Source of the DNA: an uncultured Bacilli bacterium
GTDB taxonomy: Bacteria; Bacillota_I; Bacilli_A; RF39; UBA660
Reading direction: 5' to 3'
DNA length: 63,612 nucleotides
Assembly: GCA_944358815.1 (NCBI GenBank)
Contig: CALVRX010000022.1
Span: forward strand, 1-63,612
Shown: positions 1-63,612 of the stretch, piece by piece
Position numbering within the stretch: position 1 is the stretch's first letter
How the letters are laid out: every line of letters begins with the position of its first letter
Program-made: the position numbers and the translations under genes
The notes under the pieces: model-generated
The model's input: only the letters and a program-made list of their open reading frames with translations
Database searches by the model: none
What the model was told of the DNA's origin: nothing

Positions 1-416
1 TAACTAGCCGAAGAGAGTTAAAAGATATTTCTAAAGGAGATGAAGATTTAGAAAGTATGGCAAAGATAATCGAAGATTTAAATGAAGATGAACATATTAT
101 AGGGTTATATGACAAAGATAAAATGGACGCTTGGATGAAAAAGATAGATCATGCGGAAGCAGTAAAAGAAGGACATGCGGAAGGACATGCCAAAGGTCTT
201 GCTGAAGGTCTTGCTGAAGGTCTAGCTGAAGGAAGAGCCGAAGGTAGAGCCAAAGGTAGAGCTGAGGGCATTGCTGAAGGATTACAACAAGGTTCTGATA
301 GTAAAGCCAAAGAAATTGCTAAGAAAATGTTAAAATCTGGTATGGCATTATCTGAAATTTCTAAATTTACTGGTTTAAAAGAACAAATTATTGAAAATTT
401 AACAGAGGAAAATTAA
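1..416 (+). CDS. C-terminal part of an Rpn/YhgA-like (PD-(D/E)XK) recombination-promoting nuclease / putative transposase; 5' end outside the window
   Basis: Frame 3 is open from the window edge (..TSRRELKDISKGDEDLES-MAKII..). G-x-A-E/K tetrapeptide repeats are followed by an AKKMLKSGMALSEISKFTGL tail, typical of this family's C-terminus. Recognised from memory only. Confidence 0.4.
   Translation, partial: TSRRELKDISKGDEDLESMAKIIEDLNEDEHIIGLYDKDKMDAWMKKIDHAEAVKEGHAEGHAKGLAEGLAEGLAEGRAEGRAKGRAEGIAEGLQQGSDSKAKEIAKKMLKSGMALSEISKFTGLKEQIIENLTEEN
171..278 (+). repeat. Nine tandem 12-nt coding repeats (ggNNNNgcNgaa/aaa) encoding (G-x-A-E/K)9
   Basis: Read directly: ggacatgcggaa ggacatgccaaa ggtcttgctgaa x2 ggtctagctgaa ggaagagccgaa ggtagagccaaa ggtagagctgag ggcattgctgaa. 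Confidence 0.9.
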
Positions 417-450
417 TCCTTTGTTTTTTGTATAATAAAAATAACAATGG

Positions 451-723
451 TTAAAATCCATTGTTATTAAATTTGTTACATCCATATCCTGGGTCGTTGT
501 TGATAATTTGATTTTCTTCAGAACAACTATATTCTGGAGTATAAGTGTGATTATAAATATGTTTATTAATTATATGAGTGTGAATTGGACAGATATGATT
601 TACTTCATGACAGTATTCTCTTTCAATACAATTATTAATAACTGGTTCCATGATTGGACAGTTTGGGTCTTGATTGCAACAGTTATTTATTGGTTTTGCA
701 AATCCAAAATTTTTTTTGAACAT
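451..723 (-). CDS. cotD: CotD-like spore coat protein (Cys/His/Asn-rich, 90 aa)
   Basis: The ICPIHTHIINKHIYNHTYTPEYS segment resembles the P-x-H-x-x-H-T-x-VNH..H-x-F-P-H-T-x-S core of Bacillus CotD. It has a GGGGGA SD and a CATAtcaTA (sigma-K-like -10) upstream on the minus strand. Confidence 0.5.
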   Translation of the reverse strand: MFKKNFGFAKPINNCCNQDPNCPIMEPVINNCIEREYCHEVNHICPIHTHIINKHIYNHTYTPEYSCSEENQIINNDPGYGCNKFNNNGF

Positions 724-872
724 TTTATTTTCCCCCTTGTCTAATTTATGATATGAGTTAGTTTAAAACATGAATATGGCAAATGTTTATAGTTTGTTAA
801 ATTATTTTATTATGAGCAAAATGTTAAATAAATTTTGTACATTATTTTAATGTGAACTATTTTTTATAGAAT

Positions 873-896
873 ATAAAAAAGTGCTTGTGGGCACTT
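873..896 (-). terminator. Intrinsic terminator of the HIT gene
   Basis: Hairpin AAGTGC-ttgtgg-GCACTT (879-896) is followed by a U-run on the minus strand (A-run 875-880 on plus). It overlaps the stop codon. Confidence 0.7.
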
Positions 897-1257
897 ATTT
901 TAATATGTTATAAATTTCCTGTGGGGAAAGTTTTGGACCTTCTTTTTTATATTGAGGTTTTAAATGAAGATGAAAGTGTTTAACTTCTTGTTTTAGTCCG
1001 TTATTTTGAACTAAAGTTAATCCATCAGTGTGTAATTTGTCTTTTAAAAGTTTGTCTATTTTTCTAGCTATATCCATAATATGAGATAGAGTTTTATCAT
1101 CTATATCAAATAAATCTTGATAGTGTTTTTTAGGTACAATTAATGTATGTCCATTAACGTCAGGATTGGTATCTAGAAAAACTTTGACAATATCATCTTC
1201 ATATATAGTATAAGAAGGTATTTCTCCATTGACTATTTTACAAAATATACAATCCAT
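895..1257 (-). CDS. HIT family protein (Hint-like nucleotide hydrolase)
   Basis: MDCIFCKI start and histidine triad HFHLHLKP. The start at 1257 is preferred over 1269 because GGTGA lies 8 nt upstream. Confidence 0.85.
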   Translation of the reverse strand: MDCIFCKIVNGEIPSYTIYEDDIVKVFLDTNPDVNGHTLIVPKKHYQDLFDIDDKTLSHIMDIARKIDKLLKDKLHTDGLTLVQNNGLKQEVKHFHLHLKPQYKKEGPKLSPQEIYNILK

Positions 1258-1411
1258 TTTTATCACCATTATTATTTTATCATAGAAAGAAAAAAAGAGT
1301 AAACTCTTTTATTGTGAATATCTGCGAATATTCTAATTTATTATTGGGGAAATTTTTTATTTTTATACAAAAAAATTAGAAAAAATGTTAAAATATAATG
1401 AGGTGATAAAA

Positions 1412-2158
1412 ATGAATATTTTAAGTATAGATAATTTAACAGTTAGCGTTAGCGAAAAAATAATTTTGAAAGATTTTAGTTTGGAAGTTAAATCTGGAGA
1501 AATTCATGCTATTATGGGACCTAATGGAACTGGTAAATCAACCTTAACTAAGGTTATTATGGGTGATCCTAACTATAAGATCGAAAAGGGTACAATTAGT
1601 TATAATGGTAAAGTTTTAAATGATATGCCGGTTAATGAACGAGCTAAGTTAGGAATTTTTTTGGGAATGCAGATGCCTATGGCTATTGAAGGGGTTACTA
1701 ATGCAGATTTTTTAAGAAGTGCTCTTCGGGCTAAGGAAGGTGATAAGTTTAAGTTATTACCATTTATTAGAGAGCTTGATAAATTAACAGAACAATTACA
1801 TATGGATAAAGATATGATTCACCGGGGAATTAATGATGGTTTTTCTGGCGGTGAACGTAAAAAAAATGAAATTTTACAGATGAATATTTTAAAACCAGAT
1901 GTTATTTTATTAGATGAAATTGATTCTGGTCTTGATGTGGATAGTTTAAGATTAGTAGGTGAAAGTGTGATGAGGTATTATGAAGAGAAAAAGCCAGCTA
2001 TTTTACTTGTTACACATTATCAAAGATTACTTGATTATATAACCCCTGATTTTGTACATATTATGCGCGATGGTAAAATTGTGAAGAGTGGAGATAAGAG
2101 TTTAGCTTTGGAAATTGAAAAAGAAGGTTATGATAAAGTAGGTAAGGGCGATGAATAA
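1412..2158 (+). CDS. sufC: Fe-S cluster assembly ATPase SufC
   Basis: Walker A GPNGTGKST, signature FSGGERKK, Walker B ILLDEIDSGLD. GAGGTGA SD before the ATG at 1412. Confidence 0.9.
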   Translation: MNILSIDNLTVSVSEKIILKDFSLEVKSGEIHAIMGPNGTGKSTLTKVIMGDPNYKIEKGTISYNGKVLNDMPVNERAKLGIFLGMQMPMAIEGVTNADFLRSALRAKEGDKFKLLPFIRELDKLTEQLHMDKDMIHRGINDGFSGGERKKNEILQMNILKPDVILLDEIDSGLDVDSLRLVGESVMRYYEEKKPAILLVTHYQRLLDYITPDFVHIMRDGKIVKSGDKSLALEIEKEGYDKVGKGDE

Positions 2159-2939
2159 AATTTTAATTTGTGATGAAGATATTAAAATAGAAAATGAAGA
2201 TGGTATTGAAGTTGTTATAGGTGAAGCTAGTAAGTTTTTAAATGTTCAGACAGTAAAAATAAAAGCTCAAAAAGATACTAATATTGTGATAGAAGCTGGT
2301 CAGGTATCTATAAAATTGGATTTTTATATTAATGTATTAAAGGGCGTTAAGTTAAATATTTATGAATATAAACATGATGGTGATTATAAATTTCAATATA
2401 AGTATTATTTAGAAGATGAAAGTTATTTGAATGTCGAGAAAATTAATGATGGTAGCGATATTAAAGAGATGACTGTTATTAATTTGAATGGCGAAGGTGC
2501 AAAGGTTGATTTTAATTTAAAAACTATTAGTAAAAAACATGAAAAGTATAATTTTTTAGTTTATCATAATGCGAAGAATACTATTAGTAACATAAGAAAT
2601 AATGGAGTGAATATTTTAAATGGGACGTTAGAATTTAATGTATCAGGCTTTGTTTCTAAAGGAATAACTGGCTGTGATATTAATCAAAGTGGACGAATTA
2701 TTAATACAACTAAAAATACTTGTATAATAAAACCTAATTTATTTATTGATGAAAATGATGTAGTAGCTAATCATAGTGCGCTCATTGGTACTTTTTCGTC
2801 TGACGAGATATTTTATTTAATGAGTCGGGGTATTGATAAAAAAGAGTCTGAAATGTTACTTACTAAGGGGTTTCTTTTAAAAAATATTACTTATTATAAA
2901 GAAACTTTAGAGAAGATTATTAGTAGATATTGGAGGTGA
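2151..2939 (+). CDS. sufD: Short SufB/SufD-family Fe-S assembly scaffold protein (262 aa)
   Basis: C-terminal beta-helix core (..KPNLFIDENDVVANHSALIGTFSSDEIFYLMSRGIDKKESEMLLTKGF..) matches the UPF0051 SufB/D signature. It overlaps the sufC stop by 8 nt. Confidence 0.75.
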   Translation: MNKILICDEDIKIENEDGIEVVIGEASKFLNVQTVKIKAQKDTNIVIEAGQVSIKLDFYINVLKGVKLNIYEYKHDGDYKFQYKYYLEDESYLNVEKINDGSDIKEMTVINLNGEGAKVDFNLKTISKKHEKYNFLVYHNAKNTISNIRNNGVNILNGTLEFNVSGFVSKGITGCDINQSGRIINTTKNTCIIKPNLFIDENDVVANHSALIGTFSSDEIFYLMSRGIDKKESEMLLTKGFLLKNITYYKETLEKIISRYWR

Positions 2940-2943
2940 TTAA

Positions 2944-4137
2944 ATGAATAGGGATGATTTTAATATTTTAAAGTCCGGAGTTATTTATTTTGATAATGGG
3001 GCAACTACTTTAAAACCGAAAGTTTTAGGAGAAGCCGTAGCTGATTATTATGATAATTACAGTTCTAATATTCACCGTGGTGATTATACTTTAAGTTCGA
3101 AAGCTGAACAAAAGTATGAAGAGACAAGATATTTGGTAAAGGATTTAATTGGTGCTAAAAAAGCTAATGAAATTGCTTTTACAAGTGGAACAACAGATTC
3201 TATTAATAAAATTGTTTTTGGTTATTTTAGAGATCATTTGACAGAAGGTGATGAGGTATTACTAACTAAAAGTGAACATGCTTCAAATTTACTTCCATGG
3301 TTTGAACTTGCAGATGAGAAGAAACTTAAAATTAGTTATATTGAACTAGATGATAATCATGAAGTTTTGATAGAAAATGTAGAAAAGGCAATAACTTTAA
3401 AGACTAAGGTAATATCTATTGCTCATGTTAGTAATGTAGTTGGTGATATTAGACCAATTAAGGAAATTGTTAAATTAGCTCATAGTAAAGGAATACTTGT
3501 TTTGGTAGATGGGGCACAAAGTGTTCCACATTTAAAAATTGATGTACAAGATTTGGATATAGATTTTTTGGCTTTTTCAGCTCATAAAATGTGTGGACCG
3601 ACTGGGGTTGGAGTTTTATATGGAAAAGAAAAGCTATTAGAAGAAATTAAGCCAATTATTTTTGGTGGAGATATGAATGCTGATTTTAATCATAATGGTG
3701 AACGTATTTATAAGTCGATGCCTTATCTTTTAGAAGCAGGAACTCCTAATATTGCTGGAGTAATTGGTTTTGGATATACTATTAAGTATTTGATGAATAT
3801 TGGACTAGAGAAAATTCATGATTATGAGTTAGAATTAAAAAAATATTTGGTTAAAAGATTAAAAGAAATTAAGGAAATTACTATTTATAATGAAAATAGT
3901 AAGAGTGGTATTGTAACGATAAATTATGAGGGAATTTTTCCACAAGATTTGTCTATTTATTTGGACAAGTATAATATTTGTACTAGAGCTGGTAATCATT
4001 GTGCGAAGATTTTAAAAGATGAAATTCATATTAAAAATACTTGTAGAATAAGTTTATATTTTTATAATTCTAAAGAAGAAATTGATAGATTAATAGAGGT
4101 ACTTAAAAATCCAAACATTAAGAGAGAAATTATATAG
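2944..4137 (+). CDS. sufS: Cysteine desulfurase SufS (class V aminotransferase)
   Basis: PLP-lysine motif SAHKMCGPTGVG and active-site loop RAGNHCA. Confidence 0.9.
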   Translation: MNRDDFNILKSGVIYFDNGATTLKPKVLGEAVADYYDNYSSNIHRGDYTLSSKAEQKYEETRYLVKDLIGAKKANEIAFTSGTTDSINKIVFGYFRDHLTEGDEVLLTKSEHASNLLPWFELADEKKLKISYIELDDNHEVLIENVEKAITLKTKVISIAHVSNVVGDIRPIKEIVKLAHSKGILVLVDGAQSVPHLKIDVQDLDIDFLAFSAHKMCGPTGVGVLYGKEKLLEEIKPIIFGGDMNADFNHNGERIYKSMPYLLEAGTPNIAGVIGFGYTIKYLMNIGLEKIHDYELELKKYLVKRLKEIKEITIYNENSKSGIVTINYEGIFPQDLSIYLDKYNICTRAGNHCAKILKDEIHIKNTCRISLYFYNSKEEIDRLIEVLKNPNIKREII

Positions 4138-4201
4138 TTTCTCTTTTAATTTGACTTTATTTTGGATAATGGTATTATATAGGCTTGAAAAGAGGATTAT
4201 T

Positions 4202-4633
4202 ATGTTTGATTTTAAGTGTAGTCAAGATATGGATATTAATTGGTTTGAAGAAGAATATAATAAAAATAAGGATTTATTAAATTATTTAGTGGATAATATT
4301 AATAGTTTAGATAAAGTATTTGATGAAATAGGTTATGATAAGTGCTTAACTATTATTAAATTTTTAGATTTATGTGAAGAAAATTATATCGTTTTAATGT
4401 TGATGCAAAGTTTAATTACTTATTGTCATCAGAAAGAAGATACTAAATTTTTGGAACTTTATATGTATTTTCAAAATAATAATATGGATTGCTGGCTTGA
4501 AGAATGTTCATTAGAAGATTTAAGAATGGTTAAAAGGTGTATTTTGGCTGATAAAATGATGCAAGAAGCATTTCCACAGATAGTCGATTCTATTTTGAAG
4601 AAAGAACATGCTTTTAGTCATAATATTTTGTGA
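4202..4633 (+). CDS. Hypothetical protein (143 aa)
   Basis: ORF with an AAGAGGA SD before the ATG at 4202. No motif recognised. Confidence 0.5.
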   Translation: MFDFKCSQDMDINWFEEEYNKNKDLLNYLVDNINSLDKVFDEIGYDKCLTIIKFLDLCEENYIVLMLMQSLITYCHQKEDTKFLELYMYFQNNNMDCWLEECSLEDLRMVKRCILADKMMQEAFPQIVDSILKKEHAFSHNIL

Positions 4634-4671
4634 TTTTAATAAATTAAGGTATAATGGGTATGGTGGTTATA

Positions 4672-5586
4672 ATGAAAAAAAGTGTGCTTATATGTAATCC
4701 CAATAGTGGAAAAAATAATAAAGAAGTTTTGGCACATAAGTTTGAGGAAATTTTACATGATTATGGTTATAGTGTAGAAATTATTTTTACTAAGTATGCA
4801 GGTCATGCAAAGAAAATTACTGCAGAATTACCTGATGATATTGATTTGGTAATATCTTTAGGTGGAGATGGAACTTTTAATGAAGTTGTAACTGGTGATT
4901 TAAAGAGAAAAAAGAGATTATTACTGACACATATTCCACTTGGCACAACTAATGATTTAGGGGCTACTTTTGGTATGGGTAAAAATCCTGTAGCTAATTT
5001 GAAAATGATTTTAGAAGGGACTGTTAAAGATTTAGATATATGTACAATTAATGATGTACCTTTTGTATATGTGGCAGGGCTTGGTAAGTTTACTGATGTA
5101 GCTTATGATACACCAAGAAAACTTAAAAAGAATTTGGGATATATGGCTTATTTACTCAATGCAGTTAAGTCTTTTAATCAAAAAACACATTTATTTGAAA
5201 TGACTTATACAGCTAATGGTGAAACTTATACGGGGCTTTATTCTTTTGTACTTATTTGTAATGCCAGTAGAATGGGTGGACTAGAGATTTTACAAGATGT
5301 AAAGATGAATGATGGTAAGTTTGAAGTACTTATTTCAAATATTACTACTAAGAAGGATATTATTAGAAGTTTATATTTTTTAAAAACAAGTGATATTACT
5401 AAGGTTCCAGGTTTTTATTTTTTTAGAACAGATAATTTGAAGATTAAATTAAAAGAACCGCCACGAAAGAGATTTTGTATTGATGGAGAAATGTTAAAAA
5501 CAAGAACAACTGAGTATGAAATTAAAATTGTAAAAGGAATAAAGATGTTATTACCTAATAGTGAATTAGATAAAATATTTATATAA
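4672..5586 (+). CDS. Diacylglycerol kinase family lipid kinase (DagK/YegS-like)
   Basis: NPNSGK N-terminus and GGDGTFNEVV catalytic-domain motif. Confidence 0.85.
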   Translation: MKKSVLICNPNSGKNNKEVLAHKFEEILHDYGYSVEIIFTKYAGHAKKITAELPDDIDLVISLGGDGTFNEVVTGDLKRKKRLLLTHIPLGTTNDLGATFGMGKNPVANLKMILEGTVKDLDICTINDVPFVYVAGLGKFTDVAYDTPRKLKKNLGYMAYLLNAVKSFNQKTHLFEMTYTANGETYTGLYSFVLICNASRMGGLEILQDVKMNDGKFEVLISNITTKKDIIRSLYFLKTSDITKVPGFYFFRTDNLKIKLKEPPRKRFCIDGEMLKTRTTEYEIKIVKGIKMLLPNSELDKIFI

Positions 5587-5672
5587 TGTTTAAAGCTATG
5601 GGCAAAATTGCTTTTTATGGCTTTTTTTGTTATAATTATTAAGGCTTTTAAACACTTTAGAAAGGAGAAAAA

Positions 5673-7319
5673 ATGAGTAAAATAAAAATATTTGCACTCG
5701 GCGGATTAAATGAAGATGGTAAAAATATGTATGTTGTCGATGTCGATAATGATATGTTTATATTTGATGCGGGATTAAAGTATGCCGATGATAAAATGCT
5801 TGGAGTAGATTATATTATTCCAAATTACGACTTGCTTAAGAAAAATAAGAAAAGAATTAAAGGTATATTTATTACCCATGGACATTATGATAATATGGGA
5901 GCACTTACAGAAATTTTAAAGGATATTCCAGATTTGCCAATTTATGGAACGAGTTTTACTGTAGAAATTATTAAAGATGAGTTATTAGATGATAATTTAA
6001 ATGTGAAAAATTTACATGTGATTAAACCACATAAGAAGATAAATTTTGGAAAGAATAGTATTTTTCCAATATCTTTGACACACATGGTACCGGATAATGT
6101 AGGATATGTATTATATACACCAGATGGAGCAATTTTTTATACGGGAAATTTTGTATTTGATTCAACAATGCTTGGGGCATATAGGACTGATATTGGTAAA
6201 CTTGCTTATGTTGGTAAACAAGGTGTTTTATGTTTACTTTCTGAATCATTATATGCAGATAAAAAAGGATTTACATCACCTCATCATCGTACTGGAGCGG
6301 CTATTCGAGAAATTTTATATAGAACGAATGGTAGAATTTTATATAATATATATCAAGCACAACTTTATAGGATTCAAGAGTTATTTAATGCCCTTAAAGA
6401 TACTAAGAGAAATGTGGTTATTATGGGTAAGAGGTTAGAAAGTGTTATTTTAAAAGCTATTGATATGAAATATATTGATTTTGATAAAAAAAGAATTTGC
6501 CCAATTAATCATGTTAAAGATGATAAGGTGGTAGTAATTGTTTCTGATGAAAGAGAAAAACCATTTTCTAATTTAAAAAGAATTGTCCGAGGTTATGATA
6601 AATTTGTGACAGTAACTCCAGAAGATACGGTTATTTTTGCGTCACCAATTGAAGATGGTATGGAAAGAACGGCTACTAAGTTACTCGATGGACTTGCGAA
6701 AATAGGAGCTAATGTAGTAGAACTTTCTAGAAAAAAATATTTATCACATCATGCTTCTTCTGAAGATTTAATGCTTATGATAGATTTAATGCAGCCAAAG
6801 TATTATATGCCTGTGATTGGTGAGTATCGCCATCAGGTAGCCAATGCTAATGTAGCAAAAGAAGTAGGTATGGATGATGAACATATTTTACTTAGATTAA
6901 ACGGTGAAGTAGCTTATTTTGAAAATGGTAAGTTAGTTGATAATGGTATGAAAGTTCCTGTCGATGATATTTTAATCGATGGTTTAGCGGCTGGTGATGT
7001 TGGCGATTTAGTACTTAAGGATCGTGAGCTTTTAAGTGATAGTGGCATTGTCATTATTACAGCAACAATTGATAAGCAAACTAAGGAAATTTTAGCCGGA
7101 CCAGAGGTTTTGACACGCGGCTTTATTTTTGTTAGAGATAATATTAATTTGATTAAAGAAGCAGAAAAGATTGCTATAGATGTTATTAAAGAAAATACGA
7201 AGTCTAATTATGTTGATTTTTCTAAGGTAAAGATGGGAATTAGAGATAAAGTTGGTAAGTATTTTTATAATCAAACTGAGTGCAAACCAATGATTTTAAT
7301 TGTAATAGGGGAAGTATAG
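5673..7319 (+). CDS. rnj: Ribonuclease J (beta-CASP metallo-beta-lactamase), J2-like variant
   Basis: MSKIKIFALGGLNEDGKNMY start, beta-lactamase motif THGHYDNMG, and the typical C-terminal domain. Length 548 aa. Confidence 0.85.
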   Translation: MSKIKIFALGGLNEDGKNMYVVDVDNDMFIFDAGLKYADDKMLGVDYIIPNYDLLKKNKKRIKGIFITHGHYDNMGALTEILKDIPDLPIYGTSFTVEIIKDELLDDNLNVKNLHVIKPHKKINFGKNSIFPISLTHMVPDNVGYVLYTPDGAIFYTGNFVFDSTMLGAYRTDIGKLAYVGKQGVLCLLSESLYADKKGFTSPHHRTGAAIREILYRTNGRILYNIYQAQLYRIQELFNALKDTKRNVVIMGKRLESVILKAIDMKYIDFDKKRICPINHVKDDKVVVIVSDEREKPFSNLKRIVRGYDKFVTVTPEDTVIFASPIEDGMERTATKLLDGLAKIGANVVELSRKKYLSHHASSEDLMLMIDLMQPKYYMPVIGEYRHQVANANVAKEVGMDDEHILLRLNGEVAYFENGKLVDNGMKVPVDDILIDGLAAGDVGDLVLKDRELLSDSGIVIITATIDKQTKEILAGPEVLTRGFIFVRDNINLIKEAEKIAIDVIKENTKSNYVDFSKVKMGIRDKVGKYFYNQTECKPMILIVIGEV

Positions 7320-7377
7320 TCCTCTTTTTTTCTTGCTTTTTTTTTAGTTTGTATATATAATTATGATAGGTGGTTAT

Positions 7378-7743
7378 ATGAATAGGAAAGGTTTTACATT
7401 AATTGAGCTTATTGGAGTTATTGTTATTTTAGCACTTTTGACTTTGATTATCGTGCCTAATGTAGTTACTTATTTACAAAAGGGTATTTCGGATAGTAAA
7501 GAATATCAAGAAGAATCTATAATTTTAAGTGCGAAAAATTGGGCTTCTGATCACAAAAATGAACTTCCAGAGAAAGGTAATCCTTTAAAACTACAACTTA
7601 GTGTATTACAAGAAGGGGGATATTTGGATAATAGTATTAAGGATCCGGAAACTGGTGATGTGATAGATCCTAATTCAAAATGTGTAGTTATTAGTACTGA
7701 AAATGGTAAAAAATATGATTATTCTTTACAAGATTGTGGCTAG
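7378..7743 (+). CDS. Type IV pilin / pseudopilin-like protein (prepilin-type N-terminal methylation motif)
   Basis: Leader MNRKG followed by FTLIELIGVIVILALL (G-1, F+1, E+5). C-terminal Cys pair (SKC...QDCG). Confidence 0.8.
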   Translation: MNRKGFTLIELIGVIVILALLTLIIVPNVVTYLQKGISDSKEYQEESIILSAKNWASDHKNELPEKGNPLKLQLSVLQEGGYLDNSIKDPETGDVIDPNSKCVVISTENGKKYDYSLQDCG

Positions 7744-7765
7744 GATTAAGACTAGCTTTTTTTTT
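7739..7765 (+). terminator. Intrinsic terminator after the pilin-like gene
   Basis: GCTAG-8 nt-CTAGC hairpin followed by 9 T. Confidence 0.7.
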
Positions 7766-7799
7766 GATTTTGTGTTATTATCTTTGGGGAAGTGATTGT

Positions 7800-9212
7800 A
7801 TGTTAACACCACATTTAAATGAAGCTAAAAAAAGAACTAAATCTTTGGTTAAAATAGAAAATTTTAAGATGCCTGAAGAGTTAAAAAAAATAGGTCTTGG
7901 TAAAACTTATTATGTAAAAACTTATGGATGTCAGATGAATGTTCATGATTCAGAAAATATTAAAGCGATGTTGGAAGAGATGGGCTTTAATGAAGCTGAT
8001 AGTATGGAAAAGGCTGATTTGATATTGCTGAATACATGTGCAATTAGGGAAAATGCGCATAATAAGGTTTTTGGAATGATCGGAAGAATTAAACATTTGA
8101 AGGAGGAAAGACCAGAAATTATCGCGGGTGTTTGTGGATGTATGGCACAAGAAGAAGTTGTGGTTAATGAAATTTTGGATAAGTTTAGTTTTTTAAATTT
8201 TGTCTTTGGAACACATAATATTCATGAATTGCCAGAAATTTTAAATAAAGCAATGCACAAAAATAATATTGAAGTTGAGGTTTATAGTTGTGAGGGTAAT
8301 ATTATTGAAGATATGCCAGCAAAAAGAGATAGTAAATATAAGGCTTATGTAAATATTATGTATGGCTGTGATAAGTTTTGTACATATTGTATTGTTCCTT
8401 ATACAAGGGGTAAACAAAGAAGTAGAAGATTTGGAGATATTATAAGAGAAGTTAAAAATTTAAAGGATAATGGTTATAAAGAAGTTACTTTACTTGGTCA
8501 GAATGTGAATGCTTATGGTAAGGATTTAAATTTAGAATATGATATGAGTGATTTACTTGAAGAAGTGGCTAAAACGGGTATTGAAAGAGTAAGGTTTATA
8601 ACTTCACATCCTTGGGATTTTACCGATAAAATGATTGATGTTATAGGAAAATATCCAAATATAATGCCATATATTCATTTACCATTACAATCTGGTAGTG
8701 ATAGGATTTTAAAATTGATGGGCAGAAGATATACTAAAGAATCATATTTAGAACTTTTTAATAAGATTAAGGAAACAGTTCCAGGTGTAGCAATTACAAC
8801 GGATATTATAGTGGGTTTTCCTGGTGAGAGTGAAGAAGATTTTAAAGAAACTTTAGATGTTGTGAATACTTGTAAGTATGATTCGGCTTTTACTTTTATT
8901 TTTTCACCAAGGGAAGGTACTCCGGCCGCAAAAATGAAAGATGATACACCACTTTCAGTTAAAGAAGATAGATTACATCAGCTTAATGAACTGATAAATA
9001 AATATGCTTTAGAGGCAAATGTAAAATATTTAGGTAAGACAGTACCAGTTCTTTTAGAAACTATTAGTGAGAAAAAAGATGGTATGTTAGCTGGATATAC
9101 AGATACAATGAAACTTGTCAATGTTAAGGCACCTCATGATAAATTGGGTAAGATTGTCGATGTCAAGATTACTGATGTAAAAACTTGGAGTATGGATGGA
9201 GAAATAGCTTAG
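7800..9212 (+). CDS. miaB: tRNA-i6A37 methylthiotransferase MiaB
   Basis: N-terminal MTTase Cys triad (CQMN, CAIRE, CGCMAQ), radical SAM CDKFCTYC, and a TRAM C-terminus. The start at 7800 lies downstream of the terminator. Confidence 0.9.
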   Translation: MLTPHLNEAKKRTKSLVKIENFKMPEELKKIGLGKTYYVKTYGCQMNVHDSENIKAMLEEMGFNEADSMEKADLILLNTCAIRENAHNKVFGMIGRIKHLKEERPEIIAGVCGCMAQEEVVVNEILDKFSFLNFVFGTHNIHELPEILNKAMHKNNIEVEVYSCEGNIIEDMPAKRDSKYKAYVNIMYGCDKFCTYCIVPYTRGKQRSRRFGDIIREVKNLKDNGYKEVTLLGQNVNAYGKDLNLEYDMSDLLEEVAKTGIERVRFITSHPWDFTDKMIDVIGKYPNIMPYIHLPLQSGSDRILKLMGRRYTKESYLELFNKIKETVPGVAITTDIIVGFPGESEEDFKETLDVVNTCKYDSAFTFIFSPREGTPAAKMKDDTPLSVKEDRLHQLNELINKYALEANVKYLGKTVPVLLETISEKKDGMLAGYTDTMKLVNVKAPHDKLGKIVDVKITDVKTWSMDGEIA

Positions 9213-9225
9213 GCTGTTTCTTTTT
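9201..9225 (+). terminator. Intrinsic terminator after miaB
   Basis: GAAATAGC-ttag-GCTGTTTC hairpin (one G.U pair) followed by TTTTT. It overlaps the stop codon. Confidence 0.6.
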
Positions 9226-9501
9226 ACTAGTATAAAGATTTTTTGGATAATTATTTGATATGATATTTATATGGAAGAACTTTTTAATGTTTTTATTAAT
9301 TATATTATAATAATAACTTTTACTTTTTGTATATTTTCTTTTACTATCATTTTATACTATCTACTTTTTTGTAAAAAAATAAATAATTGAATAAAAAGTT
9401 TTCATTTTCATATTTAAATGAAAATAATTCGAAAATAAACTTATTTTAAATTTTGAATTTTTATGTGCATTTCGAATGTAAAGAAAGGAATGAAATTTAT
9501 T

Positions 9502-10623
9502 ATGAATTATTATGAAATATTGGAAGTACCTTATGATGCTTCGTTTAGTAATATAAAAAGTTCATATTTGAGATTGGCTAAAAAAAATTATCCTGATATG
9601 TTTAGTCAACAAGATGATGGAGAAAGAATGAAGCAGCTTAATGAAGCGTATGCTGTGCTGAAAAATAAAAAGAAAAGGGCTTTATATGATAGATGGTTAA
9701 GTGATGAGTTTGTTAAAGCTAGTAAGTTATTAAAGGATAATTTAAATGATAATATGGATGAAAAGTTTGAGTCAAAGGGAGAAAATAGAAAAATTTATAG
9801 TGATAAGGTTGAAATATTATTGCAAGATATTGATATAGAGGCAAGTTATTTGCGTCAATTGTTGGTTAAAGCAGAAAGGGTTATTAAAGGAATGGAAAAT
9901 TTAGAACTTAAGGCTTTTAATAATCTTGATTCTTGTATAAATGATATTGATAATTCTATTTTGAGGCTTTTTATTAATTTACAAATTAAAGCAATTAGCT
10001 GTGGTGCTGTTTATAAGTTTGATAAAATGTTTGAGTTAGAGAAGGAGGCTAAAGTTGTATTAGCAAAATTAAAATTATATAGTGCCTTTAATATAAATCT
10101 TTTAAGTGAATTTTTAAATGAGTCAAGTATTAGTTTGCAAAAAATAAATAAAATTAAACAACTTATCATAAAATATCCAGAGAATAAAAAAATTATAAAT
10201 CTTTGTAAATATGCCAATAGGCTTTATAATGATTATATAATACGTTGGAATAAGAATATTTATTCATTGACATCTTATAGACATTATAAATTAATATATG
10301 ATAAAATGGATGAAGTAAAAAAGATTAATAAAGATTGTAATCAGATATTAAAGGCTAATTATATGCAAAATTTGTCTAAACTTAAAGAATTAAGACAAAA
10401 TGGATATGGTGTTTCTAATTTACGTTTTTTGTTATCTGCTAGTATAGGCTCAATTGCCTTAATAGATGCAGTAACCATTCCATTATTTATGAATAATGGA
10501 GTAGTACTGTTTGTGAATATTGGAGGTTTATTGATTATGCTTTTAGTGTTTAGAAAATTGGTTACTAGCAATAATTATGATGTGATAGATTATATTAATA
10601 GAGTAAAAAATTATAAAAATTAA
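9502..10623 (+). CDS. J-like domain protein with C-terminal transmembrane segments (HPD replaced by YPD)
   Basis: MNYYEILEV..YLRLAKKNYPDMF..LNEAYAVLKNKKKRALYD is a DnaJ J-domain. A hydrophobic pair of helices lies near the C-terminus. Alternative starts at 9490 and 9463. Confidence 0.7.
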   Translation: MNYYEILEVPYDASFSNIKSSYLRLAKKNYPDMFSQQDDGERMKQLNEAYAVLKNKKKRALYDRWLSDEFVKASKLLKDNLNDNMDEKFESKGENRKIYSDKVEILLQDIDIEASYLRQLLVKAERVIKGMENLELKAFNNLDSCINDIDNSILRLFINLQIKAISCGAVYKFDKMFELEKEAKVVLAKLKLYSAFNINLLSEFLNESSISLQKINKIKQLIIKYPENKKIINLCKYANRLYNDYIIRWNKNIYSLTSYRHYKLIYDKMDEVKKINKDCNQILKANYMQNLSKLKELRQNGYGVSNLRFLLSASIGSIALIDAVTIPLFMNNGVVLFVNIGGLLIMLLVFRKLVTSNNYDVIDYINRVKNYKN

Positions 10624-10817
10624 AAAAATGGTGATACAAAAGTAAAAAAGTTAGAAAGTTATGCAAAAATATATGATTTAAAGTGAAATTTTTACAATAA
10701 TGAAAATGTTCCTTAATAATTGGTGCATTTTTTTGTAAATTGTTTGTTTTTGGGGTGTCTATTGAAAAAAAGTTATTATTTTGGTATTATTTATGTAAAG
10801 GGTAGGAGATAATTAAT

Positions 10818-12146
10818 ATGGGTAATACTGCTAATAAAAAAAACAAATTAAAAGAATTTGTCGAAAAAGTAGAAAATAATACTAATGATGCTTTGGAAGA
10901 TTCTTTAATGGATGAAGATGCAAAAGAAGAAAATTTTGATGTGGATTATACTGATATTGTAAAAAATTCGGTGAAAGCAAAAATGTCAAAGTTACCTTGG
11001 CTTGTGGCGATATTTTTGATTTTAATTATTACGATTATGCTTGGATTTATGTTTTTTAGAAATAATCCTAAGACATTGTTTACTCAGACAACTGATGGTT
11101 TATTCAATTATTTACAGGATAATATCAATGAGAATGTTTATGATGTTATGGATGGAAATGTGAGTTTAAATTATGTTATTAAAAGTAGCGAAGAAAGTGA
11201 GTTTTATAATAAATTAAGTGGAATTTCTTGGAGTGCAGATTACGTTAAAGATAATTCAAGTTCACAAATTTATGCGAATATAAATGCCACATCTACGGAT
11301 GGTACAACGCCAGTTATATTGTATAGTGATGGCAATAATACTTATATTTCTTTCTCTTCATTATCAGATAAGTATTTAAAATTAAATGGTAATAGATTAA
11401 GTTATTTGGTAAGTGGTAACGATGTTAAGACTATTTTAAAAGGTATTAATCAGGCAGTAGATAAAGTAATTGCTGATGAGAAAATTTATGGTAATAAGGA
11501 AAATATTGATTTAGATGGTAAAGTGTTAAAAACTTACAAGATGAGATTTGTGGTAGATGAGAAAAATAGAGATAGAGTAGTAGAGACTTTTGTGAATACA
11601 TTAAAGGCGAACGATGAGCTTACTAAGGTGCTTGGGGTTATGAAAAATATGCCTGCAAGTGACATTAGAACGGCAATGGAAAATTATATTCCAAAGATAA
11701 AAAAAGAATTAAAAAGGTGTGGTAAATTAGAAATTTCATTATATGTTGACAATAAAACTAATGATTTTATTGAAATGGAGATTACTAGTACTCTTGGAAA
11801 TATTAATTTGATTAGTGATGGCAATAATAAGTTTTCTTATAGTATGTTTGATAATAATGAAAGAACTTTATCTGAGGGAGAATTTTCATTTGGAGTTAAT
11901 AATAACAAAACTAAATATACGGCTAATTTATATTATAAAAAAACTAAAGATAATAAATTAATCACGGAAAGTAATTTTGATTTGAAATTTACTAGTAAAA
12001 AGGCAAGTAGTTTTAAAGAATCTGATATTTTAGATAATGTTTTAAATAATCAGATGACAGAATTGGAACAATTCGAATTATATTCTAAAATAATTACGGA
12101 GCCAAATTTTAGTAAGTTGCTTCCTTTGATAGAAAAAATGGGTTAA
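10818..12146 (+). CDS. Hypothetical membrane-anchored protein (442 aa, single N-proximal TM)
   Basis: AGGAGA SD and TM helix LPWLVAIFLILIITIMLGFMFF. No domain recognised. Confidence 0.55.
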   Translation: MGNTANKKNKLKEFVEKVENNTNDALEDSLMDEDAKEENFDVDYTDIVKNSVKAKMSKLPWLVAIFLILIITIMLGFMFFRNNPKTLFTQTTDGLFNYLQDNINENVYDVMDGNVSLNYVIKSSEESEFYNKLSGISWSADYVKDNSSSQIYANINATSTDGTTPVILYSDGNNTYISFSSLSDKYLKLNGNRLSYLVSGNDVKTILKGINQAVDKVIADEKIYGNKENIDLDGKVLKTYKMRFVVDEKNRDRVVETFVNTLKANDELTKVLGVMKNMPASDIRTAMENYIPKIKKELKRCGKLEISLYVDNKTNDFIEMEITSTLGNINLISDGNNKFSYSMFDNNERTLSEGEFSFGVNNNKTKYTANLYYKKTKDNKLITESNFDLKFTSKKASSFKESDILDNVLNNQMTELEQFELYSKIITEPNFSKLLPLIEKMG

Positions 12147-12206
12147 TCCATTTTTTTTGTGTACTTTTTTTGGTTAAAAGCATATCTTAAAGTGAGGGGT
12201 GATAAA

Positions 12207-12743
12207 GTGGCATCATATAAAGAAATAGTTACCAAGGCAATTATTGGTAAGGGAAAGAAGCATTTTAAAAATAGTTATACAATAAAAGCGGAAAATAAAC
12301 CTTCAACGGTACTTGGGTGTTGGGTTATTAATCACAAATTTAAAGGGTATAAATCTGGGGATAAAGTAGGTGTCGATGGTTCGTTTGATATTAATATTTG
12401 GTATTCTTATGATGATGATAGTAAGACTACAGTTATTAATGAAAAAATTGAGTATAATGATTTATTTAATGTAAAACTTAAGGAAAATGCTGATTTAACT
12501 GGTGATACAGACATTATAGTAAGATCTTTAAAACAGCCAACTTGTTCTTCAGTGAATATTCAAGATGAGAATGTAATTTCATTTAATATTGAAAAAGAAC
12601 TTGGTGTAGAAATTGTCGGTGAAACAAAAGTGAAAATTGCGGTCGAAGATGATGAGGAGCCTTGGGATGAAATAGTCGATGATGTAGATGAAGATACTTT
12701 AAAAGAAATTGATGAGAAGGTATCTGAAGATTATTTGAAATAA
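12207..12743 (+). CDS. cotE: Outer spore coat morphogenetic protein CotE
   Basis: VASYKEIVTKAIIGKGKK..VLGCWVINHKF..DINIWYSYDDDSKT..VGETKV and an acidic tail align by eye with B. subtilis CotE. GTG start with a GAGGGGTGA SD. miaB is nearby, as in Bacillus. Confidence 0.8.
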   Translation: MASYKEIVTKAIIGKGKKHFKNSYTIKAENKPSTVLGCWVINHKFKGYKSGDKVGVDGSFDINIWYSYDDDSKTTVINEKIEYNDLFNVKLKENADLTGDTDIIVRSLKQPTCSSVNIQDENVISFNIEKELGVEIVGETKVKIAVEDDEEPWDEIVDDVDEDTLKEIDEKVSEDYLK

Positions 12744-12744
12744 G

Positions 12745-12766
12745 GTGCGATGGGTCGCACTTTTTT
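12745..12766 (+). terminator. Intrinsic terminator after cotE
   Basis: GTGCGA-tgg-TCGCAC hairpin followed by TTTTTT. Confidence 0.8.
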
Positions 12767-12790
12767 GATATAATGATGGTGGTGATGTTT

Positions 12791-13468
12791 ATGAGTAAGT
12801 TATATTTAATTAGACATGCTTTTACGCCAGCAAATAATGCAAGTTATAATAATCAGCAAGGACTTTGGAGAATTGCTAAGGATAAAGATATGCCAATTGA
12901 AAGAGAATATGGGGTAAAACAGGCTTTAGAGTTGGGTAAATTTTTAGGTAAGTTAAAAGGAAAGATACTTATTTATGTTAGTCCATATTATCGTGTTAGG
13001 CAAACTTTAGGATATTGTTTGTTTAATATGGAAGGTAATTATGATATAAGAGTTTTGGATGAGTTGCATGAGTTTAATTCAGGTGTACATTATGCTCATA
13101 CAGTTGATGAAGTTTTAAAGATGTATCCAGAAAGTAGAAAATATTTTGATGCGGCTAAAAAAGACTTAGAGAGTGCGGTTTATACTGGTGGTGAAAGTCG
13201 TAAGATGGTTAAAGCGAGAGTTAAAGAAGTAGCATTGATGCTTAAAGAGCAGGTGAAGTCTTTAGATTATGATTATATTTTGGTATTTGGACATGGTATG
13301 ACTAATCGATATATTTATTATTGGATTACGGGTGATGATTTAAATGAAGATATGAAAAATGGTGAGGTTTTATCGGTTAGTGATAAGAAAAGTTTGTTTT
13401 TACCAAAGACAGTAGTACCTAAAGGGTTTATGATAGATATTGATAGTTATTTAAAGGAAAATATATGA
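12791..13468 (+). CDS. Histidine phosphatase family protein (phosphoglycerate mutase-like)
   Basis: LYLIRHAFT (RH catalytic motif) near the N-terminus and a later ..FGHGMT.. His. Confidence 0.7.
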   Translation: MSKLYLIRHAFTPANNASYNNQQGLWRIAKDKDMPIEREYGVKQALELGKFLGKLKGKILIYVSPYYRVRQTLGYCLFNMEGNYDIRVLDELHEFNSGVHYAHTVDEVLKMYPESRKYFDAAKKDLESAVYTGGESRKMVKARVKEVALMLKEQVKSLDYDYILVFGHGMTNRYIYYWITGDDLNEDMKNGEVLSVSDKKSLFLPKTVVPKGFMIDIDSYLKENI

Positions 13469-13537
13469 TTATGTATGGTTTTATATTAGCTAATAAGGCA
13501 AATTATAATTAGTAAAATAGGTGTTATACAAAAAAGG

Positions 13538-13566
13538 TTGACATATATTGTTTTATATGATAGAAT
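13538..13566 (+). promoter_or_regulatory. Sigma-A promoter of rpsP
   Basis: TTGACA, 17 nt, TAGAAT, with a TGa extended -10. Confidence 0.7.
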
Positions 13567-13589
13567 TATTTAGGAAATGGAGGGATATT

Positions 13590-13871
13590 ATGGCAGTTAA
13601 ATTGAGACTTTTAAGAATGGGTGCTAAAAGAAAACCATTTTACCGTATTGTAGCGGCTGATTCAAGAGTAAAAAGAGATGGTAAGTACATCGAACTTATT
13701 GGTACTTATAATCCTATTACAGACCCAGCCGAAATTAATATAAAAGAAGAAGTTGCTTTAAAATGGCTTAACAATGGAGCTATTCCTACTGATACGGTTA
13801 AAAGTTTATTTAATAAAAAAGGAATTAATAAGAAATTCCATGAAATGAAATTTTCTAAAGAAAGTAAATAA
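13590..13871 (+). CDS. rpsP: 30S ribosomal protein S16
   Basis: [26 protein letters not shown]. Confidence 0.95.
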
Positions 13872-13873
13872 TT

Positions 13874-14116
13874 ATGGAACTTGGAAGTTTAACGGAATTT
13901 TTAGTTAAAAGTTTGGTCAAAAATCCAGATATGGTATCAGTAAAGACTTTTGATGATGAAGATAAAATTACGATTGAAGTATTAGTTAGTTCTGAAGATA
14001 TGGGACGAGTTATTGGCAAAAATGGAATGATTGCTAATAGTATTAGAACAATAGTTCAAGCTAGTGGTTATCTCAATCATGAAAAGCGAGCAGTTATTAA
14101 CATAGATTCTTTTTAG
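13874..14116 (+). CDS. ylqC: KH-domain RNA-binding protein (YlqC/UPF0109)
   Basis: GRVIGKNGMIANSIRTIV KH motif. Conserved position directly after rpsP. Confidence 0.85.
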   Translation: MELGSLTEFLVKSLVKNPDMVSVKTFDDEDKITIEVLVSSEDMGRVIGKNGMIANSIRTIVQASGYLNHEKRAVINIDSF

Positions 14117-14180
14117 AGTCTATGTTTTTCTTTACTAATTTTTGTAAATGTGGTATATTCTATAATAGTGGAGGATGCTT

Positions 14181-14558
14181 ATGAAAGATAAAGGTTTTAC
14201 ATTAATTGAATTGTTAGCAGTTATTGTGATATTGGCACTTGTATTAGTTATTATTATGCCAAATGTTACGGGTATTTTAAATAGGACCCAAAATAGATTG
14301 AATGATGAGCAGAAAAATGCAGTATTAAATGCGGCACGTCAATGGGGTGTTAGTAATTTGTCTCACGATGGTGATGATGTGTATTATGGTGGTAATAAAA
14401 TTACCTATATTACAATAGAAGATTTGCAAAATTCTGGTTATTTAGAGGATAAGAAAATAAAGGATATGACAGATAAGGGTGATGTTCCTTTAAATACTAA
14501 AGTATGTATTATTTATAAAGATAATCAATTTGTTTATGAATATGATGGGGAGTGTTAA
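14181..14558 (+). CDS. Type IV pilin / pseudopilin-like protein
   Basis: MKDKG followed by FTLIELLAVIVILALV. C-terminal Cys pair (KVC...DGEC). GTGGAGGA SD. Confidence 0.8.
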   Translation: MKDKGFTLIELLAVIVILALVLVIIMPNVTGILNRTQNRLNDEQKNAVLNAARQWGVSNLSHDGDDVYYGGNKITYITIEDLQNSGYLEDKKIKDMTDKGDVPLNTKVCIIYKDNQFVYEYDGEC

Positions 14559-14559
14559 T

Positions 14560-14922
14560 ATGAAACGTGGTTTTACATTAATTGAACTTTTAGTAGTTAT
14601 TGTTTTGCTTGGAGTTATTGCAGTAATGGTTACTACTTCGGTAATTGGTATTTTAAATGATTCTAGAAGTTCACTTTCTAATACACAAATTGATACAATT
14701 GAAAATGCGGCTGAACAATGGGGAACTGTTAATGCTGATAAGTTACCTCTTGATGATTCAGCCTATAAACTTGATGTGAAGACGTTATCTGATGATGGTT
14801 TTATCGATAGTAGTGATTTAAAAGATCCGGGGGATAATTCTGATTTATGTGGTTATGTAGAAATTAAATATGATAATAGTAAGAATCAATATAAATATAA
14901 GTTTGTTAGAGAAGATTGTTAA
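14560..14922 (+). CDS. Type IV pilin / pseudopilin-like protein
   Basis: MKRG followed by FTLIELLVVIVLLGVIA. C-terminal Cys pair (DLC...REDC). The start lies 1 nt after the previous stop. Confidence 0.8.
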   Translation: MKRGFTLIELLVVIVLLGVIAVMVTTSVIGILNDSRSSLSNTQIDTIENAAEQWGTVNADKLPLDDSAYKLDVKTLSDDGFIDSSDLKDPGDNSDLCGYVEIKYDNSKNQYKYKFVREDC

Positions 14923-14973
14923 AAAAAGTGATAAAAAAAGTTTTACGACATATTTTTTAGTAGAGGCGATGTT

Positions 14974-16140
14974 ATGAAAAAAATATTAGTAATACTTTTT
15001 TTATTTTTAATTTTAAGTGTTAGTTTTGATAAAGTTTTAGCAGAGGAAAGTATTAAATTAGCTGAAAATGCGAAGTCGGCTATTTTAATTGAAGCAAGTA
15101 CAGGAAAAATTTTATTTGAAAAAAATGCGGACGAAAAATTGCATCCAGCTAGTATGACTAAAATGATGAGTATGCTGTTAATTATTGAGGCGATTGAGAA
15201 TGGAGTTATTTCATGGGATCAGATTGTGACGGTTAGTGAAAATGCTTCTAAAATGGGTGGAAGTCAGATTTTACTGGAAACTGGTGAGAAGATGAGTGTC
15301 CGAGATTTATTTAAAGGTGTGGCTATTGCATCTGGTAATGATGCGGTAGTGGCTTTAGCAGAAACTGTGGCGGGAAATGTGAGTAATTTTGTCAGTATGA
15401 TGAATAAAAGGGCTAGTGAACTTGGATTAAAAAATACACATTTTAAAAATCCACATGGATTAGATGATGCAGATCATTATTCAAGTAGTAGGGATATGTC
15501 GTTAATTGCTAGGGAATTAGTGAAGCATGAGGATGTTTTAAAATATACTAAGGTGTATGAAGATTATTTAAGAGAAAATACGGATAGAAAAATTTGGCTT
15601 GTTAATACAAATCGATTAGTTCGTTTTTATGATGGCGTTGATGGTTTAAAGACGGGTTTTACAGATGATGCTGGTTATTGTATGACAGCGACGGCTAGTA
15701 AAGATGGTATGCGAATTATTGCGGTGGTTATGGGTGAAGAGACAAGTAAGATACGTAATCAAGAGGTTAGTGAAATGTTAGATTATGCTTTTGCACAATA
15801 TAAGGTAATTAATTTACTAGAGAATAAAAATTCATTAGGTAAATATAGGGTAGAAAATGGTAAAGAAGAATATGTTCAAATAGTACCTAAAGGGGAAGCA
15901 GCTATAGTAAAAAAGAAAAGTGAAAAGGACGGGCATGTAAGTTATGATATTAAATTAGGGGCACTTAGAGCTCCACTTAAAGTAGGAGATAATATTGGTA
16001 CTTTGGTTATTAAAGAAGATAATAATGTAGTGAAAACTTTAAAATTGACGGTGCAGAAAGATGTAGGTAAGGCTAATTATGGAAATTTATTATTAAGAAA
16101 TATTAAGGATATGATTATTGGCAATATGAGTTTAAATTAA
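14974..16140 (+). CDS. dacA: D-alanyl-D-alanine carboxypeptidase (PBP5-type, peptidase S11)
   Basis: Signal peptide, then SMTK (SxxK), SGND (SxN) and KTGF (KTG) motifs, plus a PBP5 C-terminal domain. Confidence 0.9.
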   Translation: MKKILVILFLFLILSVSFDKVLAEESIKLAENAKSAILIEASTGKILFEKNADEKLHPASMTKMMSMLLIIEAIENGVISWDQIVTVSENASKMGGSQILLETGEKMSVRDLFKGVAIASGNDAVVALAETVAGNVSNFVSMMNKRASELGLKNTHFKNPHGLDDADHYSSSRDMSLIARELVKHEDVLKYTKVYEDYLRENTDRKIWLVNTNRLVRFYDGVDGLKTGFTDDAGYCMTATASKDGMRIIAVVMGEETSKIRNQEVSEMLDYAFAQYKVINLLENKNSLGKYRVENGKEEYVQIVPKGEAAIVKKKSEKDGHVSYDIKLGALRAPLKVGDNIGTLVIKEDNNVVKTLKLTVQKDVGKANYGNLLLRNIKDMIIGNMSLN

Positions 16141-16155
16141 CTCATATTGTTTTTC
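16126..16155 (+). terminator. Intrinsic terminator after dacA
   Basis: ATGAGTT-taaatt-AACTCAT hairpin followed by attgTTTTT. Confidence 0.55.
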
Positions 16156-16218
16156 TTTGATAGTATTTAATGATATAATTAAAATAATAAAGATTGAAGC
16201 ATTGAAAAGGTGAAATTT

Positions 16219-17391
16219 ATGAAAAATGAAAGAATGGTCATGATTATATTTGCTTGCATGAAAATAATAAATGTTTTTTTAGGACCTTTTTTAGTGGCAT
16301 ATTTTATAACAACATCAACAAAAAGTATAATTGATGTATCTCGCTTTAATATACTTAATTATTTATGTTTATGTTTATTTGGGATGTTTGCTGGATATGT
16401 TACTGAAAGGCGGGGTACATTACTCACTTTTAGGCTTGGTATATTTGTTAGATTTTTATGCGTTTTAGCAATATTGTTTTTAGGGGATAATTTGGTTTCT
16501 TATTATTGGATTGTGTCATTTACATATGGCTTTTCTTCAATGTTTTTTTACTTGCCTTTTAATTTATATCATACTGATTGTGTTCAAAACTGTGAAAGAT
16601 CTAATTTTGAATTTAAAATGAATATTATTAAAAATATGGTAAGTGTGTTTATACCAATTATTTTGGGAACGGTAATTTCTGTTACAAATTATCAATTGAC
16701 AGCTTTTATTATTTTGATTTTTTCGGTAATTCAGATTATAGCTTCATTTTATTTAAAACCACTTCCAAAGTCAGATAAAATATATGATATTTTTGGTTAT
16801 TTGAAAAGATCTTTTAAAGATACACAGAAAAGAGAAATGTTTTATGTAGAATTTTTAAATGGTTTAACTTTATCTGATGGAGTTTTAGGAACGGTAATAA
16901 CAATTTTAATTATGTTTTCTTTTAAGTCAGAATTTAATTTAGGAATTATTAATTCTGTAGTGGCATTATTAAGTTTAATTGTTTTATATATTTATTCAAA
17001 ACATTATAAGGGAAAAGATGATAGAAATGTTATATTGTTTTCTGGTATAGTTATGTTTTTAGCGGTTATTTTACTTATTATAAATATTTCTAAATCGACG
17101 ATTATATTATATAATGTTATTTTTGGAATTTTTGGGACTGGTATTTTAACTTTTATTTATGGATTAAGGCTTTTTAATTTTGCAAAAAAGAAAGTTACTA
17201 ATAAAGAAAAAACGGAATATTGGGGTGCTAGAGAATTATTTCTTAATTTAGGTAGAGTGGTTGGATATATTTTACTATTATTTGTTGGATTATGCGGAGT
17301 TAATTATTTATTTTATCTTTTGATTTTCGTAAATTTTTTGGTTTTACTTTTTACAACTTTTCTTTCGGATATTGATAAGAATGAATATTAA
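16219..17391 (+). CDS. Polytopic membrane protein (MFS-like transporter?)
   Basis: About 10-12 hydrophobic helices along the whole protein. No signature motif confidently recognised. Confidence 0.5.
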   Translation: MKNERMVMIIFACMKIINVFLGPFLVAYFITTSTKSIIDVSRFNILNYLCLCLFGMFAGYVTERRGTLLTFRLGIFVRFLCVLAILFLGDNLVSYYWIVSFTYGFSSMFFYLPFNLYHTDCVQNCERSNFEFKMNIIKNMVSVFIPIILGTVISVTNYQLTAFIILIFSVIQIIASFYLKPLPKSDKIYDIFGYLKRSFKDTQKREMFYVEFLNGLTLSDGVLGTVITILIMFSFKSEFNLGIINSVVALLSLIVLYIYSKHYKGKDDRNVILFSGIVMFLAVILLIINISKSTIILYNVIFGIFGTGILTFIYGLRLFNFAKKKVTNKEKTEYWGARELFLNLGRVVGYILLLFVGLCGVNYLFYLLIFVNFLVLLFTTFLSDIDKNEY

Positions 17392-17456
17392 AAAGTATTG
17401 AAGGTAAAAGGGAAAATGTGCTATTATTATATTAGAAAATTAAAGGAGGCGAAGTT

Positions 17457-17978
17457 ATGGAAGAATATTTACCAGATATTTATCAAAAAAGTATTTATAC
17501 AATCGATTATTCAAAATTACTTAGCCGAGGGATAAAATGTATTTTATTTGATTTGGATAATACGATAGTTCCTCCTTTTAGCAATGAACAGCCTAAAAAA
17601 GCAAAAGAATTATTTATAGGATTAAAACAAAAAGGTTTTAAAATTATTTTGTTTACTAATAGTCCATATATTAGATTAAAAGGTTTTAAAAATTATTTGG
17701 GAGTTGATGGTGTTTCGAATGCGTGTAAACCTTTTACTAGAAAACTGCGTAAAGTACTTCAGGATTATGGTTATGCCGTAAATGAGGTGGCTATTATTGG
17801 CGATCAGTTAATGACAGATATTAAGGTAGGAAATAAGGTTGGTATTACGACAATTTTAATTAATCCGGTAAGTAAAAAAGATTTTTTACTTACTAAGGTT
17901 CATAGGTTTATGGAAAGAAAAAAAATGAAAAAGTTAAGAGATCACGATTTATTTTGGCAAGGAAGGTATTATGATTAA
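17457..17978 (+). CDS. yqeG: YqeG-family HAD-IIIA phosphatase
   Basis: DLDNTIV and GDQLMTDI motifs. Directly precedes yqeH, as in Bacillus. Confidence 0.85.
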   Translation: MEEYLPDIYQKSIYTIDYSKLLSRGIKCILFDLDNTIVPPFSNEQPKKAKELFIGLKQKGFKIILFTNSPYIRLKGFKNYLGVDGVSNACKPFTRKLRKVLQDYGYAVNEVAIIGDQLMTDIKVGNKVGITTILINPVSKKDFLLTKVHRFMERKKMKKLRDHDLFWQGRYYD

Positions 17979-18927
17979 GTGTGTAGGATGTGGGGCTATT
18001 TTACAGGATAAAGACCCTAATATAGATGGATATACGAGTAATTTAAAAAATAGTTTATGTGAACGATGTTTTAATATTCAACATTATAATAAATATTTAA
18101 GGGTACCTGATAAAGATTATAGTCAAATTATTAAAAAAATTGATTCTAAAGGCGATTTAATTTTATTAGTAACAGATTTTTTGAATTTATATAATTTAGA
18201 TGATTTAAAATTTAATAGTCCAGTTATTTTGGTGGTGACTAAAGCTGATTTATTACCTAGAAGTATTAATTATCAGCATTTACTTGATAATATTAAGGTT
18301 GATGTGATTGGTAAAATTATTGTATCTAGTAAGAATAATTATCATTTTGATGAACTTTATAATTTAATTTTAAAGTATAAAAAAAGTCAAAATGTTTATG
18401 TTATCGGTTATACTAATGCGGGTAAGAGTACTTTAATTAATAAGTTTTTGAAAAATTATGGAGCGAATGTTGGTAAGATTACGGTTAGTAATTTACCATC
18501 TACTACTTTGGATATAATTGAAAATAAAGTAAACGATGATTTGATTTTAATAGATACGCCTGGTCTTTTAGATAAAGGAAGTATGGCTTTGAAAGTTCCT
18601 TTTGATGTATTAAAAAAAATAACACCGAAGAAGGAAATTAGACCAATTAGTTATCAAATTAAAGGTTTTCAGTCATTACTTGTCGAAGATTTTTTGAGAC
18701 TTGATATGCAGGATACTAATATTATTTGTTATATGGCAAATGGTTTGGATTTTAGAAGAGTTTATCAAAAGAAAAATTGTAATTTAAAACATTATGATAT
18801 TTGTGTTAAAAAGAATCATGATTTAGTTATTAAGGGTTTAGGATTCATTACTTTTAAAAAAGATACAAAAGTCGATTTGTGGCTTTTGGAGAATATTGAT
18901 TTTTTAATCAGAGAGTCAATTATTTGA
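17971..18927 (+). CDS. yqeH: Ribosome biogenesis GTPase YqeH (circularly permuted)
   Basis: N-terminal zinc ribbon CVGCGA..CERC, then TKAD (G4) before GYTNAGKST (G1) and DTPG (G3). Confidence 0.85.
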   Translation: MIKCVGCGAILQDKDPNIDGYTSNLKNSLCERCFNIQHYNKYLRVPDKDYSQIIKKIDSKGDLILLVTDFLNLYNLDDLKFNSPVILVVTKADLLPRSINYQHLLDNIKVDVIGKIIVSSKNNYHFDELYNLILKYKKSQNVYVIGYTNAGKSTLINKFLKNYGANVGKITVSNLPSTTLDIIENKVNDDLILIDTPGLLDKGSMALKVPFDVLKKITPKKEIRPISYQIKGFQSLLVEDFLRLDMQDTNIICYMANGLDFRRVYQKKNCNLKHYDICVKKNHDLVIKGLGFITFKKDTKVDLWLLENIDFLIRESII

Positions 18928-18979
18928 TTTTTCTTTGATTATTTTTTTATTTGTGATAAAATTATAATAGGTGATAGAT

Positions 18980-20752
18980 ATGCTTGGAACAATAATCGGA
19001 ATTGAAGAAGATGTAGTTTTATTGAAGCTCGCAATTAATTTGAAGGAGTTTCAAAATTTAATTAATTTGCATGTAGTAATGGAGGATAATAATCAAATAT
19101 TAGTAGGAGAAATTATTGATATTAAGGGTGATATTGCATATATTACATTAGTTGGTCAAATTGTTAATGATCAATTTGTATTTGGCGTGATGCGTAAACC
19201 TTCATTTGGAGCGGTGGTTAAACTTATTTCAAAAGAGAAGATACCAATGATTATTAGTGTGCCGGAGTATAAAGAAAAGGAAGATATTTATATTGGTCAA
19301 AGTCCAATATATCCTGGTGTTAAGGTAGGATTTGAGATTAATCCGTTTTTTTCCAATCATTTTGCTATTTTTGGATCTACTGGTAGTGGAAAATCATGGG
19401 GAATTGCAAAATTGATTCAAGGTATATTTGAAAAAAAATCAACAGTAGCTTATAGAGCTAGTATATTTATTTTTGATGCTTATGGAGAGTATCATAGTGC
19501 ATTTCAAGATATTAGTAAAAAGGTACCAGAAATTAGTTTTAAAGCATATACGACAAATACGCATTCTTTGGATGATTCAGAGATTTTAAAGATTCCTTTA
19601 TGGCTTTTATCTGTAGATGATATTGCTTTGCTTTTGAACGTTGAATCGGCAAATCAATTACCAATTATTGAAAAAGCATTAAAGTTAGTTGGTCTTTTTG
19701 TTAGAGATGAGAAGGAAGTTATTAAACAGAAAAATGATATTATTGCGAGAGCTATTTTAGATATATTAGCTAGTGGTAAGAATTCTTCACAAATTCGTGA
19801 CCAAATATTTTCTGTTTTGACGTCTTATCATACGAAAGATTTGAATTTGGAAACACAAATTTATCAACCGGGATATATTCGTAGTTTAAAACAGTGTTTA
19901 ATTATCGATTCATCTGGTAAGATTAGGGAAATGGAATTACTTACTAATTTTATGCAGTCATTTTTGGATGATAATATTGAATTAACATTACCAGATGGTA
20001 CTTTTAAGTATGGTTTAGAAGATTTAAAGTCAGCTTTTGATTTTGCATTACTTTCAGAGGGAATTTTAAATAGTAATAGGGTTTATGATGAAAATAATGT
20101 ATTAAAAGTACGTTTACATGCTCTTATAAATGGCGATTATGCAAAATATTTTGAGTTTGATAAATATATTAGCAGGGATGAGTATATTAAGGATTTATTA
20201 ATGGCTCCTAATGGAAGAAAAGCTCAAATTATTAATTTTAATATTAATTATGTCGACGATAGATTTGCGAAAGTTATTACGAAGATTTATTCTAAATTGC
20301 TTTTTGATTATGCAAAAAATTTAAAACAAAGAGCATCACTTCCATTTCATATTATTTTGGAAGAGGCACATAGATATGTTCAAAATGATAGTGATGTCGA
20401 TATAATTGGTTATAATATTTTTGATAGAATTACTAAAGAAGGACGTAAATATGGTGTTCTTTTAGGACTTATTTCACAAAGGCCATCAGATTTATCAGAA
20501 ACTTCTATTTCACAGTGTAGTAATTTCTTGATATTTAAGATGTTACATCCAAGGGATATACAGTATATTAGAGATATGGTGCCAAATATTACATCAGAAA
20601 TTGTTAAGCGACTTAGAACTTTACAACCAGGTACTTGTATTGGTTTTGGTAATGCTTTTCATGTACCAATTTTGATACAAATGGATAAGCCAAATCCAAC
20701 ACCTTCTAGTAGTAGTTGTGATATTTCGGCTAATTGGTTTATCGATAGATAG
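18980..20752 (+). CDS. HerA-like (DUF87) FtsK/HerA-superfamily ATPase
   Basis: N-terminal HAS-barrel-like segment, Walker A GSTGSGKS, Walker B-like HIILEEAHRY, and GRKYGVLLGLISQRPSDL. Confidence 0.7.
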   Translation: MLGTIIGIEEDVVLLKLAINLKEFQNLINLHVVMEDNNQILVGEIIDIKGDIAYITLVGQIVNDQFVFGVMRKPSFGAVVKLISKEKIPMIISVPEYKEKEDIYIGQSPIYPGVKVGFEINPFFSNHFAIFGSTGSGKSWGIAKLIQGIFEKKSTVAYRASIFIFDAYGEYHSAFQDISKKVPEISFKAYTTNTHSLDDSEILKIPLWLLSVDDIALLLNVESANQLPIIEKALKLVGLFVRDEKEVIKQKNDIIARAILDILASGKNSSQIRDQIFSVLTSYHTKDLNLETQIYQPGYIRSLKQCLIIDSSGKIREMELLTNFMQSFLDDNIELTLPDGTFKYGLEDLKSAFDFALLSEGILNSNRVYDENNVLKVRLHALINGDYAKYFEFDKYISRDEYIKDLLMAPNGRKAQIINFNINYVDDRFAKVITKIYSKLLFDYAKNLKQRASLPFHIILEEAHRYVQNDSDVDIIGYNIFDRITKEGRKYGVLLGLISQRPSDLSETSISQCSNFLIFKMLHPRDIQYIRDMVPNITSEIVKRLRTLQPGTCIGFGNAFHVPILIQMDKPNPTPSSSSCDISANWFIDR

Positions 20753-20758
20753 GTTATT

Positions 20759-20787
20759 AGGATTAACAAGATTGTTAATCCTTTTTT
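20759..20787 (+). terminator. Intrinsic terminator after the HerA-like gene
   Basis: AGGATTAACA-agat-TGTTAATCCT hairpin followed by TTTTT. Confidence 0.85.
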
Positions 20788-20843
20788 AACGTTTCTTTAA
20801 GTATTTCATATAATAAAATGAAATAATATGGGGGCGTTTATAT

Positions 20844-22871
20844 ATGCGGATAGGGTTGATTGGAAATCCAAATGTTGGAAAAAGTACGATTTTCAATGGT
20901 TTGACTGGAATGCGACAACATACTGGTAATTGGTCTGGAAAAACGGTGGCTAGAGCAACTGGTATTAAAGTGTACAATGGGATAAGGTATCAATTTGAAG
21001 ATTTACCTGGTACATATTCTTTACTGGCTCATTCTAAAGAAGAGGAGGTAACTAGAGATTTTATTTACTTTGAAGAGTATGATGCTTTAATTATCGTCTG
21101 TGATGCAACGGCTTTAGAGAGAAATTTAAATTTGGTATATCAAGTATTAGAGATTACTAATAAAGTGGTTTTATGTGTTAATTTATTGGATGAAGCAGAA
21201 AAGAAAAAAATTAAGATTGATTTGCAAAAGTTGTCTATGTTATTAGAAGTTCCGGTAGTAGGGATGATAGCTAGAGATAAGAAGGGATTTGATGAGTTAT
21301 TTTCTGCTTTAGAAGAGGTACAGTTAAAAAAGAGCGGTTATTTGAAGATTGATTATGAGTTTTTAACAGAAGATATTTATAAATTGAAAAGGTTTATACC
21401 AAATATTTTGGTTAATATGGATAATGTAATTTTAAGATATTTAGCTTCAGATTATAGTTTTATAAGTGGGTTTGATTTTAAATATAAAACTAATTTAATG
21501 CGGGATTTAGAAGCTAAAAAAGTAAGGAATGATGTTTTAAATGATTTAAAAAATAAAGGTATTTATCAAGATGATATTGAAACTTTGATGACTGAGAAGA
21601 TTAATGAGATGAGTTGTAAGGTATGTGAGCAAGTTATTGGCTACGAAAGGGCAGATTGTAATAAAAGAGATAGGTTTTTAGATAAGATTTTAACGAATAA
21701 ATTTACGGGCATTCCAATTATGATATTGCTTTTGTTTTTAGTGTTATGGATTACTATTACTTTAGCTAATATTCCTTCGGATTTTTTATATGAGAAGTTT
21801 TTTGATTTTGAAGATTTTTTTTATAATTTTTTATTAGATGTTCATTTGCCATTATGGTTATGCGATATGTTAGTACATGGAATTTACCGAGTAATGGCAT
21901 GGGTTGTGGCGGTTATGTTACCACCGATGTTGATTTTTTTTCCACTTTTTACTTTACTTGAAGATTTTGGATTATTACCACGAATTGCTTTTAATTTAGA
22001 TAAAGCGTTTGAAAAGTGTTCGTCTTGTGGTAAACAGTCTCTTACGATGCTTATGGGTTTTGGCTGCAATGCAGTTGGTGTAAGTGGAGCTAGAGTGATA
22101 GATTCTCCAAGGGAGCGTTTGATTGCTATTTTAACTAATAGTTTTATGCCATGTAATGGGAGATTTCCACTTTTGATTTCTTTAATTACGATGTTTTTAG
22201 TAACTAGTAATAGTTCAGGAGGAATGCGGGCTTTTATTTTACTTTTGTTTATTTTAATTGCTGTATTTATGACTTTTTTAGTTTCAAAAATTCTTTCATT
22301 AACTATTTTAAAAGGTATTCCATCTTCATTTACTTTGGAATTACCGCCATATAGAAGACCACAAATTGGTAAAGTGTTATTGCGTTCTTTAGTTGATAGG
22401 ACATGGTTTGTATTAAAACGAGCAATTATGGTTTCAGCTCCGGCAGGTCTTTTGATTTGGATTCTTTCGAATGTCAGTATAATTGGTGATACTTTACTAC
22501 ATTTATTTTCGAATTTTTTAGATCCTTTTGGAAGATTTATTGGTTTAGATGGAGTAATTTTAATGGCTTTTATTTTAGGTTTTCCGGCAAATGAAATTGT
22601 TATTCCAATTATGATTATGGGTTATATGTCTTTATCGATGATTACGGATATGAGTGATTTATCTTTACTTAAAGAATTATTTATAGATAATGGATGGACT
22701 GTAGCGACGGCAATTTGTGTGATGATTTTTTCAATTTTTCATTTTCCTTGTTTAACAACAGTTTTGACAATAAAAAAAGAAACTGGTAAATGGAAATGGA
22801 GTTTGTTTTCTGTTTTAATACCTTTAATCATTGGAATTTTGCTTTGTTTATTAGTAAGAATAGTGTTTTAA
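20844..22871 (+). CDS. feoB: Ferrous iron transporter FeoB
   Basis: G-domain GNPNVGKST and DLPG, followed by the polytopic gate domain. Confidence 0.9.
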   Translation: MRIGLIGNPNVGKSTIFNGLTGMRQHTGNWSGKTVARATGIKVYNGIRYQFEDLPGTYSLLAHSKEEEVTRDFIYFEEYDALIIVCDATALERNLNLVYQVLEITNKVVLCVNLLDEAEKKKIKIDLQKLSMLLEVPVVGMIARDKKGFDELFSALEEVQLKKSGYLKIDYEFLTEDIYKLKRFIPNILVNMDNVILRYLASDYSFISGFDFKYKTNLMRDLEAKKVRNDVLNDLKNKGIYQDDIETLMTEKINEMSCKVCEQVIGYERADCNKRDRFLDKILTNKFTGIPIMILLLFLVLWITITLANIPSDFLYEKFFDFEDFFYNFLLDVHLPLWLCDMLVHGIYRVMAWVVAVMLPPMLIFFPLFTLLEDFGLLPRIAFNLDKAFEKCSSCGKQSLTMLMGFGCNAVGVSGARVIDSPRERLIAILTNSFMPCNGRFPLLISLITMFLVTSNSSGGMRAFILLLFILIAVFMTFLVSKILSLTILKGIPSSFTLELPPYRRPQIGKVLLRSLVDRTWFVLKRAIMVSAPAGLLIWILSNVSIIGDTLLHLFSNFLDPFGRFIGLDGVILMAFILGFPANEIVIPIMIMGYMSLSMITDMSDLSLLKELFIDNGWTVATAICVMIFSIFHFPCLTTVLTIKKETGKWKWSLFSVLIPLIIGILLCLLVRIVF

Positions 22872-22920
22872 AATTGATTAGTTTTTAAGTTTATGATATT
22901 ATTTGTGTGAGGTGGATATA

Positions 22921-23295
22921 ATGAATAAAGGACAGATGAAGATTGCTTATTATAATATTGGCGATAGTTTAATTACTTTTTTTGAAAATGTAGTTAGTTT
23001 AAATGATGGTTTATTTAAAATTAATATAGATAGTAAGACTAATGGTTCTATTTCAAACGGTGATATATGTCTTAGTTATGTTGTGATAAATGATAATGAA
23101 ATGATATATGTTTATCATGATTTAGAGGGAATGATATGTTTAAATACTAGTAGTTTGGATAAATCTTTTACTAATGTGAATGGTCAAAGTTATTTTGGAT
23201 ATGATCAATTTGAAAAAGAGTCTTTTGATTATATTCAAAAGACTTTAGAGAAACTTCGTTTTACTTTAAATCATTCTAAACAGTATCACATTTAG
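22921..23295 (+). CDS. Hypothetical protein (124 aa)
   Basis: GAGGTGGA SD. No motif recognised. Its 3' end overlaps the convergent radical SAM gene by 20 nt. Confidence 0.5.
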   Translation: MNKGQMKIAYYNIGDSLITFFENVVSLNDGLFKINIDSKTNGSISNGDICLSYVVINDNEMIYVYHDLEGMICLNTSSLDKSFTNVNGQSYFGYDQFEKESFDYIQKTLEKLRFTLNHSKQYHI

Positions 23296-24217
23296 CGCCT
23301 TGATAGGTGTTTCTTTTAACCATTTCTTTATCGATGCCATTTAGGACATTGATTTTTTTCGTTGTCCAAAGAGGGGTGATGAGCTGGTTTTTCATAGGAT
23401 CACCAGTTAATCTTTGAATAACAATTTTGGGATTTAAGTATTCTAATTGGTTTATGACAATATCAATGTATTCATCTTTAGTTAGTATATGGAATGGTTT
23501 GATTTGATAGTATTTTTCTAATGGTGTATCTTTTAATACTGACAGCATATGAATTTTAATACCATCAATATTTAATTTATTTAAGTATTTGACAGTGTCA
23601 ATCATCATGTCTTTGGTTTCTCCGGGAAGACCATTTATGATATGAACGACTGTAAATATGTGTTTATCTTGTAGTTTTTTTAAAGTTTTTTCAAAGCATT
23701 GTAAATCGTGACAACGATTGATTAATTTTGAAGTTTTATCATGAATGGTTTGTAGTCCTAGTTCAACTGTTATGAAAGTTTTTTTGTTTAAATCGGCTAG
23801 GTAGTTTAGACATTCATCAGTTATTGAATCAGGTCTGGTAGCAATGGATAAGCCAACGACGTTTTTTTGATTTAAAATAGTTTCGTATTTTTCTTTTAAA
23901 ATGTTTAATGGTGCATAGGTATTAGTTCTAGCTTGAAAGTAACCAATATATTTGGCATGTGGCCATTTTTTATTCATTATTTGTTTAATACTATTGAATT
24001 GTTCAATTAAGTTTTCTTTAGGGTTACCACCGTATTCGCCACTACCGGATTTGGAACAATAGATGCAGCCGTTTTTAGATAAAGTACCATCAATATTTGG
24101 ACAAGTAAAGCCGGCGTTAAGGCTTATTTTACATACTTTACAGCCAAATTTTTGCTTGTAGAAATAGTCTAGAGTATGATACCTTTTATTAGTGTTTGAG
24201 TATTTAAATTTTTGCAT
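23276..24217 (-). CDS. TIGR01212-family radical SAM protein (YtqA-like)
   Basis: CPNIDGTLSKNGCIYC cluster motif. Length and layout are typical of the family. Confidence 0.8.
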   Translation of the reverse strand: MQKFKYSNTNKRYHTLDYFYKQKFGCKVCKISLNAGFTCPNIDGTLSKNGCIYCSKSGSGEYGGNPKENLIEQFNSIKQIMNKKWPHAKYIGYFQARTNTYAPLNILKEKYETILNQKNVVGLSIATRPDSITDECLNYLADLNKKTFITVELGLQTIHDKTSKLINRCHDLQCFEKTLKKLQDKHIFTVVHIINGLPGETKDMMIDTVKYLNKLNIDGIKIHMLSVLKDTPLEKYYQIKPFHILTKDEYIDIVINQLEYLNPKIVIQRLTGDPMKNQLITPLWTTKKINVLNGIDKEMVKRNTYQGAKCDTV

Positions 24218-24338
24218 AAAATCACCTTTTTTATTATAGCATAAGTTTTAATATGTGAAAAACTAATGAAAAATGTCGGTTTTTCTGGAAAAATGCTTTA
24301 TATTACAAGGTATTTTTGATATAATGCTACTGGGAGGT

Positions 24339-25931
24339 ATGAGAAAGGTGAAAAAGAAATTGCTTAAGGTAATAGGAATATCTTTCTTAATTTTCGTAGT
24401 ATTAAGTTGGATTATTCCTGTAGGTACATATTCAAGCGGTGAACTTTCAACAAACGGGATTGATCCAGTTGGTTTAATTGATTTATTCAATGCACCTATT
24501 CAATCATTTACAACGTTTGTATTATATGGAATTGTGTTTGCTGTTATCGGTGGACTTTATGGTGTTATGGAGAAGACTGGTGCTTTAGAAAAAGTTACAG
24601 AAAAAATGACAAAGGCTTTTACTGGTAAAGAAAAAGGTTTTATCATTTTAACTATTATTTTCTTCTTATTACTTTCTTCAGTAACAGGTTTAATTATTCC
24701 ATTATTTGCACTTGTGCCATTATTTGCAGCTGTACTTTTTGCAATGAATTATGATAAAGTGACAGTTTTAGCTTCAACAGTTGGAGCGATGCTTACTGGT
24801 TCAATTGCATCTACATATGGTTTCAATATTACTGGATATACTAAAAACATTTTAATGCTTGATATGAACAACCAAATTATTGCTAAAGTTATTTTACTAG
24901 TTATTTTAGCTATTGCACTTATTTTTGTAATACTTACTTCTAGTAAAAGAACGGCAAATAAAGAAATAAAAGAGGCTAAAATAAGTGAAGATAAAAAAGA
25001 GTCTAAAAAAGAAGTTAAAGAAGTAAAGAAATCTGAGACTAAAGGTGCTAAAGCAGTTAAGAGTACTGCTAAGAGTAGTAAAAAAACAACAACTAAGAAG
25101 ACTAGTAGCAAGAAAAAAACTACGGCTAAAGGTAATACTAAAGCGCTTGCTGTTTCTAAGGCAGTTAAGAAAGTATCTGAGAAAGCTAAGATTAGTGCAG
25201 TACCAATGATGATTATCTTTATTTTGGTATTAATCATTTGTTTTATCGGAATGTATAATTGGTATTATTCATTTGGTATTACAGTGTTTAATGATTTACA
25301 TGAAGCAATCATGGGTGTTGAAATTAAAGATTTCCCAATTTTTGAACATTTATTAAGTGGTATTTCAGAGTTAGGATATTGGAGCAATGTCGAGTTTGCG
25401 GGAGCATTGATTATTGCATCAGCTATTATTGCATGGCTTTATAAGTTTAGTATGAATGAATTTATTGAAAGTTTTGCAGAAGGTGTTAAAAAATGGCTTC
25501 CAACAGCTTGTTTAGCAGCTTTAGCTAGTGTGATTTTATCTATTTTATATCAGGCATCATATGCAGGTACCGGTACATTAGTAGATACAGTAAATGCTAA
25601 AATCTTTGAACTTACTGATGGATTTAATGTATTAACAACTGGATTTGCATCATTATTTGGTAGTTTCTTCTTTAATGATTTATATTATTTATTAGCAAAC
25701 ATTTCTGTTTATGTATCTGGATTTGATGCAGCAGCATTATCAAATGCAGGTTTACTTATTCAATCAGTATATGGAATTGCAATGCTTATTTTCCCAACAA
25801 GTGTATTTTTGATTGCTGGATTAAGTTTATTTAATGTTTCTTATAAACAATGGATGAAATACATTTGGAAGTTTGCTTTAATTGCATTATTATTAGTACT
25901 TTTGACTTCTGGAATTATTACACTTTTATAA
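24339..25931 (+). CDS. YfcC/DcuC-family membrane transporter with a Lys/Ser/Thr-rich loop insertion
   Basis: N-terminus ..VIGISFLIFVVLSWIIPVGTY.. is typical of YfcC. It is polytopic, with a ~80-aa K-rich insert. An alternative GTG start at 24348 has better SD spacing. Confidence 0.65.
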   Translation: MRKVKKKLLKVIGISFLIFVVLSWIIPVGTYSSGELSTNGIDPVGLIDLFNAPIQSFTTFVLYGIVFAVIGGLYGVMEKTGALEKVTEKMTKAFTGKEKGFIILTIIFFLLLSSVTGLIIPLFALVPLFAAVLFAMNYDKVTVLASTVGAMLTGSIASTYGFNITGYTKNILMLDMNNQIIAKVILLVILAIALIFVILTSSKRTANKEIKEAKISEDKKESKKEVKEVKKSETKGAKAVKSTAKSSKKTTTKKTSSKKKTTAKGNTKALAVSKAVKKVSEKAKISAVPMMIIFILVLIICFIGMYNWYYSFGITVFNDLHEAIMGVEIKDFPIFEHLLSGISELGYWSNVEFAGALIIASAIIAWLYKFSMNEFIESFAEGVKKWLPTACLAALASVILSILYQASYAGTGTLVDTVNAKIFELTDGFNVLTTGFASLFGSFFFNDLYYLLANISVYVSGFDAAALSNAGLLIQSVYGIAMLIFPTSVFLIAGLSLFNVSYKQWMKYIWKFALIALLLVLLTSGIITLL

Positions 25932-25958
25932 AAACTACTTTTTAGTAGTTTTTATTTT
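25931..25958 (+). terminator. Intrinsic terminator after the yfcC-like gene
   Basis: AAAACTACT-tttt-AGTAGTTTT hairpin followed by a T-rich run. Confidence 0.8.
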
Positions 25959-26036
25959 ATTAGAAATTTGCTTTGTAAAAAAATTTTTGTTAATATATGA
26001 TTAATATACTAATTAAAAAAGAAGGAAGATTTATTT

Positions 26037-26447
26037 ATGAAGAAGTTTATTGAAGAATTTAAGACATTTGCATTAAAAGGGAATATGGTTGATATGGCAG
26101 TTGGTGTTGTCATTGGTACATCGTTTTCTGGTATTGTAACATCATTAACGGATAATTTTATTAATCCTATTTTGAATGTAGTTACTGGTGGGGCTCGTTA
26201 TAATTGGCACGATATTGCAGGGTTTATTTCAAATTTTTTAACAACACTTATTAATTTCTTTATTATGGCATTTGTACTTTTTTGTATTGTTAAGGCTATA
26301 AATAAATTGAAGAGGCTTGGTAATAAAAAAGAGGAAAAACCGAAGGTAAAGATTTGTCCATATTGTTTTAGTGAAATTAATATTAAAGCTATTAGGTGTC
26401 CTCATTGTACATCTAAATTAGATGATGATATTTCGAAGACTGCTTGA
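26037..26447 (+). CDS. mscL: Large-conductance mechanosensitive channel MscL with C-terminal zinc-ribbon tail
   Basis: FKTFALKGNMVDMAVGVVIG signature and two TMs. C-terminal CPYC..x13..CPHC. Confidence 0.9.
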   Translation: MKKFIEEFKTFALKGNMVDMAVGVVIGTSFSGIVTSLTDNFINPILNVVTGGARYNWHDIAGFISNFLTTLINFFIMAFVLFCIVKAINKLKRLGNKKEEKPKVKICPYCFSEINIKAIRCPHCTSKLDDDISKTA

Positions 26448-26457
26448 GCAGTTTTTG
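26439..26457 (+). terminator. Intrinsic terminator after mscL
   Basis: ACTGC-ttga-GCAGT hairpin followed by TTTTT. It overlaps the stop codon. Confidence 0.6.
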
Positions 26458-26502
26458 TTTAGAGTTTTGCTTTTTTGTGGTAAAATTAATTAGGTGATTT
26501 AA

Positions 26503-27147
26503 ATGGAAGTGACGTTTGATTATAAATTAGATGGGGCTACTTATAAAGTTTTAGTGGTTAAAAAAAATAATAAGAATACTTATATTAAAATTAAAGAAGA
26601 TTTGACTATTTATGTAACTACTAATTATTTGACAACAAAAAGAGATGTGAAAATAATATTAGATAATGAGAAAGATTTTTTAAGAAAGGCATTGTCAAGA
26701 GCTAGGAAAAAGATGGAAAAAGAAGAGCTTTTTTATTATCTTGGTAAAAAATATGATATAATATTAGTACCATTTAATAATATAGAGATAGATAATGATA
26801 AGATATATGTTCAGAATGAAAAAACTTTGGAAAAATGGTTGAAAAAAGAAATTAAAAGGATTTTTTCTGAAAGATTAGAATACAATTATAATTTATTTGA
26901 TGAAGATATTCCATTTCCTAAACTTAAAATTCGAAGTATGAAGACAAGATGGGGAGTATGTAATAAAAGGGATAATTCAGTGACTTTAAATTCAAAGTTG
27001 ATTCAATATTCTTTGCATGAAATTGATTATGTAATTATTCACGAACTTTCTCATTTTGTACATTTTGATCATTCTAGAGAGTTTTGGGATACAGTAAGAT
27101 TGCATATGCCTGATTATAAGAAGGCAGTAGCTATTTTAAAAGAATGA
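26503..27147 (+). CDS. YgjP-like M48-family metallopeptidase (DUF45)
   Basis: WGVC..., then a HELSH zinc motif (IIHELSHFVHFDHS). Confidence 0.75.
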   Translation: MEVTFDYKLDGATYKVLVVKKNNKNTYIKIKEDLTIYVTTNYLTTKRDVKIILDNEKDFLRKALSRARKKMEKEELFYYLGKKYDIILVPFNNIEIDNDKIYVQNEKTLEKWLKKEIKRIFSERLEYNYNLFDEDIPFPKLKIRSMKTRWGVCNKRDNSVTLNSKLIQYSLHEIDYVIIHELSHFVHFDHSREFWDTVRLHMPDYKKAVAILKE

Positions 27148-27160
27148 GGTGGTTTGTTAG

Positions 27161-28354
27161 ATGAAAATAAAAATAATGAGTTTATTTATGGTAGCTTTGG
27201 TTGTTTTTAGTATGGCGCTTCCAACTAGTTATGCGGCTAAGGAAAAGACTTTAGGACAGTTACGTGCCGAGGCAGAGGCTAATAGAAAGGCTTATAACGA
27301 GGCTAAAAAAGAGAAAGAGTTAACAGAAGCTGAACGTAATGAGGCGACTGCCCAAAAGAAACAGGTTGAAAGTGATATTGCAAATATTGAAAGACAAATT
27401 TCAGATGTTGAGAGTCAAATAGAAGATATTCAAAAGGATATTAAGAAGAAAGATGAACAAATGAAAGATATTATGGGTTTTGTTCAAGTGACTAATGGTG
27501 ATTCGAATTATTTAGAGTATATTTTTGGGGCTACAGATTTTACAGATTTTATATATAGAATTTCTGTAGCAGAGCAATTAGGCGATTATAATGAACAATT
27601 AATTGAAGAATATAATGCGGATGTTAAAAAGCTCGATAGTAAAAAAAGCGAACTTAATAATAAACAAAGTGAACTGACTAATAAACAGCAACAATTAGCA
27701 GTTTTAGAGGCAAAATTAAATGAAGAAATTGAAAATATTACCGAAGGTATGATGAGTAAAGATGATGAGTATAAAACATTAATTAGTACGATAAATACTC
27801 TAGTATCTAAAGGATGCGATGTGAATGATACTCTTACAGAATGTCAAAATAAGAAAGATAAAGAAAGACCTAATGGTATTATAGTTACTGGAAAAACTTA
27901 TATGCCACTAGCGACTGGTAGAGTTTCTAGCGATTATGGAAATCGTAGTGGCGGTTTTCATACTGGAATTGATTTTTCTGATAGGACAAATAACGATTCT
28001 GTTTATCCAGTAGCAGCTGGTGAGGTTGTCAATATTACTTATCCAAAGTATGATGGTGCTTGTGGAAACCATATTGTTTATGTTTATCATACTGGACTTG
28101 GATTTACGACTTCTTATTGGCATTTAACAAGTGTTAGTGTTAGAGTTGGACAAGGTGTTAATCCTGATACAAAACTGGGTACGATTGGAGGACCTAGTTA
28201 TACCGATGAGTGTGCTAGTGGTGGACATATTCATTTGAATGTATTTAGAGGGCTTCATACGACTAATAGTGGAAGACAAAATCCAAGAAATTATATAACT
28301 AATATTCCTGGTAAGAATGTTTATTTTACTTCTTATTATGGAAGCCGAAGATAG
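27161..28354 (+). CDS. Secreted coiled-coil M23 peptidoglycan endopeptidase
   Basis: Signal peptide and a long coiled coil. M23 motifs HTGIDF (HxxxD) and GGHIHLNV (HxH). Confidence 0.85.
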   Translation: MKIKIMSLFMVALVVFSMALPTSYAAKEKTLGQLRAEAEANRKAYNEAKKEKELTEAERNEATAQKKQVESDIANIERQISDVESQIEDIQKDIKKKDEQMKDIMGFVQVTNGDSNYLEYIFGATDFTDFIYRISVAEQLGDYNEQLIEEYNADVKKLDSKKSELNNKQSELTNKQQQLAVLEAKLNEEIENITEGMMSKDDEYKTLISTINTLVSKGCDVNDTLTECQNKKDKERPNGIIVTGKTYMPLATGRVSSDYGNRSGGFHTGIDFSDRTNNDSVYPVAAGEVVNITYPKYDGACGNHIVYVYHTGLGFTTSYWHLTSVSVRVGQGVNPDTKLGTIGGPSYTDECASGGHIHLNVFRGLHTTNSGRQNPRNYITNIPGKNVYFTSYYGSRR

Positions 28355-28420
28355 GGGATTTTCCTCTTTTTTTGACATTTTAGGGTCTAGTCTTTTGTTA
28401 TATTGTTAATTGGTGATATA

Positions 28421-28588
28421 ATGAGAGTAAAAGTTTTTGATGAAGGACATGAAAAGGATTTAGAAGAGGCTATTAACAAATTTATTTCTGAGGAAGAACC
28501 AGAGATAATAGATATTAAGTTTTCTACAGCAGTGGCGGTTTCGGAGGAACAGATTTATTGTTTTTCAGCGCTTGTTGTCTATAGGTAG
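28421..28588 (+). CDS. cse60: Cse60 (YteV)-like small sporulation protein
   Basis: MRVKVFDEGHEKDLEEAINKF...EQIYCFSALVVYR resembles the Cse60 family. It is adjacent to a ytgP-like gene, as in B. subtilis. Confidence 0.55.
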   Translation: MRVKVFDEGHEKDLEEAINKFISEEEPEIIDIKFSTAVAVSEEQIYCFSALVVYR

Positions 28589-28596
28589 GTGTTGTT

Positions 28597-30249
28597 ATGA
28601 AAAGAACTGGTTTTTTAGCTGGTGCGGCAATTTCTGTTATTGGAATTGTTATATGTAAGGTTATTGGACTTGTTTATGTCATTCCATTTTATGCGATTAT
28701 TGGCACACAAGGTGGAGCTTTATATAGTTATGCTTATTCGATTTATAATGTGTTTTTGAATTTGGCAACATCTGGTATTCCAGTGGCTATGAGTAAGGTG
28801 GTTAGCGAGTATAATGAGATGAAATTTTATAATACCAAAGAGCGTGTATTTAAGATTGGTCTTAAGGTTATATCTTGTTTATGTGTTATATCGTTTTTGG
28901 TTTTATTTATTTTTGCACCTAATTTAGCTAATATGATTATTGGCGGTGTAGAAGGTGGAAATAGTGTAGAAGATGTAACTATGGTAATTAGGGTTATATC
29001 GACTGCAGTTTTAGTAGTGCCTTTTTTAAGTGTGTCTAAAGGTTATTTACAAGGTCATAGGATTATGCAGGTATCATCTATTGCGGACATTTTAGAACAA
29101 TTAGCTAGAGTTATTGTAATTTTAGCTGGTAGTTTTTTAACTTTAAAAGTATTTCATTTGTCTTTAAATACGGCAGTTGGTGTGGCTGTATTTGGAGCAA
29201 CTGTTGGAGCTTTAGTTGCGTATTTTTATGTATTTTTGAAGATTAAGAAAAGTAAAGATTTAAAAAGACATGAAAAAGCAACTGTGGCTGAGAAGAAAAT
29301 AACTAATAAGGCTTTGATTAAGAAAATTATTTTTTATGCGATGCCATTTGTAATTATATCGCTTTTACAATCTGTGTATGTTTTAGTTGATGTATTTACC
29401 GTGGTCAAAGGTTTAGTTGGTTTAGGTTATACGACGGCAATTAGTGAAAATGTGGTTAGTGTTATTCAAACTTGGGGATCAAAACTTAATATGATTGTAA
29501 TGTCAATTTCAACAGGTATTATTACGAGTTTAATTCCAACTATTGCTTCTGCATATGCGGTTAAAAATATGAAAGAGGTTAATGGTAAGATTACGCAGGC
29601 TTTACAAAGTTTATTTTTGGTGACTATTCCTCTTTCTGTTGGTATTAGTTTTATGTCACAAGCGGTATGGACAGTTTTCTATGGATATGATGAGTTAAAT
29701 AGTTCGATTTTTAGTTTACTTATTTTATCACAAATACCACTTTCTGTGTGTTCAGTAATGGTAAATACTAATCAATCTATGAATAATACTAAGGCGACAA
29801 TTACGGCTTTAGGTTTATCTTTAGTATTTAAGATTTTACTTAATGTTCCGTTTATGCATTTATTTAATATATTAGGATTAGAGGCTTATTTTGCAACTAT
29901 TAGTTTAAATATTATTATTGATACAACAGCATCTATATATTTACTTTATAAGGTGAAAAAAGAGACTAATATTAGTTATATGAAGGCTATTAGAACATTA
30001 ATAAAAGTAGTTATGTGTACTTTAATTATGGTACTTGGTCTTGCAATTTTGAATTTATTTATACCAAGTTATTCAGTAAATAGGTTTGGTTCTATTTTAT
30101 ATATTATTTTGTATGGAATAATTGGAATGATTATTTATTTCTTTGTGGCATATAAATCAAATACTATATCAGAAATTGTTGGTAAAGATTTTGTCCAAAA
30201 GATTGTTTTGAAGATTAAGAGTATAAAATTATTCAAAAAAAGAGCTTAA
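28597..30249 (+). CDS. MOP-superfamily flippase (MurJ/YtgP/SpoVB-like polysaccharide biosynthesis protein)
   Basis: 550 aa with about 14 TM helices. The N-terminal AGAAISVIGIVICKVIGLVYVIPF pattern is typical of YtgP/SpoVB. Confidence 0.7.
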   Translation: MKRTGFLAGAAISVIGIVICKVIGLVYVIPFYAIIGTQGGALYSYAYSIYNVFLNLATSGIPVAMSKVVSEYNEMKFYNTKERVFKIGLKVISCLCVISFLVLFIFAPNLANMIIGGVEGGNSVEDVTMVIRVISTAVLVVPFLSVSKGYLQGHRIMQVSSIADILEQLARVIVILAGSFLTLKVFHLSLNTAVGVAVFGATVGALVAYFYVFLKIKKSKDLKRHEKATVAEKKITNKALIKKIIFYAMPFVIISLLQSVYVLVDVFTVVKGLVGLGYTTAISENVVSVIQTWGSKLNMIVMSISTGIITSLIPTIASAYAVKNMKEVNGKITQALQSLFLVTIPLSVGISFMSQAVWTVFYGYDELNSSIFSLLILSQIPLSVCSVMVNTNQSMNNTKATITALGLSLVFKILLNVPFMHLFNILGLEAYFATISLNIIIDTTASIYLLYKVKKETNISYMKAIRTLIKVVMCTLIMVLGLAILNLFIPSYSVNRFGSILYIILYGIIGMIIYFFVAYKSNTISEIVGKDFVQKIVLKIKSIKLFKKRA

Positions 30250-30284
30250 ATATGATAAAATATTTATAGAAAAGAGGTGGGAGT

Positions 30285-31646
30285 TTGGAACAGTTATCAC
30301 TTGCAGAAAAGTTTAAAATACTTTTTGATAATATTTTTGAACATCCACTTTTTATAGTAATTCTATTAGTACCAGCGATTATATATTTGCTGCAAAAGAA
30401 ACATGGTAAAAAAGCATTTGTTTTGGTGTATTTATTAGTTATAATTGTAGTACTTTTTGTTGGTGGAGAAGTTATATTTGAACTATTTGATAATTTGATG
30501 GATGGTTTATTTATGACACTTTATTTTCCAAATTTTATTACTTTATTTGTAGTGGTAGTGCTTTGTTCGATTATTGCTTTATTTAGTTTCTTTAGCAAGA
30601 AAATGTATAAGGTTAATAAGATTATTAATATTACTGGTTTTGCTATTATTCAGATGCTTTTTTTACTTATTTTAAGTTTAGTAAAGGCAAAAAATATTAA
30701 TATATATGCAGATAATGCTTTATATTCTAATAGTGATGTGCTTACACTCATGCAGCTTTTAATTGGAACTTTTACTTTGCAGGTAATTGCTATTTTGATT
30801 ATTAATGGTATAAATAAGGTGACGGATATTTTGGATAAAAGAAGTACACCTTTAGCTGAGGAAATTAATGAGCAAATTACTAATTTAGAAAAGACAAAGA
30901 AACCTAATTTAATTAGAAATATTAAAATTGATAACACTAAAGTGGGTTATATAAATGTGGCTGATAAGGAGAATACTAGTAGACCGAAGTTAAAGCCATT
31001 TAAGTTTGATGTGGATAAAATAGAATCAATTAAGTTAAATATTCCAGATGTTACTGAAATGCCAAATTCTGGAGATTCTAATTTGGTTTTAGAACCAAAG
31101 GTAATAGATGCTGATAAAGTGTCATTGAAAGAAAAGGTTAAGCCTAGTAATTTAATATCTAAAGCTAAAAAGTTTGTGCAACCTAAAGTGTTAAAGCCTT
31201 TAGAAATATCAAAACAGAAGGTTATGGACAAAGGTGTGGAATTAGCTAGTAAGGTTTTACCTACTAAAAATAATTTAGATATGTCTAAGAAACCTGATGA
31301 AAGGGTTGGTAGTGAGTCTAAATTTATAAATAAGAATGTAGTTTTTTCTGATGCAGAAAAGAAACCAGATTTACTTAAACCCGAAGAGCCTTCAATTATG
31401 TTTGTTAATGATGTTTCTAAGCCAAAACCTATAGAACATGATGTGGAACAACAAACCGATTTAGTAGATAATTTAAATATCGTAGATATTCAATCTACTT
31501 TGGATACAGTTATTAAGTATAAACTTATGAAATGGAAAAAATTAGAAATATATGATGAAGATGCAGCTGTAGATAATTTACAAATACCTAATTTTGATAA
31601 TATGGCTATGGTATTGAAAAGATGCAGGTTATATAAGAAAGTGTAG
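30285..31646 (+). CDS. Hypothetical membrane protein (about 6 N-terminal TMs plus a K/P/V-rich soluble C-terminus)
   Basis: TTG start after an AGAGGTGGG SD. No domain recognised. Confidence 0.5.
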   Translation: MEQLSLAEKFKILFDNIFEHPLFIVILLVPAIIYLLQKKHGKKAFVLVYLLVIIVVLFVGGEVIFELFDNLMDGLFMTLYFPNFITLFVVVVLCSIIALFSFFSKKMYKVNKIINITGFAIIQMLFLLILSLVKAKNINIYADNALYSNSDVLTLMQLLIGTFTLQVIAILIINGINKVTDILDKRSTPLAEEINEQITNLEKTKKPNLIRNIKIDNTKVGYINVADKENTSRPKLKPFKFDVDKIESIKLNIPDVTEMPNSGDSNLVLEPKVIDADKVSLKEKVKPSNLISKAKKFVQPKVLKPLEISKQKVMDKGVELASKVLPTKNNLDMSKKPDERVGSESKFINKNVVFSDAEKKPDLLKPEEPSIMFVNDVSKPKPIEHDVEQQTDLVDNLNIVDIQSTLDTVIKYKLMKWKKLEIYDEDAAVDNLQIPNFDNMAMVLKRCRLYKKV

Positions 31647-31659
31647 GCTTTCTTTTTTT
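31637..31659 (+). terminator. Intrinsic terminator
   Basis: GAAAG-tgtagg-CTTTC hairpin followed by TTTTTTT. It overlaps the stop codon. Confidence 0.65.
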
Positions 31660-31799
31660 GTTTATTAAGGATTTGTTTGGTAAATGAAGATATTTTGTTT
31701 TGAAGAGTGCTGAAGTATTTAAAATGATAAAAAATAAAAAGCGTTTTTATATTGTATGTTTATATATAGAGGAATAAAAAGGTGTTTAGAAAGGAGAAT

Positions 31800-32060
31800 A
31801 TGCAAGTAACAAAAGAAGATTTTAAACAGTTAGATCAAGAATTAAAGTTGATTTCCTTAAGTTATGATAGAGCTTTTAAAATAAATTTAGATGTTTTAAA
31901 AGTAACCATTCCTTTAAATATAAATGAATACGATAATATAAATCTATTAGATAGTGAAATTTCCATTACTAATAAAAAAGAGTATAAAAGAACCGTCGAT
32001 ATTTTAGTGGTTATTAATATGAGTAAAGATGAGTTTATTATTAAAGAAAAAATCGATTAG
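31800..32060 (+). pseudogene. Small ORF, possibly an N-terminal fragment of an Rpn-family nuclease
   Basis: ..SYDRAFKINL...DSEISITNKKEYKRTVDILVVIN.. loosely resembles the PD-(D/E)XK core of Rpn/YhgA-like proteins but is only 86 aa. AGGAGA SD. Confidence 0.3.
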
Positions 32061-32105
32061 TTTTATAAAATAAAAAAATATTACATCAATTATAATATTT
32101 TTTTA

Positions 32106-32393
32106 TTAACTATTTATTAATCCTTTCACATAGGCACTAACTAATGCCTGTTTTTCTTTTGGTAGAGATGAGATATTCTTAAAAAGAAGCATTAGTTCTT
32201 TGTTTGTGTGAAGTTTTTCAATATCATCAATTTTTATTGGATTGTTGGTTCTTCCTAGTAAGTAATCTAAATTACAGTTTAAAAAAGTTCCCATACTAAC
32301 TAGCGTAGTTACACTAGGTAATTTTTGATCATTTAATTTGATATTGTTTTTTTTTGACGAATAAAAATTTTCAAAAGTTACCAATATAAACAT
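32106..32393 (-). pseudogene. 5'-truncated XRE-family HTH remnant
   Basis: LPSVTTLVSMGTFLNCNLDYLLGRTNNP is the distal half of an XRE HTH. Helices 1-2 are missing in all three frames. The longer ORF-track version (to 32528) overlaps the clpC start and is unlikely. Confidence 0.4.
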
Positions 32394-32419
32394 AGGATAT
32401 AGTAGAGAGGAGCTATAAT

Positions 32420-34711
32420 ATGTTTGGAAACTTTGAAGAGGAAGCAAGGAAAATATTAGTAAATGCGAAGAAGGAGATGTACGATTTAAATCATCCTTAT
32501 GTTTCGTCGGAACATTTGCTTTTAGCAATATTAAAAGATGATAATGAGATTAGTGAAAAGTTGAAAAGTTATGATTTAGATTATGATAGATTTAAAAATG
32601 AGATTATTAAAATTATTGGTAAAGGAAGTAAACCTAGTGAATGGTTTTTATATACGCCGTTACTTAAGAGGATAATTGAAAATGCGGTTTATGATGCTAA
32701 GGAAAATAATAATGGTTTAGTGACAATAAATCATTTATTTGCTTCATTACTTGATGAAGGAGAAGGTGTGGCAATTAGAATATTAATTGGTATGGATATA
32801 GATATTGATGAGCTTTATAATGAGTTTTCAGATAAAATTGTTAATAAAAAAAGTCATAAAAAATTATTGATAGAAGAATTGGGAGTGGATCTTAATAAAA
32901 GAGCATTTAATGGTCTTTTAGATCCAGTAACTGGTCGTGATGAAGAAATAAAAAGGGTTTTGGAAATTTTATCAAGAAGAAGAAAAAATAATCCATTATT
33001 AATAGGTGAGGCTGGAGTTGGTAAAACAGCTATTGTGGAGGAGTTAGCTAACATGATTGTTCGTGGTGAGGTACCATTAGCTTTACGTAATAAGAGAATT
33101 ATTAGTTTAGATATGGCTTCATCAGTTGCTGGGACGAAGTATCGTGGTGAGTTTGAAGAACGTATGAATAAGATTTTGAAAGAAATAGAAGAAAATGATG
33201 ATATTATTTTATTTATTGATGAGATTCATACTTTAGTAGGTGCTGGTGGGGCAGAAGGGGCTATTGATGCTTCTAATATTTTTAAACCAGCATTGGCTAG
33301 GGGTAAAATAAGATGTATTGGGGCCACAACGACCGATGAGTATAAGAAGTATATTGAAAAAGATAGTGCTTTAGAAAGACGTTTTCAGACGGTTTTAATT
33401 AATGAGCCGAAGAAGAATACAGTTAAGAGTATACTTATGAATTTGAAGGAGATATACGAGGGGTATCATAAGGTTGTGATAAGTGAAGATATTATTGATT
33501 TAATTATTAATTTGGCGGATAAATATATTTATAATCGTAATGAACCAGATAGGTCGATTGATGTTTTGGATGAAGTGTCGGCTAAGGTTAGTTTGAAAGA
33601 AAGTAAAGGGTTAAAGGAATATAGTTTTTATAATAAGAAATTGAAAGAAGCTATTAGTAATAAAAAAAGTGCTATTTTAAAAAATGATTTTGAAAAAGCT
33701 AGTGAATATAAAAAACAAGAATTTGAATTAATGAATAAAATTAATAATTTGGAGTTATCTCTTTATAAAAAACAAAGTCAAGTAGTAACAAAATTGGATG
33801 TAGCAGAAGTTATTAATATGAAAACTGGGGTACCAATTTATGAAATTTTAAATGAAAAGGGTAAAGTTATTAAGCATACGGAGAAAATACTTAGTGAAAA
33901 TATTATTGGTCAAGATGAAGCTATTAAAGAGGTAGCTAAGGTAGCTAAAAAGATAAAATTAGGATTTAATGATAAATGTTATTCGTTTTTGTTTTGTGGA
34001 CCGTCTGGGGTTGGTAAAACAGCTTTAGCTAAGATATTTGCAGATAATTTAGTTGGTGAGGATAATATTATTCGATTAGATATGAGTGAATATAAAGAAG
34101 CACATAGTGTGAGTAAGATTATTGGTTCACCTCCAGGATATGTTGGATATGAAGATACTACTAATGTACTTGAGGAAATTAGAAATAAACCTTATTCTGT
34201 GTTAATTTTAGATGAAATAGAAAAAGCACATACAAATGTTATAAATTTATTTTTACAAATTTTAGATGAAGGTAAGGTGAAAAATAGTAAGGGTAAGGTT
34301 GTTAGATTTGATAATGTAGTAATTATTATGACATCTAATGTTGGTTTTCATGAAATTAATGTTGGTTTTAATCATAGTGATAATAAGATAACAAGATTAA
34401 ATGAGAATTTTTCTATTCCTTTTATGAATAGAGTAGATAAAGTTATTTGTTTTAATGCTTTAAATAAAGATGATATTTTAAAAATTATTAGAATGCAGTT
34501 AAAAGAGTTTAGAAATAAGTATAAGGATAAAATAAAAATTAGGATTTCTAAGGAAGTAGAACAAGAAATTTTACATTTGTGTAATTTTGAGGAATATGGG
34601 GCGAGAAAGATTGCTAAGGTAATTAAGGATAAGATTGAAACAGTCGTTGTTGATAAAATAATTGATGGAAAAGAAGAGGTTTATATTAAGAATTTGAAAC
34701 AAGAGGTGTGA
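32420..34711 (+). CDS. clpC: ATP-dependent Clp protease ATP-binding subunit ClpC
   Basis: Clp_N repeats, two AAA+ modules ([18 protein letters not shown]), and a UVR-like linker ([14 protein letters not shown]). Confidence 0.9.
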
Positions 34712-34762
34712 TTGTTGACAAAGCAATATAAATAATAGATAATAATTTTAAGGTGATTTATT

Positions 34763-35326
34763 ATGTTAATAGATATTGATGATATTATAGCAAATGATGT
34801 AGATATGGCTTTAGAGAAATTATATGATATTTATATAATGAAAATCGATAATATGGAAAATAGATTAAAACTTTGGCGTGATAAAATTAAAAATTATGGA
34901 GTTAAAAGAGATAATGTTGTTTATGGTGAATCTAGGAAAGCAATTAAGAAAGTAGTAAAAATATATCCTAGAGGATTATTAAAAAATGGACATAGTATTT
35001 CGGAACTGGATGAATTTAGAAAATATTCGTGGGATATGAGTCAATTTGGAGGAATGTTTCAAGAAGGATTAAGAAATAGCAGTGTTTCATATATTATTAG
35101 AATTTTAAGATGTGATGATGATGAGTTGCTTGAAAATGTTTTAGAAATTAAAAATGATTGCCCGTGTAAAAGTTTTTCATTGGTATGGGAAGATATTCAA
35201 AAATATCTCGATTTAAGGATTAAGTTGATTAAGTTAAAAAAATTAAGAAGAGAATTGATTATTGAAGATGACTATAAAGAAAAAGATTATCAAAAAGTTT
35301 TGAGTAAGAAAAAACCTGAGGCATAG
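34763..35326 (+). CDS. Hypothetical protein (187 aa)
   Basis: AAGGTGA SD. No motif recognised. Confidence 0.5.
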   Translation: MLIDIDDIIANDVDMALEKLYDIYIMKIDNMENRLKLWRDKIKNYGVKRDNVVYGESRKAIKKVVKIYPRGLLKNGHSISELDEFRKYSWDMSQFGGMFQEGLRNSSVSYIIRILRCDDDELLENVLEIKNDCPCKSFSLVWEDIQKYLDLRIKLIKLKKLRRELIIEDDYKEKDYQKVLSKKKPEA

Positions 35327-35338
35327 AGCTTCAGGTTT
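35312..35338. terminator. Bidirectional terminator between convergent genes
   Basis: AAACCTGA-11 nt-TCAGGTTT hairpin flanked by an A-run and a T-run. It overlaps both stop codons. Confidence 0.7.
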
Positions 35339-37140
35339 TATTCTACAGTCACTGATTTAGCCAAGTTACGAGGTTTGTCGATGTCACAGCCTTTTAGTTT
35401 GGCGGTGTAATAAGCAATTAATTGATAAGGAATCATGACAAGTAATGGTTTTAAAAACATGCTTACTTTTTGAATTTTAATAATTTGTTTAAAACTATCG
35501 TCTTTGATGTCTTCGTCAGTAATTAAGTAGCAATTGGCGCCTCTGGAAATTACTTCTTTTAAGTTACTGATTGTTTTAGCGTTTATATGTTTGTTAGTGG
35601 CTGATGAAAATACAGGTGTATCTTTGGTAATTAAAGATATGGTACCATGTTTTAATTCACCAGCTGCGTAGGCTTCACTATGGATATAAGATATTTCTTT
35701 TAATTTTAGGGATCCTTCCATAGCTAGAGCATAGTCTAAGCCTCTACCAATATAGAAAACGTCATGTTGTGTATATATTTCTGTAGCAATTTTTTCATAA
35801 GTTTTAGTGTTTTCTAAGATTGGTTTTAAGATAGAATCAATATTTTTAAATTCATTTAAAATTTTAAGTATTTTTTCTTCTTTGAATATTTGTTTTCGGT
35901 AAGCATGAGATAGGGCTAGAACTGAAAGTAAGGCAACTTGGGCGGTGTATGCCTTAGTTGAAGCAACAGCAATTTCTGTACCTGCTTCTGTGTATAATAC
36001 TTTATTTAGGGCTCTAGCAATAGAGCTTTCTTTGACGTTTACAATACCTAAAGTATCACATTTAGCTTCTTTAACTTTTTTTAAGGCAGCTAAAGTATCG
36101 GCAGTTTCACCTGATTGTGATATAAATATCGATAGAACTTTTTCAGTTAAAAAGTTATTTTGATAACGATATTCACTAGCTAGGAATACTTCACATTTGG
36201 TATTTGTATATTCTTCAAATAAGTATTTGGCGACTAATCCGGCGTGCATAGCTGTTCCACAAGCAATAATGTCAATTCTTGTATATTTGGTTAAATCAGG
36301 TAGTTTTAGTAAGTCTTCTAGAGTATTAATATATGGATTGATTGTTTGTCTAATAGTGGTGCTTTGTTCCATAATTTCTTTTAACATATAGTGTTCATAT
36401 ATACCTTTATCGGAAGTTAAATCACTACCTTGATATTCTTTTAATTCTTTATTTATAATATTTCCTTCTTTATCATAAATGGTTATATCATTATTGGTTA
36501 TTTTGCCATATTCATAGTCTTCTAATATATAATATTTTTTAGTATATTTTAATATGGCAGGAACATCACTAGCAATGTAGTTGACATCTTGTCCTTTGCC
36601 AATTATTAATGGACTATCTTTTTTGATGACATAAATTGTATCTGGATAATCTTGAACTAGCATACAGATGGCATAACTACCATCAACTTTTTTAATAAAT
36701 TTTTGAATTGTTTTATCAATGTTTTGATATTTTTTATAGTAGTAATCTAATAGACCAGAGGCAATTTCAGTATCAGATTCGGATTTGAAGATGTATCCTT
36801 TATCTTCTAATTTATGTTTTAGTTTATTACAGTTTTCAATTATACCATTATGAACAATAGTTATTTTGCCTACTTGGTGAGGATGAGCATTTGTTTCATT
36901 TACTTTACCATGAGTTGCCCATCTTGTATGAGCAATTCCAATGTTGGAATAAGTTCCTTTTTCTATATTATTTTCAAGGTCTTTAACGCGACCTTTTACT
37001 TTATTTATAATTAATTTACCATCTTTTATATAGCTTAGACCAGCAGAGTCATATCCACGGTATTCTAGGGATTTTAAGCCGTTTAAAAGAATAGGTATTA
37101 TATTTGTTTTAGCGCTGACGCTACCAACAATACCACTCAT
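35338..37140 (-). CDS. glmS: Glutamine--fructose-6-phosphate aminotransferase GlmS (N-terminal MSGIVG instead of MCGIVG)
   Basis: RGYDSAG, HTRWATHG, two SIS domains, and the C-terminal KPRNLAKSVTVE. A glmS ribozyme lies upstream. Confidence 0.9.
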   Translation of the reverse strand: MSGIVGSVSAKTNIIPILLNGLKSLEYRGYDSAGLSYIKDGKLIINKVKGRVKDLENNIEKGTYSNIGIAHTRWATHGKVNETNAHPHQVGKITIVHNGIIENCNKLKHKLEDKGYIFKSESDTEIASGLLDYYYKKYQNIDKTIQKFIKKVDGSYAICMLVQDYPDTIYVIKKDSPLIIGKGQDVNYIASDVPAILKYTKKYYILEDYEYGKITNNDITIYDKEGNIINKELKEYQGSDLTSDKGIYEHYMLKEIMEQSTTIRQTINPYINTLEDLLKLPDLTKYTRIDIIACGTAMHAGLVAKYLFEEYTNTKCEVFLASEYRYQNNFLTEKVLSIFISQSGETADTLAALKKVKEAKCDTLGIVNVKESSIARALNKVLYTEAGTEIAVASTKAYTAQVALLSVLALSHAYRKQIFKEEKILKILNEFKNIDSILKPILENTKTYEKIATEIYTQHDVFYIGRGLDYALAMEGSLKLKEISYIHSEAYAAGELKHGTISLITKDTPVFSSATNKHINAKTISNLKEVISRGANCYLITDEDIKDDSFKQIIKIQKVSMFLKPLLVMIPYQLIAYYTAKLKGCDIDKPRNLAKSVTVE

Positions 37141-37154
37141 AATATTTCTCCTTT

Positions 37155-37296
37155 TCTTTTTTTAGCAATTTATGTTTTGTACATAATGTTGATTTTATGT
37201 TTTGTCATATATTTAACGACTCTTCACCGTGATAGCATCCGCCGAAATTTCGATCACTATCATCCTCGTCAACCTTTGTTTGGTTCTGGCGCTAGG
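37155..37296 (-). ncRNA. glmS: glmS ribozyme (GlcN6P-dependent self-cleaving riboswitch)
   Basis: The minus strand reads AGCGCCAGAAC...GGTTGACGAGGATGATAGTGATCGAAATTTCGGCGGATGCTATCACGG, matching the conserved core (A|GCGCCAGAAC, GACGAGG, AUCGAAAUUUCGGCGGAUGC). Boundaries are approximate. Confidence 0.9.
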
Positions 37297-37337
37297 ATTA
37301 GATGATGACCTCCTTTTGTTATCTATCCTTTGTTATT

Positions 37338-37366
37338 ATTTTATGAAATTATGATAAAAATGTCAA
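37338..37366 (-). promoter_or_regulatory. Sigma-A promoter for the glmS ribozyme-glmS transcript
   Basis: On the minus strand: TTGACA, 17 nt, TAAAAT. Confidence 0.75.
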
Positions 37367-37369
37367 ATT

Positions 37370-37394
37370 GAAAAACGTGTTAGTTTTTAACACG
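37370..37394 (-). terminator. Intrinsic terminator of the asnB-containing operon
   Basis: On the minus strand: CGTGTTA-aaaac-TAACACG followed by TTTTT. It overlaps the asnB stop codon. Confidence 0.7.
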
Positions 37395-39225
37395 TTTTAT
37401 CAAAATCGATAAAAAAGTCTTTATACCATATTAAGAAGGCAAGTATTGTCCATATTTTTCGGCAATAATTTTTTTTGCCTTTATAATGGTCATCTAACAT
37501 TTTTAATAATTTTTTTTGGTTAAAAAATTCTTTAGTAAAATCTTGCATGAAGATGTTTTTAGTGAAATTATAATATTTTTCTTCTCTAAACCATTTTATA
37601 ATTGGTACAGGAAATCCTTTTTTTCTTCTTGTGTACCATTCTTTAGGAATTCTTTTAGCAGCGGCTTTTCTTAGAACATATTTAGTTGTATTATGTGATA
37701 GTTTGTATTTTGGAGGAATGGAGCTAGCTAGTTCAAAGACTTCTTTATCTAATATTGGAACGCGAAGTTCTAGAGAATTTGCCATACTCATTTTATCGGC
37801 TTTTAGAAGAATGTCGTTTGGTAACCATAAGTGCATGTCTAAATATTGCATTTTAGTTAAATCATCTTCGTTTTTAACTTTATCAAAATATGGTTTAGTG
37901 ATGTCTTGAAATTTTAAATTACTTTTATAATTATCATTTAGTATATCATTGGCTTCTTTATTATCGAAAACAAAGGCTTGTCCTATAAAATAATCTTCTA
38001 GTTTACTACCACCTTTGGTTAGAAAATTTTTACCATGAAAACTTGGGAGTGGGGCAACTACGGCTTTAGCAATTTTTCTTAAAAATAGTGGTAATTTACG
38101 ATATTTTTTTAGTTTTTCATCTTCATCATAGCCTGTGTATCCACCAAATAGTTCATCGGCGCCTTCACCAGATAAGACGACTTTAACATCTTTGACGGCT
38201 AATTTGGATAAGAAGTATAGTGGTACAGCTGAAAGATTAGCTGTTGGTTCGTCGGCATAGTATTCAACTTTATCAATGTTATCAAAAAAGTCGTCAGCAT
38301 TTATGAGTTCATTTTTGTTTTGAATGTGTAATAAGTCGGACAGGTCTTTGGCTAAAGGTACTTCGTTGAAGTTTTGATAGTCAAAACCGACAGAAAAGGT
38401 TTTATTTGGTTTTAGGTAACTTACAACATATGAAGAGTCAATGCCACCAGATAGATAAGCACCGACTGGGACGTCACTTATTGTGTGATAGTCGATTGAT
38501 TTAGTAATTGTGTTGTCAATTTCATCAACTAGTTTATCAAAGTCTTGTTTTTGAGGATTAAATTTAATTTCATAGTATTTTTGGATATTTATTTTTTTAG
38601 TGTCAGCATTATAGATGAAGTAGTGACCTGGTTTTAATTTATAAACATTTTTGAAGAAGGTTTCATCTAAAACTGATGTTTGGAATGTTAGATATGGTTT
38701 TAGGGCTTCTTTATTGACTTGTTTTAGAAAGTCTGGATGTTTTAAGAGACTTTTAATTTCGGAACCATACATGAAGGTGTTTTGCATGGTGCAATAATAA
38801 AATGGTTTTTGTCCAAAGTGGTCTCTAGCGCCAAATAGGGTTTTATTTTTTTTATTCCATATAACGAAAGCAAACATACCTCTTAATTTATCTAGAATTT
38901 TTTCATGGTATTCTTCATATCCATGGAGAATTACTTCAGTGTCAGTATTAGTTTTAAAAATATGACCTTTATTAATTAAGTCTTCTTTTATCTCTTTAAA
39001 GTTGTATATTTCGCCGTTAAAGGTTATATACATTGTGTCATCTTCGTTGGACATTGGCTGTCTGCCACCTTTGAGGTCGATAATGCTTAGTCTTCTAAAG
39101 CCCATAGCAATGTCATCGTCAGTGTAGTATGATTCATCATCTGGACCACGATGAGCTATCATGTCATTCATTTTTTTGATATGACTTTTTTCTTTTCTAT
39201 TTATATATCCACAAAATCCGCACAT
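37387..39225 (-). CDS. asnB: Asparagine synthase (glutamine-hydrolysing), AsnB/AsnH-like
   Basis: Ntn start MCGFCGY (start moved to the Met preceding Cys). SGGIDSS PP-loop. Confidence 0.85.
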   Translation of the reverse strand: MCGFCGYINRKEKSHIKKMNDMIAHRGPDDESYYTDDDIAMGFRRLSIIDLKGGRQPMSNEDDTMYITFNGEIYNFKEIKEDLINKGHIFKTNTDTEVILHGYEEYHEKILDKLRGMFAFVIWNKKNKTLFGARDHFGQKPFYYCTMQNTFMYGSEIKSLLKHPDFLKQVNKEALKPYLTFQTSVLDETFFKNVYKLKPGHYFIYNADTKKINIQKYYEIKFNPQKQDFDKLVDEIDNTITKSIDYHTISDVPVGAYLSGGIDSSYVVSYLKPNKTFSVGFDYQNFNEVPLAKDLSDLLHIQNKNELINADDFFDNIDKVEYYADEPTANLSAVPLYFLSKLAVKDVKVVLSGEGADELFGGYTGYDEDEKLKKYRKLPLFLRKIAKAVVAPLPSFHGKNFLTKGGSKLEDYFIGQAFVFDNKEANDILNDNYKSNLKFQDITKPYFDKVKNEDDLTKMQYLDMHLWLPNDILLKADKMSMANSLELRVPILDKEVFELASSIPPKYKLSHNTTKYVLRKAAAKRIPKEWYTRRKKGFPVPIIKWFREEKYYNFTKNIFMQDFTKEFFNQKKLLKMLDDHYKGKKNYCRKIWTILAFLIWYKDFFIDFDKTC

Positions 39226-39230
39226 AATTG

Positions 39231-39908
39231 TCACGTCCTTTCTTTATTGAAGAAGTTTAGTATTTTTTCGGCTTCAATTTCTAATGGATCAATAAAATTA
39301 TTTGGTAATTTAAAGGTATTTTTTAAAATTGATAGTTCAGTACATCCTAATATGTAGCAGTCACATTTTAAATTTTTAATAGTGTTTTCCCATAGTGTTT
39401 TAGGGACTTTTTTGCCTTGTTTAATATAGTTATAAATTATTTGCATAACTTTTTCTTGATTTGGTAGTACATAGTTAATATTATTGTTTTTTAAGGCTTT
39501 TTGATATAAGTTAGATGTTATTGTTCCTGTGGTGGCAAGGATAGCTGCTGTTTTATATTTTTTTTCTTTTATATAATCAGATGTGTTTTGAATCATATTA
39601 CTTATCGGAATGTTTATTTCTTTTTGTAGTTGTTTATGAAAGTAAGTAGAAGTATTACATGGAATACTGATTAATTTACATCCTAGTTTTTCTAAAGTTT
39701 TACAGTCGTTTAGTAGATAAGGATATGGATTTTCTTTAGTATGATCTAAGATATAGGCTGTTCTATCTGGAGTTTTGGCATCACTTAGTATTATGATGTT
39801 TAAATGGTCTTGATCTTTAGTGGCTTTGGTTTTTTCGGTAATTATTTTATAAAAATAGCTACTGGCAAGAGGACCTAATCCACCAATTATTCCTAGTTCA
39901 TATTTCAT
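39231..39908 (-). CDS. Aspartate racemase (Asp/Glu racemase family)
   Basis: GIIGGLGPLAS, with catalytic Cys motifs IPCNTS and LGCTELS. Confidence 0.8.
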   Translation of the reverse strand: MKYELGIIGGLGPLASSYFYKIITEKTKATKDQDHLNIIILSDAKTPDRTAYILDHTKENPYPYLLNDCKTLEKLGCKLISIPCNTSTYFHKQLQKEINIPISNMIQNTSDYIKEKKYKTAAILATTGTITSNLYQKALKNNNINYVLPNQEKVMQIIYNYIKQGKKVPKTLWENTIKNLKCDCYILGCTELSILKNTFKLPNNFIDPLEIEAEKILNFFNKERT

Positions 39909-41131
39909 TTTTCATCATCCTTTTTAGGAGGATATAGTTTAAATGTGCCGTAGTCTTTATTGTATATACGTTTGATCCAAAATTTTCTGGTTAAACTATT
40001 ATCCTTTTTATTTATAAGAGTATAGGCGTATTTTTTTTCTTTAATGAGTTTTTTAGCTTCATTTAGGACTTCTGGATTATAGACATATTTATCAAGAATT
40101 TTTTTAGGAGTATGAAGCCATAGAAATTTATTATAGTTATATTCAGTTTCATTATTTTGATTTAAAATATAGTCTTCTACTAAATATTTTGCCATATTTA
40201 AACCAGCGGCAGTGGTGAAGTAGCTACTTCTTCCTTGCCTGATATTGATTTCGAAGAGTTTATATTTATGATCACGGTAATCATATTTTAAATCGAAATT
40301 AGAAAAGCCAATATATTTAATGTCTTCTAGAAAGTGTTGAATTTTTTCATAAATTTGTTTATTACCTTCAGATATGATGGCGCGGTAATTGCCGATGCCA
40401 TATGGAGAATGTTCTTCTAAAATACATCGACCTAGACACATCATTTTAACTTTTCCTTCTTTATTTGAGTAACAGTTTAAAACATACATAGTGTCATCAG
40501 CGCCAGGAATAAAGTCTTGAATGACGATGTGTCCTTGATAGCCTGCTTCAAAAATTTGGTTGACAGTTTTTTCTAGTTGTGTTTGATTGTTAATTTTATA
40601 ACTTTTTTCTTTTCCTTCAAAGTTTATTTGAGAGTATAGAGTACTATTGGATGCTTTTAAGGCTACTGGAAAATCAAAAGGAAGTTTAATATTTGTTTTA
40701 TTTTGATTGGTTACGATATATGTTTTAGGATAATCTAAGTTATATTTTTCACAAATGTTATAAAAACTTTCTTTATCTTCTAATTGGTCTTTTAATTTTT
40801 TATTCATGAATGGTAAAATGTAGTATTTTGATAGTTGCTCAAAGTTATTAACAATAGGGTCAGTATACCATTCAGCGCATGACAATAATATAAGATAGTC
40901 ATATTTTTGTTTATATTCTTTGCCTAATTTTAATAAAGTGTCAAGTAAAATTTTTTCATCGGCAAGGTTACTAACTATTTTGACATCCATTATTTTACTG
41001 TTTCTAGTTTCTCTAAGTGGAAATGAGCCAATGGCGAGGGATTTTATGTTGTATTTGTCATTAAATGATCTTGCTAATCCATAAGCATTAGCATCGGTTC
41101 CTAGAATAATTGGAAGAAATTTTTCTTTCAT
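39905..41131 (-). CDS. ATP-grasp carboxylate-amine ligase, D-aspartate ligase (Asl)-like
   Basis: N-terminus LPIILGTDANAYGLARSF and the ATP-grasp core are typical of Asl-type ligases. 4-nt overlap with the racemase gene. Confidence 0.6.
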   Translation of the reverse strand: MKEKFLPIILGTDANAYGLARSFNDKYNIKSLAIGSFPLRETRNSKIMDVKIVSNLADEKILLDTLLKLGKEYKQKYDYLILLSCAEWYTDPIVNNFEQLSKYYILPFMNKKLKDQLEDKESFYNICEKYNLDYPKTYIVTNQNKTNIKLPFDFPVALKASNSTLYSQINFEGKEKSYKINNQTQLEKTVNQIFEAGYQGHIVIQDFIPGADDTMYVLNCYSNKEGKVKMMCLGRCILEEHSPYGIGNYRAIISEGNKQIYEKIQHFLEDIKYIGFSNFDLKYDYRDHKYKLFEINIRQGRSSYFTTAAGLNMAKYLVEDYILNQNNETEYNYNKFLWLHTPKKILDKYVYNPEVLNEAKKLIKEKKYAYTLINKKDNSLTRKFWIKRIYNKDYGTFKLYPPKKDDEK

Positions 41132-41157
41132 TTATATCACACTTTCTATTTTTAGAT

Positions 41158-41185
41158 ATGTGGAAAACTTTCCGCTTTTCCACAT
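41158..41185. promoter_or_regulatory. Perfect 10-bp inverted repeat in the leader of the ATP-grasp operon
   Basis: ATGTGGAAAA-ctttccgc-TTTTCCACAT, 27 nt upstream of the ATP-grasp start. No U-run on either strand. Confidence 0.4.
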
Positions 41186-41353
41186 TATATAACAATTTAC
41201 AAAATTAGGCAATGGAATGATGTAAAGTATTATAATATAAGGGCTTTTTAAACTTTTTAAATTATTTAGTGTATAATAAATGTCAAAAAAAAGTGTAAAA
41301 AATGTATACTTTTGTGTTTGTGTGTGATATAATACAAAACAGGTGATTAAGTT

Positions 41354-41887
41354 ATGATGGAAGAGGTCAAAGTCATTTTAGATGGTAATGAAAATTTAAC
41401 TGCAGAGGTTAAAGATAATCTGTTGGAACTTATTACAATCTTTCACGAAATATTTAAAGATGTGGACTTGACGACTTTGAAGGAACGACTTAAGACTTTA
41501 AAAATAAAAAGAGAAAGTATGTATTTGGTTAAAATGCCGTGTAAGTATATTCCGCATAATAATGAAATTGCAATTAATTATGGTTTGATTGTGGAATCTG
41601 ATGCTAGACACTGGCTTATGCACAGTTTACTTGGGGTAATTACAGCGAACGGAAATCATTATGGGTTTAACGACGAACAGGATTCACTACTTGCGTTAAA
41701 TGAAGGGTACACAGAAATACTTACTAATAATTTAGTTGGAGATGTGGATAATAATTTTTTTACAGATGAGATTATTATGACAAATTTAATTAGTAAAGTT
41801 ATAGGCGAAGATGTGCTTTTTAAGGCTTATTTTAGCAATGATGCGAGAATGGTTGTGAGAGCTATGGCAGAAGCGGAGGTTAAATAA
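41354..41887 (+). CDS. Hypothetical protein with degenerate zincin-like motifs (177 aa)
   Basis: HWLMH (HExxH-like, Glu replaced by Trp) followed about 30 aa later by ALNEGYTE (a gluzincin-like NExxxE). AGGTGA SD. Confidence 0.45.
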   Translation: MMEEVKVILDGNENLTAEVKDNLLELITIFHEIFKDVDLTTLKERLKTLKIKRESMYLVKMPCKYIPHNNEIAINYGLIVESDARHWLMHSLLGVITANGNHYGFNDEQDSLLALNEGYTEILTNNLVGDVDNNFFTDEIIMTNLISKVIGEDVLFKAYFSNDARMVVRAMAEAEVK

Positions 41888-42138
41888 TGCTTATTGAAGT
41901 AATTAGTGATATGAATAGTAGTTATGAAAATAGAAAACATGGGGGATATTCACAGATAGCAGAGATGCAAATGAAGATGCTTGAGGCGTATCCACAGATT
42001 GGTCTTGAAAATTTTTATACTGAGGAGTATTATTTTCCGATTGGTCAAAAAATTGAGCCGGGAACTTTAGAAAATTTAAAAATGGTGTGTGATGAATATC
42101 AGACACAAATGAATTTATCTAGTAATTTAAGAAAATAA
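41887..42138 (+). CDS. Hypothetical protein (83 aa), translationally coupled to the preceding ORF
   Basis: TAATG stop/start overlap. No motif recognised. Confidence 0.45.
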   Translation: MLIEVISDMNSSYENRKHGGYSQIAEMQMKMLEAYPQIGLENFYTEEYYFPIGQKIEPGTLENLKMVCDEYQTQMNLSSNLRK

Positions 42139-42159
42139 GCTAACAATAGTTAGTTTTTT
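42138..42159 (+). terminator. Intrinsic terminator
   Basis: CTAAC-aata-GTTAG hairpin followed by TTTTTT. Confidence 0.55.
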
Positions 42160-42194
42160 GTTTAAAAAAGAGATTTTTGTGTTATAATTGATAT

Positions 42195-42416
42195 TGAAAT
42201 TTGAAAAGCGAAGATTAAGAAGTAGTAGTAAAAGTAATTATTAATAGAGAGCTAACGGTTGGTGGAAGGTAGCAATAATCTTTTATGAATTCACCTTATG
42301 AGCTATATGTTTAATGACATATCGGTAACGCGTTATAGTTTTTGAGGTAAGCAATTGCTTATAAATTAAGGTGGTACCACGTATTAATCACGTCCTTATT
42401 GGATGTGATTTTTTTT
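42195..42416 (+). promoter_or_regulatory. T-box riboswitch leader, Phe (UUC) specifier, controlling pheST
   Basis: AGAGAG and GGTTGGTGGAA stem I elements, specifier UUC at 42290-42292 followed by A, and the T-box AATTAAGGTGGTACCACG (42364-42381). Terminator AATCACGTCC-ttatt-GGATGTGATT followed by T8. Confidence 0.9.
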
Positions 42417-42432
42417 GTTAGGAGGGCTATTT

Positions 42433-43473
42433 ATGAATTTAGAAAATATTTTAAAGGAATTAAAAGACGATTTGAATGGTGTTAGTGATGAACATACACT
42501 TAGTGATATTAAAACAAAGTATTTAGGTAAAAAAGGTCAAATTACAGCTTTATATGCTAAAATGAAGGAACTTAATAGTGATGAGAAGAAAAGTTTTGGA
42601 GCTGAATTAAATAGTTTAAAAGATGAAGCGACAAAATTAATTGATAGTAAGAAAAAGGAAATTGAAAATGAATTATTAAATGAAAAATTACAAAATGAAA
42701 GTATTGATATTAGTTTACAAGCGACTGAGATTAAAGTGGGTGCACCTAGTATTTTAGAAAAATTAATCGAAGATATTGAAGGCTTGCTTATATCAATGGG
42801 TTATGATGTGGTGGATGGACCAGAGATTGAACTTGATAAATATAATTTCGAGATGCTTAATTTGCCAAAAGGTCATCCAGCTAGGGATGCTCAAGATACT
42901 TTTTATGTTAAAGGTGATGAGTTACTTTTAAGAAGTCAGACTTCTCCAGTACAAATTAGAAGCATGCTAGCGGGAAAAGGTGAGAAACCGATTAGAATGA
43001 TATGTCCTGGTAAGACTTATAGAAGAGATGATGATGATGCAACACATTCACATCAATTTATGCAAATTGAGGGTTTACTTGTCGATAAGAATATTAGTTT
43101 ATCTGATTTAAAAGGAACTTTTGATGTAATTGCTAAGTATTTATTTGGTGATGATTGTGAGACGAGATTTAGACCTAGTTATTATCCATTTACAGAACCA
43201 TCTGTAGAGATGGATATTTCTTGTCATCATTGTAAAGGTAAAGGATGTAATATTTGTAAAAATACCGGATGGATTACGGTATCTGGTGGTGGAATGGTAC
43301 ACCCTAAAGTACTTGAAAATTGTGGGTATGATCCTAAAGTTTGGAGTGGTTTTGCTTTTGGTTTTGGTGCTGAAAGGTTAGCTATGATTAAATATGGTAT
43401 AGATGATTTAAGAGTATTTTATACTAATGATTTAAGAGAATCTAGAGTGTTTGATAGAAAGGAGGCTAATTAA
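42433..43473 (+). CDS. pheS: Phenylalanine--tRNA ligase alpha subunit
   Basis: Class II motifs (..HPARDAQDTFY.., ..FRPSYYPFTEPS.., GFAFGFGAERLAM). Confidence 0.95.
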   Translation: MNLENILKELKDDLNGVSDEHTLSDIKTKYLGKKGQITALYAKMKELNSDEKKSFGAELNSLKDEATKLIDSKKKEIENELLNEKLQNESIDISLQATEIKVGAPSILEKLIEDIEGLLISMGYDVVDGPEIELDKYNFEMLNLPKGHPARDAQDTFYVKGDELLLRSQTSPVQIRSMLAGKGEKPIRMICPGKTYRRDDDDATHSHQFMQIEGLLVDKNISLSDLKGTFDVIAKYLFGDDCETRFRPSYYPFTEPSVEMDISCHHCKGKGCNICKNTGWITVSGGGMVHPKVLENCGYDPKVWSGFAFGFGAERLAMIKYGIDDLRVFYTNDLRESRVFDRKEAN

Positions 43474-45845
43474 TGATAGATTTAGAGTGGATAAAGGATT
43501 ATATTGATATATCTGATCAAGATTTAAAAGAGTTAGCTGTGAAGATTACTAAAGCTGGTATTAATATTGAGAAGGTTATTACTAATCATATCGATAATTT
43601 AGTAATTGGTGAGGTTGTTTCTTGTGAAATGCACCCTGATTCTGATCATTTGCATGTTTGTTTAGTAAATATTGGCGAAGAGGTCAAACAAATTGTATGT
43701 GGGGCTTCTAATGTGAGAGAAGGATTGAAGGTTATTGTGGCTTTACCTGGTGCTATTTTGCCTGGTAATTTTGAGATTAAAAAAAGTAAGATACGTGGTG
43801 TGGATTCTAATGGTATGCTTTGTGCATTATACGAATTAGGTCTTGAAGAAAAGAATGATGAGACTTATAGTAAGGGAATTTACGAGGTATATAAAGAGGC
43901 TCCAGTTGGGGCAGATGCAATGGAGTATTTAAAATTAGATAATACTTTATACGAACTTGATGTTCATAAGCATCGTAATAATGATTGTTATTATCATATA
44001 GGTTTTGCTTATGAAATTGGGGCTATACTAAATAGACCAGTTACTTTACCTGATGATACAACGAATCCTATTGCTGACGATATTAAGAATCATTTTATTT
44101 TGAATGTTGAAACCGATAAGTGTCCATATTATTTGGCAAAGATGGTTACTGATGTGAAGATTGGTGATAGTCCTGAGTTTATTAAGCGACGTTTAATGGC
44201 CTATGGAATGCGTTCTATTAATAATGTGGTAGATATTTCAAATTATGTGATGCTTGAGTATGGTCAACCTTTACATTTTTTTGATAAAGATACTTTAGGA
44301 GATAAGATTTTAGTTAGAGATGCTAAAGAAGGTGAAGAGATAGTTACACTTGATGGTAAGAAGAGAGTACTTACATCTTCAGATATTGTGATTACCGATG
44401 GTGACAAGCCAGTATGTTTAGCTGGAGTTATGGGTGGTGAAAATACTGAGGTTACTGATAAAACAACATCGATTTTAATTGAAAGTGCCATTTTTGATGG
44501 CGTTAGTATTCGAAATACATCTAGCCGTCTTGATTTACGCAGTGAAGCATCTATCCGTTATGGTAAAGGTTTGAGTTATGAATATACTTTAAAGGCAATT
44601 GAAAGAGCTTGTCATTTGCTTGAGAAGTATGCGGGAGCAAAGGTTCTTTCTGGTATGGTTAGTTATGATAATATTGATAAGACACCTAAGATAGTGACTT
44701 TCAAGTCATCTGAAATTAATTCATTACTTGGAATTACTATTTCTGATGAAGATGTTAAGGTGGAACTTAATCGTTTAGGTTTTCCATTTGAATATCATAA
44801 AGGAGAGTTTAAGGCAACAATACCTGCTAGAAGACTTGATATAGATCCTTATGTAAATGATATTGCAGAGGAAGTTGGTAGGCTTTATGGTTATCATAAT
44901 TTAGTGTCTACTTTACCTAGTGTTCCAATTAAAAGAGGAGAATATGCTGTAGATATTATGTATCGTAAAATTATTTCTAAAAGATTACGTAGTTTAGGTT
45001 TAAATGAGGTAAAAACTTATACTTTAGTATCTCCGGCTATGGCAGATAGGTTTAAATATGAAGATAAGAAGCAAGTAATTTTGCCAAAGCCAATGAGTGT
45101 TGATAAGTCAGTTATTAGAACTAGTTTGATTCCTTCGCTTTTGAAAGTTTATGAATATAATCACGATCACAAAGTTATGGATGTAAATATTTATGAGATT
45201 GCAAAGACTTATGATGATTCTTATAATGAAGAGAGTAAAGTTTGCATGTTAATGAGTGGTAAATATTTATTTAATCAGTGGCATGGTATTAATATAAAAG
45301 TGGATTTTTATGTTATTAAGGGTATAGTTCAAAATATATTAGATTATTTGGGCTTTAAAAATAGATATACTTTTGAAAAGGCGGAAATAGCTGATTTACA
45401 TCCTGGAATATGTGCTAAAGTAATGCTTGATAGAAAGATGATTGGGGTCATAGGTAAGGTTCATCCTATGATTACTAAAGATGATATTTATGTGGCAGAG
45501 TTATCATTAGAAGCACTTATGAGTAAGGTTAAACCAATTAAGTTTAAAGAAGCACCAAAATATCCTGAGATTGTAAAAGATATGGCTTTTATAGTGAAAG
45601 ATAATGTAACGTCAGATGAGATAATTAGTGTGATTAAAAAAGCTGGAGGAAGATTACTTACAGATGTTAAATTATTTGATGTGTATAAGGGTGAACATGT
45701 TTCAGCTGATGAAAAGTCTTTAGCTTATTCACTTAAGTTTTCTTCACCTGATAGAACATTAAGTGAAGAAGAAGTTATGGAAGTGTTTAATAATATTATT
45801 TTGAAAGTTGAGGATAAATTAGATGCACAATTAAGAAATAAATAG
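43473..45845 (+). CDS. pheT: Phenylalanine--tRNA ligase beta subunit
   Basis: tRNA-binding OB domain (GASNVREGLKV..), B3/4, B5 and FDX-ACB domains. ATG overlaps the pheS stop. Confidence 0.95.
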   Translation: MIDLEWIKDYIDISDQDLKELAVKITKAGINIEKVITNHIDNLVIGEVVSCEMHPDSDHLHVCLVNIGEEVKQIVCGASNVREGLKVIVALPGAILPGNFEIKKSKIRGVDSNGMLCALYELGLEEKNDETYSKGIYEVYKEAPVGADAMEYLKLDNTLYELDVHKHRNNDCYYHIGFAYEIGAILNRPVTLPDDTTNPIADDIKNHFILNVETDKCPYYLAKMVTDVKIGDSPEFIKRRLMAYGMRSINNVVDISNYVMLEYGQPLHFFDKDTLGDKILVRDAKEGEEIVTLDGKKRVLTSSDIVITDGDKPVCLAGVMGGENTEVTDKTTSILIESAIFDGVSIRNTSSRLDLRSEASIRYGKGLSYEYTLKAIERACHLLEKYAGAKVLSGMVSYDNIDKTPKIVTFKSSEINSLLGITISDEDVKVELNRLGFPFEYHKGEFKATIPARRLDIDPYVNDIAEEVGRLYGYHNLVSTLPSVPIKRGEYAVDIMYRKIISKRLRSLGLNEVKTYTLVSPAMADRFKYEDKKQVILPKPMSVDKSVIRTSLIPSLLKVYEYNHDHKVMDVNIYEIAKTYDDSYNEESKVCMLMSGKYLFNQWHGINIKVDFYVIKGIVQNILDYLGFKNRYTFEKAEIADLHPGICAKVMLDRKMIGVIGKVHPMITKDDIYVAELSLEALMSKVKPIKFKEAPKYPEIVKDMAFIVKDNVTSDEIISVIKKAGGRLLTDVKLFDVYKGEHVSADEKSLAYSLKFSSPDRTLSEEEVMEVFNNIILKVEDKLDAQLRNK

Positions 45846-45873
45846 TTTTAAATGATTATTTATTTCTTTTTTT
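45834..45873 (+). terminator. Intrinsic terminator after pheT
   Basis: AGAAATAAATA-12 nt-TATTTATTTCT hairpin followed by a T-run. Confidence 0.75.
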
Positions 45874-45925
45874 GCATATAATAAGGTAGAACTTAAAAAA
45901 AATATGACAAAAAATTCGACAATTA

Positions 45926-45954
45926 TTGACAAGACTTTTAAAATATAATAAAAT
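45926..45954 (+). promoter_or_regulatory. Sigma-A promoter upstream of an unassigned leader and tRNA-Cys
   Basis: TTGACA, 17 nt, TAAAAT. Confidence 0.55.
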
Positions 45955-46128
45955 AATATTGCTTAGCATGCGTTATAGAAAATTTTACTTTGCCTGTTTT
46001 TATGACGTGTGCTGTTGCATTTAAAACCATTTTTATAATGGTGCACAAGTACTCGGTGTGGTTGAAGCCGGTGAAGTTTTTATTTTTAAAAATTTCTAGT
46101 AATTCTCTTACATTTCAACCTTTTTTCT

Positions 46129-46202
46129 GGGTCTATAGCCAAGTGGTAAGGCGTGGGACTGCAACTCCCTGATCGTTGGTTCAAATCCGACTAGGCCCTC
46201 CA
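46129..46202 (+). tRNA. tRNA-Cys (GCA)
   Basis: Folded by hand: acceptor GGGTCTA/TAGGCCC (one G.U), 3-bp D stem, anticodon loop CTGCAAC, T arm GTTGG-TTCAAAT-CCGAC, discriminator U73, encoded CCA. Confidence 0.9.
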
Positions 46203-46212
46203 TTAGAATATA

Positions 46213-46245
46213 AAGAAAATCTCAATTTGGGATTTTCTTTTTTCT
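46213..46245 (+). terminator. Intrinsic terminator after tRNA-Cys
   Basis: AAGAAAATC-9 nt-GATTTTCTT hairpin followed by a T-run. Confidence 0.8.
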
Positions 46246-46388
46246 ATGTTAAAATATAAGCGTTTTATTTGTGTAAATTAGTGTAATAGCGATTTTAATT
46301 TTAAAAAAATGGTCAAAAATATTTAGTGTAGACCTTGTTAAAATTGTAAATATAAGTTATACTTATATAGTATGCGAGGAGGATTTGT

Positions 46389-48497
46389 ATGAAGAAACTT
46401 ACTAAGCATAAATTAGCCTTTTTTATAACGTTAATTAGTATTTTAATATTAATTGGAGGAGTAGGATATTTTATTTTTTCTATTTCAAAATTAAATAATA
46501 TTGAAAATACTTTAAGATTTGTTGGCTCAATTGTATTAGGTATTTTTAGTTTGATTTTGATTATTTTAAGTATAAGATTTTTAAATAAATATAAGAAATT
46601 AAAACTGACTATTGTGATTATTTTAATGATTTTGATAGGAGGAATAGGATCATTTGCTGGCTATAATGTAGATAAAGTTTATAATACTTTAGCTAAGGTT
46701 AGTGATACTTCTGGTTATACTACATATTCTTCTAGTTTAGTTACTTTGAAAGATAATAAGGCAGAAAGTATCAAAGATATTGATAAGAATGATAAATTGG
46801 GTATTTTAAATGATAAGACTAGTTATGAAGGTTATAAAATACCGCAAGATGTTATTAAGAAACAAAAACTCGATAATGAAACTGAAGAGTATGATAGTTA
46901 TATTGCCATGATTGATGCGTTACTTAAAGGTGATATTGAATATATCTTCTTACCAACTAATTATTCTGTAATGTTTGGTAGTATGGAAGGATATTCAGAT
47001 ATAAAAGATAAAACTAAAGTTTTACTTACTGAGCAGAAAAAGGTTAAAGAAAAAAATAGTGATAATGATACAGAAAATACTAAGCCAATTACAGAACCAT
47101 TTACGGTTTTGCTTATGGGTGTAGATTCTGATGCAGAAGGTATTGAAAATGGATCTTTTAATGGCGATTCACTTATGCTTATTACATTTAATCCGAAAAC
47201 ACTTAGTACGACTATTTTAAGTATTCCTCGTGATTCTTATGTCCCAATAGCGTGTTTCCCTGGTCAACGTAAAAATAAGATTACCCATGCGGCTTGGAAG
47301 GGCGAGACATGTATGATGAATACAATTGAAAATTTCTTAGATGTGAATATAGATTATTATGTGAAAATTAATTTTGCTGGTGTTGTTCAACTTGTGGATG
47401 CTTTAGGTGGCGTAGAAATTGATGTTCCATACAATTTATGTGAACAAAATAGTAAACGTCAATGGGGTGCTAATACGATTTATATTGAAAAAGGACTTCA
47501 GACGTTAAATGGTGAGCAAGCATTAGCTTTTGCACGTAATCGTCATCCAAATCCTAGTATGTGTTCTTCTAAGTGGACAAATTATACTAGTAATGATTTT
47601 ATAAGAGGAGAACATCAACAAGAGGTTGTTACAGCTTTACTTAATAAGTTTAAAGATATTAATAGTTTAGATACTGTTTATAAGTTACTTGATACAATTA
47701 GTAATAATATGGTTACTAATATGAGTACTGATCAGATACTTTCTTTATACAATGTATTTAAAGATGTGGCTTCTAAGAGTGCAGGTATGGATAATATGGC
47801 TGATGTGCTTGGTATTCAAAGATTAAAACTTAATGGTTATGACGCACGTATTTATGATTATGGTGGAACTAATTTATCACTTTATAATTTTGTTTTATAT
47901 GATGATAGTGTGAAAGCTGTAGCAGATGCGATGAAAGAAAATTTAGGAAAAAAAAAAACAAAGGTTATTAAATCATTTAGTTTTGATGTGAATACTCCCT
48001 ATGAAGAAGAAGTAATTGGTGCGGATGAAACTGGTTCGAGGTCTTTAGTCCAGCTTCCAAGTTTTGTTGGAAAGACAGTTGATTATGTAAGGTCTTATTG
48101 TTCATCTCATGGTATTAGAGTTAATGTTAAGGGTGGAAATGGTTATGTTATTAGTCAAAGTGTTCCATCTGGTGCAAATGTAGAGGATGTCAATTCGATT
48201 ACAGTAACAGCTGGTGGTAGTACAACACCATCAACGAGTAGTTCGTCTTCAAGTTCATCAAGTAGCTCAAGCAGTAGTAATGATGAAGATAAAGAAAGTG
48301 AAGCATTAGAAGATAATGGAATAATACATGGTGGAAATGGTACAGATGTATCTGGAGGTAATGAGACTGGTGGATCTTCTGGAGAAAATGGTTCTGGTAG
48401 TGAACAAACTGGTGGTCAACAAGGAGGTTCTACTGGAAATGGTGGAAATTCTGAAACAGATACTAGTGATAATCCATCAAATACTGCTACTGAATAA
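46389..48497 (+). CDS. LytR-CpsA-Psr (LCP) family phosphotransferase with C-terminal PASTA-like domain and Ser/Gly-rich tail
   Basis: Three N-terminal TMs. LCP core (LLMGVDS..GDSLMLITFNP..LSIPRDSYV..AFARNRH). PASTA-like LPSFVGKTVDYVRSYCSSHGIRVNVKGGNGYVISQSVPSGANV. S14 run and a G/S/N/T-rich tail. Confidence 0.85.
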   Translation: MKKLTKHKLAFFITLISILILIGGVGYFIFSISKLNNIENTLRFVGSIVLGIFSLILIILSIRFLNKYKKLKLTIVIILMILIGGIGSFAGYNVDKVYNTLAKVSDTSGYTTYSSSLVTLKDNKAESIKDIDKNDKLGILNDKTSYEGYKIPQDVIKKQKLDNETEEYDSYIAMIDALLKGDIEYIFLPTNYSVMFGSMEGYSDIKDKTKVLLTEQKKVKEKNSDNDTENTKPITEPFTVLLMGVDSDAEGIENGSFNGDSLMLITFNPKTLSTTILSIPRDSYVPIACFPGQRKNKITHAAWKGETCMMNTIENFLDVNIDYYVKINFAGVVQLVDALGGVEIDVPYNLCEQNSKRQWGANTIYIEKGLQTLNGEQALAFARNRHPNPSMCSSKWTNYTSNDFIRGEHQQEVVTALLNKFKDINSLDTVYKLLDTISNNMVTNMSTDQILSLYNVFKDVASKSAGMDNMADVLGIQRLKLNGYDARIYDYGGTNLSLYNFVLYDDSVKAVADAMKENLGKKKTKVIKSFSFDVNTPYEEEVIGADETGSRSLVQLPSFVGKTVDYVRSYCSSHGIRVNVKGGNGYVISQSVPSGANVEDVNSITVTAGGSTTPSTSSSSSSSSSSSSSSNDEDKESEALEDNGIIHGGNGTDVSGGNETGGSSGENGSGSEQTGGQQGGSTGNGGNSETDTSDNPSNTATE
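47948..47958 (+). repeat. A11 homopolymer inside the LCP coding sequence
   Basis: Counted directly: ttaggAAAAAAAAAAAcaaagg, encoding GKKKTK. Confidence 0.9.
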
Positions 48498-48520
48498 AGC
48501 TCAAACTTTGGGCTTTTTTT
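48496..48520 (+). terminator. Intrinsic terminator after the LCP gene
   Basis: AAAGCTCA-aactt-TGGGCTTT hairpin (one G.U) followed by a T-run. Confidence 0.65.
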
Positions 48521-48580
48521 CTTATTCTCTTGCTTTTTTTGTTTGATTATAAGATAATATTAAAGGAAAAGAGGGATATT

Positions 48581-50221
48581 ATGGATAGAAAAGAATTTGC
48601 GGATAGATTACTTAAGACAGAACATGAATGGGAGTATTATGAAAAATTATATCCTGAGAGAGATTTACCTGATGGTGCGATGGTTACAAGATATGCACCT
48701 AGTCCAACTGGGTTTATACATTTAGGAGCTTTATATGCGGCTTTTATTTCTAGAAAGATGGCTAAGCAGAGTAATGGTGTTTTCTTTTTAAGAATAGAAG
48801 ATACTGATCAAAAAAGAAGTATTGAAGATGGAGTTTCTAAAATAATTACGGATTTGGCTAATTTTGATATTACTTTTGATGAGGGCGTTACTTTGGATGG
48901 TGATAAGGGAAGTTATGGTCCTTATACGCAAAGTGAGAGAGCAGATATTTACAAGGCTTATGCGAAGAAATTAATTGCAGAAGATAAGGCTTATCCTTGT
49001 TTTTGCAGTCCTGAGAGTTTGAAGGAAGACAGAGAAAGACAAGAAAAACACAAAGAGAGAATAGGTTATTATGGATATTATGCAAGATGCAGAAATCTTT
49101 CTATGGAAGAGGCTTTAGAGAAGATAGAAAATGGTGAGAGTTACATTATTCGTTTGAAATCTAAGGGTAATTTTAATCACAGATTTAAATTTAAAGATGA
49201 GATTAAGGGTAAAATGGAACTTCCTGAAAATGATCAAGATATTGTTATTATTAAATCAGATGGACTTCCTACTTATCATTTTGCACATGCGGTGGATGAT
49301 CATTTGATGAGGACTACTCACGTTATTAGGGGAGATGAGTGGCTTTCATCTGTTCCTGTTCATGTACAGTTATTTGAGTATTTAGGTTTTAAGTTACCTA
49401 AGTATGCACATATTTCACCAATTACGATTGAGGATAATGGTGTTAAGCGAAAACTTAGTAAGAGAAAAGATCCTGAGGCAGCTATTAGCTATTATCATGA
49501 GAAAGGTATTCCAAATAAAGCGGTGATGCTTTATTTAGAGACGGTTGCTAATTCTAATTTTGAAATGTGGATGAATCAAAATAAGGATAAAGATGTATCA
49601 GAGTTTATGTTGGATTTTAAAAAGATGCCGGTGGGTGGCAGTTTATTTGATTATGATAAGCTAATGAATATATCTAAGAATTATATAAGTGGTTTAAAAG
49701 CTAGTGAAGTATATGATATGACACTTGAGTGGGCGAAGTTATATGATAAAGATTTTGCTTTGCTTATTGAAAAGTACAAAGATTATACGACGAGTATTTT
49801 AAATATTGAAAGAGAGCAGAAAAAACCTCGTAAGGATATTGGTTATTTTGGTGATGTAAAGAATCAAATTTGGTATATGTTTGATGAGCTTTTTGAACCT
49901 AAAGAGTATGAATGGCAAAAGATTACTGACAAGGAAGAGATAAAGAAGATATTGGATATTTATTTAAATAAGTATTATGATGTGAATGATGATAAGGATA
50001 CATGGTTTAATAATATGAAGAAAGCAGCTGTGGAACTTGGATATGCGGGTGAGATGAAGGAATATAAGGCTAATCCTGACAATTATAAAGGAAGTATTGC
50101 GGATTTTAGTACAGTAGTTAGAGTTAGTTTAACTAGTAAATCTAATACACCTGATTTATTTGAAATTATGAAATTACTTGGAAAAGAGAGAATGGATAAG
50201 AGAGTAAAGATGGTTATTTAA
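48581..50221 (+). CDS. gltX: Glutamate--tRNA ligase (long form, 546 aa)
   Basis: PSPTGFIHLGALY (HIGH-type motif), FLRIEDTD, and KLSKRK (KMSKS). Confidence 0.85.
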   Translation: MDRKEFADRLLKTEHEWEYYEKLYPERDLPDGAMVTRYAPSPTGFIHLGALYAAFISRKMAKQSNGVFFLRIEDTDQKRSIEDGVSKIITDLANFDITFDEGVTLDGDKGSYGPYTQSERADIYKAYAKKLIAEDKAYPCFCSPESLKEDRERQEKHKERIGYYGYYARCRNLSMEEALEKIENGESYIIRLKSKGNFNHRFKFKDEIKGKMELPENDQDIVIIKSDGLPTYHFAHAVDDHLMRTTHVIRGDEWLSSVPVHVQLFEYLGFKLPKYAHISPITIEDNGVKRKLSKRKDPEAAISYYHEKGIPNKAVMLYLETVANSNFEMWMNQNKDKDVSEFMLDFKKMPVGGSLFDYDKLMNISKNYISGLKASEVYDMTLEWAKLYDKDFALLIEKYKDYTTSILNIEREQKKPRKDIGYFGDVKNQIWYMFDELFEPKEYEWQKITDKEEIKKILDIYLNKYYDVNDDKDTWFNNMKKAAVELGYAGEMKEYKANPDNYKGSIADFSTVVRVSLTSKSNTPDLFEIMKLLGKERMDKRVKMVI

Positions 50222-50256
50222 TCATCTTTTTCTTTTTTTAAAAAAATTGTCGAATT

Positions 50257-50283
50257 TTAGCACTTACACTTGACAAGTGCTAA
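50257..50283 (+). promoter_or_regulatory. CIRCE operator (HrcA binding site)
   Basis: TTAGCACTT-N9-AAGTGCTAA compared with the consensus TTAGCACTC-N9-GAGTGCTAA. Confidence 0.85.
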
Positions 50284-50298
50284 AAAGAGTGGTATAAC
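50270..50298 (+). promoter_or_regulatory. Sigma-A promoter of hsp20, overlapped by CIRCE
   Basis: TTGACA, 17 nt, TATAAC, with a TGg extended -10. Confidence 0.7.
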
Positions 50299-50328
50299 AT
50301 AATTGTAAAAGAAAGAAGGATGAATAAT

Positions 50329-50709
50329 ATGAGAATGTTACCAAGAAAATTTGATTTAGATAGTATGTTTGATTTCTTTACTCCAAGTGATGGTATGAAA
50401 TGTGACATCTATGAAAATAAAAATAATTACGTTATAGAAACTGATATGCCTGGACTTAATAAGAAAGATGTAACTGTTGATTATAAAGATGGTTATATTA
50501 CAATTAGTGCTTCAAAATCTGCAGAAGATAATGAAGAAGAAAAAGACTATATTCGTCAAGAGAGATTTTATGGTTCTATGGAACGTAAATTCTATGTTGG
50601 CGATATAGATGAGAGTGAAATATCAGCTGAATTTAAAGATGGAGTTTTGAAAGTTAGTTTACCAAAAGATACTACCGATAAATCATCTAAAACAATTGAA
50701 ATTAAATAA
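50329..50709 (+). CDS. Hsp20/alpha-crystallin family small heat shock protein
   Basis: Alpha-crystallin domain (..DIYENKNNYVIETDMPGLNKKDV..GVLKVSLPK). The start at 50329 has the best SD spacing; 50320 is also possible. Confidence 0.9.
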   Translation: MRMLPRKFDLDSMFDFFTPSDGMKCDIYENKNNYVIETDMPGLNKKDVTVDYKDGYITISASKSAEDNEEEKDYIRQERFYGSMERKFYVGDIDESEISAEFKDGVLKVSLPKDTTDKSSKTIEIK

Positions 50710-50715
50710 ATTTAA

Positions 50716-50740
50716 AAATGGCCTTTTTGGCTATTTTTTT
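50716..50740 (+). terminator. Intrinsic terminator after hsp20
   Basis: AAATGGCC-ttttt-GGCTATTT hairpin (one G.U) followed by a T-run. Confidence 0.6.
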
Positions 50741-50770
50741 GTGTTATAATTTGTTTAGGGTGGTGATTTT

Positions 50771-51568
50771 ATGATGAATGAGTTAGAAAATTTTTATAAG
50801 CATGATGAAAAAAAATATATTTTAGATGAAAAATCTTTATTTAAAATTTTTGAACAATTTAATTATGAAACATATATGACTATTGATGATTTACAATCTT
50901 TAATTGATAAGATTGCTTTATGGTATGAAATAAAGTATCCAGAGAGGGAATTTGATTATTATGATGGTTTGAAAGGTATGAGTATACCAGATATGGAACT
51001 TTCATCAGTTATGGATACTGAACAATTATTATATCGCTTGAATGATAAGCAAGTTGCACTTTTAAAATGTAAGTATAGAACTTCTAATGATATTGAAGAT
51101 ATTAAAAATATCGGTAAAGAAGTTATGGTTAATATTAAAAGAAAACCTAAAGACAATTATTATAGCAAATATAAAAATTTTCCAGTGATTGTTGATGCGG
51201 ACACTGGTGTAGTTAGAATGGATTATGAAATTGAAAAATATGTTAATTTAGAAAGTGTTAGTTTGGATGAGTTACATTATATTTTTGCTGATAAATATAG
51301 TGATAGATTAGATTACACAGAACTCGATAGGTGTGTGATTCATCATGGTATGGATAAGTTTGTTAGAGATTCTATGTTAGAGTATGTAACTTTAAAATTG
51401 ATTTATTCTAAAAATACTACTCCAGAGAGGGGATATGTACGAGCAAAAAGATTTGCTTCAGAGTTTGAAAAAAATCTTAATGTGAAAGTTTATATGGACA
51501 AAGTTGATGAAATTATGAATAGTTATTATTTTGGTATGGGTAAGGTGATGGTTAAATCTAAGTATTAA
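50771..51568 (+). CDS. Hypothetical protein (265 aa)
   Basis: GGGTGGTGA SD. No motif recognised. Confidence 0.5.
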   Translation: MMNELENFYKHDEKKYILDEKSLFKIFEQFNYETYMTIDDLQSLIDKIALWYEIKYPEREFDYYDGLKGMSIPDMELSSVMDTEQLLYRLNDKQVALLKCKYRTSNDIEDIKNIGKEVMVNIKRKPKDNYYSKYKNFPVIVDADTGVVRMDYEIEKYVNLESVSLDELHYIFADKYSDRLDYTELDRCVIHHGMDKFVRDSMLEYVTLKLIYSKNTTPERGYVRAKRFASEFEKNLNVKVYMDKVDEIMNSYYFGMGKVMVKSKY

Positions 51569-51597
51569 ATATTTGTATTTTTTTTTGAAAATTTTCC

Positions 51598-51628
51598 TTG
51601 ACCTTGAGTTTAGTTCAGATGATATTAT
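51598..51628 (+). promoter_or_regulatory. Candidate promoter of the DUF3737 operon leader
   Basis: TTGACC, 19 nt, TATTAT with a TGa extended -10. Alternatively a 17-nt spacer to GATATT. Confidence 0.45.
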
Positions 51629-51709
51629 GTTATTAGAATGGAGGAAATTAAGTGTTAGAAAAGTTAAATTTAACAGATGAATAGGATAAGGAAAAACACA
51701 ACTGGTATT

Positions 51710-51738
51710 AAAGTTTATTATTTTGTATAAACTTTTTT
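51710..51738 (+). terminator. Leader terminator / attenuator upstream of the DUF3737 gene
   Basis: AAAGTTTAT-tattttgt-ATAAACTTT hairpin followed by TTT, 48 nt before the ATG. Confidence 0.6.
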
Positions 51739-51785
51739 GATGGATAAATTTAATTTTATAATAAAATAGATAATGAAAGGAAGTA

Positions 51786-52631
51786 ATGAATATGGATTTG
51801 ATAGAAAATAAGACTTATGATGAAGAGAGGGCACTTTATAATTTAAAAGATGCGAAAGTTACTGGATGTACTTTTGCCGGTCCGGCAGATGGCGAGAGTG
51901 TTGTAAAAGAAGCAAGAGATATTGAGGTTGATAATTGTCATTTTTCTTTAAGATATCCGATGTGGCACGATGATAAGTTTAAACTTATTAATTCCAAGTT
52001 AGATGAATATACTAGAGCGCCACTTTGGTATGCGAAGCACGGAGTGATTGATAATACCGAGATTACTTCGGTTAAAGCCTTAAGAGAATGCGAAGATATA
52101 GAGGTTAAAAATTCAAATATTGATTCTAGAGAGTTTGGGTGGAAGTGTCATGATATTAAAGTTAAGAATAGTGTGATTAACTCTGAGTATATATTTTTTG
52201 ATAGCACGAATGTGAAAATAGATAATTTAAAATTTACGGGTAAATACTCATTTCAATATATGGAAAATTTAGTTATTACGAATTCTAATTTAGATACGAA
52301 AGATGCTTTTTGGCACAGTAAGAATGTAATAGTAAAAGATTCTACTGTTAAAGGTGAATATTTAGGTTGGTTTTCTGATGGCCTTACTTTGGAAAACTGT
52401 GAGATTATTGGTACGCAGCCACTTTGTTACTGTAAGAATTTAAAGTTAATTAACTGTAAGATGATAGATTGTGATTTAGCTTTTGAATATTCTGATGTGG
52501 ATGCGAGTATTATTGGTCATGTTGATTCGATTAAAAATCCGAAATCTGGCAAGATTGTTTTAGATAGTGTTGGTGAGATTATTAAAGAAGATTCAATTAT
52601 GGAAGATACTTGCGAGATTGAGGTTAGATGA
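51786..52631 (+). CDS. DUF3737 family protein (beta-helix repeats)
   Basis: The N-terminus (..IENKTYDEERALYNLKDAKVTGCTF..GESVVKEARDIEVDNC) and periodic repeats match remembered DUF3737 sequences. Confidence 0.65.
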   Translation: MNMDLIENKTYDEERALYNLKDAKVTGCTFAGPADGESVVKEARDIEVDNCHFSLRYPMWHDDKFKLINSKLDEYTRAPLWYAKHGVIDNTEITSVKALRECEDIEVKNSNIDSREFGWKCHDIKVKNSVINSEYIFFDSTNVKIDNLKFTGKYSFQYMENLVITNSNLDTKDAFWHSKNVIVKDSTVKGEYLGWFSDGLTLENCEIIGTQPLCYCKNLKLINCKMIDCDLAFEYSDVDASIIGHVDSIKNPKSGKIVLDSVGEIIKEDSIMEDTCEIEVR

Positions 52632-52635
52632 TTTT

Positions 52636-52971
52636 ATGAATATAGAGATTAATGGGAAAGTATCTAAAATTAGTTTAGAAGATAACTTTGTGGTAAGAGA
52701 GATTATGAACATGTTACCTTTAGAATTTAAAGCAAGTGATTTAAATAGAAATGAAAAATATTATTATTTAAATGAAAGATTATCTAATAGGCCCCAAAAA
52801 GTTTCTAAAATAGAAAAAGGAGATATTATGCTTTATGATGATGACTGTTTAGTTATATTTTATAAATCATTTAATACACCATATGCTTATACGAAGATTG
52901 GTAAAATAGAGGATTTATCTATTTTAGATAATATAGGAGAAGATGATATTTTAGTTAAAATATTTTTGTAA
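52636..52971 (+). CDS. Cyclophilin-like fold protein
   Basis: ..NEKYYYL..KGDIMLYDDDCLVIFYKSFNTPYAYTKIGKI is typical of the cyclophilin-like family commonly found beside DUF3737 and flavodoxin genes. Confidence 0.6.
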   Translation: MNIEINGKVSKISLEDNFVVREIMNMLPLEFKASDLNRNEKYYYLNERLSNRPQKVSKIEKGDIMLYDDDCLVIFYKSFNTPYAYTKIGKIEDLSILDNIGEDDILVKIFL

Positions 52972-53164
52972 TTAGTAATAAAGACAAAAAGTTACAAAAA
53001 TGTTATTTATAAATATCACCATTTGTGATATGGAGACATCAATTTTAAAGTCAATGATGCAAAATGATAAATGAATTATTATAAAAGAACTTATTGATAG
53101 TAATTTATGCTTTGTGATATGATGTAAATATAATTTGAAATAAAATATAGGAGGTATCATCAAA

Positions 53165-53791
53165 GTGAAAGTTATTTATTTAATAAGACATTCAAACACT
53201 GGTGTTAATATAGTTAATTATGCAGATTATAAAAATGTACCTTGGGATGAATATAACCGAAATATGGTTTTATCAGTTGATGGAGAGAAAAAAGCAAAAG
53301 CTATTTGTGATGTAAAAGAGTTACAAGATATTGAAGAAATATATGCCAGTAATTCTCCGAGAGCTATTGCAACTGCAAAATATATATCATATGAAAAAAA
53401 TATTCCAATTAAATTGGACAATAGAATTAATGAAAGAAATTTTGGGGTTAAATATATTAGCGAATTACCTGATAATTTTAATTATTTAATGTTTAATAAT
53501 AAAGATTTAAGACTTGGTAATGGTGAAACATTAAATGAGGTGGATAAGAGATTTAATGATTTTATAAATGAAAAGTTAGATAATTCTTCAAATAAAATTA
53601 CTGTTTTTCTTCACGGAATTATATTGTTATCTTATCTTGGAACCATTGCAAATGAAACATTTGATGGAAAAAAATTTAAAATTGTATTTAATGGTAAAAA
53701 TATTTTGGATGGAACTTTGTCCGCTCCTGATATTTATAAAATAACTTATGATAATAAGCAAGTAATCAAAATAGAGCGAATAAAAGTGTAA
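53165..53791 (+). CDS. Histidine phosphatase family protein
   Basis: GTG start 10 nt after AGGAGG. IYLIRHSNTG (RH motif) and a later FLHGI His. Confidence 0.7.
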   Translation: MKVIYLIRHSNTGVNIVNYADYKNVPWDEYNRNMVLSVDGEKKAKAICDVKELQDIEEIYASNSPRAIATAKYISYEKNIPIKLDNRINERNFGVKYISELPDNFNYLMFNNKDLRLGNGETLNEVDKRFNDFINEKLDNSSNKITVFLHGIILLSYLGTIANETFDGKKFKIVFNGKNILDGTLSAPDIYKITYDNKQVIKIERIKV

Positions 53792-54041
53792 ATTAAATTT
53801 GTTATAAATGAGTATACAGATGAAACTAACTGTATAGCGCAATTTTTAAGATTATTACAATATTGTAAAAAGATTGATAATTTTAAAACAAAAAAAGCGT
53901 GTTTTAATGTTCTTTATGTGAAAAATTGTAAATAACATTTATCAAATGTTAAATCATTTTTGTAAGGGCACTGTCTTATGATGGAGCCCTATTTTTAATG
54001 TTTACTGAATTTACATTCGGTAAATTTTTTTGTAAAAAGTA

Positions 54042-54099
54042 TTGACACCGTGTCAGAAAATTAATATAATGTAAGTGTAAGAAAACTGACAGAGTGTCA
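54042..54099 (+). promoter_or_regulatory. Consensus sigma-A promoter with two palindromic operators (TetR autoregulation candidate)
   Basis: TTGACA (54042-47), 17 nt, TATAAT (54065-70). Palindromes TGACAC-C-GTGTCA (54043-55) and TGACA-GAG-TGTCA (54087-99). Confidence 0.7.
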
Positions 54100-54114
54100 A
54101 AATGAGGTGATATT

Positions 54115-54720
54115 ATGGAACATTCAGATTTAAGGAAAAAAGAAATAATTGATGCTTGCCGTGATTTATATGATGAATATCAATTTAAAGATATAACGAT
54201 GAAATTAATTAGTGAGAAAACATCTTTTTCAAGACCATCTATATATAATTATTTCGAAACTAAGGAGGAAATCTTTTTAGCTCTTTTTGCGCAGGAATAC
54301 GATGAGTGGACTTTAGAGGTTATAAACATTTACAATAATAATGATAAGCTTACTAAAGATGAGTTTGCAAAGAAACTGGCTTTAACGATTAAAAATAAGC
54401 AAAGATTACTTAAATTACTTTCAATGAATATGTATGATTTAGAAGAAAATAGTAGGTTAGAAAGACTTGTAGAGTTTAAAAATTCATATAGGGAAGCGGT
54501 ACATGCGGTTAAAAAATGTGTAGAGAAGTTTTTTAATATGGATGATAAAGAAGTAACGAAATTTTTATATTCATTTTTCCCATTTATGTTTGGAATTTAT
54601 CCTTATACAGTAGTTACGGAAAAACAAAAAAAAGCGATGGAAGAAGCCCATGTTTATTACAAATTTCATTCAATATATGATATGGCGTATATGGGAATTA
54701 GAAAGTTATTAGGCATTTAA
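54115..54720 (+). CDS. TetR/AcrR family transcriptional regulator
   Basis: N-terminal HTH (..ITMKLISEKTSFSRPSIYNYFETKEEIFLAL..). Confidence 0.85.
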   Translation: MEHSDLRKKEIIDACRDLYDEYQFKDITMKLISEKTSFSRPSIYNYFETKEEIFLALFAQEYDEWTLEVINIYNNNDKLTKDEFAKKLALTIKNKQRLLKLLSMNMYDLEENSRLERLVEFKNSYREAVHAVKKCVEKFFNMDDKEVTKFLYSFFPFMFGIYPYTVVTEKQKKAMEEAHVYYKFHSIYDMAYMGIRKLLGI

Positions 54721-54816
54721 AATATCATCACATTGTTTTTTATTGTAACATAACCAAATTATTAAATATAGCATATACATCATTTTTAATTTTTATTTTA
54801 TTTACATATTTAGAAA

Positions 54817-55665
54817 TCATAATTCTTCTCCATTCATAATATATATCATTAAATCTATTGTTATTGTATCAGGAATATTAATTACTTGGTCGTTATACAT
54901 TGGCGACATTTTTAACAATAATTTAAAATCATCACTAGTAATTGGATAAGTTTTTAAAATGTGCTCTTTTTTGACTATTTTAAAGTTTTTATTTAAATTT
55001 TGTTCCACTTCTATATCTTTATCATATGTAGAAATATTTGTAGCAGCTCTCATTTCCTTTAGATAATTTTTTCCAGGAGCCACTTTAATAAATAAACCGC
55101 TCTTTTTTAATAATCTTTTTATCTCCAATTGATTATATGGTGATAATATATCAATAATTAAATGGGTAGAATTATCCTTTATAGGTACATTATTTACATC
55201 TGCAACAAAATAAAACCTATTATCACAATTGTACGTGCTTGCCATATCAATTGCTATCCTAGAGTAATCAAATCCATAATACATATACTTTTGTTTTAGT
55301 AATTCTAATATATTCATTGTATGAGCACCTTCGCCACAGCCTAAATCTACAATATTAATTTTATTATCAAAATGGTGATTTATAATATGAATTATTTTCT
55401 CATATAAATCTTTATAATACAATTTTTGAATAAAGTTTCTTCTATTTAAAAATAATTCATAATTATATATTTTGCTTTCTTTAATATGATTATGGGAAAC
55501 AAGAGTAGTAATACCTTTTTTTGAAATATCATAAGTATGTTTATTTTTACATACTAACGAATGATCATTCAAAATTAATCTTTCTTTACATATTGGGCAA
55601 ATCAATAAATCATCTTTTCTCAAAAAGTTTTTGCTATATTCAAATTTACTTAGCATAATCATCAC
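54817..55665 (-). CDS. RlmA-like SAM-dependent rRNA (guanine-N1) methyltransferase
   Basis: N-terminal zinc finger CPICKERL..CKNKH and SAM motif I VDLGCGEG. Confidence 0.6.
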   Translation of the reverse strand: MMIMLSKFEYSKNFLRKDDLLICPICKERLILNDHSLVCKNKHTYDISKKGITTLVSHNHIKESKIYNYELFLNRRNFIQKLYYKDLYEKIIHIINHHFDNKINIVDLGCGEGAHTMNILELLKQKYMYYGFDYSRIAIDMASTYNCDNRFYFVADVNNVPIKDNSTHLIIDILSPYNQLEIKRLLKKSGLFIKVAPGKNYLKEMRAATNISTYDKDIEVEQNLNKNFKIVKKEHILKTYPITSDDFKLLLKMSPMYNDQVINIPDTITIDLMIYIMNGEEL

Positions 55666-55908
55666 AACCTAAAAGTATTTTATCACGTTGATTTTTATAG
55701 TGTCAAATAAAAATAAGTATTCAAAAGTAAGCTATTGCTTAATATACTATCACAACAAGTTAAGCATTTTAATTGCTTTTATATTTTTTCTTTTTAATGC
55801 ACATTTTGTTGTTTTGTGTGGCATAAGCTATATTTTTTTTAAAATATGGTCGCTATTATTTAGAAGATAGATTAAAATTTAGGTGTATTAGAAAGGAAGG
55901 ATATTTTT

Positions 55909-56463
55909 ATGGATGTGTTTGAGAGAATGAAAAATGGCGAAGATATTGATATGGTTAATGATAAAGAGTATATGAATGAAGCTTTTAAGGAGATGCAGAG
56001 GTCTAGAAAGTTATGTTTTAAGGCGAGTAATTTGGAACCTTATTCTAATGAGATTAGAGGGGCTTTAGATGAACTATTTGAAGGAAGATTACCTAAAAGT
56101 TCATTTATTACACCACCATTTGATATTGATAGGGCAAAATGCATGAATATTGGAGAAAATGTTTTTATTAATCATTCTTTAGATTGTATGAGCTCTGGAG
56201 GAATTACGATTGAGGATAATGTGATGATTGGTCCAGAAGTTGCTTTAATGACAGCGAATCATGATTTAAAAAATTTGATGGTTTTAAAGTGCAAACCTAT
56301 AGTGATTAAAAAAGGGGCGTGGATTGGTTCTAGGGCTTTGATTTTACCAGGTGTTACTGTAGGCGACGGGGCAGTTGTGGCTGGAGGAGCAGTGGTTACG
56401 AAAGATGTTCCAGCTCATACGATAGTTGGAGGCTGCCCAGCTAAAGTTTTAAAAGAAATATAA
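55909..56463 (+). CDS. Sugar O-acetyltransferase (maltose/galactoside acetyltransferase family, LbH)
   Basis: Mac N-terminal domain followed by hexapeptide repeats (..IGENVFINHS..IGPEV..IGSRALILPGVTVGDGAVVAGGAVV). Confidence 0.85.
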   Translation: MDVFERMKNGEDIDMVNDKEYMNEAFKEMQRSRKLCFKASNLEPYSNEIRGALDELFEGRLPKSSFITPPFDIDRAKCMNIGENVFINHSLDCMSSGGITIEDNVMIGPEVALMTANHDLKNLMVLKCKPIVIKKGAWIGSRALILPGVTVGDGAVVAGGAVVTKDVPAHTIVGGCPAKVLKEI

Positions 56464-56485
56464 TAATATTAAAGGAGGAAATTTT

Positions 56486-56917
56486 ATGAAAGAGATAGAA
56501 GATAAGTTAATGATAAGAGAGCTTGTAGATACTTTTGCTAATTTAGCAGATGAGAAGAAGGCTAAAGAACAAGGTGATTTATTTTTAGAAGATGGTGTTT
56601 TAGAATTTCAAATGGGTTTAGATGGTGAGATTCAAAATATTAAAGGAAGAGATGTATTAAGTAAAGCATTTGCGGCAACTATTGATCCGTGTAAGGCGGT
56701 TTATCACATTAATGGTCAGCTTAATATTCAGTTAAATGGAGAGGAAGCGACTGGTATATCTTACTGTCAGGCGACACTTGTGAGTGAAGAAAATGGCAAG
56801 GATATAGTTACAGTAAATAGTGTGAGATATCATGATACATATGCGAAAGTAGATGGCAGATGGTATATTAAAAAAAGAAGAACGACTTTTGTGATAACTG
56901 AAAAAAGAGAGTTATGA
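56486..56917 (+). CDS. Nuclear transport factor 2 (SnoaL-like) family protein
   Basis: IRELVDTFANLADEK...DGRWYIKKR pattern. Confidence 0.65.
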   Translation: MKEIEDKLMIRELVDTFANLADEKKAKEQGDLFLEDGVLEFQMGLDGEIQNIKGRDVLSKAFAATIDPCKAVYHINGQLNIQLNGEEATGISYCQATLVSEENGKDIVTVNSVRYHDTYAKVDGRWYIKKRRTTFVITEKREL

Positions 56918-56926
56918 TAAGCTCTC

Positions 56927-57496
56927 TTAAGATTCTTTTAGATATTTATCTAAGCCAGTTTTAACTAAGGTTGTAGTTATTTTGATGATTTTGTCTACAG
57001 GAATTTTTTTACCATCTTGAATCCATTTTTTATAAACGCCTAAAATGGCCGAGTTTATAAAGGTTAAAATGATATTTTGGGTTGCTTCATCAAATTTTTG
57101 AATACTTTTAAAATTGTCTTGTGATTTAATGGATAATTTATTAGTGGTTTGTTTTTGAATATAATTATAGTTTGAGTTACAGTTTATTTTTTCGTAGACT
57201 TTGCCTTTTTCTTCGGAGAAGGTGAAGAAGGTTTCAATTATTTTATCGACATTTTGAATGTGATCATAGTCTTTAATTTTTTCAAAATATTCACTAGTTA
57301 GTTCATTTTGAAATTCTTCTAATAAATCATCGATAGAAGAATAGTGCAGATAAAAAGTTTTACGGTTAATTAAAGCTCTTTCACATAATTCTTTGATGGT
57401 AATTTTATCATAAGGCATTTCTAAAAGCATTTTGGTGAAGGTGTTTTTGATGGCTTCTTTGGTTTTTAATATTCTAAGGTCAATTTTTTTAGTCAT
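56927..57496 (-). CDS. TetR/AcrR family transcriptional regulator
   Basis: RILKTKEAIKNTF..ITIKELCERALINRKTFYLHYSSIDDLL HTH. Confidence 0.85.
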   Translation of the reverse strand: MTKKIDLRILKTKEAIKNTFTKMLLEMPYDKITIKELCERALINRKTFYLHYSSIDDLLEEFQNELTSEYFEKIKDYDHIQNVDKIIETFFTFSEEKGKVYEKINCNSNYNYIQKQTTNKLSIKSQDNFKSIQKFDEATQNIILTFINSAILGVYKKWIQDGKKIPVDKIIKITTTLVKTGLDKYLKES

Positions 57497-57646
57497 AGTA
57501 TCACTCTTTCAAAGGTTTTATAAAGTAATTATATTATAAATTTAGATAATAATCAACAGATGTGTAATAATGGACAAGATTAGCGTGGATGGTGTTAAGA
57601 AATAAAGAGGTTTGGATTATAATTAATTTAGAATGGGAGGAATTAT

Positions 57647-58492
57647 ATGGAAAAAATAAAATTAAATAATGGGGTAGAGATGCCAGTTTTAGGAATTGGA
57701 ACATTTATGATTGGATCTGATGATGCGGAAAGTGCGGTAAATTATGCATTAAAACATGGATATAGATTAATTGATACAGCGAATGCTTATATGAATGAAA
57801 AGGCAGTTGGCCGAGCAATTAAGAAGTCTGGAGTTCCTAGAGAGGAAATATTTGTCAGTACTAAACTATGGCCATCAGTTTATGAAGATGAGGATGCTAT
57901 AGAGAAAACTTTAAAGAGATTAGATTTAGATTATATTGATTTACTTTTTTTACATCAGCCAGCTGGTGATTATAAAAAGGCTTATAAGATGCTTGAAAAG
58001 GCCTATAAGGAAGGTAAAATTAAGGCGATTGGAATTTCTAATTTTGAAGGAAAATATATTGAAGAGATTCTTAATGAATGTGAGATAAAACCGCAAGTTA
58101 TTCAAGTTGAGGTTCATCCTTATTTTACACAGGAAGAATTACGTAAGATAACTGATAAAGAAGATATTAAAATAATGGCTTGGTATCCACTAGGTCATGG
58201 TGATAAGTCTTTACTTTTAGAAAATGTTTTCCAAAAATTAGGTGAGAAGTATCATAAAAGCCCTGCTCAAATTATTTTAAGGTGGCATACACAAATGGGC
58301 TTTATTGTAATTCCTGGCAGTAAAAATGAAAAACATATCGATGATAATATGAATATTTTTGATTTTAAATTAACCGATGATGAGATGAAGGAGATCGCAA
58401 AAATAAATAAAAATGTGAGATATTATCATAGAACTGATGATAATTTAAAACAGTTTGCGAGTTTTGCTCCTGATTTTGAAAGTCAGAAATAA
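57647..58492 (+). CDS. Aldo/keto reductase (YtbE/DkgA-like)
   Basis: LNNGVEMPVLGIGTF, DTANAY (Asp, Tyr), STKLW (Lys) and LHQP (His). Confidence 0.9.
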   Translation: MEKIKLNNGVEMPVLGIGTFMIGSDDAESAVNYALKHGYRLIDTANAYMNEKAVGRAIKKSGVPREEIFVSTKLWPSVYEDEDAIEKTLKRLDLDYIDLLFLHQPAGDYKKAYKMLEKAYKEGKIKAIGISNFEGKYIEEILNECEIKPQVIQVEVHPYFTQEELRKITDKEDIKIMAWYPLGHGDKSLLLENVFQKLGEKYHKSPAQIILRWHTQMGFIVIPGSKNEKHIDDNMNIFDFKLTDDEMKEIAKINKNVRYYHRTDDNLKQFASFAPDFESQK

Positions 58493-58510
58493 TATTTTTA
58501 GGAGGATTAA

Positions 58511-59583
58511 ATGAAAAAATTAGGTTTTGGATGTATGCGATTTCCAGTAGATGAAAATGGAAATATTAATATAGAAGAACTTAAAAAGATGGTAGATGTG
58601 TTTATTCAAAAAGGTTTTACTTATTTTGATACTAGTTATGTTTATCATAATGGGGAAAGTGAAAAGGCTTTAGGTAAGGTATTAGTAGATAGATATCCTA
58701 GAGACAAGTTTACGATTACGACAAAGTTACCTTCATTTATGGTGAATACGAAAGCGGAAATGCAGAAAATATTTGATGAACAACTTACTCGTTTAGGAAC
58801 GAATTATGTCGATTATTACTGGCTTCACGCCCTTACTGATGAGTTATATGAGAAAATGGGGGAGACGGGGTTTGCTTTTTTAAGAGAGTTAAAGAATAAT
58901 GGAAAGATAAAACATATTGGTTTTTTTTTTCACGATTCTCCAGAAGTTTTAGAGAAGATTTTAAATGCTCACCCAGAAGTAGAGTTTGTTCAGCTACAGC
59001 TTAATTATATTGATTGGACTAGTCATTTTGTGAGGTCTAAAGAATGTTATGATGTTTGTTTAAAACATAATGTTCAAGTGATTGTTATGGAACCAGTTAA
59101 AGGTGGGGGACTTGTAAATCTGTCAGCAAAGGCTGAAGAGATTTTTAAAGAATATGATGGTAAAGCATCTAATGCTTCATGGGCGATTAGATGGTGCGCT
59201 TCACTTTCTAATGTTTATATGGTTTTATCAGGCAGTTAAATCAGGTTTTAGATAATACATCATTTATGGAAGATTTTAAACCGATGAATGATGAAGAAAA
59301 AATGCTTGTTAAAAAAGTAGCAGATATTATTAATAGTAAGGTTTATTTTGATGAGAAAAAATTAGAAAATATTAATTTAGATGATAAAGTTAAAGATGCC
59401 GTTAAAGATTATGTTAGACTTTATAATGAACACTATAAAATGGACTGTTATACTAATGGAATGGTTTATTATGCGAATTTGATTAAAAAATATCCTAAAG
59501 CAAGTGAGTGCATTAAGTACTGTGATAAATATCCCGAGATTAAAGATGTTTTAAGTAAGCTAGCTGAGGCTTTTGAAAATTAA
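58511..59583 (+). pseudogene. Aldo/keto reductase (MKKLGFGCMR type) disrupted by a frameshift near 59231-59237
   Basis: ORF 58511-59239 ends ..VLSGS*. A second frame, open from 59212, reads ..QLNQVLDNTSFMEDFKPMNDEE, the expected continuation of this AKR family. Also contains a T10 run at 58921-58930. Confidence 0.65.
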
Positions 59584-59610
59584 ATTGTCATAAATTAATG
59601 ACAATTTTTT
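59582..59610 (+). terminator. Intrinsic terminator
   Basis: AAATTGTCAT-aaatta-ATGACAATTT hairpin followed by TTT. Confidence 0.8.
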
Positions 59611-59682
59611 GCTAGTTTTGTTTATTTTTTTGACTTAAAGTGAGTGTATAGATGATAAAATAGTAATGGAGGATTGATTGAT

Positions 59683-60198
59683 ATGTTGTTTGAAAAAGAT
59701 TATAAAGGTAAAAAAAGTTTAATTATTTATTTTAGTAGAGCAGATGAAAATTATGGAGTTGGCTTTATTAGTAAAGGTAATACGGAAGTTATTGCAGAAG
59801 ATATTAAGGAGTTCACAGGGGCGGATATATTTAAAGTGGAGCCAGCTATACCTTATGCGAGTGATTATAATACTTGCATTAATGAAGCTAGGGAAAGACA
59901 AGTTAGTCATAATGCTCCTATTAAAGAAAAGGTTCCAGATATTTCTAGTTATGAGGTTATTTATATTGGAAGTCCTGTTTACTGTGGTGATATGCCAGAA
60001 GAGTTAGTTACAGCTTTGAAAGATATTAATTTTACTGGTAAGATTATTAGACCTTTTGTTACTCATGAGGGCTCTGGACTTGCAAATATACCAAGTCAGA
60101 TTAAAGCGGTTTGCAAGGGAGCAGAAGTAACTGATGGACTTGCTATTAAAGGATCTTTAGTAAATAGTTCTAAAGATAAAGTAGAGAAATGGATTTAG
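59683..60198 (+). CDS. Flavodoxin family protein
   Basis: KKSLIIYFSRADENYG..GNTEVIAEDI..GSPVY pattern of the Flavodoxin_4-type family. GGAGGA SD. Confidence 0.75.
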   Translation: MLFEKDYKGKKSLIIYFSRADENYGVGFISKGNTEVIAEDIKEFTGADIFKVEPAIPYASDYNTCINEARERQVSHNAPIKEKVPDISSYEVIYIGSPVYCGDMPEELVTALKDINFTGKIIRPFVTHEGSGLANIPSQIKAVCKGAEVTDGLAIKGSLVNSSKDKVEKWI

Positions 60199-60209
60199 TA
60201 TAAAAAAAC

Positions 60210-60240
60210 CAATAAAGATAATTCTTTATTGATTTTTATT
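60210..60240 (+). terminator. Intrinsic terminator after the flavodoxin gene
   Basis: CAATAAAG-ataatt-CTTTATTG hairpin followed by aTTTTTaTT. Confidence 0.7.
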
Positions 60241-60248
60241 ACAAAATA

Positions 60249-60277
60249 TTGCGTTTTATATAACTATTCGTTATATT
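60249..60277 (+). promoter_or_regulatory. Candidate promoter of toxin-like mRNA 1
   Basis: TTGCGT, 17 nt, TATATT. The predicted TSS (about 60285) lies just before the conserved AAGGAATGTTCAAT 5' box. Confidence 0.55.
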
Positions 60278-60343
60278 TATATATAAGGAATGTTCAATAG
60301 TTGGACGCTACCAATTCGATACAAAGAATTGGAGGTGATGCTT

Positions 60344-60421
60344 ATGACTCAAAGAGAAAAAGCTCTTTACTTCATAATCTCACTTCTATTTATTATAGTA
60401 TTCATTTTGCTTTTTAAATAG
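60344..60421 (+). CDS. 25-aa hydrophobic peptide, candidate type I toxin (MTQREKALYFIISLLFIIVFILLFK)
   Basis: GGAGG SD 8 nt upstream of the ATG. The peptide has a polar head, a single hydrophobic helix and a terminal Lys. It sits in a duplicated unit with a convergent antisense promoter. Too short for the ORF track. Confidence 0.6.
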   Translation: MTQREKALYFIISLLFIIVFILLFK

Positions 60422-60534
60422 AAAACAGCGTCTAACTCATCATCGATGATTTAGACGCTCCACAAGTTAATCGGTAGCGTTCAACAATCGAGAATTGAAC
60501 GTTCCTTTTTTATTTTATGAGATTTCTCTCATCT
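60418..60534 (-). ncRNA. Candidate cis-antisense RNA 1 (antitoxin-like), about 115 nt, complementary to the 3' UTR and stop codon of ORF 1
   Basis: Bounded by the minus-strand promoter (60541-60569) and a minus-strand terminator (AGCGTCTAA..TTAGACGCT, 60427-60459, then gUUUUcUaUUU). Ends are predicted, not measured. Confidence 0.55.
60478..60511 (+). terminator. Intrinsic terminator of toxin-like mRNA 1
   Basis: CGTTCAA-caatcgagaa-TTGAACG hairpin followed by ttccTTTTTT. Confidence 0.75.
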
Positions 60535-60540
60535 ATATAC

Positions 60541-60569
60541 ATTCTATCATATATTTAACTTTAAGGCAA
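60541..60569 (-). promoter_or_regulatory. Near-consensus promoter of antisense RNA 1
   Basis: On the minus strand: TTGCCT, 17 nt, TAGAAT with a TGa extended -10. Confidence 0.7.
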
Positions 60570-60576
60570 AGATTTT

Positions 60577-60606
60577 ATTACATTTTCTATAACTATTCGT
60601 TATACT
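60577..60606 (+). promoter_or_regulatory. Candidate promoter of toxin-like mRNA 2
   Basis: -10 TATACT in the same conserved block as unit 1. The -35 is weak (ATTACA at 18 nt, or TTACAT at 17 nt). Confidence 0.45.
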
Positions 60607-60671
60607 TATGTATAAGGAATGTTCAATAGTTGGGTGATTGCCGAGCTTCTATTTAGAAGGGAGGCGGTATA

Positions 60672-60755
60672 ATGAGTAAGAAGGATTGTTTAATCTTATC
60701 TTTAATCGTTATTATCTTCTTTCTGTTATTGTTATTATTTATAATTTTAATATAA
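60672..60755 (+). CDS. 27-aa hydrophobic peptide, candidate type I toxin (MSKKDCLILSLIVIIFFLLLLLFIILI)
   Basis: GGGAGG SD 7 nt upstream of the ATG. Same architecture and position as ORF 1 in the second repeat unit. Confidence 0.6.
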   Translation: MSKKDCLILSLIVIIFFLLLLLFIILI

Positions 60756-60865
60756 AAAAAAATTACCTAACTCATCTACAATGATTTAGGTGCACCACAC
60801 AAATTGGTCGCATTCAACATTGGCAATTGAATGTTCCTTTTTATTTTATGAGAAATTTCTCATCT
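60752..60865 (-). ncRNA. Candidate cis-antisense RNA 2 (antitoxin-like), about 115 nt
   Basis: Minus-strand promoter at 60872-60900. Minus-strand terminator ACCTAA..TTAGGT (60765-60791) followed by aaUUUUUUUUU. Complementary to the ORF 2 3' UTR and stop codon. Confidence 0.55.
60811..60846 (+). terminator. Intrinsic terminator of toxin-like mRNA 2
   Basis: CATTCAA-cattggcaa-TTGAATG hairpin followed by ttccTTTTTaTTTT. The stem differs from unit 1 by a compensatory G-C to A-U change. Confidence 0.75.
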
Positions 60866-60871
60866 ATATAC

Positions 60872-60900
60872 ATTTTAACATATTTTTAACTTTAAGACAA
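60872..60900 (-). promoter_or_regulatory. Near-consensus promoter of antisense RNA 2
   Basis: On the minus strand: TTGTCT, 17 nt, TAAAAT with a TGt extended -10. Confidence 0.7.
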
Positions 60901-60922
60901 TTCTTTGTTTTATACTTTGTAA

Positions 60923-61147
60923 CTATTTTTTGAAGAGTTTTTTAGGTTTATTTAGATCTGTTTCTGTAATAACATGTTTATCATCAATTGGTATACCATC
61001 TATTATAGCTCTATAGTCAGGTTTTAACTTTTTCTTAATTTTGCTTTCGATTATTTCAGTAATAACTTCAGGCTCTAATTCAATGAATTTTTCGTATGGT
61101 ATTCCAAATTTTTCTTCTATAGATTGTTTTAATGTTTCTAAAGACAT
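60923..61147 (-). CDS. Hypothetical small protein (74 aa, acidic N-terminus / basic C-terminus)
   Basis: AAGGAAAGAAAG SD-like stretch upstream. No motif recognised. Confidence 0.45.
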   Translation of the reverse strand: MSLETLKQSIEEKFGIPYEKFIELEPEVITEIIESKIKKKLKPDYRAIIDGIPIDDKHVITETDLNKPKKLFKK

Positions 61148-61287
61148 AAACTTTCTTTCCTTTCTTGGTTATTATAACATGGATAACTTGAATTGTGAAT
61201 ATTTTAAAATTAAAATATTAATATTTTATAGGTAATTTGATGGTTAAATGATATAATGAATTTGAAAAGGCAATTTGGAGGTTTTAG

Positions 61288-61476
61288 ATGAAAAAATTAA
61301 AATTTGGTGTATCTTTAGTTGTTTTAGGTAATATTTTATATTTAGCTTATATTTTTTTGGCAGGTGATGGTAGTTCATTTGGAGAGTTTACTTCTGGTTT
61401 ATTACTTGGACTTTCTATTGGCATTAGTTTGGTAGGTATTATTATGCTTATTATTTATGCTTCTAAAGAAAGATAA
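61288..61476 (+). CDS. Small two-TM membrane protein (62 aa)
   Basis: GGAGG SD and two hydrophobic helices. Confidence 0.5.
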   Translation: MKKLKFGVSLVVLGNILYLAYIFLAGDGSSFGEFTSGLLLGLSIGISLVGIIMLIIYASKER

Positions 61477-61492
61477 TTAAAAGGTGGTTAGT

Positions 61493-62029
61493 ATGAGTGA
61501 TATAGAAATTATAAAACTTACTTTTGGAATATTTTTAAGTGTGTTTGGATTAGTACTTATCTTTTTAGCTTTTTTGCTATTTTATAAATATTTAGTGCAG
61601 GAAAAAAGATGTATTTCTAAAGTAAAAGGAATTATTAAAAGGTATAGTATTGCAGAATATGGTGGTGTGCATTTACCTATTGTCTATTATATGGTAGATG
61701 GTAAAGAATATAAGGTTAAAGGCCCAGAATATAAATGGATTATTACTAAAACAAAAAGTAGTCCTACTAGTAAAAATAAAGTAGATTATGAAGTTGATGG
61801 TCAAAGTTTAATTATCAACTGCGAGGTTAATTCTATTGTTTCAGTTTATAAAAATCCGCTTTATGATATGTATCCACTTAATTCAGAGATTGATGTTTTC
61901 TATGATCCAAATAATCCAAAACTAGCTTATGTTTTAAGATACTGTGATAAAAAGTTTTGTTTTTGGCTTATGTTTATTTCTGGTATTGTTATATTAATTA
62001 TAGATATTCTTATTTTAATTTGTTTATAG
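61493..62029 (+). CDS. DUF3592 family membrane protein
   Basis: TM, then a beta-rich core (..VHLPIVYYMVDGKEYKV....IDVFYDPNNPKLAYV), then a TM. This layout is typical of DUF3592. Confidence 0.65.
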   Translation: MSDIEIIKLTFGIFLSVFGLVLIFLAFLLFYKYLVQEKRCISKVKGIIKRYSIAEYGGVHLPIVYYMVDGKEYKVKGPEYKWIITKTKSSPTSKNKVDYEVDGQSLIINCEVNSIVSVYKNPLYDMYPLNSEIDVFYDPNNPKLAYVLRYCDKKFCFWLMFISGIVILIIDILILICL

Positions 62030-62050
62030 AATTTAATAGATGAAGTTTTT

Positions 62051-63364
62051 ATGGGTAAAAAAGTTAATTTATTTTCTAGTGTTTTCTTATATGTAATAGC
62101 TAGTTTAGTATTGATATTTTATTTTATCGTTGGTTTAAATAGTCAGATTACGGAAATAGCTAGAGTTGTTTTCTTAGGAATAAGTGCGTTATTTTTATAT
62201 TTTGGTGGTTTTTTACTATCAAAATATTTAGATAGTAAGAAACCTTTAAAGATTAATTTATATATTTTCTTTATTTTATATTTAATTTTACTAATTACAC
62301 TTACTTTGTTTGATAGTTTATGGCTTCGAAATGGTTTTAGTTTTGCTGGCTTTAATAATATAAGTGAGAGAGTTAATTTAATTCCTTTTAAGACAATTAT
62401 GATGTTTATAAGTCAGTTTGATAGTATGTATTCCACGAGCCAGATTATGTTTAATTTATTTGGCAATGTTTTGGCTTTTATGCCGATGGCTTTCTTTTTA
62501 CCACTTTTATTTAAAAGGCAAAATAAGTTTAAATGGTTTTTACTTACGGTAACTTTAATAATTCTTGGCACTGAATTTTTACAACTAATTACTGGTAGTG
62601 GCAGGTGTGATATTGATGATTTGATTTTGAATTTAACCGGAAGTGTTTTACTATATTTTCTTTTAAAGATTAAATCGGTTAATAATTTAATTCGTAATAT
62701 ATTTTTACTTGAGGAAAATAAAATAAGTAAAAAATCTTATATAAAAATTATTTTATTTATAATAGGTGTTATAGCTTTATTTATGGGCATTATTGTTTAT
62801 AGAAATAGTTTATATAATAAAAATTATGAGGAGTATAATAAGATTAACAATCCTGATATAACTTTTGAATATGATAAAAAATGTACAAATAATAATTTGT
62901 TTTACGAGGATGATATTTATCAGTATTATTTTAAATGCTTAGATAGCAGTAAATTTAAAGTGATAGTGAATGGGAAAGATGAGTTTTCGGTAAAAGATTT
63001 ACTTGATAATTCAAAATATAATTATGATATAGATAGACTGTTAGATAATTTTGATTATAGTGATATTGGATATGAAATAAAACATAAGTATATTTATTTT
63101 GATATTGAGCTTGAAAATAATTTAAGTAATAGTTACTATGTTACAAATGTGGTTGATGGGAATATTGCAAGTCTTTATTTAGTAGATAAGACTGATGGAA
63201 ATAAACTTAAATACGAAGTTAATATAATACCTAAGAAAAGTGGCAAGGAGGTTTTTAATATAGATTTTGAGTTTACAAGTCCTAAAGGAAAGGTTAAAAT
63301 GGTAACTAAAAAAGTTAGTGTGACAGTTGATGATGATTTAAAAGTTACATATAGTTTAGATTAA
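62051..63364 (+). CDS. VanZ family membrane protein fused to a ~200-aa C-terminal extracytoplasmic domain
   Basis: VanZ core (NLIPFKT.., LFGNVLAFMPMAFFLP, ..EFLQLITGSGRCDIDDLILNLTG), an extra TM, and an unrecognised beta-rich domain. Confidence 0.7.
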   Translation: MGKKVNLFSSVFLYVIASLVLIFYFIVGLNSQITEIARVVFLGISALFLYFGGFLLSKYLDSKKPLKINLYIFFILYLILLITLTLFDSLWLRNGFSFAGFNNISERVNLIPFKTIMMFISQFDSMYSTSQIMFNLFGNVLAFMPMAFFLPLLFKRQNKFKWFLLTVTLIILGTEFLQLITGSGRCDIDDLILNLTGSVLLYFLLKIKSVNNLIRNIFLLEENKISKKSYIKIILFIIGVIALFMGIIVYRNSLYNKNYEEYNKINNPDITFEYDKKCTNNNLFYEDDIYQYYFKCLDSSKFKVIVNGKDEFSVKDLLDNSKYNYDIDRLLDNFDYSDIGYEIKHKYIYFDIELENNLSNSYYVTNVVDGNIASLYLVDKTDGNKLKYEVNIIPKKSGKEVFNIDFEFTSPKGKVKMVTKKVSVTVDDDLKVTYSLD

Positions 63365-63377
63365 TCTCGGAGGATTT

Positions 63378-63612
63378 ATGAAGAAGAAAATTTTAATTAT
63401 TGTTTTTGCTTTAGTTGTTCTATATTTGATTTTTAGAGTTTTGCCGTTTGGATTTACTTTAAAAAGTTATACTTATAATGTGAGTGATGGGAAGCAGACC
63501 GTGAAATTAGGTGTTCCTAGATTATCATTTATGAGTAAGGTAAATGATAGAAGTTATGCATATAAAAATATTAGAGGAAATAATGTTTTAAAGAATGAGG
63601 TTAAAGATTATT
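63378..63612 (+). CDS. Hypothetical secreted or membrane-anchored protein, 3' end outside the window
   Basis: CGGAGGA SD, N-terminal signal/anchor MKKKILIIVFALVVLYLIF, and an open frame to the window edge. Confidence 0.5.
   Translation, partial: MKKKILIIVFALVVLYLIFRVLPFGFTLKSYTYNVSDGKQTVKLGVPRLSFMSKVNDRSYAYKNIRGNNVLKNEVKDY

Follow-up and report, generated by a model that had tools for sequence, protein, structure and literature searches.

Organization of the two repeat units

The window analyzed here is a 63,612-nt stretch of DNA (contig CALVRX010000022.1) from an uncultured bacterium of the order RF39. In a part of the window that carries no annotation, we identified two tandem units of ~330 nt, unit 1 (60245-60575) and unit 2 (60574-60905), which share promoter, 5'-end, and 3' blocks and have diverged hydrophobic ORFs between them. 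Direct repeats spaced 329-335 nt apart were found over 63 nt (89% identity), 58 nt (91%), 33 nt (82%), and 23 nt (87%). Pairwise alignment of the units gave a mean column identity of 83% with a diverged ORF segment, and the 23-mer TATAAGGAATGTTCAATAGTTGG is present exactly twice against a chance expectation of 0.01. The tandem pair of ~329-nt repeats described in an earlier note on this DNA was thereby recovered, and all features named in that note were found to within a few bases of where it had placed them. This includes, for each unit, a strong Shine-Dalgarno sequence, a sense sigma-A-like promoter with 17-nt spacing, and an extended -10 promoter on the minus strand. The ORF lengths of 25 and 27 codons given in the note were also correct; its position for the first ORF was off by one base. 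The features are summarized in Table 1.

The ends of the putative transcripts follow from promoter and terminator geometry, the start of the unit 1 mRNA being set by promoter spacing. In unit 1, the hairpin behind the stop codon is followed by UUUUCUAUUU on the minus strand and appears to be the terminator of an antisense RNA; the corresponding hairpin of unit 2 probably has the same role. An upstream in-frame ATG at 60290, which would give a 43-aa ORF, was rejected as a start codon, as it has no Shine-Dalgarno sequence and is not conserved; unit 2 and many of the homologues carry interruptions in the ORF starting there. A generic promoter scan showed no enrichment (13 found vs. 11.8 expected in shuffled sequence), and a simple terminator scan of the region found none, owing to a 10-nt loop in the plus-strand hairpin and an internal mismatch in the minus-strand one. 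Covariation was therefore used as evidence instead, and the significance of the features comes from their conservation in ~75 homologous copies, not from consensus scans.

Table 1. Positions of sequence features and predicted RNAs in the two units (window numbering)
Feature	Position	Strand	Remarks
Unit 1 sense promoter	60249..60277	+	-35 TTGCGT (60249-60254), 17-nt spacer, -10 TATATT (60272-60277)
Unit 1 predicted peptide mRNA	60285..60516	+	~232 nt, from AAGGAAUG to U-run
Unit 1 5' arm of long-distance helix	60285..60312	+	AAGGAAUGUUCAAU-A-GUUGGACGCUACC; 99-100% paired across homologues, covarying
Unit 1 Shine-Dalgarno sequence	60331..60335	+	GGAGG, 8 nt 5' of ATG; predicted mostly paired
Unit 1 ORF	60344..60421	+	25 aa, type A peptide MTQREKALYFIISLLFIIVFILLFK, stop TAG; 16 type A homologues, each 25 aa
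Unit 1 post-stop hairpin	60427..60459	.	Inverted repeat I6; covariation
Unit 1 3' arms of long-distance helix	60473..60516	+	Arms 60473-60485 and 60494-60507
Unit 1 local terminator hairpin and U-run	60473..60516	+	Hairpin 60478-60501
Unit 1 predicted antisense RNA	60415..60534	-	~120 nt; covers last codons and 3' UTR of the mRNA
Unit 1 antisense promoter	60541..60569	-	TTGCCT-17-TGnTAGAAT; -35 at 60569-60564, TG-extended -10 TAGAAT at 60546-60541
Unit 2 sense promoter	60578..60606	+	-35 TTACAT, 17 nt, -10 TATACT
Unit 2 predicted peptide mRNA	60614..60847	+	~234 nt; aligned in A2
Unit 2 5' arm of long-distance helix	60614..60642	+	Type B, non-cognate to own 3' arm
Unit 2 Shine-Dalgarno sequence	60659..60664	+	GGGAGG, 7 nt 5' of ATG
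Unit 2 ORF	60672..60755	+	27 aa, type B peptide MSKKDCLILSLIVIIFFLLLLLFIILI, stop TAA
Unit 2 post-stop hairpin	60765..60791	.	Followed by U9 run on minus strand
Unit 2 3' arms and U-run	60806..60847	+	Arms 60806-60818 and 60826-60839; type A-derived 3' half
Unit 2 predicted antisense RNA	60751..60865	-	~115 nt
Unit 2 antisense promoter	60872..60900	-	TTGTCT-17-TGnTAAAAT; TG-extended -10 TAAAAT

Homologous copies and their hosts

Pattern scans together with nhmmer and covariance model (CM) searches located ~75 further copies, with 77 nhmmer and 74 CM hits in the collected loci; a CM search of related genomes had been proposed in the earlier note. All copies are from metagenome-assembled genomes of uncultured gut Bacilli (CAG-822/Ca. 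Coprosoma, order RF39) and from gut metagenomes. They occur several per genome, frequently in tandem and also dispersed, and close relatives differ in the presence or absence of modules. The site beside the flavodoxin gene is syntenic across several species, and no consistently adjacent partner gene was found among the family loci, which are chromosomal and show no sign of prophage. Remnants that are truncated at the 5' side and keep the antisense half recur at several loci. Neither a blastn search with unit 1 at a distant setting against plasmid and phage collections nor pattern scans of a viral contig collection gave any match. Because an 18-mer of the 5' box served to collect the genome set, the invariance of this box in the set is partly due to ascertainment; an independent scan with the 3' block was used as mitigation. 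At ten of the 27 genome loci (Bacteroidales, Nanopelagicaceae, and others), the 18-mer had matched by chance and no family copy is present. The -35/-10 spacing of the sense promoter is kept in 27 copies. Both promoters are conserved among the copies, including the TG-extended -10 element on the minus strand, and the antisense promoter, which the earlier note expected relatives to keep, is found in essentially all of them.

Conservation of the small peptide ORF

Relatives were likewise expected to keep the small ORF, and an ORF preceded by a Shine-Dalgarno sequence is present in 43 of the 44 distinct full-length copies. Its length is 25 aa in 16 copies, 27 aa in 23, and 28 aa in two, with 29 or 30 aa also seen. 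In total, 32 distinct peptides were obtained, and the ORF is without indels, whereas the leader and UTR around it carry them. Variable sites of the type B ORFs are distributed as 15/6/17 over codon positions 1/2/3, the second being the least variable, and the substitutions among homologues all preserve the hydrophobicity of the peptide. The peptides have a short charged head, MxK[K/R][D/E], followed by ~20 hydrophobic residues that we infer to form a single membrane helix. The charges of types A and B are N-terminal, and there is no charged C-terminal tail. The two peptides of the window belong to recurring subtypes, A (unit 1) and B (unit 2), and across the family three peptide subtypes are carried on one RNA chassis. 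[quoted passage not shown] None of 10 peptide and extended-ORF variants was found by exact look-up in a collection of 15 billion proteins, no gene is called in the module gap in any of 13 contigs of the same species, and a literature string search for the peptide motifs found nothing.

Predicted structure of the sense and antisense RNAs

The unit 1 mRNA region was aligned with 22 homologues (alignment A2). RNAfold gave -80.7 kcal/mol (z = -9.7) for the unit 1 mRNA and -63.1 kcal/mol (z = -5.6) for that of unit 2. [quoted passage not shown] Its cells are 98.3% paired, as compared with at most 48% when the partners are slid, with a covariation score of 0.225 against at most 0.096, and cognate 5'/3' end pairs have a mean energy of -34.3 kcal/mol vs. 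-28.3 kcal/mol for non-cognate pairs. In the divergent members L040 and L062, the sequence of helix 2 is completely different and the pairing is kept. The helix excludes the Shine-Dalgarno sequence, for which the predicted mean unpaired probability is 0.15; its predicted partner lies either upstream (CCUCU/CCUUC) or within the ORF (CCUCC/CUUCC). In silico, the helix and the occlusion of the Shine-Dalgarno sequence correspond to the translationally inert primary transcript of type I systems. The local plus-strand terminator hairpin is weak (87% paired).

The consensus of the predicted antisense RNA consists of three hairpins over ~115 nt (98.2% paired, with nine pairs changed on both sides), and its covariation score is 0.30 against at most 0.08. 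The antisense RNAs of units 1 and 2 scored 120.1 and 106.6 bits with CM R1 and had RNAfold z-scores of -4.6 and -3.6, respectively. Read on the minus strand, the middle hairpin is paired to 98.1%, with 78 G·U cells; on the plus strand, the value is only 80.2%. By sequence, the antisense RNA is complementary to the peptide mRNA, as type I systems require, with a predicted overlap of ~80-100 nt; against the non-overlapped part of the mRNA, the best duplex was no better than those of shuffled sequences (mean z about -1). Taken together, the comparative analysis shows that the coding sequence and both promoters are conserved, that each of the two RNAs has covarying pairs, and that pairing is specific to the strand.

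Two readings do without a functional peptide. [quoted passage not shown] We consider this very unlikely, as the ORF stays fixed at 25 or 27 codons despite the flanking indels, the Shine-Dalgarno sequence and start codon are conserved, hydrophobicity and the second codon position are constrained, three peptide subtypes share the chassis, and significant antisense complementarity is confined to the overlap. The units are also repeated, AT-rich, and intergenic, as would be expected of a selfish, MITE-like non-coding repeat or of a chance tandem duplication without function. Covariation and coding conservation effectively refute this explanation: conservation across species is patterned, compensatory changes occur in four helices, the ORF is maintained, and the flavodoxin-adjacent position is syntenic, while terminal inverted repeats and target-site duplications were not noted.

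Natural variants within the species

Contigs from other strains of the window's species were found through look-ups of flavodoxin, ORF74, and ORF62; the VanZ-like protein had no record. Unit 2 is a recombinant in which a B-type 5' half is joined to an A-type 3' half. Of 43 foreign 3' ends, 42 form a stronger duplex with its 5' end than its own 3' end, for which the duplex energy is -24.8 kcal/mol. The lock formed by the long-distance helix, mismatched in helix 2, is probably weakened in this unit. A cognate type B arm has the sequence GGCAACATCCAAC. In one strain, represented by a contig of sample ERZ24773498 at 3.6x coverage, there are five substitutions in 4.9 kb, all of them within ORF2 (ATG>ATA, L11>stop, K3N, I8S, and I27R). 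The Shine-Dalgarno sequence of unit 2 is mutated in two other strains, by an inserted A in L070 and a G>A change in L077. The antisense -10 element is also altered in some strains with an intact ORF2. Unit 1 is invariant across the strains except for one -10 change, to TATACT, the family consensus. Unit 2 is undergoing inactivation in some strains, and the occurrence of start-codon, nonsense, and Shine-Dalgarno mutations in separate strains suggests that the peptide is harmful.

These variants bear on the possibility that the ORF encodes a non-toxic small membrane protein, for example one with a role in regulation or stress, whose expression is adjusted by an antisense RNA in cis and which is unrelated to toxin-antitoxin systems. 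Conservation of the ORF, the RNAs, and the promoters does not prove toxicity, and the charged C-terminal tail that is common among type I toxins (PMC6563280) is missing. We nevertheless regard this explanation as unlikely, as modules occur in several copies, both in tandem and dispersed, and vary in presence between close relatives, peptide subtypes are swapped by recombination, antisense-half remnants recur, the start, nonsense, and Shine-Dalgarno mutations cluster in one copy, and no neighboring partner gene is constant. Type I toxin-antitoxin loci typically show such traits, whereas small membrane proteins with a housekeeping role do not.

Proposed function of the modules

Each of the two units probably belongs to a family of type I toxin-antitoxin-like modules that has not been described before, a reading to which we assign a probability of roughly 0.78. 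The earlier note had proposed the same from the sequence, and all of its predictions that could be checked computationally held. The layout and hallmarks of the modules fit published type I systems (PMC8594479, PMC6733600, PMC6563280). In such a module, a moderate sigma-A promoter would give a ~230-nt mRNA for a peptide of 25-27 aa. This mRNA is predicted to be translationally inert because its first ~28 nt would pair with its last ~35 nt, closing the molecule by the long-distance helix, and because the Shine-Dalgarno sequence would also be paired, either with the CU-rich element just upstream or with the one inside the ORF. From the opposite strand, the near-consensus TG-extended promoter would produce a ~115-nt antisense RNA made up of a GNRA-capped 5' hairpin, a middle hairpin whose sequence is the complement of the mRNA terminator and 3' arm, and a 3' hairpin with a U-run, the terminator that overlaps the toxin stop codon. 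Over the last ~90 nt of the mRNA, the complementarity of the antisense RNA is perfect, and a long duplex could form there, leading to cleavage and decay of the mRNA as in bsrG/SR4 and txpA/RatA. The 3' segment involved is the one with which the mRNA's own 5' end is predicted to pair, and the two would compete for it.

A wider model is put forward tentatively and may well prove wrong. The mRNA would have at its 5' end a loop-deleted copy of the middle hairpin of the antitoxin, and its 3' segment would be contested in cis by this 5' end and in trans by the antisense RNA, the cis helix locking and storing the mRNA and the trans duplex destroying it. Recombinants with a mismatched lock, such as unit 2, would produce toxin by leakage and be eliminated through mutations that destroy the toxin. 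The modules would also constitute the first toxin family under RNA control to be reported from the uncultured RF39 gut lineage with its reduced genomes. The natural recombinant and the suppressor-like alleles make the lock hypothesis directly testable.

RF39/CAG-822 is an uncultured and abundant gut lineage with genomes of 1.3-1.5 Mb, and to our knowledge almost nothing is known of its RNA regulation. The family adds a well-supported, multi-copy, putatively RNA-regulated module to this lineage. With ~20 hydrophobic residues and an N-terminal charged head, its peptides are among the shortest candidate toxins of Gram-positive bacteria.

Comparison with known type I systems

Searches of positions 59000-62000 against Rfam (4227 families), at the gathering threshold and at E up to 10, gave no family match; hits to SNORD50 (17 bits) and to tsr24 of S. 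aureus (13.7 bits vs. a gathering score of 50) were treated as chance. Six peptides searched against Pfam and NCBIfam at E up to 10 matched no toxin family and no Fst-type profile. Sarcoglycan, DUF7248, and HokA matches were sub-threshold noise, HokA being the best toxin model with 11.3 bits against a cutoff of 89. As no named RNA or protein family was matched, the suggestion of the earlier note that the family is undescribed stands. A divergent member of a named family (Fst/RNAII, TxpA/RatA, BsrG/SR4, SprA1, or the Clostridioides difficile toxins) would share the convergent, 3'-overlapping layout common to those families (PMC8594479), but we find this highly improbable given these search results, the absence of an Fst-type proline or charged tail and of the additional 5' complementarity of the par/SprA1 type, and the length of the window peptides (25-27 aa), which is below the 28-60 aa reviewed for Gram-positive toxins (PMC6563280).

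The modules resemble the CD2517.1/RCd8-type systems of C. difficile in having unannotated small hydrophobic ORFs in a gut Firmicute and overlapping convergent antisense RNAs (PMC6563280). The C. difficile toxins differ in being 34-53 aa long with lysine-rich C-termini and mostly linked to prophages or CRISPR arrays, and show no similarity to the peptides described here. Fst/RNAII (par, pAD1) and SprA1/SprA1as are likewise Gram-positive and convergent, with peptides of ~30 aa and an antisense RNA that runs through the terminator region of the toxin mRNA. In these two systems, the decisive contact is made at the 5' region of the toxin and not within the overlap (PMC8594479), whereas in the present modules no significant complementarity was found beyond the overlap, including at the initiation region, and the peptides have neither an Fst-type motif nor a match to the family profile.

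In bsrG/SR4, txpA/RatA, bsrE/SR5, and yonT/SR6 of Bacillus subtilis, as in the modules described here, the genes are convergent (PMC8594479), the mRNA of a small hydrophobic peptide is overlapped at its 3' end by an antisense RNA of ~100-200 nt, and the toxin mRNA is structured with an occluded Shine-Dalgarno sequence (PMC6563280; predicted in the present case). The long perfect duplex is also shared and would imply decay of the RNase III type. The convergent 3' overlap of TxpA/RatA and BsrG/SR4 is thus found, and neither toxin nor antitoxin shows homology to the models of these families. The present peptides have no sequence or profile similarity to the B. subtilis toxins and are shorter (25-30 vs. 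28-60 aa), with types A and B charged at the N-terminus instead of carrying a charged C-terminal tail. The loci are located in RF39 chromosomes with no sign of prophage, and the mRNA is closed by the 5'-3' long-distance helix. We know of no description of such a closing helix for the four B. subtilis systems.

A 5'-3' interaction that closes the full-length mRNA is found in hok/Sok of enterobacteria and aapA/IsoA of Helicobacter, as are CU-rich anti-Shine-Dalgarno elements upstream of the Shine-Dalgarno sequence and in the ORF (PMC6733600), and these systems are also multi-copy and chromosomal. In the modules described here, the interaction was seen in silico and in covariation. The hok and aapA systems are Gram-negative, and their antisense RNAs pair with the 5' leader or the start of the ORF, whereas the antisense RNA predicted here covers the 3' UTR and hence the very strand that forms the 3' side of the lock. 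In addition, the present helix excludes the Shine-Dalgarno sequence, and there is no 5'-targeting antisense RNA, no peptide of Hok or AapA type, and no homology, as reflected in the HokA score given above. The best reading of the design is that it combines the Gram-positive 3'-overlap layout with a hok/AapA-like 5'-3' lock, and the family would thus unite two regulatory ideas so far seen in different phyla, the 3'-overlap antisense RNA of Bacillus and the 5'-3' lock of hok and aapA.

Organization of the tandem units

The gap at 60245-60905 holds two units arranged head-to-tail, each with a small ORF on the plus strand and a predicted antisense RNA on the minus strand. The tandem repeats of ~329 nt described in the earlier note were recovered as direct-repeat blocks spaced 329-335 nt apart, and pairwise alignment of the units gave a mean column identity of 83% with a diverged central ORF segment. 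A 23-mer of the 5' block, one of the two conserved segments flanking the ORF, occurs exactly twice against 0.01 expected occurrences. The ORFs of 25 and 27 codons with strong SD sequences, and the minus-strand extended -10 promoter in each unit, were likewise present as claimed, the promoter sites being conserved across homologues. A generic promoter scan gave 13 promoter-like sites against 11.8 expected, which is not significant alone, and a generic terminator scan called zero terminators.

The genes flanking the units encode flavodoxin, aldo/keto reductases, and DUF3592 and VanZ proteins. An ordinary chromosomal glmS ribozyme, T-box leader and tRNA confirm that the window is part of a Bacillota chromosome. 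In the window, and likewise in several strains, one aldo/keto reductase is split into two ORFs (242 and 105 aa), whereas it is a single 359-aa gene in strain L070, which argues that the window allele is probably interrupted, as a pseudogene or by a programmed break.

Features of the window and of homologous loci (window positions unless a locus is named)
Feature	Position	Strand	Remarks
ORF1	60344-60421	+	25 aa, MTQREKALYFIISLLFIIVFILLFK
ORF2	60672-60755	+	27 aa, MSKKDCLILSLIVIIFFLLLLLFIILI
SD of ORF1			GGAGG, 8 nt 5' of ATG
SD of ORF2			GGGAGG, 7 nt 5' of ATG
Unit 1 antisense promoter	60569-60541	-	TG-extended
Unit 2 antisense promoter	60900-60872	-	TG-extended
mRNA 5' end, unit 1	60256-60376	+	antisense-model match, 18.7 bits, E = 0.42
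Type B half of unit 2	about 60564-60764		gap positions 370-590 in the comparison with L072 (reverse strand)
74-aa ORF	60923-61147	-	without Pfam match
glmS ribozyme	37157-37304	-
T-box leader	42202-42400	+
tRNA	46129-46199	+
Aldo/keto reductase	58511-59583		split
Aldo/keto reductase, L070	L070 4067-5146		single gene
L064 substitutions	60674, 60680, 60694, 60703, 60751		window-equivalent
L070 unit 2 SD	60662		A inserted
L077 unit 2 SD	60661		G>A
5'-truncated units	L019 5743-5963; L046 7848-8068, 10051-10273; L016 3335-3530; L008 793-958; others
RelB/YafQ pair	L008 132-745
Metagenomic copy	L063 186-547

Distribution of the family and conservation of the small ORF

Scanning 185,579 species genomes for an 18-mer of the 5' block yielded 27 loci, among which true copies (nhmmer) were limited to uncultured Bacilli MAGs, Candidatus Coprosoma and Firmicutes bacterium CAG:822, in genomes of 1.3-1.5 Mb. 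In GTDB, Ca. Coprosoma goes by the name CAG-822 and belongs to the order RF39 (PMC8035907). A second, independent pattern, taken from the 3' block, retrieved 36 metagenome loci, most of them from human gut. In total, nhmmer gave 77 matches, and 44 distinct full-length transcripts were predicted. The family is multi-copy and often tandem, with three consecutive copies in two loci (L004 and L024), and no member was found in the plasmid, phage and viral collections searched. One metagenomic copy (L063), with the SD changed to GGGAAG, a broken stem in the antisense 5' hairpin (AUAAAG) and an altered 3' arm, appears to be decaying.

The earlier note had made its reading depend on conservation of the small ORF in relatives, and an SD-preceded ORF is kept in all full-length copies except one. 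The ORFs encode type A peptides of 25 aa (16 copies, e.g. MTKRDNYFFCIILLLFILVFTLLFK), type B peptides of 27 aa (23 copies, e.g. MNKKDFLILSLIIIIFFLLSLLLITLI), peptides of 28 aa (2 copies) and type C peptides of 29-30 aa with KK at the end, giving 32 distinct peptides. Indels are present in the leader and 3' UTR and never within the ORF, codon position 2 is least variable (15/6/17 at positions 1/2/3 in type B), and the substitutions preserve hydrophobicity. On sequence grounds, we consider the small ORF to be a gene. The gap has no called gene in 13/13 same-species contigs, and none of 10 tested peptide variants is present in a collection of 15 billion proteins.

The predicted antisense RNA

Essentially all copies keep the minus-strand promoter (TTGTCA-like, 17 nt, TGnTAAAAT), from which an antisense RNA of 106-128 nt is predicted. 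A three-hairpin fold is common to 39 distinct antisense sequences; 98.2% of the consensus cells are paired, nine pairs carry changes in both partners, and the covariation score of 0.30 drops to ≤0.08 with partners slid. Read on the minus strand, the 5' hairpin carries a GAAA cap; a U-run, which overlaps the ORF stop codon, comes after the 3' hairpin on that strand only. The most telling result is a comparison of strands: in the middle hairpin, 98.1% of cells pair on the minus strand, 78 of them as G·U, and only 80.2% on the plus strand, where the G·U cells become C·A, which argues that the minus-strand RNA itself is under selection. A covariance-model search of related genomes, as proposed earlier, found 74 copies of the antisense RNA among the collected loci, with the structure conserved, no copy in the window beyond those of units 1 and 2, and zero matches in chance-hit loci of other phyla. 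The antisense RNA is predicted to overlap ~80-100 nt at the 3' end of the mRNA, and no significant further complementarity was observed outside the overlap.

The predicted sense RNA and its 5'-3' helix

The putative sense start was placed at AAGGAAUG from the conserved -35 and -10 boxes. RNAfold paired the first ~28 nt of the predicted sense RNA with its last ~35 nt, at -80.7 kcal/mol (z = -9.7) for the unit 1 RNA and -63.1 kcal/mol (z = -5.6) for that of unit 2. This long-distance helix is in the MFE structure of 23/23 aligned homologues, contains covarying pairs and has 98.3% of its cells paired on the alignment, against ≤48% with partners slid; the local terminator hairpin is less conserved (87% paired). 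In units retrieved via the 3' block alone, changes in the 5' strand are compensated (e.g. GGAACAUUUAAU, GGGAUAUUUAAC and CA/UG swaps), and pairing is retained in L040, where helix 2, a part of the long-distance helix, has an unrelated sequence. Duplexes of 5' and 3' ends average -34.3 kcal/mol when cognate and -28.3 kcal/mol when non-cognate. The SD is predicted to be mostly paired (mean unpaired probability 0.15) with a CU-rich element located either immediately 5' of the SD or within the ORF. Both the 5'-3' helix and the paired SD have been described as hallmarks of the mRNAs of type I toxins (PMC6733600). The mRNA 5' end in the window gave a weak match to the antisense covariance model, and its 5' arm resembles a copy of the middle hairpin from which the loop has been deleted.

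Natural variation of unit 2

Across 13 same-species contigs (99.4-100% identity to the window), unit 1 is invariant apart from one -10 change. L017, the species nearest to that of the window (86-91% identity), has one type A unit after the flavodoxin gene and lacks unit 2 and the 74-aa ORF, with 61 nt (L017 2069-2131) in place of 669 nt (window 60576-61244). Outside the window's species, the 74-aa ORF was found in none of the loci compared. In other species, the flavodoxin site holds a type B unit. In strain L072, an intact type A unit with matching 5' and 3' arms occupies the unit 2 site; it and window unit 2 have identical 3' halves. On this comparison, window unit 2 is a recombinant: its 5' half, comprising promoter, 5' arm, leader and ORF, comes from type B and its 3' half from type A, which explains its weak, mismatched helix 2 (-24.8 kcal/mol; 42 of 43 foreign 3' ends pair better).

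On this recombinant background, three strains have disruptive changes in unit 2. In L064 (= L069, L079; 3.6x coverage), five substitutions in 4.9 kb (ATG>ATA, L11>TAA, K3N, I8S and I27R) all fall within the 84-nt ORF2, with zero in the surrounding ~4.8 kb, and in L070 and L077 the SD is altered. With L064 read at 3.6x, these lesions may reflect selection against a poorly locked toxin, which would be expected to leave such a pattern. Units truncated at the 5' end recur in several loci: the sense promoter, 5' arm and SD are gone, the antisense promoter and RNA are kept, and the units thus look like 'orphan antitoxin' remnants. The L008 remnant comes immediately after a RelB/YafQ type II toxin-antitoxin pair (Pfam).

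Proposed mechanism and comparison with known systems

Each unit is most likely a type I toxin-antitoxin module, at a probability of about 0.78, based on the observed conservation of coding, promoters and structure. We infer its transcription, toxicity, neutralisation and decay route as follows. The membrane-peptide mRNA would be stored with both ends closed and the SD occluded, and the antisense RNA, from a stronger promoter, would pair with the 3' UTR over ~90 bp, leading to mRNA decay. The antisense RNA and the mRNA's own 5' end would thus compete for one 3' segment.

The units had no family match in Rfam, a comparison that the earlier note had called for, the peptides had none in Pfam or NCBIfam, and no description of the family was found in the searchable literature, in agreement with the earlier suggestion of an undescribed family. 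The peptides are shorter than the reviewed Gram-positive toxins of 28-60 aa, and types A and B differ from these in being without a charged C-terminal tail (PMC6563280). In par/SprA1 there is a 5' interaction, whereas none was found here. Membership in a named family was rejected on the database searches, par/SprA1-type pairing, peptide length and the type A/B tail, and we rate the modules as a new family within a known kind of system. Their layout is that of the Gram-positive TxpA/RatA, BsrG/SR4 and BsrE/SR5 systems (PMC8594479), while the 5'-3' lock and dual anti-SD elements are like those of hok and aapA (PMC6733600).

Follow-up and report, generated by a model that had tools for sequence, protein, structure and literature searches.

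The window, the whole stretch of 63,612 nucleotides from an uncultured Bacilli bacterium that was analysed, carries between positions 60249 and 60900 two tandem units of approximately 330 bp, which are 83% identical. The ORFs of the two units have diverged, whereas their non-coding parts are nearly identical. Each unit begins with a sense promoter and a 5' box. A Shine-Dalgarno sequence (SD), lying in a hairpin, then precedes a tiny ORF, after which the 3' UTR contains a further hairpin. Next come a segment and a 3' box, both of which pair with the 5' end, then a T-run, another small hairpin and, last, a promoter on the minus strand. The features of both units are as follows.

60249-60277, plus strand: sense promoter of unit 1, with TTGCGT (60249-60254), a 17-nt spacer and TATATT (60272-60277); a promoter is found at the same position in homologous units.
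60285-60512, plus strand: predicted toxin-like mRNA of unit 1, approximately 228 nt, whose 5' box AAGGAATGTTCAAT and 3' box ATTGAACGTTCC (60494-60505) are paired, with the T-run immediately after the latter.
60331-60335, plus strand: SD of unit 1, GGAGG, within a local hairpin.
60344-60421, plus strand: ORF of unit 1, 25 aa, encoding the type A peptide MTQREKALYFIISLLFIIVFILLFK, with the stop codon TAG at 60419-60421.
60427-60459, minus strand: SL3, the terminator hairpin of antisense RNA 1, with 15-nt arms that are 93% complementary and three covarying pairs; the same sequence on the plus strand is the 3'-UTR hairpin of the unit 1 mRNA.
60416-60534, minus strand: predicted antisense RNA 1, approximately 118 nt, with SL1 (60517-60532), SL2 (60479-60500), SL3 and a U-tract across the stop codon.
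60541-60569, minus strand: predicted antisense promoter 1, with TTGCCT (60564-60569), a 17-nt spacer and TGaTAGAAT (-10 at 60541-60546).
60578-60606, plus strand: sense promoter of unit 2, TTACAT-17-TATACT or, alternatively, ATTACA-18-TATACT.
60614-60843, plus strand: predicted toxin-like mRNA of unit 2, whose 5' box (at 60614) and 3' box (60826-60837) are paired, with the T-run after the latter.
60672-60755, plus strand: ORF of unit 2, 27 aa, encoding the type B peptide MSKKDCLILSLIVIIFFLLLLLFIILI, with the stop codon TAA at 60753-60755.
60751-60865, minus strand: predicted antisense RNA 2, approximately 115 nt, with SL1 (60848-60863), SL2, the hairpin at 60765-60791 and a run of nine U reaching the stop codon.
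60872-60900, minus strand: predicted antisense promoter 2, with TTGTCT (60895-60900), a 17-nt spacer and TGtTAAAAT (-10 at 60872-60877).

The 5' box, AAGGAATGTTCAATAGTTGG, corresponds to the transcript start in the units, and the 3' box, ATTGAAYGTTCC, is directly followed by the T-run. Inverted repeats of 14-28 nt flank a core of approximately 200 bp. GGAGG is located 8-9 nt upstream of both ORFs. The two units occupy a syntenic site, with flavodoxin on one side and orf62, DUF3592 and VanZ on the other, and the same site in other species harbours one, two or more units, the types of which differ.

The sequence-only reading had placed, on the minus strand of each unit, a promoter, a hairpin and a U-rich tail that converge on the ORF. 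For unit 1, all these motifs were recovered, and the tail, GUUUUCUAUUU, extends to 60416, over the TAG stop codon. For unit 2, the coordinates given for TTGTCT, TGtTAAAAT, the hairpin and the following AA and nine U, which lead up to TAA, are exact. In a consensus scan of this region, both minus-strand promoters showed 9 matches out of 12 plus the TG. Their scores are higher than those of the corresponding sense promoters (10 vs 8 in one unit and 10 vs 9 in the other). Nevertheless, the count of promoters in this single, AT-rich sequence shows no excess over shuffles (13 sites vs 12.8 expected). With its G-C filter on, the consensus scan found no terminator at the locus, because the stems have fewer than three G-C pairs or a bulge. 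From one sequence alone, the signals are real yet statistically undistinctive.

We therefore turn to the relatives of these units. A total of 45 distinct full-length units were recovered from Ca. Coprosoma/CAG-822, from uncultured Bacilli and from metagenome contigs. Several of these contigs are labelled human gut metagenome, and others are of unrecorded origin. The scan of the genome collection with the 5' box yielded 28 loci, seventeen of which carry the family; these belong to uncultured Bacilli with genomes of 1.3-1.5 Mb, to Candidatus Coprosoma and to Firmicutes bacterium CAG:822. Ten other loci (L001-L004, L006, L007, L009, L016, L017 and L028) were discarded as chance matches in unrelated taxa of higher GC content, and one more (L015) was set aside, as the family features are absent from it. 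Ca. Coprosoma is equivalent to the GTDB genus CAG-822, in the family CAG-822 of the order RF39 (PMC8035907). Approximately 30 units are found in genomes of the RF39/CAG-822 type. Profile searches with nhmmer revealed additional copies as well as tandem arrays with three units at most, and diverged subtypes emerged from a metagenome scan in which nothing but the two boxes, 5' and 3', was required. The nhmmer profiles of the antisense RNAs match the window at 60534-60411 for unit 1 and at 60865-60748 for unit 2. Each genome contains several copies, often in tandem and of different peptide types, and the copy number varies at the same site. Three scans of viral contigs gave chance matches only, the nhmmer profiles of both RNAs matched none of these contigs, and blastn in distant mode found no match in plasmids and phage genomes.

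The relatives were chosen on sense-strand features only, so the conservation of minus-strand signals among them is an independent test of the antisense genes. A minus-strand sigma-70 promoter with a score of at least 10 (hexamer matches plus TG, in a scanned region of 85 nt) is present in 44 of the 45 distinct homologous units, many of which are closely related, so that part of this conservation reflects recent common ancestry. Two fixed spacings occur between its -10 box and the 3' box, 26-30 nt and 6-7 nt. On the plus strand of the same 85 nt, no promoter was found in any of the 45 units, compared with 83 of 900 shuffles (9%). The only full unit that lacks the antisense promoter has a degenerate sense -35 box too. 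Similarly, the hairpin is followed by a U-rich tail (5 or more U within 10 nt) in 42 of 45 units on the minus side, compared with 2 of 45 on the plus side. The antisense U-tracts of the type A units are interrupted (UUUUCUAUUU). In the diverged types C and D, SL1 is absent or replaced by a hairpin of different sequence; the architecture is kept and the promoter, which differs in sequence, is at the same place, with TTGCTA or TTGAAA-17-TATAAT, TTGCAC-17-TGtTATAAT, or TTGATA-17-TATAAT. The sense promoter of the homologous units follows the pattern TTGnnn-17-TATAMT, and its -10 box ends 7-9 nt before the 5' box. The greater similarity to consensus of the antisense promoters relative to the sense promoters, which had been noted for the two units, extends to the family as a whole (mean scores of 10.7 vs 9.3). 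Conservation across units begins at the sense -35 box and ends exactly at the antisense -35 box. The proposed convergent antisense genes, with their own promoter and terminator over the 3' UTR and the stop codon, are conserved in position and orientation in diverged relatives, and we infer from sequence that both strands are transcribed.

With regard to RNA structure, the predicted minus-strand RNAs fold into three stem-loops (z = -4.6 and -3.6 vs shuffles), all of which covary. The consensus antisense structure comprises 24 pairs, seven of them with compensatory changes. Paired cells amount to 99.5%, whereas column shuffles give 93.4% and slid controls 31-42%, and none of 500 shuffles reaches the observed value. 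SL2 is strand-specific: all 136 cells are paired as minus-strand RNA, including 30 G·U, vs 106 of 136 as plus-strand RNA. SL1 and SL3 pair equally well on both strands. However, SL1 shows covariation from GAGA/TCTC to GAAG/CTTC and is positioned downstream of the sense T-run, outside the sense transcript, so it fits a minus-strand transcript only.

The sense RNA is also highly structured. The fold of the unit 1 sense RNA has an energy of -80.3 kcal/mol (z = -10.4), and that of unit 2 has a z of -5.6 vs shuffles. In the predicted fold, the 5' and 3' ends of the mRNA form closing helices, and across the family all 396 cells of these long-range helices are paired when read as plus-strand RNA, 47 of them as G·U, vs 349 when read as minus-strand RNA. 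As SL2 pairs fully only on the minus strand and the mRNA helices only on the plus strand, each strand has its own selected fold, encoded by the same DNA. The SD is in a local hairpin, the stem of which covaries, with a median unpaired probability of 0.07 in 18 homologues. A scan of the locus detected no canonical local terminator for the sense RNA.

The ORFs fall into four peptide types: A, with 25 aa; B and C, with 27 aa; and D, with 30 aa. Within a type, all ORFs have the same length (25 aa in each of 12 distinct type A homologues), and indels, which are numerous in the 3' UTR, are absent from the ORF. Substitutions are fewest at second codon positions and the class of hydrophobic residues is retained, which indicates coding constraint. 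A small hydrophobic peptide, well below 60 aa, is thus kept in length and hydrophobic pattern in the 45 units. The A-rich codons of the C-terminal lysines, together with the stop context, double as the U-tract of the antisense terminator. Based on its sequence, the peptide is probably a single-helix membrane peptide and is presumed to be a toxin, its toxicity being assumed from composition alone. Pfam and NCBIfam searches with eight peptides gave nothing significant, the best match being HokA (E = 0.27; 11 bits vs a cutoff of 89).

Based on these observations, we consider with a probability of roughly 70% that each unit of approximately 330 bp is a chromosomal type I toxin-antitoxin-like module repressed by its antisense RNA. 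Type I systems include an antisense gene with its own promoter and terminator that is complementary to the toxin mRNA, and such a gene is found here at the level of sequence and comparison. The geometry of RatA/txpA and SR4/bsrG, with which the two units had been compared in the sequence-only reading, is supported as far as the architecture goes. In three truncated units, the 5' half of the toxin gene is gone and the antisense half is retained, and two of these units adjoin a YafQ/RelE-like type II toxin gene. These truncated units, as well as the unit without antisense promoter, are consistent with a toxin-antitoxin logic. We infer the toxicity of the peptide, the repression by the antisense RNA and the RNases involved.

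In the mechanism that we propose, a moderate sense promoter would drive the synthesis of an mRNA of approximately 230 nt encoding a peptide of 25-27 aa. In this toxin mRNA, the exact 5' end would be paired with the 3' end and the ribosome-binding site would be buried; because of this closure and this burial, the mRNA is expected to be stable and to be translated inefficiently. An antisense RNA of approximately 115 nt, with hairpins at its 5' end and in its middle and with a terminator, would be made from a stronger extended -10 promoter located just past the 3' end of the mRNA. This antisense RNA would be perfectly complementary to the last 90 nt or so of the mRNA, from its 3' end back to the stop codon. 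Pairing would probably start at the 7-8-nt loop of SL2, its partner being the corresponding internal loop of the mRNA, which is unpaired. These loops have predicted single-stranded probabilities of 0.88 and 0.86, respectively, and their sequences differ between the paralogous units, so that in the structural model the pair is a plausible site of nucleation and specificity. The full duplex would then form, displacing the 5' end of the mRNA from its 3' end. RNase III would then be offered a long double-stranded RNA, and 5'-dependent RNases a free 5' end, and the toxin mRNA would be destroyed. By analogy with known systems, it is most likely that the duplex of approximately 90 bp with the 3' region of the mRNA triggers decay. 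The contrast drawn in the sequence-only reading between an unstable antitoxin and a stable toxin mRNA, and RNase III cleavage, would likewise hold by analogy. The 5'-terminal hairpin and the strong terminator of the antisense RNA do not suggest instability.

Modelling of the mRNA with the antisense target blocked increased the unpaired probability of the 5' end from 0.05 to 0.15-0.88, and the SD stayed closed. Trimming the mRNA to its 3'-UTR hairpin in the model did not open the SD either. A translation switch was dropped as the leading idea, as neither antisense binding nor 3' trimming changed the SD consistently. Since SD accessibility is unchanged in the simulation, control must act on mRNA stability or by a route that is not modelled, and from these models we favour a stability mechanism over a translational switch.

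The units share several properties with the families known in Gram-positive bacteria for 3' overlaps, namely TxpA/RatA, BsrE-G-H, YonT, Fst and SprA1 (PMC8594479). In the case of RatA, SR4, SR5 and SR6, the antitoxin base-pairs with its toxin mRNA at the 3' end and brings in RNase III, and the ribosome-binding sites of txpA, bsrG and bsrE are sequestered (PMC6562991). Among the closest parallels is TxpA/RatA, from the skin element of Bacillus subtilis, since the geometry of the units points to the same convergent transcription and 3'-end pairing (PMC8594479), with an antitoxin that has its own promoter and terminator and a toxin mRNA with a sequestered ribosome-binding site (PMC6562991). RatA is thought to act via mRNA decay (PMC6562991), and by analogy the same is proposed here. 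However, TxpA comprises 59 aa, whereas the peptides described here comprise 25-30 aa and are unrelated in sequence. Besides the 3' UTR, only the last one to four codons lie in the overlap, so that less of the ORF is covered here than in txpA/RatA or bsrG/SR4. Two further differences from TxpA/RatA are an mRNA closed through base pairing between its two ends and the location of the units outside prophages. No homology of the peptides or RNAs to TxpA/RatA was found in Pfam, NCBIfam and Rfam.

BsrG/SR4, from the SPβ prophage of B. subtilis, BsrE/SR5 and YonT/SR6 also overlap at the 3' end. In this group, as in the units, the antisense RNA has multiple stem-loops, with loops that are the first to contact the mRNA, and the SD is buried in few G-C pairs (PMC6562991, PMC3834814). 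In contrast to SR4, the binding of which tightens the SD helix, the antisense RNA leaves SD accessibility unchanged here, as simulated with a thermodynamic model only. The peptides are shorter than those of this group and unrelated to them, and the host lineage is RF39; no homology to BsrG/BsrE or SR4/SR5 was observed in Rfam, Pfam and NCBIfam. In Fst/RNAII (par) and SprA1/SprA1as, the antisense RNA is likewise on the 3' side and leaves most of the ORF uncovered (PMC8594479), and the toxin is very small and hydrophobic. These two systems pair functionally outside the overlap, at the 5' region, whereas the complementarity of the antisense RNA to the 5' part of the mRNA is not above shuffles here (RNAduplex, median z = -1.1). 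Neither a Fst/Ldr-type nor a PepA1-type toxin was found in Pfam and NCBIfam. Finally, hok/Sok and AapA1/IsoA1 also have an mRNA locked in an inert state by 5'-3' pairing, with a sequestered SD (PMC6733600 for aapA1). However, their antitoxins bind the 5' region of the processed mRNA, whereas the antisense RNA of the units would bind the 3' partner of the closing helix; in addition, there is no leader ORF here and the host is of the Gram-positive type.

A search of Rfam at gathering thresholds returned nothing in the locus, and at E ≤ 10 it returned only chance-level matches to tsr24 (E = 6.4) and SNORD50 (E = 7.1). No paper that connects type I toxins to RF39, CAG-822 or Coprosoma emerged from a search of the literature. 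We thus regard the units as a previously undescribed family of a known kind, type I-like, from gut bacteria of the order RF39.

A further possibility, which we consider doubtful, is that the mechanism itself is new to 3'-overlapping type I systems. The 5'-end stem and the U-run would then terminate and seal the mRNA, and an antisense mimic would unzip it. The antisense RNA would carry a perfect, copy-like mimic of the 5' end of the mRNA and would act by strand displacement, the exposed 5' end leading to decay of the RNase J/Y type, rather than forming a simple RNase III substrate. The variable pair formed by the 7-8-nt loop and the internal loop would set the specificity, allowing paralogous units to coexist in one small genome.

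The type I reading has to be weighed against other explanations. The peptide may be a non-toxic small membrane protein, such as a modulator of membrane proteins, the level of which is tuned by a cis-antisense RNA, with no addiction module. The anatomy of the units fits this equally well. Their conserved chromosomal site next to membrane-protein genes (orf62, DUF3592 and VanZ) in several species, the failure to find phage or plasmid copies and an SD that is never predicted to open also agree with such a role. Nevertheless, it appears unlikely in view of the multiple, often tandem copies of different peptide types with a copy number that varies at the same site, of the decayed copies that retain the antisense half, and of the copies that adjoin a type II toxin gene. 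Moreover, a closed mRNA, a buried SD and a stronger antisense promoter are typical of type I loci (PMC6562991).

It is much less probable that the minus-strand signals belong to a read-through 3' extension of the sense transcript, in which the hairpin after the stop codon would be a stabiliser of the sense RNA and there would be no separate gene. Such an extension would agree with the lack of a detected canonical local terminator for the sense RNA and with the equal pairing of SL1 and SL3 on either strand. However, the hexamers, the 17-nt spacing and the TG are kept where the surroundings and SL1 have been replaced, the U-tracts follow the hairpin on the minus side only, SL2 is intact on the minus strand only, and neither promoter nor terminator signals are seen on the plus strand of this block.

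A miniature inverted-repeat mobile element or other repeated DNA, with the boxes as terminal inverted repeats acting at the DNA level and the promoter and ORF features incidental, would account for the inverted repeats around the core and for the multiple copies and tandem arrays, but we reject it as scarcely credible given the strand-specific G·U pairs (47 of 396 helix cells valid only as plus-strand RNA and 30 of 136 SL2 cells valid only as minus-strand RNA), the fixed ORF length and coding substitution pattern, the syntenic site instead of scattered insertions, the conservation that reaches past the inverted repeats to both -35 boxes and then stops, and the target-site duplications, of which none was seen.

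Most of the type I families known to date stem from Proteobacteria and Firmicutes in culture (PMC8594479, PMC12390103). The units described here add to RF39/CAG-822 a well-supported family of type I-like modules, with four peptide subtypes and several copies per genome. To our knowledge, almost nothing is known of RNA biology in this uncultured gut lineage. The peptides of 25 aa are among the shortest candidate toxins. As each strand has its own conserved fold over the same bases, the units offer a clean natural case for the study of overlapping structural constraints and of antisense recognition. The RF39 modules do not overturn current understanding, and they could serve as compact orthogonal RNA regulatory parts.

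The sense mRNAs of both units end without a detectable local intrinsic terminator (window 60494-60517 for unit 1 and 60826-60847 for unit 2). At these positions, the 3' box, which is the pairing partner of the transcript's own 5' end, is followed at once by a U-run. The helix that closes the 5' and 3' ends of the sense mRNA may itself be the terminator stem. In the 5' UTR, the 4-5 variable nucleotides located 3' of GTTGG covary both with the 3' segment and with the hairpin of the 3' UTR, in its 5' arm. This double covariation, which involves window 60300-60312, 60427-60436 and 60473-60485 and is also observed in the homologues, would allow a second fold of the mRNA, possibly a co-transcriptional one.

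A helix closing the 5' and 3' ends is likewise present in the model of the Staphylococcus aureus sRNA tsr24, which weakly matches window 60290-60431 on the plus strand (E = 6.4, 13.7 bits). The match was judged to be due to chance. Across the window, the Rfam and ARAGORN matches comprise only three RNAs, which are consistent with the chromosome of a low-GC Firmicute:

37157-37304, minus strand, glmS ribozyme
42202-42400, plus strand, T-box leader
46129-46202, plus strand, tRNA-Cys gene

The units lie at a syntenic chromosomal site with the gene order flavodoxin, units, orf62, DUF3592 and VanZ (window 59674-63364), at which we also placed the homologous loci L021, L008, L065, L022, L066 and L026 from other genomes. 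Both the number and the type of units vary between species at this site: a single unit is present in L021 (type A) and in each of L008 and L065 (type B), and L022 and L066 carry several units each. The 74-aa ORF directly downstream of unit 2 (window 60923-61147, minus strand) has no Pfam match; L021 lacks a counterpart of it, although the rest of the locus is syntenic.

In truncated or rearranged units, the toxin promoter and 5' UTR are lost, and the antisense half is retained with its own promoter:

L020:3320-3700, minus strand, truncated or rearranged unit
L011:560-980, plus strand, truncated or rearranged unit
L022:5730-6120, minus strand, truncated or rearranged unit

Two of these three lie directly 3' of the C-terminus of a putative type II toxin gene, which we take, by eye, to be YafQ/RelE-like.

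Among full-length units, only L013:825-1060 (plus strand) lacks the minus-strand promoter, and its sense -35 box is degenerate as well. The sense -10 is mutated to CAAACT in L018:4595-4363 (minus strand), and no sense promoter was detected for L068:7349-7122 (minus strand). These three units may be silenced copies.

Follow-up and report, generated by a model that had tools for sequence, protein, structure and literature searches.

Two tandem units and their relatives

The window analysed here, a stretch of 63,612 nt from an uncultured Bacilli bacterium, holds between positions 60240 and 60900 two tandem units of ~333 nt each, which share 79% column identity. The parts of each unit follow one another in the same order: a promoter on the + strand, a leader, a GGAGG SD sequence, a tiny ORF, a first hairpin (hairpin 1), a second hairpin followed by a T-run (hairpin 2), a third small hairpin and, as the last part, an extended −10 promoter on the − strand that is directed back into the unit.

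How widespread is this arrangement? Of 400 genomes from the same family that were searched by BLAST, 278 gave a match at E ≤0.01, all of them genomes of ~1 Mb, and a motif scan of public genomes contributed more than 120 further loci. The carriers of the latter are gut MAGs of uncultured Bacilli or "Tenericutes", among them Ca. Coprosoma, Ca. Faecisoma, Ca. Ventrenecus, Firmicutes bacterium CAG:822 and Mycoplasma sp. CAG:611. From a profile search over all fetched loci we obtained 176 full-length units, and removal of those at ≥90% identity left the family set of 147 units. An exact-pattern scan of 400 genomes of the class found the pattern in 2 of 49 genomes of the window's family and in none of ~350 from other families, the pattern being too strict to gauge the range of the module. 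Tandem arrays of 2–4 units occur in 25 of 150 loci, with a spacing of 318–396 nt. Loci L021, L035, L090 and others are arrays of three or four units at this same spacing, in which peptide types are mixed. The window's own genome has a third, divergent unit on another contig (locus L004, contig C2, ~3400–3750, − strand), whose 30-aa peptide is of a different type (MKTKAFIIKILKLIAIILFFIIIMIIVIKK) on an unchanged RNA scaffold.

The + strand promoter lies at 60249–60277 in unit 1 (TTGCGT, 17 nt, TATATT), with a predicted start near 60284–60286, and at 60577–60606 in unit 2 (TTACAT, 17 nt, TATACT). At the matching place, 116 of the 147 relatives reach at least 9 of 12 promoter matches, as compared to 29 in shuffles, with TGnTATAAT as the consensus. 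The two promoters of the window (CGTTATATT and CGTTATACT, 8–9 of 12 matches) are below this family consensus, having CG instead of TG, and TATATT or TATACT.

The ORF of unit 1 (60344–60421, + strand) encodes 25 aa (MTQREKALYFIISLLFIIVFILLFK) and that of unit 2 (60672–60755, + strand) 27 aa (MSKKDCLILSLIVIIFFLLLLLFIILI); both peptides are hydrophobic and single-TM-like, and each ORF has its own SD. ORFs of 18–44 aa occupy the corresponding place in 135 of the 147 units. At least four peptide types can be told apart among them, and in all of these a charged N-terminus precedes a hydrophobic span, which is usually followed by a basic C-terminus. In the two commonest types, variation at codon position 2 is about half that at positions 1 and 3, and synonymous changes make up ~50% of the single-base codon differences. 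Because of this coding-type substitution pattern in the family, selection seems to act on the tiny ORF as a coding sequence. Reading frames of 25–30 aa do not exceed the minimum length usually reported by gene callers, so that such loci look like empty gaps in annotations.

The module family is without a match in curated RNA or protein families (Rfam, Pfam, NCBIfam). Against Rfam, cmscan of positions 59000–62000 at E values up to 10 gave two chance-level matches (SNORD50 and tsr24), far below their gathering scores. For six representative peptides, Pfam and NCBIfam returned nothing near the cut-off, the best match being HokA (E 0.27, 11 bits against a cut-off of 89), and there was no match of these six to TxpA/BsrG, Fst, Hok, Ldr, Ibs, TisB and other curated type I toxin profiles. 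Likewise, phage and plasmid collections held no match to the module.

Covarying helices of the mRNA

The first-pass annotation had described three helices that keep their position while changing sequence between the two units, and every base and coordinate it quoted is exact. In hairpin 1 (60427–60459 in unit 1, 60765–60791 in unit 2), the pairs G60430-C60456 and T60431-A60455 of unit 1 are replaced by A60765-T60791 and C60766-G60790 in unit 2. In hairpin 2, the terminator of the mRNA on the + strand, G60479-C60500 becomes A60812-T60832; here, unit 1 has its stem at 60476–84/60495–503 and its T-run at 60506–60516 (together 60476–60516), and unit 2 has a stem at 60810–17/60827–34 followed by a T-run (together 60810–60847). 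That annotation had also cautioned that two sequences make for weak statistics and had called for a larger alignment. We share the caveat, and the alignment that we made displays clear covariation. Its view that RNA structure, and not sequence, is under selection holds for all three helices across the 147 relatives, by alignment counts for hairpins 1 and 2 and by tests of cognate arms for all three.

For the alignment, the 3′ regions of 43 mutually diverse units were aligned by MAFFT, which is blind to structure. On it, RNAalifold predicted exactly hairpins 1 and 2 unaided, with double changes in 15 out of 15 predicted pairs. When the 3′ helices of unit 1 were laid on the alignment, 84.9% of the cells were paired, compared to 32–42% with the partners slid by 1–3 columns, and changes on both sides were found in 21 of the 24 pairs of the 3′ hairpins. 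Double-change cells numbered 168 as against 63 in shuffles, counts that exceed the number of independent events since the sequences of the family are kin, and none of 500 shuffles reached the observed covariation score. At the level of comparative sequence analysis, the many distinct stem sequences show that compensation was repeated many times.

The position of hairpin 1 is occupied by a hairpin of at least 6 bp in all 147 units (mean 11.9 bp), with 69 distinct outer-arm sequences. An alignment-free test, in which the arms of a helix were paired with cognate or with non-cognate partners, led to the same picture for all three hairpins of the 3′ region: −15.3 vs −7.6 kcal/mol for hairpin 1 (z −31), −9.9 vs −6.1 kcal/mol for hairpin 2 (z −20) and −5.2 vs −3.4 kcal/mol for the third hairpin (z −15). 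Of four control segment pairs not expected to form helices, two had a z of ~0 and two weakly preferred their cognate partner (z −5.3 and −3.1), with differences below 0.7 kcal/mol.

The third helix of the earlier description lies in the leader. In unit 1 it is the stem CCAATTC/GAATTGG (60311–17/60326–32), part of a hairpin (60311–60335, + strand) that overlaps the SD GGAGG at 60331–60335, and in unit 2 it is CTTCT/AGAAG (60646–50/60655–59). Both stems had been given exactly, but the coverage of the SD in unit 2 (60660–60664) was understated: there, an outer helix (60638–42/60662–66) covers the 3′ part of the SD, and the whole structure spans 60638–60666 on the + strand. Leader hairpins cannot be aligned by column, and each local leader was therefore folded separately. 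In 128 of 131 units, two or more of the five SD bases fell in the 3′ arm of the leader hairpin, and in 96 of 131 this arm took up four or all five. Cognate arms paired at −8.06 kcal/mol and non-cognate arms at −6.53 kcal/mol (z −9.8); with the last three SD bases left out, the values were −4.88 and −3.61 kcal/mol (z −9.4). Given that SD bases are paired family-wide and that cognate arms are preferred, the leader helix is, according to these folding models, an anti-SD structure with covariation in its variable part.

The arms of the terminator have a further partner. Both arms of hairpin 2 also pair with the 26 nt at the start of the mRNA: in the 5′ leader of unit 1 (60287–60312, + strand), segment A (60287–60298) pairs with 60494–60505 and segment B (60300–60312) with 60473–60485, and the leader of unit 2 (60616–60642, + strand) is composed of segment A (60616–60627) and segment B (60629–60636), then GCC. 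The minimum-free-energy fold of the full-length unit 1 mRNA has a z of −9.2. In a whole-mRNA MAFFT alignment of the 43 units, long-range helices A and B were paired in 92.8% and 90.2% of cells, compared to 34–40% when slid, and double changes affected 22 of the 25 long-range pairs. Cognate arms again surpassed non-cognate ones (−15.2 vs −8.2 kcal/mol, z −24, and −19.5 vs −10.6 kcal/mol, z −26), and in partition-function calculations the pairing probability between leader and 3′ region was above 0.5 in 121 of 130 units. Wobble pairs in the long-range helix are unevenly distributed: read on the + strand, G.U combinations number 105 and A.C combinations 24, an excess that argues for pairing at the level of RNA and against an inverted repeat acting as DNA.

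This additional pairing changes how the terminator substitution is to be read. G60479 can pair with C60500 or with C60306 of the leader, and all three equivalents in unit 2 are changed, to A, T and T. Since the long-range helix is better kept than the terminator hairpin (92.8% and 90.2% vs 84.7% paired) and the two have arms in common, the change of G60479-C60500 is part of a three-way covariation that includes leader C60306, which became T. The covariation reported for the terminator stem is borne out; its label was incomplete, as both arms also pair with the 5′ end of the mRNA.

A predicted convergent antisense RNA

Which strand do the 3′ hairpins serve? Hairpin 1 had been annotated as a hairpin of the 3′ UTR. 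No T-run comes after it on the + strand (mean of 2.5 T in 10 positions), and a run of A residues comes before it (mean 7.5 of 10; 133 of 147 units have at least 7). On the − strand, this run corresponds to a U-run after the hairpin. Hairpin 2, on the other hand, is followed on the + strand by a T-run (7.3 of 10). Folded as − strand RNA, hairpin 1 is 0.91 kcal/mol more stable (better in 90 of 147 units; G.U pairs 88 on the − strand vs 40 on the + strand), hairpin 2 is 3.35 kcal/mol more stable (120 of 147; 271 vs 99) and the third hairpin 1.81 kcal/mol more stable (138 of 147; 25 vs 3). As the U-run exists on the − strand only and the − strand fold is the better one, we read hairpin 1 as being most likely the intrinsic terminator of a convergent antisense RNA, a refinement of the earlier label that leaves its covariation untouched. 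On that strand, hairpin 1 is followed by TGTTTTCTATTT in unit 1 (60427–60459) and by AATTTTTTTTT in unit 2 (60765–60791). A scan with a consensus terminator model missed both terminators of the window because their loops are 9–10 nt long.

The candidate promoters of the antisense RNAs are located on the − strand at 60541–60569 (TTGCCT, 17 nt, TGaTAGAAT) for antisense RNA 1 and at 60872–60900 (TTGTCT, 17 nt, TGtTAAAAT) for antisense RNA 2. In 142 of 143 units of the family, the − strand promoter has a constant offset from an invariant block. TG is found at −15/−14 in 125 of 143 units, and 128 of 143 match the consensus at 9 or more of its 12 positions, compared to 23 in shuffles. What is conserved are the positions TTG, 17 nt, TGnTAnnAT; the non-determinant positions drift freely.

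With RNA ends predicted from promoters and terminators, antisense RNA 1 would be ~120 nt long (~60414–60536, − strand), contain three hairpins (fold z −4.1) and overlap the 3′ end and the stop codon of the mRNA. Its 5′ hairpin, the covarying helix ATGAGA/TCTCAT, lies at 60517–60532 on the − strand, and hairpin 2, besides being the partner of the mRNA 5′ leader, doubles as its middle hairpin. Antisense RNA 2 would extend over ~60749–60867 on the − strand and likewise fold into three hairpins (fold z −3.3), with its 5′ hairpin at 60848–60863; in both RNAs the last of the three is a terminator. Judged from these signals, each unit probably encodes a convergent antisense RNA with its own promoter and terminator that overlaps the mRNA.

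Two side observations concern the start of this RNA. Between the antisense −10 box and the antisense 5′ hairpin, the block CATCTATATACAT (60530–60542 and 60861–60873) is nearly invariant across genera; its 85–100% identity in other-genus matches is far above what a discriminator or start region usually needs. Furthermore, the antisense 5′ hairpin (60516–60536, − strand) reads as a 5-codon mini-ORF, ATG AGA GAA ATC TCA TAA, with the family consensus ATG AAG GAA ACT TCA TAA and a start 1–3 nt past the predicted transcription start. This − strand mini-ORF may be a mere consequence of the ATGA/TCAT palindrome.

Comparison with type I toxin-antitoxin loci and other readings

What could such a locus be for? 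In our view, the region 60240–60900 probably consists of two tandem type I toxin-antitoxin-like modules that follow a bsrG/SR4-like logic. Each copy would give rise to a + strand mRNA of ~225 nt encoding a hydrophobic peptide of 25–27 aa, the putative toxin, and to a convergent − strand antisense RNA of ~120 nt that is driven by its own extended −10 promoter and overlaps the last ~95 nt of the mRNA. In the nascent mRNA, the SD would be shut by the anti-SD hairpin, and hairpin 2 would end transcription. After release, the leader could invade hairpin 2, resulting in the more stable 5′–3′ helix in which both mRNA ends would be buried. Two C residues at the 3′ end of segment B would be common to this long-range helix and the anti-SD stem, and antisense RNA sitting on the 3′ region would free the leader, lengthen the anti-SD helix and further close translation. 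The complement of helix 1 would form a stem-loop in the mRNA 3′ UTR, with its loop as a likely first contact point, and the duplex of mRNA and antisense RNA would also be a substrate for RNase III.

In modelled folds, the mean energy cost of opening the SD rose by 2.0 kcal/mol once the 3′ region was blocked (up in 101 of 130 units, down in 10; p 5e-18), with a rise from 4.3 to 8.6 kcal/mol in unit 1 and from 3.9 to 6.0 kcal/mol in unit 2. Family-wide, the probability of the SD being unpaired did not differ significantly between the two states (0.159 vs 0.140, p 0.07), so that the case for the switch is made by the opening energies and by thermodynamic modelling. From these models we infer that binding of the antisense RNA may close the SD further.

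A more speculative extension, which we offer tentatively and consider somewhat doubtful, would cast the leader as a mimic, in cis, of the antitoxin. In sense, segments A and B agree with the middle hairpin of the predicted antisense RNA, and their sequence is nearly that of this hairpin with the loop removed. If the leader acts in this manner, the long-range fold would be the translatable, nuclease-protected state of the mRNA, and the antisense RNA would reset it to the closed one. The terminator arms would then pair in turn with each other (termination), with the leader (release) and with the antisense RNA, in mutually exclusive ways: a three-state toggle on the terminator, kept by three-way covariation.

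By analogy of architecture, the closest described system is bsrG/SR4 of Bacillus subtilis. In bsrG mRNA, nt 1–35 pair with nt 232–262 in helix P1, and the SD is held in a 4-bp stem; binding of SR4 at the 3′ end lengthens this stem to 8 bp and also promotes decay (PMC3834814). Common to both systems are an mRNA for a small hydrophobic peptide, a convergent antisense RNA over the mRNA 3′ end (predicted here) made of modular stem-loops that end in a terminator, a long helix between the 5′ end and the 3′ part of the mRNA (P1 in bsrG), and a short stem that contains the SD and is lengthened by antisense binding (shown in bsrG, predicted here). In the present modules, this combination of a 5′–3′ helix, an SD in a short stem and an antisense RNA to the 3′ region emerged from prediction and covariation, and the effect of binding on the SD was modelled. 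There are differences as well. The peptides, of 25–30 aa here, have no sequence similarity to those of bsrG/SR4, and the antisense RNA is predicted to measure ~120 nt, compared to 183 nt for SR4. Moreover, P1 of bsrG lies upstream of the terminator SL4, whereas here the leader pairs with the terminator arms themselves, which makes terminator and long-range helix mutually exclusive.

In hok/Sok of plasmid R1 and aapA1/IsoA1 of Helicobacter pylori, the toxin mRNA is reported to combine a long-distance 5′–3′ fold with a local anti-SD stem (PMC5416894, PMC6733600). The likeness lies in the 5′–3′ interaction of the full-length mRNA and in the sequestration of the SD by a local anti-SD stem. In those systems, the antisense RNAs target the 5′ or translation-initiation region and 3′ processing activates the mRNA, whereas the antisense RNA predicted here has its complementarity to the 3′ partner of the long-range helix. 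Targeting of the 5′ region, of the hok/Sok or aapA1/IsoA1 kind, was not found here, in that the antisense promoter follows the ORF and the RNA predicted from it extends back only as far as the stop codon. In the models, moreover, the long-range fold slightly opens the SD and does not lock it.

The par locus (fst/RNA II) of Enterococcus faecalis pAD1 combines a convergent toxin mRNA and antitoxin RNA in a low-GC Gram-positive organism, with a 5′ structure that limits translation, and direct repeats at the 5′ ends of both RNAs provide complementarity at the translation start. Convergent transcription of toxin mRNA and antitoxin RNA and a translation-limiting 5′ structure are thus features that par would share with the modules described here. 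In contrast to par, there was no match to the Fst family, and leader and antisense RNA agree in sense instead of being complementary.

Does the peptide have to be a toxin? We infer its toxicity, no toxin family is matched, and small membrane proteins under antisense control exist. The product might instead be a small membrane peptide that does no harm, such as a regulator or an accessory subunit, whose level is tuned by RNA structures and an antisense RNA, with the helices being real and the TA pair not. We consider this rather unlikely, for the set of features matches that of type I loci: the units are multi-copy and tandem (2–4 units in 25 of 150 loci, and a third copy in the genome), the peptides have diversified fast into several types on a kept RNA scaffold, the SD is constitutively sequestered in the predicted folds, and the 5′–3′ helix goes together with a 3′-overlapping antisense RNA as in bsrG/SR4.

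Two other readings would dispense with the antisense RNA or with RNA structure altogether. Transcription of the − strand is deduced from its signals, and the block CATCTATATACAT is far more conserved than promoters usually require; the 3′ hairpins might hence be stability elements of the mRNA plus its terminator, and the downstream block something else, such as a protein-binding site. This is very improbable, given that the conserved − strand positions coincide exactly with the promoter determinants while the rest drift, that helix 1 has a U-run on the − strand only and that all three hairpins fold better on this strand. Still harder to believe is that the repeats act as DNA, be it as recombination sites or as the terminal inverted repeats that bound a miniature mobile element. 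An imperfect inverted repeat of ~26 bp, formed by segments A and B with the terminator region, does flank the tiny ORF, and the units are multi-copy and tandem. Pairing at the DNA level, however, would be unbiased with respect to strand, whereas the wobble pairs favour the + strand in the long-range helix (105 vs 24) and the reverse in the 3′ hairpins, and on this ground we rejected the reading as a DNA repeat or mobile element. Promoters, SD, ORF and T-runs at constant positions, and the lack of a match in phage or plasmid collections, likewise speak against it.

Read as type I toxin-antitoxin-like modules, the units described here would add a large family without a curated match in uncultured gut Bacilli with small genomes. 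To our knowledge, these bacteria cannot be grown and very few RNA regulators are known from them. The diversity of the family allows covariation alone to define the whole RNA architecture, with five helices, two of them mutually exclusive, and makes it a good natural data set for fold switching in toxin mRNAs as well as a ready seed alignment for an Rfam-type model.

Two further observations relate to the promoters of the window. Unlike the + strand promoters, its antisense promoters retain the TG extension, and weaker + strand promoters in combination with TG-extended antisense promoters would favour the putative antitoxin RNA. Lastly, a palindrome, ATAAC-TATTC-GTTAT, occupies the spacer of the + strand promoter in both window units (60257–60273 and 60586–60602). 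A repressor of the peptide mRNA could have its operator here; many relatives have CAAATGTTTG in place of the palindrome.
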